Assembly: GCF_004010195.1 (NCBI RefSeq)
Contig: NC_057719.1
Location: 5,994,543 to 6,014,542, forward strand
Reading direction: 5' to 3'
Length of the DNA: 20,000 bases
Source of the DNA: Chiloscyllium plagiosum
Lineage: Eukaryota
Below are positions 1 through 20,000 of this stretch, one piece after another. The number at the start of each line of letters is the position of its first letter. The stretch's first letter is position 1. The notes beneath the pieces are model-generated. The model was not told the origin of the DNA. It saw nothing but the letters and a program-made list of their open reading frames with translations, and ran no database searches. The position numbers were made by a program, and so were the translations under genes.

Positions 1-286
1 TATCCAGTCTTCATGTATTCAAGCTGATTGGAGCGCCATGGAGAGTGAGTTAGTATTAGCAGTCGCAAGCAGAATGTTTTTAGTTTTGATTTTAGAAGTT
101 TAATATAGTTTATGCAGGATTTGAAATCAGACAGATAGTGCAACAGCCTTGTACAGTAGTGAAGATTCATTTTGAGAGGTCTAGAATTTAAGAGCAGAGA
201 TGTACTGCTGAGGCAGTATAAGGCTCTGGTCAGACAGCATTTGAAATGTTGTGAGCATTTTGGGCCCTATACCTAAGGAGGGATAT

Positions 287-509
287 TGGATTAGTGGTGC
301 TGGAAGAGCACAGCAGTTCAGGCAGCATCCAAGGAGCTTCGAAATCGACGTTTCGGGCAAAAGCCTTTCATCAGGAATAAAGGCAGTGAGCCTGGAGCGT
401 GGAGAGATAAGCTAGAGGAGGGTGGGGAGAAAGTGCATAGAGTACAATGGGTGAGTGGGGGAGGGGATGAAGGTGATAGGTCAGGGAGGAGAGGGTGGAG
501 TGGATAGGT
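287..509 (-). mobile_element. Short Penelope-like element terminus (pseudo-LTR fragment) with a 7-bp target-site duplication
   Basis: Highly similar to 18192-18384, the 3' end of a PLE that has a recognisable RT. Flanked by GGGATAT at 280-286 and 510-516. Confidence 0.85.
345..376 (-). ncRNA. Minimal type-I hammerhead ribozyme motif in PLE terminus
   Basis: The minus strand reads TC-CTGATGA-A-AGGC-TTTT-GCCC-GAAA-C-GTC-GA. This gives the CUGANGA and GAAA core, a stem II hairpin (A.C mismatch at its base), a GUC cleavage triplet and a 2-bp stem I. Confidence 0.7.
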
Positions 510-1014
510 GGGATATGCCAACCTTGGAGGGGGTCCAGAGGAGGTTCACAGGAATGATCCTGGGAATGAAGGGCTCTGTCATATGAGGTATGGTTGAGGC
601 CTCTGGGTCAGTACTGGATGAAGTTTAGAAGGATGGGGAGATCTTACCGAATACTGAGAAGCCTGGGCAGAGTGGACTCTGAGAAGATGTTTCAACTAGT
701 AGGAGAGACTAAGACCCAGGGGCACAGCCTCGGAGTGAAGGACCAACAGTTGAAAATTGAGGTGAAAAATTTTGTCAGCCACAGGGTGGTTAATCTGTGG
801 AATTCATTGCTGCAGAGGCCAAGTCTTTGAGGGCAATTAAGACAGAGCTTGATGTGTAAGGGGAAGAAGACAGGAGAATGGTTTGAAAACAAAATTTGCC
901 ATTTTTGAATGGTAGAGAAGCCTCGATTGACTGAATGGCTTAATTCTGCTCCAATTTGGTCTTATAGTACAGCATATAAATTGAAATGATCTGCTGACGG
1001 TGTTGCCAAAAGAC

Positions 1015-1225
1015 AACAATCTCGTGTATTTTTTCAGCACTTTATGTAAACCATTCCAAAGTGCACCTCAGGATTGCAGTTGAACAAAATTTGATACTGA
1101 GCCATATAGTGGCATAATAGAACAGAAGCTTAATTCAGGATATTAAGGAAGATCTTAAAGAAAGTAAAAGACATAGAGAGACATGCATTTCCAGAACTTA
1201 GGATCCAGGCAGCTGAAGTTGCCAT
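1015..1225 (-). mobile_element. Old L2-like LINE 3'-end fragment
   Basis: Loosely similar to 17360-17600 and to the antisense 3' tail of L2-type repeats. Strongly decayed. Confidence 0.3.
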
Positions 1226-1519
1226 AAAGGTCAAATTAGATTTATTTTAAAATAATGGATTGAGCCTAGCACATAATTCAGGCACAAGAGTAGGAGATAT
1301 AAGGGCTGTACTAAAATTGGGATGACCACAAGGGAGCATTGTTATTGGCTTTACTGTGGAAATAATTATCTTTTACTCCAACTCATTCTTTCCCTAGATC
1401 TCAAAGGCATAAAACTCTTTGCTTCTCAGTCTTCTCTTCATGTTACAATCCATTTAAAACCAAGCTGGATATCAGGTAATTGAAAACTCTTACAGTGCAA
1501 TTTACAAGGATAAAAAAGC

Positions 1520-3790
1520 CCTTCATGGTGGCAACTACATGCAGCTCTGCCCCCTAACTCTCCTGAAGTTCTGGTATGCTGCTGGTGTCTTCCATGCTGA
1601 AAACTGATGCAAAGTACCTATTCAGTTCCTCCACCATTTCTTTTTTCCCCGTTACTACTTCTCCAACCTCATTTTCCAGATGTCCAATGTCCACTCTTGT
1701 CTCTCTCTTATCTTTTAAATATCAAAAAAAACTATTGCAGTCTTCTTTATATTTTTTAGCTAGCTGTCTTATTGCATCATCTATCCCATTGTTGCTTTTA
1801 TGGCTATCCTCTATACTAGTTTTTAAAAGCTTCCCAAACCTCTGGCTTCCGGACTAATCTCCACATTGTATGTTGTTTTTCTTGCTTTTATGCTTTCCCT
1901 GACTTCCTTTATGAGCCATGGTTGCCTCATCCTCCCCTGAGTACGTCTCTTCTTCCTTGGAATGAATTTCTGCTGTGTCTCCTGAATTACCCTCAGAAAC
2001 CCCTGCTATTGCGGCTCCACCATCTCCCCCACCAGGCTCCCCTTGCAATCAATTCTGGCCAACTCCTCCCTCATGTCTTTGTAGTTAACTTTACTCAATT
2101 CTAATACAGTTACTTCTGATTCCAGCTTCTCCCCCTCAAACTACAGGGTGAATTCTGTTATATTCTGCTCACTGCCCCTCGGGGTTCCATCACCTTCAGC
2201 TCCCTAATCAGGTCTGCCTCATCACCAAATCCAGAATTACCTGTTCACAGCTGCTTCAAAGAAACCACCTCATAGACATTCCACAAATTCCTTCTCTTGG
2301 GATCCGCTGCCAATCTGATTTTTCCCCGTTCACCTGGATATTGAAGCCCCCATGATTATTGTTATAGTGCCTTTCTTACATGTCATTTCTATCTCCTGAT
2401 TTATTTTCTTCCTTATATGCTGTTTACTGCTAGGAGGCCTGTAGACAGCTTCCATCTGGGTCTTTTTTCCTTCGACATTCCTCAGCTCTCCCCACACTGA
2501 TTCTATGCCTTACTGCTATTGATTTAATTTCATTTCTTCCTAACAAGGCAATCTGCCCATCTGCCTGTTCTTCTGGTAGGATGTGTATCCCAGGATGTTT
2601 GGTTCCCAGTCCTGATCCCCTTGCAGCCAGATCTCTCTGATGCATGCGATATTGTACCTGCCAATTCCAATCTGCGCTACAAGCTCATTTACCTTTTTTC
2701 ATTAACTGCGTGCATTTAAGTACAACACCCTCAGTATGGCATTGACTGCCCTATTCCCATAGTTGTTCCTTTTTCTGCTGTGCCTGAAGTTAGGTTCCTG
2801 ACCCTTTCCATAGTGTCTCTCCAATTACTTGTTCTGGATACTGTAATAACTTTTATTGGGTGCCCCCTCCTTTAACGTTTTCCATTATTTTCCAAGCAAC
2901 TGAACCCCATCCCCTCACTGTTTAGTTTAAAGTCCTATCCACAGCCCTCCGGTCCCAGCATGATTCAGGTGGAGCCCGTCCCGTTGGAACAGCTCCCTCG
3001 TTTCCCAGTAATCGTGCCAATGTCCCATGAATTCGAGCCTGTTTCTCCAACACCAATCTTTGAACCACCTCTTTAATCTTCTTGACTCAGTGCCAATTTG
3101 CTTGTGGTTCAGGTAGTAATCCGGAGGTAATTACTTTTCTGATTCTGCTCTTTAGTTTATCCCCTAGCTGCTTATATTCGTTCAGCAGAACCTCTCTCTA
3201 CCTATATCACTGGTACCTACAAGGACCATAACAACTGGATCTTTTCTCTCCCTCTCCCAAGTTTCTTTGCAACCCAGATGAGATATTTTGAACCTGGGCA
3301 CCAGGCAGGCAACACAGCCTTCAGGACCCGCGTTGCTGGCAACAGAGAAACAATATGTATTCCCCCGACTGTACTAACCCCGATTACAACTACATTTCCC
3401 TTTTCTCCGTGCTGTTCAGTAGCTCCCTGAGCCATGGTCAATTTGCTGCTCCTCCCTACAGCCTCCCACTCTCACCCACACGGCGGGGGCAAGAATTTCA
3501 AACCTGTTAGACAAGCTCAGGGACTGAGGCTCCTTCAGCACTACCTCCTGGATCCTTGTACCTGTGTTGCTGGTAGTCACACCCTCCTGTCCCTGAACAC
3601 AGATTGAATTTGAGGTAGTTAATCTAAAGGATATGACTGCCTCCTGAGACACAGTGTCCAGGCAGCTCTCCCACCCCAGAAGCCAGAGTTCCTTGTGCAA
3701 CCAGCACTTGCTACAGATGTGGTCACTGCAAACCATACTGGGGTCCACCAGCTCCCCCATCGTACAGTTATGATCTGCCGTTTTGCTCAA
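1520..3790 (-). mobile_element. Degenerate CR1-clade LINE, 5' half: ORF1 (Cys-rich finger and SGNH/esterase-like domain) plus ORF2 APE endonuclease and tether; RT absent
   Basis: Minus-strand remnants include CTMGELVDPSMVCSDHICSKC (ORF1 finger), NVVVIGVSTVGG (VIGDSIVRG-like esterase motif), AVYRPP and IIMG (endonuclease motifs) and EMVEELNRYFASVFS (pre-RT tether). Many stops and frameshifts. Confidence 0.8.
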
Positions 3791-4477
3791 ATCGCTATTT
3801 TAATTACTTAGTTCTTAATTTGATTTTTCAACATTTCCTACTGATGGTTTAGTTTGTAGCCTGTAAATATTTCCCCTATTTACCTTCAACCTGAAGGTAA
3901 CCAATAAGAGATAGTCAAATTAGTAGCAATCATCAACCAATGAACTTGTGTTTTAAGTGTGATGCCACTCTTTTTGTGCTGGACCCTTGATCCTGGGCTT
4001 CTTTTTATCCTGTTTATATAAAAAAAAAGTCCCCCAGTCCTCATTTACCATCCCACCAGCATCCACATTAGCTGCTGTTTCTGCCACCTCCAGCAGGAAG
4101 CCACCACCAATTACATATTCTCCACCCGTATCATCCTTCCACAGTGACCATCCCCTCCAGGACAACTTAGTCCAGTCCTAACAAGCCCCAAAAGCCCCAT
4201 GGCACCTTCCCATGCAGTTGCAGAAAATGTAACACCTAATGGTTAATTCCTCTCTCCTCAGTATCCAAGGGTCCACACGCACCTTCCAGGTGAAGCAACA
4301 ATTTACCTGCACTTCGCTCAATCTAGTCTATTGTATTTGCTGCTCACAATGTTGTCTCCTCTACATTCGGCGAATGAAATGCAGACTGGATGACCGCTTT
4401 CAAGAACACCTACATGTTGTTCTTAAAAATGATCCTGAACTTCTGACACTTCAACACACCGCCATGTTCCCTGAACA

Positions 4478-5283
4478 CCATTTCATTTTCTGCTCAGGGA
4501 CACTGCAACCTTCAGGGTTCCATAATAAATTCTATAATTTTAGGGCCTGAGAACCTTCTCCCATGTTCTTATCCTAAACCCCACACAGCAGTCCTTTTCG
4601 TCAAATGGACTGCTCTCATCGAACCAACCTGTTTTCACCCATTAATGGACCCTATTAGCAACATTTCATTCTCCCCAGCTCAACATTAACCATTCCTGTC
4701 TGCCCAACTGTTGTTCTCTCCCTTTGGGCTTCATGTTCACTTATTGTTTACTCCCAGCCCAGTCTTTCGCATAGTCATAGAGTCATAGAGACGTACAGCA
4801 TGGAAACAGGCCCTTTGGTCCAACTCGTCCATGCCGACCAGATATCCCAACCCAATCTTGTCCCACCTGCCAGCACCCGTCCATTTCATTTTCTGCTCAG
4901 GGACACTGCAACCTTCAGGGTTCCATAATAAATTCTATAATTTTAGGGCCTGAGAACCTTCTCCCATGTTCTTATCCTAAACCCCACACAGCAGTCCTTT
5001 TCGTCAAATGGACTGCTCTCATCGAACCAACCTGTTTTCACCCATTAATGGACCCTATTAGCAACATTTCATTCTCCCCAGCTCAACATTAACCATTCCT
5101 GTCTGCCCAACTGTTGTTCTCTCCCTTTGGGCTTCATGTTCACTTATTGTTTACTCCCAGCCCAGTCTTTCGCATAGTCATAGAGTCATAGAGATGTACA
5201 GCATGGAAACAGGCCCTTTGGTCCAACTCGTCCATGCCGACCAGATATCCCAACCCAATCTTGTCCCACCTGCCAGCACCCGT
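4478..5283. repeat. 403-bp near-perfect direct tandem duplication (4478-4880 and 4881-5283)
   Basis: Both units begin CCATTTCATTTTCTGCTCAGGG and end CAGCACCCGT. The only difference I noticed is C4792 versus T5195. Confidence 0.95.
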
Positions 5284-5646
5284 CCCATATCCCTCCATAC
5301 CCTCCCTATTCATTTACAGGGTTCAGAAAAGATTTACAAGGATATTGCCAGGGTTGGAGGATTTGAGCTATAGGGAGAGATTGAATAGGCTGGGGCTGTT
5401 TTCTCTGGAGCGTCAGAGTCTGAGGGGTGACCTTATAGAGGTTTATAAAATCATGAGGGGCATGGATAGGGTAATTAGATGACGTCTTTTCCCTGGGGTG
5501 GGGGAATCCAGAATTAGAGGGCATAGGTTTAGGGTGAGAGGGGAAATATATAAAAAAGACCTTCGGGGCAACTTTTTCACGCAGAGGGTGGAATGTGTAT
5601 GGAATGAGCTCCTAGAGGAAGTGGTGGAGGCTGGTACAATTGCATA
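5172..5646 (-). mobile_element. HER1/CR1-type LINE 3' end with an inverted 5' segment
   Basis: 5177-5316 is the antisense 3' UTR and tail (CATAGAGT repeats). 5318-5644 is sense-on-plus ORF2 C-terminus RVQKRFTRILPGLEDLSYRERLNRLGLFSLERQSLRGDLIEVYKIMRG. GCATA flanks both sides (5172-5176, 5642-5646). Confidence 0.85.
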
Positions 5647-6621
5647 ATTTGCCAACCTTTTCCTGGCTGCTTTCAGTTCCAAAGGAGAGTCACTAGAATC
5701 AAAATGTTGGCTCTGCTTTCTTTCCACAGATGCTGCCAGACCTGTTGAGTTTCCCCAGCAGTTTTTGTTCTTGTTTATTTTCCTGGTATTGCTGACACTT
5801 TCAGGCTGGGCTGTGTACCACACCGAGAACCAGCACTTTTTTCCCCCAGAGTAGGCAGTGGTTCCACAGGCAAGGACTGATCTTTTCCAGGATGGGCTAT
5901 GGCTCCAGTACTTGTATCTATAGTTTTACAGAGTGAGCTGTAATTCCAGTGTGATGTCACAGCTCACGACAGCCTCTCCTGCTCTGTGGTGATGACTACT
6001 GCATTTGTGCGACTTTGCACAATTTTCATCTTGAGTTTGACAATCAAAATCCATAGACTAGTGCAGTTTCCCACAAGAGTCTCTGTGTATTGATCAGGAG
6101 CAGGAGCCCACTTCTTTCCAGTTCTAATTCTGCCTCTTAGCCTGGGTCCAGTGCAGCCAATTATCGTAACCCTGTGAGTTCTTAGATGGGATCAGCTAAC
6201 TCAGTAGTGTGGAGAACCAAACCTCAGGCATGCCTTGTTACAGGTTGGTGCCATGCGAGGCCCTGCATAACTGCAGTAAAACATTCCTACTTCTGAAATC
6301 AAGATTTGGATTCTTTCTTTACCTGTAAAGGAAGCTGTAACATTTTCTAGCATAACATTTTCTTTTAAAGTGAATGGTGTTTTTGAATATTATGGTGCAG
6401 TAATTCTAAAAGTGCATGTAACATCAGAATGTTGAGAAGTGAAAATAAACACCATCAGAACAAAGCTGCTGAAATTCCCTCCAGAAACAATAACACTATC
6501 CCTTTTGAGCCAGACACAATGCTGAAGTTGTAATGTTAGTGGAGTTGCTGGATTATATTTTCACCAAACATAGTTCTCTCAAACTTGTTGATGGAAGATG
6601 TTGACTCTCTTTCAATAATCT

Positions 6622-6956
6622 TTCCTCTGGGACACCCGCACCAACCAACCCAACTGCCCTGTGGCTGAACACTTTAACTCCCCCTCCCACTCTGCCAAGG
6701 ACATGCAGGTCCTTGGCCTCCTCCATCGCCATGGCAAGTGACGCCTGGAGGAAGAGCGCCTCATCTTCCGCCTAGGAACCCTCCAACCACAAGGGATGAA
6801 TGCAGATTTCTCCAGCTTCCTCATTTCCCCTCCCCCCCCACCTTTTCTCAAGGGCTTATGCCCGAAATGTCGATTCTCCTGCTCCTTTGATGCTGCCTGC
6901 GCTTTTCCAGCAACACATTTTTCAGCTCTGGTCTCCAGCATCTGCAGTCCTCACTT
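6622..6956 (+). mobile_element. Truncated, internally deleted Penelope-like element with a 16-bp flanking direct repeat
   Basis: Contains PLE C-terminal coding remnants (PVAEHFNSPSHSAKDMQVLGL...LEEERLIFRLGTLQPQGMN) followed by a pseudo-LTR. TCTCTTTCAATAATCT is repeated at 6606-6621 and 6957-6972. Confidence 0.85.
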
Positions 6957-8314
6957 TCTCTTTCAATAATCTGTTGAGTGAAGGCCAGCCAATTAGCCAC
7001 AGATTGTAACCAATCACTCTGAACCATTTTTGCTCTAAACTGTTCTGTTGAAATCAGATTCTTTAGTTGAATTACTTGAACAATCAGTGATGTTGATAAA
7101 TATTTTGAACGCATTGAAGATACGTTGAGTTGCATAGGCAGAGCAGTGGGATGTTAATCCCCCAAAGTTGTGTCAAAGGCTTTTACTAACGTAATCAATG
7201 ATTAGGCAGACTACTCTCTATGGTGGTCATCAAATTTTAAAAGAAGCATAATTGCATGGAAAAAGCTGCACAGAAGGTTAATCCAGAGTAGAGGGGATGA
7301 AGATGAAGAGGCTGTTCCAGGAAAGTGTAGGAAGTATTACTTGGCTAATGGTTAATATTAATCCTGTCTTAATAATTTGCTACATGAAGGTGAATCAGAA
7401 CATTAGTTTGTCAATCAGAACACTTGCAAGAAACTGTTTCCATTCAGTGTGATCTGTAATGAGCTACCAGGTAAGGTTGCAGAATCAGCCTTAGCAAAGA
7501 AAGGTTCAGGACGATGCTGAATGTGATATTGAGTTGAAGTAATAGCAGTAATAATAAAATGACTAATGTTTGATAAAACTGAAGATAACAGGAACTGGTA
7601 AGCAGCCTAACGGTGGGCTGTTATATGAATAGAAGTATGCTAAGTCAATTAGATTTGCTAAGAATTAAAACTGCAGGATACCAGGAGCTGCTGGCTCTAT
7701 CAGACAAGGTACACATTTGGATAAAACATTTTGGATTGTTCATGTGCACAGATAAGTCCAAAGAAGGCATGCATTTGGACAATAAGTTCAGGATTGGTCA
7801 TATGCATGTATAATTCCAAGTAAGTCATGCAGTTGGCACAGAGACTTGTGAATAAAAAGCTTGAAGAAATCTCCTGGGTAATAACATTTGGGTTTAGTTA
7901 CAGACATCACGGTAGTGAAAGACAGGTGATTGAGATATCAGTAGTAGTTATAAGTGTGTGTTATTTGTTTCAGTACTTAATAAATGAATTGTGATTTTAT
8001 AAAGCTCTAGGTGTCTCTGCTGTATCTTCGTCTATGTGTTAAGTGTTGTCTCTCAGACACCAAATGTCTGCCTTTTTCATGTGATTTATAATGGGAATTT
8101 CAGGTTTTTTAATAGTTAAGTGCGATTTCTGGAGTTCTAGCCAAAATGCCCTTAAACGTTTTCAAGTAGGCAGCATTTACTTGATCCAGTTTGCATAAAT
8201 GCTACTGGATTGTCAAAGGTTCTCATTCTTGGTCGCTAACCAGGCTGGAGATTGATGTGATAACATTCACGACCAGCTGTACTGCCCTTTTTAGAGCTTC
8301 AGTAATAAATAGAG

Positions 8315-8640
8315 GCATGTGAAGACCATACAACCCCTTGAAGCTGCTCCACCATTCAGTGCAATCATGGCTGGTGATCTGCCTCACCTCCACTTTGCTG
8401 ACCGGTCCTTATATCCCTTGATTCCCTGAGTGAGCTTTCACAATATTCCAAAGATACACAGCCTTCTGATTGAAGACATTTTTTCTCATCTCAGTTTTCA
8501 AAGATTGTTACCTTTTCTGAAACTGTGTCATATGTTCTAGGTTTCCTGGAGAAACTATTACTCAGTATCTTTGCTGTGAAGCTCCTTCAGAAGCTTGTAT
8601 GTTTCAAAGACAACACCCACCTCTCATTCTTTTTACTCAC
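8315..8640 (-). mobile_element. Old CR1-type LINE 3' end fragment
   Basis: ctgctccaccattcagtgcaatcatggctg...atatcccttgattccc resembles the antisense CR1 3' UTR. Decayed. Confidence 0.55.
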
Positions 8641-8761
8641 CCTGCCTAGAATCATACCATGAAGAATGGCGAATGAGTGAACTAGCTGCATTGGATCTGC
8701 ACAGTTCCTTAACTCAGATCCTACCAGTAGAGATGTGGAAATTATTGGGAATATGCAGTGT

Positions 8762-8791
8762 TACTAAGCTCCATTTTAATTTACTTTCCAG
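8762..8791 (+). promoter_or_regulatory. Branch point, polypyrimidine tract and 3' splice site of the TTC7B exon
   Basis: TACTAAG at 8762-8768 resembles the YTNAY/TACTAAC branch consensus about 24 nt upstream of the exon. It is followed by a T/C-rich tract ending in CAG. Confidence 0.7.
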
Positions 8792-8994
8792 CTGAAGTAT
8801 ACATTGGAATGGGAAAGCCTACAGAGGCCACAGCATGCATCCAGGAGGCAGCTAACCTTTTCCCCACATCTCACAACGTATTGTTCATGCGTGGTCAAGT
8901 TGCAGAACTCCGAGGGAATATTGATGAAGCTAAGCGCTGGTATGAAGAGGCTTTGTCGATCAGTCCCACTCATGTCAAGACAATGCAAAGACTG
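8792..8994 (+). CDS. TTC7B: Internal coding exon of tetratricopeptide repeat protein 7B (PI4KA complex subunit); C-terminal TPR region, probably the penultimate exon
   Basis: Translates as (A)EVYIGMGKPTEATACIQEAANLFPTSHNVLFMRGQVAELRGNIDEAKRWYEEALSISPTHVKTMQRL, which closely matches my recollection of the vertebrate TTC7B C-terminal TPRs. The acceptor is ttactttccAG (AG at 8790-8791) and the donor is CTG|GTAAGT (GT at 8995-8996). Length 203 bp, phase 1 to phase 0. Confidence 0.93.
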
Positions 8995-10019
8995 GTAAGT
9001 GAATTTTTTTGTGGATGTTTTTGGAAGCCGATAACGTATCCTGAAAATTAAAACCCAAAATGTCTCTGCCTAGTTGTAATGTATAATCATGCAATTAAAA
9101 AGTATTTTTGTATCTCCAGCTTAAGTGTTGGTAACGTTATTTCCATCCAGTTTTGTTGTGCCATCAGCAGCATCACTAACATTCCTGTTAATGTCTTCAT
9201 CGTAAACTTTTATATTCACTTTTATAATGAAAACATTGTTATGTCTGTAGCGATCAGTAATGTACAGATGTGATTACGTTGTGACAAGTGTACATTGGCA
9301 ATTACTATTGTAAATGTGCACAAGAAATTTTAATAGCAATATGTACATGTTAACAACAGAATTTATGGTTTCAAAAGGAAAAGACACCAAATTACATCCT
9401 GCCTGATTCAATTACTCCGCTGTGGGAATGATTTCTGTTTGAGAATCCAGAGATAAAATATGGTATCAACAGAAGTGACAAACCAGTCCAGTTGCTGTCA
9501 AACAAGAATGGTGTTGAATTTTCTTTGGATCAAAACCAGCCTTACTTACTCAGTGCAGCCTGCATATGACTCCAGGCCCACACCGACATATCTGGCTATC
9601 AAAGTGACCTAACAAACTGTCTATAACGGATTCAAAGATTAAACCTAATCTACTGTTTTGATTATAAATAAGGTTGTGTGGTAGTTGATAATTGAGTTGT
9701 CATTTGACAGTCTCCTCATTGTCATTGGGTACTATTGTAACTGCAAGTATCATTTTCATAATAAGGAAAATTGTGAGATTTGTTTTTGGCAAATGGAAAA
9801 TGTGAGAAAATTTAGGTAAGAAATCTTTCCATTTGAATCTCTGATCTGCTAAAATAGTACATTCATATTCTGAAACTCTTTGCACCCAGAAAACAAATTC
9901 TTTATACAGTTTGAATTGGCTTAATTGGATTCCAGAGTCATGTCACCTTGTTCCAGATTCCCTATTCCTGAGGGAATTGGGGAGGGAGTTACGTGGTTTT
10001 CCCCAGCAACATTGAGGGT

Positions 10020-10630
10020 TGGCAGTATATTTCCAAGGCAGGATGGTGAATGGCTTGGAGAGCTGAAAGGTGGTGGTGTTATCATGTATCTGCTGCACTT
10101 ATCCTTCTAGGTGGAAGCAGTCATGGATTTGGAAGGTGCTGTCTAAAGAATCTTTAAGAATTTCTGCACTGCAACTTACATTTAGTACACATTGCTGCTA
10201 CTGAGCATTGGTGGTGGAGGAAAGTGAATGTTTGAAGATGTGATGCCCATCAAGTGGGCTGTTTTGTCCTGGATGGCGTCAAGCTTCTTAAGTGTCATTG
10301 GAACTGCACTCATCCAAGCAAATAGGGAGTATTCCATTACACTTGTGCCTTGTTGATGGTGACAGGTTTTGGGGAGTATTACTTGCTGAGTATTTCTTGC
10401 CTCTGACCTGGTCTTGATGCCATAGTTTCTTGGTGTAGCCCTCAAGAGATTGATATTGGGGATTCAGTGTGAAGTAATGATGTTCAATGTCAGTGGGCAG
10501 TGGTTCAGTTCTTCTTTGTGGCAGGTGGTCATTGCCTGGCAGTTGTTTGCTGCAAATGCAATTTACCCCTGAAAAACCCAAGCCTGAATGGTGTCCAGGA
10601 TTTGTTGCACCTTGATATGTTCTGCTTCAG
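10020..10630 (-). mobile_element. Degenerate CR1/L2-group LINE 3' fragment (RT C-terminus and 3' UTR)
   Basis: Minus-strand remnants ILDTIQAW...CQAMT and SVMEYSLFAWMSAVPMTLKKLDAIQDKTAHLMG are typical post-RT motifs. Confidence 0.7.
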
Positions 10631-11948
10631 ACTTGACCAGGTGGCTCTCGTATGTTTGAGAGTTGTACCCCTCAGTCTGTATTCTGGCATCCAATACCTT
10701 TTTAGCCAGTGCATAAGCATTGGCACCTGGTCTGTGAAATAATACCCAGTGTGAGTCAATCTTTAACACATGGAGAAACCCTGACATAAATGTTCTTGAA
10801 TCCTGAATTACCAGCAGTTTCTATGGGCATTCAGTCTACTCCCTGTCCTAGCTGAGTTTTGCTCTAAACTGCATTACACCTGGATTAGATCAGTAACATG
10901 CTTAGCTGCCAATGGTTTTCTTAATCATTGATCATTTTTGTAAATAATTTTTCCCAGAAATGTTTTACTGATGCTTGTAAAATCTCAAATGGTAAGTCAG
11001 CTGGAAGTTGTATCTGATATTTGTGAATGTGCACTATTTACAATGTAGTACTGGGCTAGCTGCCATGAGCTGATCAGTTCAGGTCCCAATAGTGTGTGAA
11101 ATGGTAATTTTTAATTTCCTGAATCCATGGAAGCCATAGAACCATTGTGTTAGCAAGAAACCAATTAGTTCATTGACGTGATCCAGCTGACTTATGACCC
11201 TAGTCTCTCAATATTGCACAGACGTTATACCATTGAAACAGGTCATTCAGCCTGTGTCAGTGTTTATGTTCTCCCTTAGTTCTTACTGTCACATCAATAG
11301 ATCGTTCTGTTCCTTTCTACCTCACACTCACTGAATTCTCCTTAAATGCAGGATGTAAATTTGACTCCTGTTGCCAGCCGGAATGGCCTCAAAAACCACA
11401 CTATATTTAATTTTTTAAAAACTACAGACAGCAAGGCCAGGCAACACACACCGCCTTGCTGGTGTCACTCCATTCTTCAGATTGAATTTTTAAAAATAGA
11501 ATAACTTTTAGCTGATTGTCAAAAGAAAGAAACGTGGGCCTCTTCAATTTTATAGGCCACCAATCCCACCCTCGCAAAAGGTACATTTACCGCCTACGCA
11601 GGAGCCTTTTTTTGACATTTATAGAAACCTGGAGCACAGAAAGAGATTATTTAACCCATCATCCTGTTTGGCTTTTTGAAAGAACTGTCCAATGATTTCC
11701 ACACCCTACCTTTTCCCTAAAATCCTGCAAGTAAAGTTTCCATACAGACCTAATTGAGAATATTAATTGTATGCTTGTGAGTTTTATTAGGTGTCAGATC
11801 TGTTCCTGTTTTATAGGATAAGAAAATGGGCCAATCCTTGATTGATTTGTGAACTGACTAAGAGCCTTTCTGAAAAACAGCAGACACTAAACTTTTATTT
11901 CTTCTTGGACCTGAACCTTTAGCTAACGTTTCCTCAAACTTTGTTTTT

Positions 11949-12116
11949 GTCAGAAGTCACAAGACACCAGGTTATCATCTAACATGTTTATTTGAAATCC
12001 AAAGGAACAGCAGTCCGAAAGCTTGTGATTTCAAATAAACCTGTTGGACTATAATCTAATGTTATATGACTTCTGACTTTTTTTTCACGCAGTCCAACAC
12101 CTGCACCTCCACATCA
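11949..12116 (+). mobile_element. Palindromic non-autonomous PLE-derived element with an 8-bp TSD
   Basis: 51-bp inverted arms at 11949-11999 and 12027-12077 (41/51 matches by hand count). The spacer contains a hammerhead stem II-GAAA remnant (GGAACAGCAGTCC-GAAAGCTT). There is a 3' extension to 12116. TTGTTTTT flanks both sides (11941-11948, 12117-12124). Confidence 0.75.
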
Positions 12117-12296
12117 TTGTTTTTCTTGGCTTTAACATGTGGTCATTGTAAATGCACAGTTCGTTATCTGCAGTGTCCTCCTTGACCAATATTAATGGTA
12201 TTTGTTAGGTAGCAGCTGTTCCTATTTAAAAGGGTAATCAAAAGGCCACCCTTGGAACAGTTAGCCCTGCTTAGTCAGTTGGTTAAATCTTACTTA

Positions 12297-12546
12297 ACAG
12301 AGAGACATGTTGCTGAAGCTTTTTGTGTTGAAGTGATTAGGGCAAATGCACAAAGGTAAAATTTCAAACAATTTTACTACAAGCAAAATGATGTCGATTG
12401 ATCAGCAAGTTGACTCTGGCTGGGCAAGGCATTGCCATAGAGAAAGTGTGTTGTGGGAAAAAAAGAGTTTATTTGAAATTTTGGCACTCTCTTGCATTTA
12501 TCCAGATGAATGCAAGCTGAAGAGTTTCAGTGACATGTCTCTCTGT
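12297..12546. repeat. Old inverted-repeat element (about 70-bp arms), probably a second palindromic PLE derivative
   Basis: 12297-12368 and 12472-12546 are reverse-complementary. The outer 13 bp match perfectly (ACAGAGAGACATG / CATGTCTCTCTGT), 38 of the outer 53 match by hand count, and the inner ends pair TTTGAAATTTT / AAAATTTCAAA. Confidence 0.7.
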
Positions 12547-13098
12547 GTCCGGCAAATTCAGTTTCTGTACCACCTAGTTGGTTGACTTCAAAGCTAACAT
12601 GTTGATTGTTCTTAACATCTGGCATACATGATGCAGAAGAAATCACGTGGAACCTGGCCACTGAATGGTTGTTCTGGAGGTGTTTTCAGGATGTCCTTCT
12701 GTTGCTGTTAGGCCCCCCCCCCTTATACGTTGGGGTGATGTTAGAGATTTTTAAAAAATGTCAATGTAAGCAATTCAACATGAAGAAAATAAAGTGTAAG
12801 TAAAAGGTGCCTGTGAAGAAAAAAAGGGAGTAAAGACCCAATCCTGATAATGAAGTTTGACTTAAATTCCCCGATTGGGATTGAACTCGCTGGGAGGCTC
12901 TTCTGTTGGCTCAATTAAATCCAACTCTTGTCTCCTACCAGAGCCATTGTTAATCCAATACTTCCTGAGTCTGCAGTTCTAGCATGAGGATAGAATTGCT
13001 GCATTTAGTTAGATGACAGCTCAGAGGTTCCTGGAAGCTAACCCAATCAGCATGAAATCTGCTTAACTACCCATCTAGCTGAGGTGACTTTGCCAGAA

Positions 13099-14130
13099 TA
13101 ATAAAATAAAGAACTGTGGATGCTGGGAATCTGAAACAAAAACAGGAAGTGCTGGAGAAACTCTGTGGGTCTGGCAGCACTTGTGGAGAGAAAAACAAAG
13201 TTAACGTCAATCAGTTGACTATGCTGGGAGCAACCCATACAAAACAGGACCTAGGGGTATTGTGTGCAATAACGAACTTAGAGAAGGTATTCACATTTTG
13301 AAATTGTTAAACTTGATATTGAGTCCTGCATGCTGTAAGTTCCCCAAATGGAATCTGAGGTGGTGTTCCTCCAGTTTGTGTTGAGCTTCACTGGGACCCT
13401 GCAGCAGGTGGTGTATTGAAGCAGTAGGCAACTGAAACCTCAGGATCATCTTTGTAGACAGAACATAGGTGTTCTAGAAGTGGTCACCCAGTCTGTGTTT
13501 TGTCTCCCCAGTGTAGAGGCGACCACACTGTGAGCAGCAAATAGAATAGACTAGACAAGATTGCGTGAAATACCAGTAAATTGCTGCTTCACTTGGAAGT
13601 TGTGTCAGGGGTTTTGGATAGTGAGTAAGAAAAGTCGTACCTTCTGTGATTGTATGGAAAGATGCTGTGGGGTGTGAGGAAGTGTTGGGAATGGAAGAGG
13701 CGTGGACCAGGGTGTCCCAGCAGGAACAGCCTCTGCGGAAACCTAAGGGTGGGGAGGGGAATATGTATCTGGTGGTGGCAGTCTTCTGGAGGTGGTGGAA
13801 ATGCAGACTAGTGACCCTCAGGATGTGAATACTGATGGGATAGAGAGTGAGGACCAAGGGATCCTATCGTTGTTGTGGGAGGGAAGAGAAGGGGTGAGCG
13901 CAGAACTATGAAATATGGGCCAGATCTGGCTAAGAATCCTGTCAACCATGGCAAGGGATATTCATTTGAGGAAAAATGTGGACCTTTCAGAGGTCGGGAA
14001 CTGGTGTCATAAGAACATGCAACGGAGAAACTCCGAGAATGGATTGGAGTCTTTACAGAAAACATGATGTGGGGATGTATGGTCAAGGAAACTACGGGAG
14101 TCAGTGGGTTTGTAAGGGATGTTAGTCAAC
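13099..14130 (-). mobile_element. Degenerate Penelope-like element (RT thumb/linker, GIY-YIG and pseudo-LTR end)
   Basis: The minus strand gives CCSQCGRLYTGETKHRLGDHF, FQVKQQFT and LVLTLYPISIHI, the same family as 3980-4550. Terminal segment at 13099-13207. Confidence 0.8.
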
Positions 14131-14889
14131 ATGACTAAAGTATTCTTTAGCTATTTATTTCAAGGCTGGTTGTGGAATTAATTGGGTGTTACCATTTCTA
14201 CACTACAAAAGATATTCAGTAACTGAGAAACATATTTACAGTATCCAAGTTCCATGAAGTTGCTGTATAAATGCAAGTTCATACCTCATTTCTTTAATTT
14301 TGCTTTCTTCACATTTAGCTGTCCTTTGCATGGTTTCCTTTTCCTTTTTTATTGTGCCTGTAACTTTCATTTGAGAGTCAGTGTGAAAACTGAGCATGAT
14401 TACTGATATTTATGGCTGGAATGGGGGGAGACGTTGTTTTGCAATGGATCTGGTTAGTGAAAATGTCACAGACAGAAGCTGTTAAGCAGACTTCCTGATC
14501 CAGGGTCAGAGGAATCCAGTTTTCGGGAATGCACAAACAGGCAGAAGGTGCACCCCTGGCAAGTGCTTGACTGTGAAGTCAATCCACTGACGAGCTGAAG
14601 AAGGATCGGAACTGATAATACGACACAAATAACTACTCAGACACCTCCTACAAGCAGGCTGTTGGGCCTAGAACAAGCTACTGCTTTATTTTAGGGGGAG
14701 GTGTTTTCTGCTCAGTAAAGTGAAAGATGTAGAGAGCGAGAGAGAAATTGGTAGACTGAGCCAATCTAAAATCAAAGCAGGAAAGGATGGAATTACACAG
14801 CAGCTGAAATGAGTGAGACAGAGAGAGGGAGTGAGTGTTTTTGACCCGGGTCACTTGAAACAAATCTGTCTTAAAAGTACAGTACAATC

Positions 14890-16260
14890 ACTGTGACCAG
14901 TATTGTGAACAGTACTCTAGATGTTGTTTCACTAGTGCCTTGCATATCTGAAGCATAACCTCACTACTTTTGTATTCAGCTCTGCACTCGATAGCTTTCT
15001 ATTAGCTTTCCTAATTGCTTGTTATACCTGCATAGCTAATCTTCGTGATTTGTACACTGGAACACACAGATCTCTCTACATCTCAGAGTTTCTCAATCTC
15101 TCACCATCCTGCCAATGTGGGCAAGTTCACCCGTTACCATATTATACTCCATTTGACAGATCTTTGCACACTCACTTAACCCATCTATATCCCACTGCAG
15201 ATGTCCTCTTCACAACTTCCTTTCATAACTAGCTGCGTCCATGTGCAAATTTTAGCTACCATACCTCGAATCCCTTCAAGTCATTTATATAAATTGAAAA
15301 CAGTTGAGATCCCAGAAACAAAATTGTGGTATACCGCTCAAGACAAATACTGACAGTTACGCCTACCCTCTGCTTCCTGTTAACCAGCCAATCCTTTCTC
15401 CATACTAAACCTCACGCAATGAGCTTTTGTTTTCTGTAATAACCTTTACTGGCATTTTATCAATTTTTTCCTGGAAATCTACATACAGTACATCACAGCA
15501 CATGTTACCTGCTCCGAGAATTCCAGTATTTCTGTCATAAACATGATTTCTGTTTCGCAAAAGCATGTTCTTCCTGATTATCTTGAACTTATTTTCCTTA
15601 CAACAGATATTAAGCTAATTAGCCCTTGAACTCTGCTTTCTGTCTTCCTTTTTGAATGAAGAATTTGCACTTGGCTATCTTCCGATCTAATGGACCTTCC
15701 CTAAATCAAGGGGATTTTGAAAAATTACATCATAGTATCAACTAACTCACAAGACATTTCTTTTACGACCCTGGAATGAAGTCCATCAGAACCTGGGCAC
15801 TTTTGTTTAGATTAGATTCCCTACAGTATGGAAACAGGCCATTTGGTCCAACAAGTTCACACCAACCCTCCAAAGAGTAGCCCACCCAGACCCATTCCCC
15901 TACCCTATATTTACCCCTGACTGATGCACCTAACATTATGGGCAATTTAGCATGGCCAATGCACCTAACCTGCACATCTTTGGATTGTGGGAGGAAACAG
16001 GAGCATCCAGAGGAAACCCACACAGACACGGAGAGAATGTGCAAACTCCACGCAGACTCCACACTCACCCAAGAAGAGAATTGAAACCGGGTCCCTGGTG
16101 CTGTTAGGCAGCAGTACTAACCACTGGGTCACCGTGCCACCCTCGTTAATCTTATTAATCTACAATTTCAAGAGTTTACTAAATACCACTTCTCTGATAA
16201 CTGATTTTCTTGATTTAATCCATTTCTTGTTGTATTCCATTTCCTGATTTATCAATGCTT
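14890..16260 (-). mobile_element. Old CR1 LINE RT-region fragment, interrupted by a SINE
   Basis: The minus strand near 14895-14946 reads KALVKQHLEYCSQYW (YKALVRPHLEYC-like). Further decayed RT-like sequence continues to about 16260. Confidence 0.55.
15806..16142 (-). mobile_element. tRNA-derived V-SINE, HE1-like (elasmobranch)
   Basis: The minus-strand 5' head GGTGGCACGGTGACCCAGTGGTTAG...GGTTTCAATTC has Pol III A/B boxes. It is followed by the V-domain (TGTGTGGGTTTCCTCTGGATGCTCCTGTTTCCTCCCACAATCCAAAGATGTGCAGG) and a 3' tail shared with the LINE at 5195-5228, ending in AATCT repeats. Confidence 0.9.
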
Positions 16261-17359
16261 CTGGGATGACAATATAAGTTAATGTGTTCTCTCTTGTCTG
16301 TCAGCTAGGAATTTGGTACTGCCAACATCTGCCTTTTAAGTCCCTGTAAGATTTTTTAACCTAGTTACGCAGTTATTAAATCTGATGTCTTGTAACCACC
16401 ACACATTGCCACCGTTTGATCCTCCCAACCTCCGTGAGTTTACAGTGAATCAGTATCCTGTAAACATACCCATGTTGTAGTGTTCCCAGATATGGTTTTT
16501 GAGAAAAAAGCCAACATCTGGAAATTTCTGTTCATTCAGAAAGCAGGGCTGAATCAATCAACTTTCATGTGGTTATTGAGCACGCTTTGTCTTTATCTGA
16601 GGAAAAAAAAGTCCCATTTCTTTGATTTGAAACTCTGTCGAAGAGTTGACTTGCCTTTTGTAGAAAAGCAATGTAAGTGATGAATGTAAGAACGTCAGAC
16701 ACATTGAGCCTGTGGGGCAGGGAAATTGGTGCTTGCTTTAAGGAAACTCCATAATGATTTCTGAGTTTTGTTCAGCTCAGAGCTGAATGCAATTTAATCA
16801 GCATTTTTATCCACTCTCTTGTGGATATTTTTCCATTCAGTACCAGGCCCCTTCTAGAGAAATTAAATTTTGTTATCAGCTACCATTTTTGCCTGAAGCA
16901 TATATAAGAAATGAGCACTTACTTGTCGGTCTCTCCAGATTCAGTGTGTGATTTTGTCCTGGACAATTTAATAACTCATTAATGACACTACAAATGAGAA
17001 TATTCCTCATTGACCATTTCGTTGCTTCCACTATTAGGAAGATTGTGGATTAGTCTGAAACCCTGCACTGAGCAAGAGGGAGAAGGGATGGTTACACAGG
17101 CTCTCTGAAGTTTTAAGGAATGAGGGATTGAATTTCAGTGTACTATGATGGGTAAGTATACCTGAAGCAAGTGAAAGATCACTAAAATGAAACTTAACAC
17201 AGATTATAACTGGAGCAAATGAGTACACTAGCTAATAGAGGGAAGTATTTTGAACTTATTAAAATTAAAGCAAGGTGTTTGTAGATGAACTATACCTATA
17301 TAGTTAAGTCATCGGCAACATTTTAATTGCACTGCATTTCAAACAGAGGTTAGAAAGCA

Positions 17360-17680
17360 TAACAATCACTTGCATTTATATTGTGCCTTTAATATAGTAG
17401 ACCAGCCCATATTCACAAGAGCATTATCAAAGAAAGAGACCCCAAAGCCACAAGGAGATATTGGGGATAGGTAACTGAAAGCTGGGAGAAAGAGGAATGT
17501 TTAAGCACATTCTTAAAGGAAGGAAGTGAGGTAGAATGGTGGAGAAGTTAGGTAGGGAATTGGAAAAGTTAGGGAGGGAATTGTGAAGCTTAGAGCCTTG
17601 GAAACTGGAGACCTGGAGAACAGTGGTGGAGAGCTGCAAGTCAGGGATACACAAGTGACGGAGATGACGGTTAGTGGAGA
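17360..17680 (-). mobile_element. Old L2-like LINE 3' fragment
   Basis: acttgcatttatattgtgcctttaatatagta followed by a purine-rich stretch resembles the antisense L2 3' end. The minus strand gives KLHNSLP (LWNSLP-like). Confidence 0.45.
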
Positions 17681-18249
17681 AGAGATCTCAGTGTAGATTT
17701 GTGCTTTTTCTGGATAAAGCTCATAATACAGATGTAACTTGGCTTGAATGACATATTTGGAATTGGGCTGAATAGCAGTCCCGCTGTCCTTTTTTTAAAT
17801 TGGGGAAATCCAGAAGACCAGAGTGCAGAGCACCAAAAAGGTTGAAAAGAATAGGAGAGAAGATAAGGTATACCGAGACATAGTAGTTGTGGGAATTTAA
17901 ATTTGAGGTTTTAAGACTTGCAGGTCATAGGAGGAAAGGAAGACTGAAAGGAGACCGGGAGAATGGGCAGGTTGTCACATAACATGGGGAAAGGGGCTCT
18001 ACAATTTGGAAGGCCCAAGGATGCATAGGTCAAAATGGAATGAAGTGTGGTATCCAAACTCACTACTGAACTGCAGATCTCTACTATTTCTGTGGTTGCT
18101 CTGATGAATTTTGCACTCAGGACACATCTTACCTCTCAATATTTGTCTCTTGACCATGCACAGTTCTGGTCTCCATATTATGAAAGGATTTTGGATTAGT
18201 GGTGCTGGAAGGGCACAGCAGTTCAGGCAGCATCCGAGGAGCAGCAAAG

Positions 18250-18281
18250 TCGACGTTTTGGGCAAATGCCCTTCATCAGGA
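18250..18281 (-). ncRNA. Minimal type-I hammerhead ribozyme motif, core-mutated (G12 to A)
   Basis: The minus strand reads TC-CTGATGA-A-GGGC-ATTT-GCCC-AAAA-C-GTC-GA. Stem II is perfect but GAAA has become AAAA. Confidence 0.6.
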
Positions 18282-18384
18282 ATAAAGGCAGAGAGCCTGA
18301 AGGGTGGAGACATAAGCTAGAGGAGTGTGGGGGTGGGGAGAAAGTAGCATGGAGTACAATAGGTGAGTGGGGGAGGGGATGAAG

Positions 18385-18749
18385 NNNNNNNNNNNNNNNN
18401 NNNNNNNNNNNNNNNNNNNNNNNNNNNNNNNNNNNNNNNNNNNNNNNNNNNNNNNNNNNNNNNNNNNNNNNNNNNNNNNNNNNNNNNNNNNNNNNNNNNN
18501 NNNNNNNNNNNNNNNNNNNNNNNNNNNNNNNNNNNNNNNNNNNNNNNNNNNNNNNNNNNNNNNNNNNNNNNNNNNNNNNNNNNNNNNNNNNNNNNNNNNN
18601 NNNNNNNNNNNNNNNNNNNNNNNNNNNNNNNNNNNNNNNNNNNNNNNNNNNNNNNNNNNNNNNNNNNNNNNNNNNNNNNNNNNNNNNNNNNNNNNNNNNN
18701 NNNNNNNNNNNNNNNNNNNNNNNNNNNNNNNNNNNNNNNNNNNNNNNNN
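18385..18749. other. Assembly gap (365 N)
   Basis: Run of N characters. Confidence 1.
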
Positions 18750-19776
18750 GAGATGTGTTGGAGGGCATCTTTAACCACGTGGGAAGGGAAATTGCGGTCT
18801 CTAAAGAAGGAGGCCATCTGGTGTGTTCTGTGGTGGAACTGGTCCTCCTGGGAGCAGATGCGGCGGAGGCGGGGGAATTGGGAATACGGGATGGCATTTT
18901 TGGAGGAGGTCGGGTGCAAAGAGGTGTAATCCAAGTAGCTGTGGGAGTCGGTGGGTTTGTAAAAAATGTCAGTGTCAAGTCGGTCGTCATTAATGGAGAT
19001 GGAGAGGTCCAGGAAGGGGAGGGAGGTGTAAGACATGGTCCAGATAAATTTAAGGTCAGGGTGGAATGTGTTGGTGAATTGCTCAATCTCCTTGCGGGAG
19101 CATGAGGTGGCGCCAATGCAGTCATCAATGTAGCGGAGGAAGAGGTGGGGAGTGGTGCCGGTGTAATTACGGAAGATCGACTGTTCTACGTAGTCAACAA
19201 AGAGATAGGCATAGCTGGGGCCCATCGTGTGCCCATGGCTACCTCTTTGGTCTGGAGGAAGTGGGAGGATTCGTAGGAGAAATTAAGGGTGAGGACCAGT
19301 TCGGCCAAACGAATGAGTGTGTTGGTGAAAGGGTACTGTTGGGGACGTCGGGAGAGGAAAAAACGGAGGGCTTGGAGACCCTGGTCATGGCAGATGGAAG
19401 TTTAGAGGGATTGGATATCCATGGTGAAGATGAGGCGTTGGGGGTCGGGGAAACGGAGGTCTTGGAGGAGGTGGAGGGCGTGGGTGGTGTCTCGAACGTA
19501 TGTGGGGAGTTAGGGGGGAATGGACAGTGTCGAGGTAGGTAGAGATGAGTTCAGTGGGGCAGGAGCATGCTGAGACAATTGGTCGACCAGGGTGGTCAGG
19601 CTTGTGGATATTGGGAAGGAGGTAGAACCGGGCAGTGCGGGGTTCCCAGACTATGAGGTTGGAAGCTGTGGGTGGGAGATCTCCTGAGGTGATGAGGTTC
19701 TGTATGGTCTGGGAGATGACGGTTTGGTGATGGAGGGTGGGGTCATGGTCGAGGGGGCAGTAGGAAGAGGTGTCCT

Positions 19777-19841
19777 TGGCGTAGCGGTAGTGTGCTAGGC
19801 TCATAGCCCAGAGGTTGATGGATCGAAACCATCCTCCGCTG
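19777..19841 (+). pseudogene. Initiator tRNA-Met(CAT) pseudogene fragment, tRNA position 8 to the 3' end
   Basis: TGGCGTAGCGGTAGTGTGCTAGGCTCATAGCCCAGAGGTTGATGGATCGAAACCATCCTCCGCTG matches 56/65 positions of the vertebrate tRNAiMet sequence as I recall it. It has the CAT anticodon and the initiator-specific T-loop GATCGAAAC. The 5' acceptor strand (AGCAGAG) is absent and there is no T4 terminator just downstream. Confidence 0.85.
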
Positions 19842-20000
19842 TTGCGCAATGTCTCCTTGAGCAGCTTTCTTTCTGCTGTGTCTGCCACCACATCCGCCCC
19901 CACCAACGCCACTCACCTGCATTCTGCTGACACGCCCCCCGCACATATCCCACTGTCACCATTCCCGGCCCCCAGAACCCTGAGGGGAGCACCACCCCTG

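Follow-up and report, generated by a model that had tools for sequence, protein, structure and literature searches.

The window, by which we mean the whole 20,000-nt stretch of Chiloscyllium plagiosum DNA that was analyzed (G000:C10:5994543-6014542), contains an exon of TTC7B and, downstream of it, a composite insertion in the following intron (Table 1). This agrees with the initial annotation of the sequence, which had recognized the TTC7B intron and, in it, a Penelope-like element (PLE) adjoining a fragment of initiator tRNA (tRNA-iMet). From left to right, the insertion consists of one copy of a target-site duplication, an inverted PLE arm, a piece of pre-tRNA, a sense PLE arm and the second copy of the duplication; the tRNA accordingly faces the left arm head-to-head and adjoins the right arm head-to-tail. 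The region near 18190 had been regarded as the other end of the element; it is indeed the end of one arm, but the insertion extends ~1.26 kb past the window. Elsewhere in the window, positions 4767-5290 hold a near-perfect tandem duplication of ~410 nt that includes a repeat tail and is either genuine or an assembly artefact. Just to the right of the insertion, the minus strand carries a long, decayed LINE that retains pieces of its endonuclease and RT (L030 3614-6130).

Table 1. Features of the composite insertion and its surroundings, in window positions
Feature	Position	Strand	Remarks
TTC7B exon	8791..8994	+	Match E 1e-38; insertion in the following intron (context only)
Target-site duplication, left copy, 14 bp	18176..18189	+	Right copy 13/14 identical, at G000:C10:6015802-6015815 (L030 3303-3316), outside the window
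Left PLE arm	18190..19776	-	5'-truncated at 19776; 3' end without the ~35-nt tail; RT frameshifted
Minimal hammerhead core in the terminal repeat of the left arm	18252..18279	-	Motif read; predicted cut between 18252 and 18251
Assembly gap inside the left PLE arm	18386-18750		
Likely microhomology, 6 bases	19777..19782	+	tRNA positions 8-13 equal PLE sequence 5 nt beyond the break (intact copies aligned)
tRNA-iMet piece, positions 8-72	19777..19841	+	Divergent variant, common to array unit L003 and dispersed copy L002
3' trailer as in tRNA-iMet array genes	19842..19872	+	Ends at the first T-rich run
Right PLE arm, start, sense	19870..20000	+	Continues outside the window; after an assembly gap, ends in a full tail at G000:C10:6015801

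The minus-strand PLE coding sequence (DTSSYCPL...) was correctly described as stopping at 19776, where its reading frame starts. The left arm shows ~90% identity to other copies, and a first look with its RT piece returned 67,078 candidates. Intact PLE copies continue as PLE at the equivalent of 19776, and a loose-end consensus at this position was seen in four sequencing runs. The tRNA-iMet sequence begins at 19777 with position 8, as had been claimed, and 56 of its 65 nucleotides are identical to positions 8-72 of intact genes. Positions 8-63 of the Rfam tRNA model match 19777-19833 on the plus strand (26 bits, E 0.13, below the 29-bit cut-off), and ARAGORN called no tRNA. The initial annotation was also right that CCA is missing after the piece and that tRNA positions 1-7 are missing near 18190, where they are absent from both strands of 18001-18400. 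The sequence that follows, which it had likened to a pre-tRNA trailer of 35-40 nt, is the trailer of the array genes described below, but has a length of 31 nt. An m1G9 stop was considered as the cause of the end at position 8 and was dropped, because position 58 is read through and the trailer retained in this copy, and because the end is uncertain between positions 8 and 13 by microhomology.

From approximately 19870 onward, the plus strand is PLE in sense, with 111 of 131 nucleotides identical to another copy. The truncation of this right arm lies ~580 nt further 5' than that of the left arm: positions 19870-20000 align to the PLE copy L036 at 412-540, and the left arm breaks at L036 995. 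The two arms differ by 7% over 190 nt, which speaks against their origin in one event. The tail is present on the right arm only. At the right junction, tRNA and PLE have 2-3 T in common. The 6-base match at the left junction likely represents microhomology that joined two cDNAs, as judged from the aligned sequences.

As in a chimeric retrocopy, a single 14-bp duplication with one mismatch encloses both PLE arms together with the tRNA piece, and no duplication surrounds the tRNA alone. An empty target paralogue (L030 8246-8434), 90-95% identical to both flanks, lies ~5 kb further on in inverted orientation and contains the 14-bp repeat once, with neither PLE nor tRNA. In the sequencing data, a contig of run X15 bridges the junction between the left flank and the PLE by 31 letters, with 1 difference in 421, and a shorter piece of run X1 possibly covers this outer junction too. 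For the tRNA junctions (19776/19777 and 19872/19873), no bridging contig was present among the 32 of 15,290 pieces listed from four runs (X15, X3, X1, X2), which are unitigs that break at repeats; the tRNA cover in X15 is an array variant with a 3-nt deletion. The unique flank had no cover in the raw run X24, of which ~4% was read, or in X2. Because there are assembly gaps in both arms, the link from the tRNA to the right duplication rests on scaffolding. The tRNA/PLE junction at this locus is real in the assembly.

Copies of this PLE family have the RT and the C-terminal GIY-YIG endonuclease of an EN+ PLE. Pfam matched RVT_1 in L060 (E 3e-16) and GIY-YIG in L056 (E 9e-5), both above the cut-off and in separate copies; the window pieces show ~90% DNA identity to L056, and the window's own broken RT pieces had no Pfam match. 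The terminal repeat carries a minimal hammerhead core in both arms and the optional 30-40-nt tail, again as in EN+ PLEs, and the core was not scored by Rfam. This minimal type is described in PMC4209133, which states that in vivo evidence for metazoan PLE hammerheads is missing. Head-to-head arms without cargo are common in the family (many, uncounted, of the 30 loci viewed). A search for PLE copies that diverge no more than 7 nt from the hammerhead cut gave 370 matches; the 30 that were viewed and the 20 scanned with Rfam showed no captured RNA, and the Rfam hits were hairpins only.

The tRNA piece and its trailer form a unit of a tRNA-iMet gene array that is found on many small contigs and on C44, and whose units match one another from -150 to +260..420. 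The initial annotation had recommended a search for a source locus with the same trailer and variants, and the array unit L003 (G000:C53209) matches, with identity at 61 of 62 aligned bases; the dispersed copy L002 is identical at 62 of 65. Seven or eight of the nine differences from intact genes are common to L003 and L002, and therefore most of the divergence is older than the insertion. T3-type runs can end Pol III transcripts, and the trailer reaches the first T-run of the array unit. The piece thus shows the transcript boundaries of a chimeric retrocopy with a source-like unit elsewhere (L003). The array also contains degenerate units (L003, L014, L078, L079, L024, L025, L027), with SINE insertions, missing tRNA 5' ends and a tandem duplication of 123 nt.

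On chromosome-scale contigs, we examined all matches apart from two additional neighbours on C39 and C44 and, after leaving out true genes and array units (C3, C39, C44 and small contigs), obtained 19 dispersed pre-tRNA-iMet copies; match totals are lower bounds. All 19 begin within 8 nt before tRNA +1 or inside the tRNA, a count that is partly circular because "dispersed" was defined partly by a missing array spacer. The matches end at +98..115 in 10 copies, at +217..232 in five and elsewhere in four, and 15 of these ends are near one of the two T-runs of the array. The 3' partner is a SINE in 10 copies (L004, L005, L009, L013, L015, L072, L073, L087, L088, L089) and of LINE type in three (L006, L007, L022); these are presumably HE1-like SINEs, CR1 and Tx1. 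Two copies have no clear partner (L023, L094), and four have a PLE partner (the locus in the window, L095, L008 and L002).

In three of the 19 copies (the locus in the window, L095 and L008), one duplication encloses the tRNA and, head-to-head with it, an inverted PLE arm. L095 reproduces the three-part layout of the window locus, gap-free and in another PLE subfamily; its flanks carry a 14-nt exact repeat, 2 nt of which are perhaps PLE. In L008, a 12-bp duplication encloses an inverted 100-nt PLE arm and, in place of a second PLE arm, a whole pre-tRNA that directly abuts the duplication. L002 carries the tRNA variant of the window downstream of a sense PLE piece, with no clear duplication. 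Leaders of 5-6 nt are present in L002, L008 and L095, and the trailers of L008 and the window locus end at T-runs. Junction positions differ among all four, and no second copy of the tRNA-PLE junction in the window was found among at least 41 DNA matches and at least 38 pattern matches. At a rough 0.001 for each, estimated from 38 anchors in 205,580 bases (a crude PLE density of ~0.18 ends per kb), the chance of three inverted junctions in 19 copies is ~1e-6. The possibility of a recurrent PLE-tRNA association, raised by the initial annotation, is supported by three inverted cases and a fourth, L002, after a PLE piece. PLE-tRNA co-insertion is real and recurrent at low frequency, albeit in small numbers, and this kind of product is known from L1 and other LINEs.

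A pattern that places an A box after an inverted PLE end gave 22 matches, of which two are tRNA (L102, which is L008, and L100) and the others are PLE, SINE-like or chance; when 20 of the 22 were scanned with Rfam, L102 was the only match. L100 (G000:C2:116497119) is ambiguous, with an inverted PLE arm beside a tRNA-Lys 5' half that ends in the anticodon loop; there is a 10-nt repeat on the inner side and an imperfect one of 13 nt on the outer side. Several other arrangements were observed among the copies. The commonest partner of pre-tRNA-iMet and U6 (many loci in L125-L166) is one SINE family, to whose 5' end they are fused with no clear duplications. L007 1410-2410 (G000:C17:60565298) contains, in one direction, a tRNA-Glu-like piece with a short trailer, pre-tRNA-iMet and a LINE RT fragment, possibly through a double template switch, and L094 (G000:C21:16820546) contains a tRNA-iMet copy with its upstream LINE-like flank twice, in inverted order, within 400 nt. 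At L023, L126, L129, L134 and L140, several of them clustered on C21, tRNA-iMet or U6 follows the same A-rich motif in a shared repeat, which may be a site-specific LINE target or an array. Two further candidates were rejected: a tRNA-headed SINE or non-autonomous PLE family, because each PLE-linked case has its own junctions, and an LTR-type primer-binding site, because no CCA complement occurs at a fixed place across copies.

U6 forms the same layouts with PLEs, which indicates that capture is neither iMet-specific nor priming. In a U6 family search, for which all 46 loci (48 matches) were examined, U6 runs into a sense PLE at six loci, three of which (L143, L144, L154) have the inverted arm too. 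L144, L154, L168 and L170 each contain U6 and two arms with 13-14-bp duplications, and L159 has an inverted PLE arm and a U6 arm inside one duplication. Four of the six sense U6-PLE loci join exactly at the predicted hammerhead cut, and aimed patterns added three, giving seven (L127, L144, L154, L161, L168, L169, L170; for example, G000:C7:109202494 and C31:9507364-9507615). Each of the seven has five T and differing PLE variants, and the duplications are 13-14 bp in four and 8-10 bp in three, one of these being weak. Among 80 other PLE 3' anchors, one starts at the cut and one is doubtful. The U6-PLE junction is present on each of the two inverted arms of L144 and L154 and thus likely already existed at the RNA stage. 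U6 at the predicted cut likely reflects RtcB-type ligation after self-cleavage; a 3' end at a 5'-OH-yielding site, as in RtcB-ligated chimeras, was found only at these seven U6 loci and not at the window locus or L095. At a separate locus, L128 (G000:C17:47236055), U6 is directly followed by a full tRNA-Lys-like sequence.

A role of tRNA-iMet as a PLE primer, which the initial annotation had mentioned, did not hold, since the piece lacks CCA, its 3' end is buried in the trailer, the junctions vary, and U6 occurs in the same layouts. The locus in the window is a dead chimeric retrocopy in which the tRNA is cargo, not primer, and it is an inert intronic fossil with no sign of function. We consider it probable that it arose in one insertion event: each of the two cut strands would have served the enzyme as a primer, and on one strand it would have switched template from PLE RNA to a tRNA precursor. 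The GIY-YIG nuclease would cut both strands ~12-14 nt apart. The right-hand 3' end would prime at the tail start site of the PLE RNA, and the RT would stop in the N-terminal region, move onto an unprocessed Pol III pre-tRNA at its U-rich 3' end via 2-3 nt of T in common, and copy this RNA up to position 8-13. The left-hand 3' end would prime at the tail-less start site of the PLE RNA, and the two cDNA ends would be joined at the 6-nt microhomology with a loss of 5 nt. An anole PLE protein was reported to cut and extend both strands and to start at two sites that define the tail (PMC11167929), and one arm with and one without a tail, together with a 12-14-nt stagger, fit this description; the same paper calls later PLE integration steps unvalidated. 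Judging from L008 and L159, direct priming of a target end on cellular RNA may also occur. The capture of a pre-tRNA transcript by a PLE, one of the readings in the initial annotation, is supported in this form; however, a jump from the minus-strand arm, as then envisaged, cannot give the head-to-head orientation, and a second, sense arm is present.

Because only 2-3 bases are in common at the right junction, an RT jump is indistinguishable there from RNA ligation or repair capture. Ligation of a pre-tRNA to a cut PLE RNA might have preceded reverse transcription, much as RtcB joins U6 to L1 RNA, and this route is likely present here for U6, given the seven loci with a five-T U6 end at the predicted cut and the junctions in both arms of L144 and L154. 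However, the sense tRNA-PLE junctions (the window locus and L095) are away from the hammerhead cut and both have short shared bases, and a 2',3'-cyclic phosphate is not expected on a Pol III trailer. RtcB requires this group (PMC6789731), and we regard ligation as unlikely at the tRNA junctions. It is quite unlikely that host repair patched genomic array DNA, or the cDNA of another RT, into a gap between two PLE cDNAs. The left junction does appear repair-like (microhomology and a 5-nt loss), the array is multi-copy, and SINE- or LINE-linked copies are the majority (13/19), which indicates that other RTs do copy pre-tRNA-iMet RNA; nevertheless, the PLE-linked copies have transcript-like ends, and the pre-tRNA of L008 lies directly against the duplication, as a primed template would.

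Sequential events are very unlikely, whether the tRNA pseudogene came first and a PLE inserted into it or next to it, or an inverted PLE came first and later received a tRNA copy at its centre. PLE ends are common at the density given above, and L100 with its own 10-nt repeat may be such a case; against this stand the single duplication around all parts, with none around the tRNA alone, the lack of tRNA positions 1-7 at the far end, the empty paralogue without tRNA and the three independent cases. The insertion of a PLE into an existing tRNA pseudogene, proposed by the initial annotation as its other reading, is accordingly not supported, as one duplication surrounds both and the paralogue has neither. 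Extremely unlikely is a misjoining of repeat contigs: gaps lie in both arms and the tRNA junctions are unbridged among the pieces listed, but a matching duplication, microhomology and the gap-free L095 and L008 are not expected from misjoins, and the left outer junction is bridged in X15.

Single insertion with priming on both strands has relatives among known chimeras. Law and Burns (2026, PMC13174262) explained tRNA/LINE-1 chimeric insertions by twin priming, and, as here, a tRNA and a retroelement share one duplication (9-19 bp there), mostly in opposite orientation. The partner here, however, is a PLE, and Penelope has no mention in the available text of that paper; moreover, unlike the tRNA halves described there, our copies are unprocessed pre-tRNA with a leader or trailer, and a second PLE arm closes the insertion. 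Similarly, the snRNA/LINE chimeras of Doucet et al. (2015, PMC4476161) include sense and inverted junctions of small RNA and retroelement within one duplication; they were attributed to template switching and twin priming and involve L1, L2, RTE, one CR1 and SINEs. In contrast to those cases, both junction types occur within one insertion here, and PLEs are not mentioned in the accessible part of that text. For the U6-at-cut loci, the U6/L1 RtcB chimeras of Moldovan et al. (2019, PMC6789731) provide a model; unlike them, the tRNA junction in the window is away from the cut and is likely not a ligation product. The inverted-pLTR Penelope insertions of Arkhipova et al. (2013, PMC3846280) share head-to-head arms, an optional tail on one arm and unrelated sequence between pLTRs, and have 8-10-bp duplications; the available text, which does not mention tRNA, reads the head-to-head arms as self-priming on an antisense template. 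Full-text literature searches found no PLE-tRNA or PLE-U6 chimeras, although subscription papers, Repbase notes and supplements may hold such, and a term search of bioRxiv 10.64898/2026.07.22.740005 gave no match for tRNA, snRNA or RtcB.

Arms that are split or replaced by foreign RNA are hard to derive from fold-back on an antisense PLE template as in PMC3846280, and, in contrast to that reading, two priming events account better for arms parted or replaced by Pol III RNA. Insertions that have a tRNA precursor or U6 between the arms, or as a whole arm, in one duplication thus provide a natural test that favours two priming events. We lean towards the broader view that PLEs routinely integrate by priming both target strands with independent templates, and that their telomerase-like RT can use a pLTR-less Pol III RNA as one of these. 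The co-insertions show trans use of non-PLE RNA and extend the formation of chimeric retrocopies from LINEs to a third retroelement class. If the broader view is correct, the record of PLE-tRNA and PLE-U6 insertions would settle whether the classic inverted PLE structure comes from twin priming or from antisense self-priming, and, together with the U6-at-cut junctions, would make PLEs a source of small-RNA retrocopies and of possible SINE ancestors.
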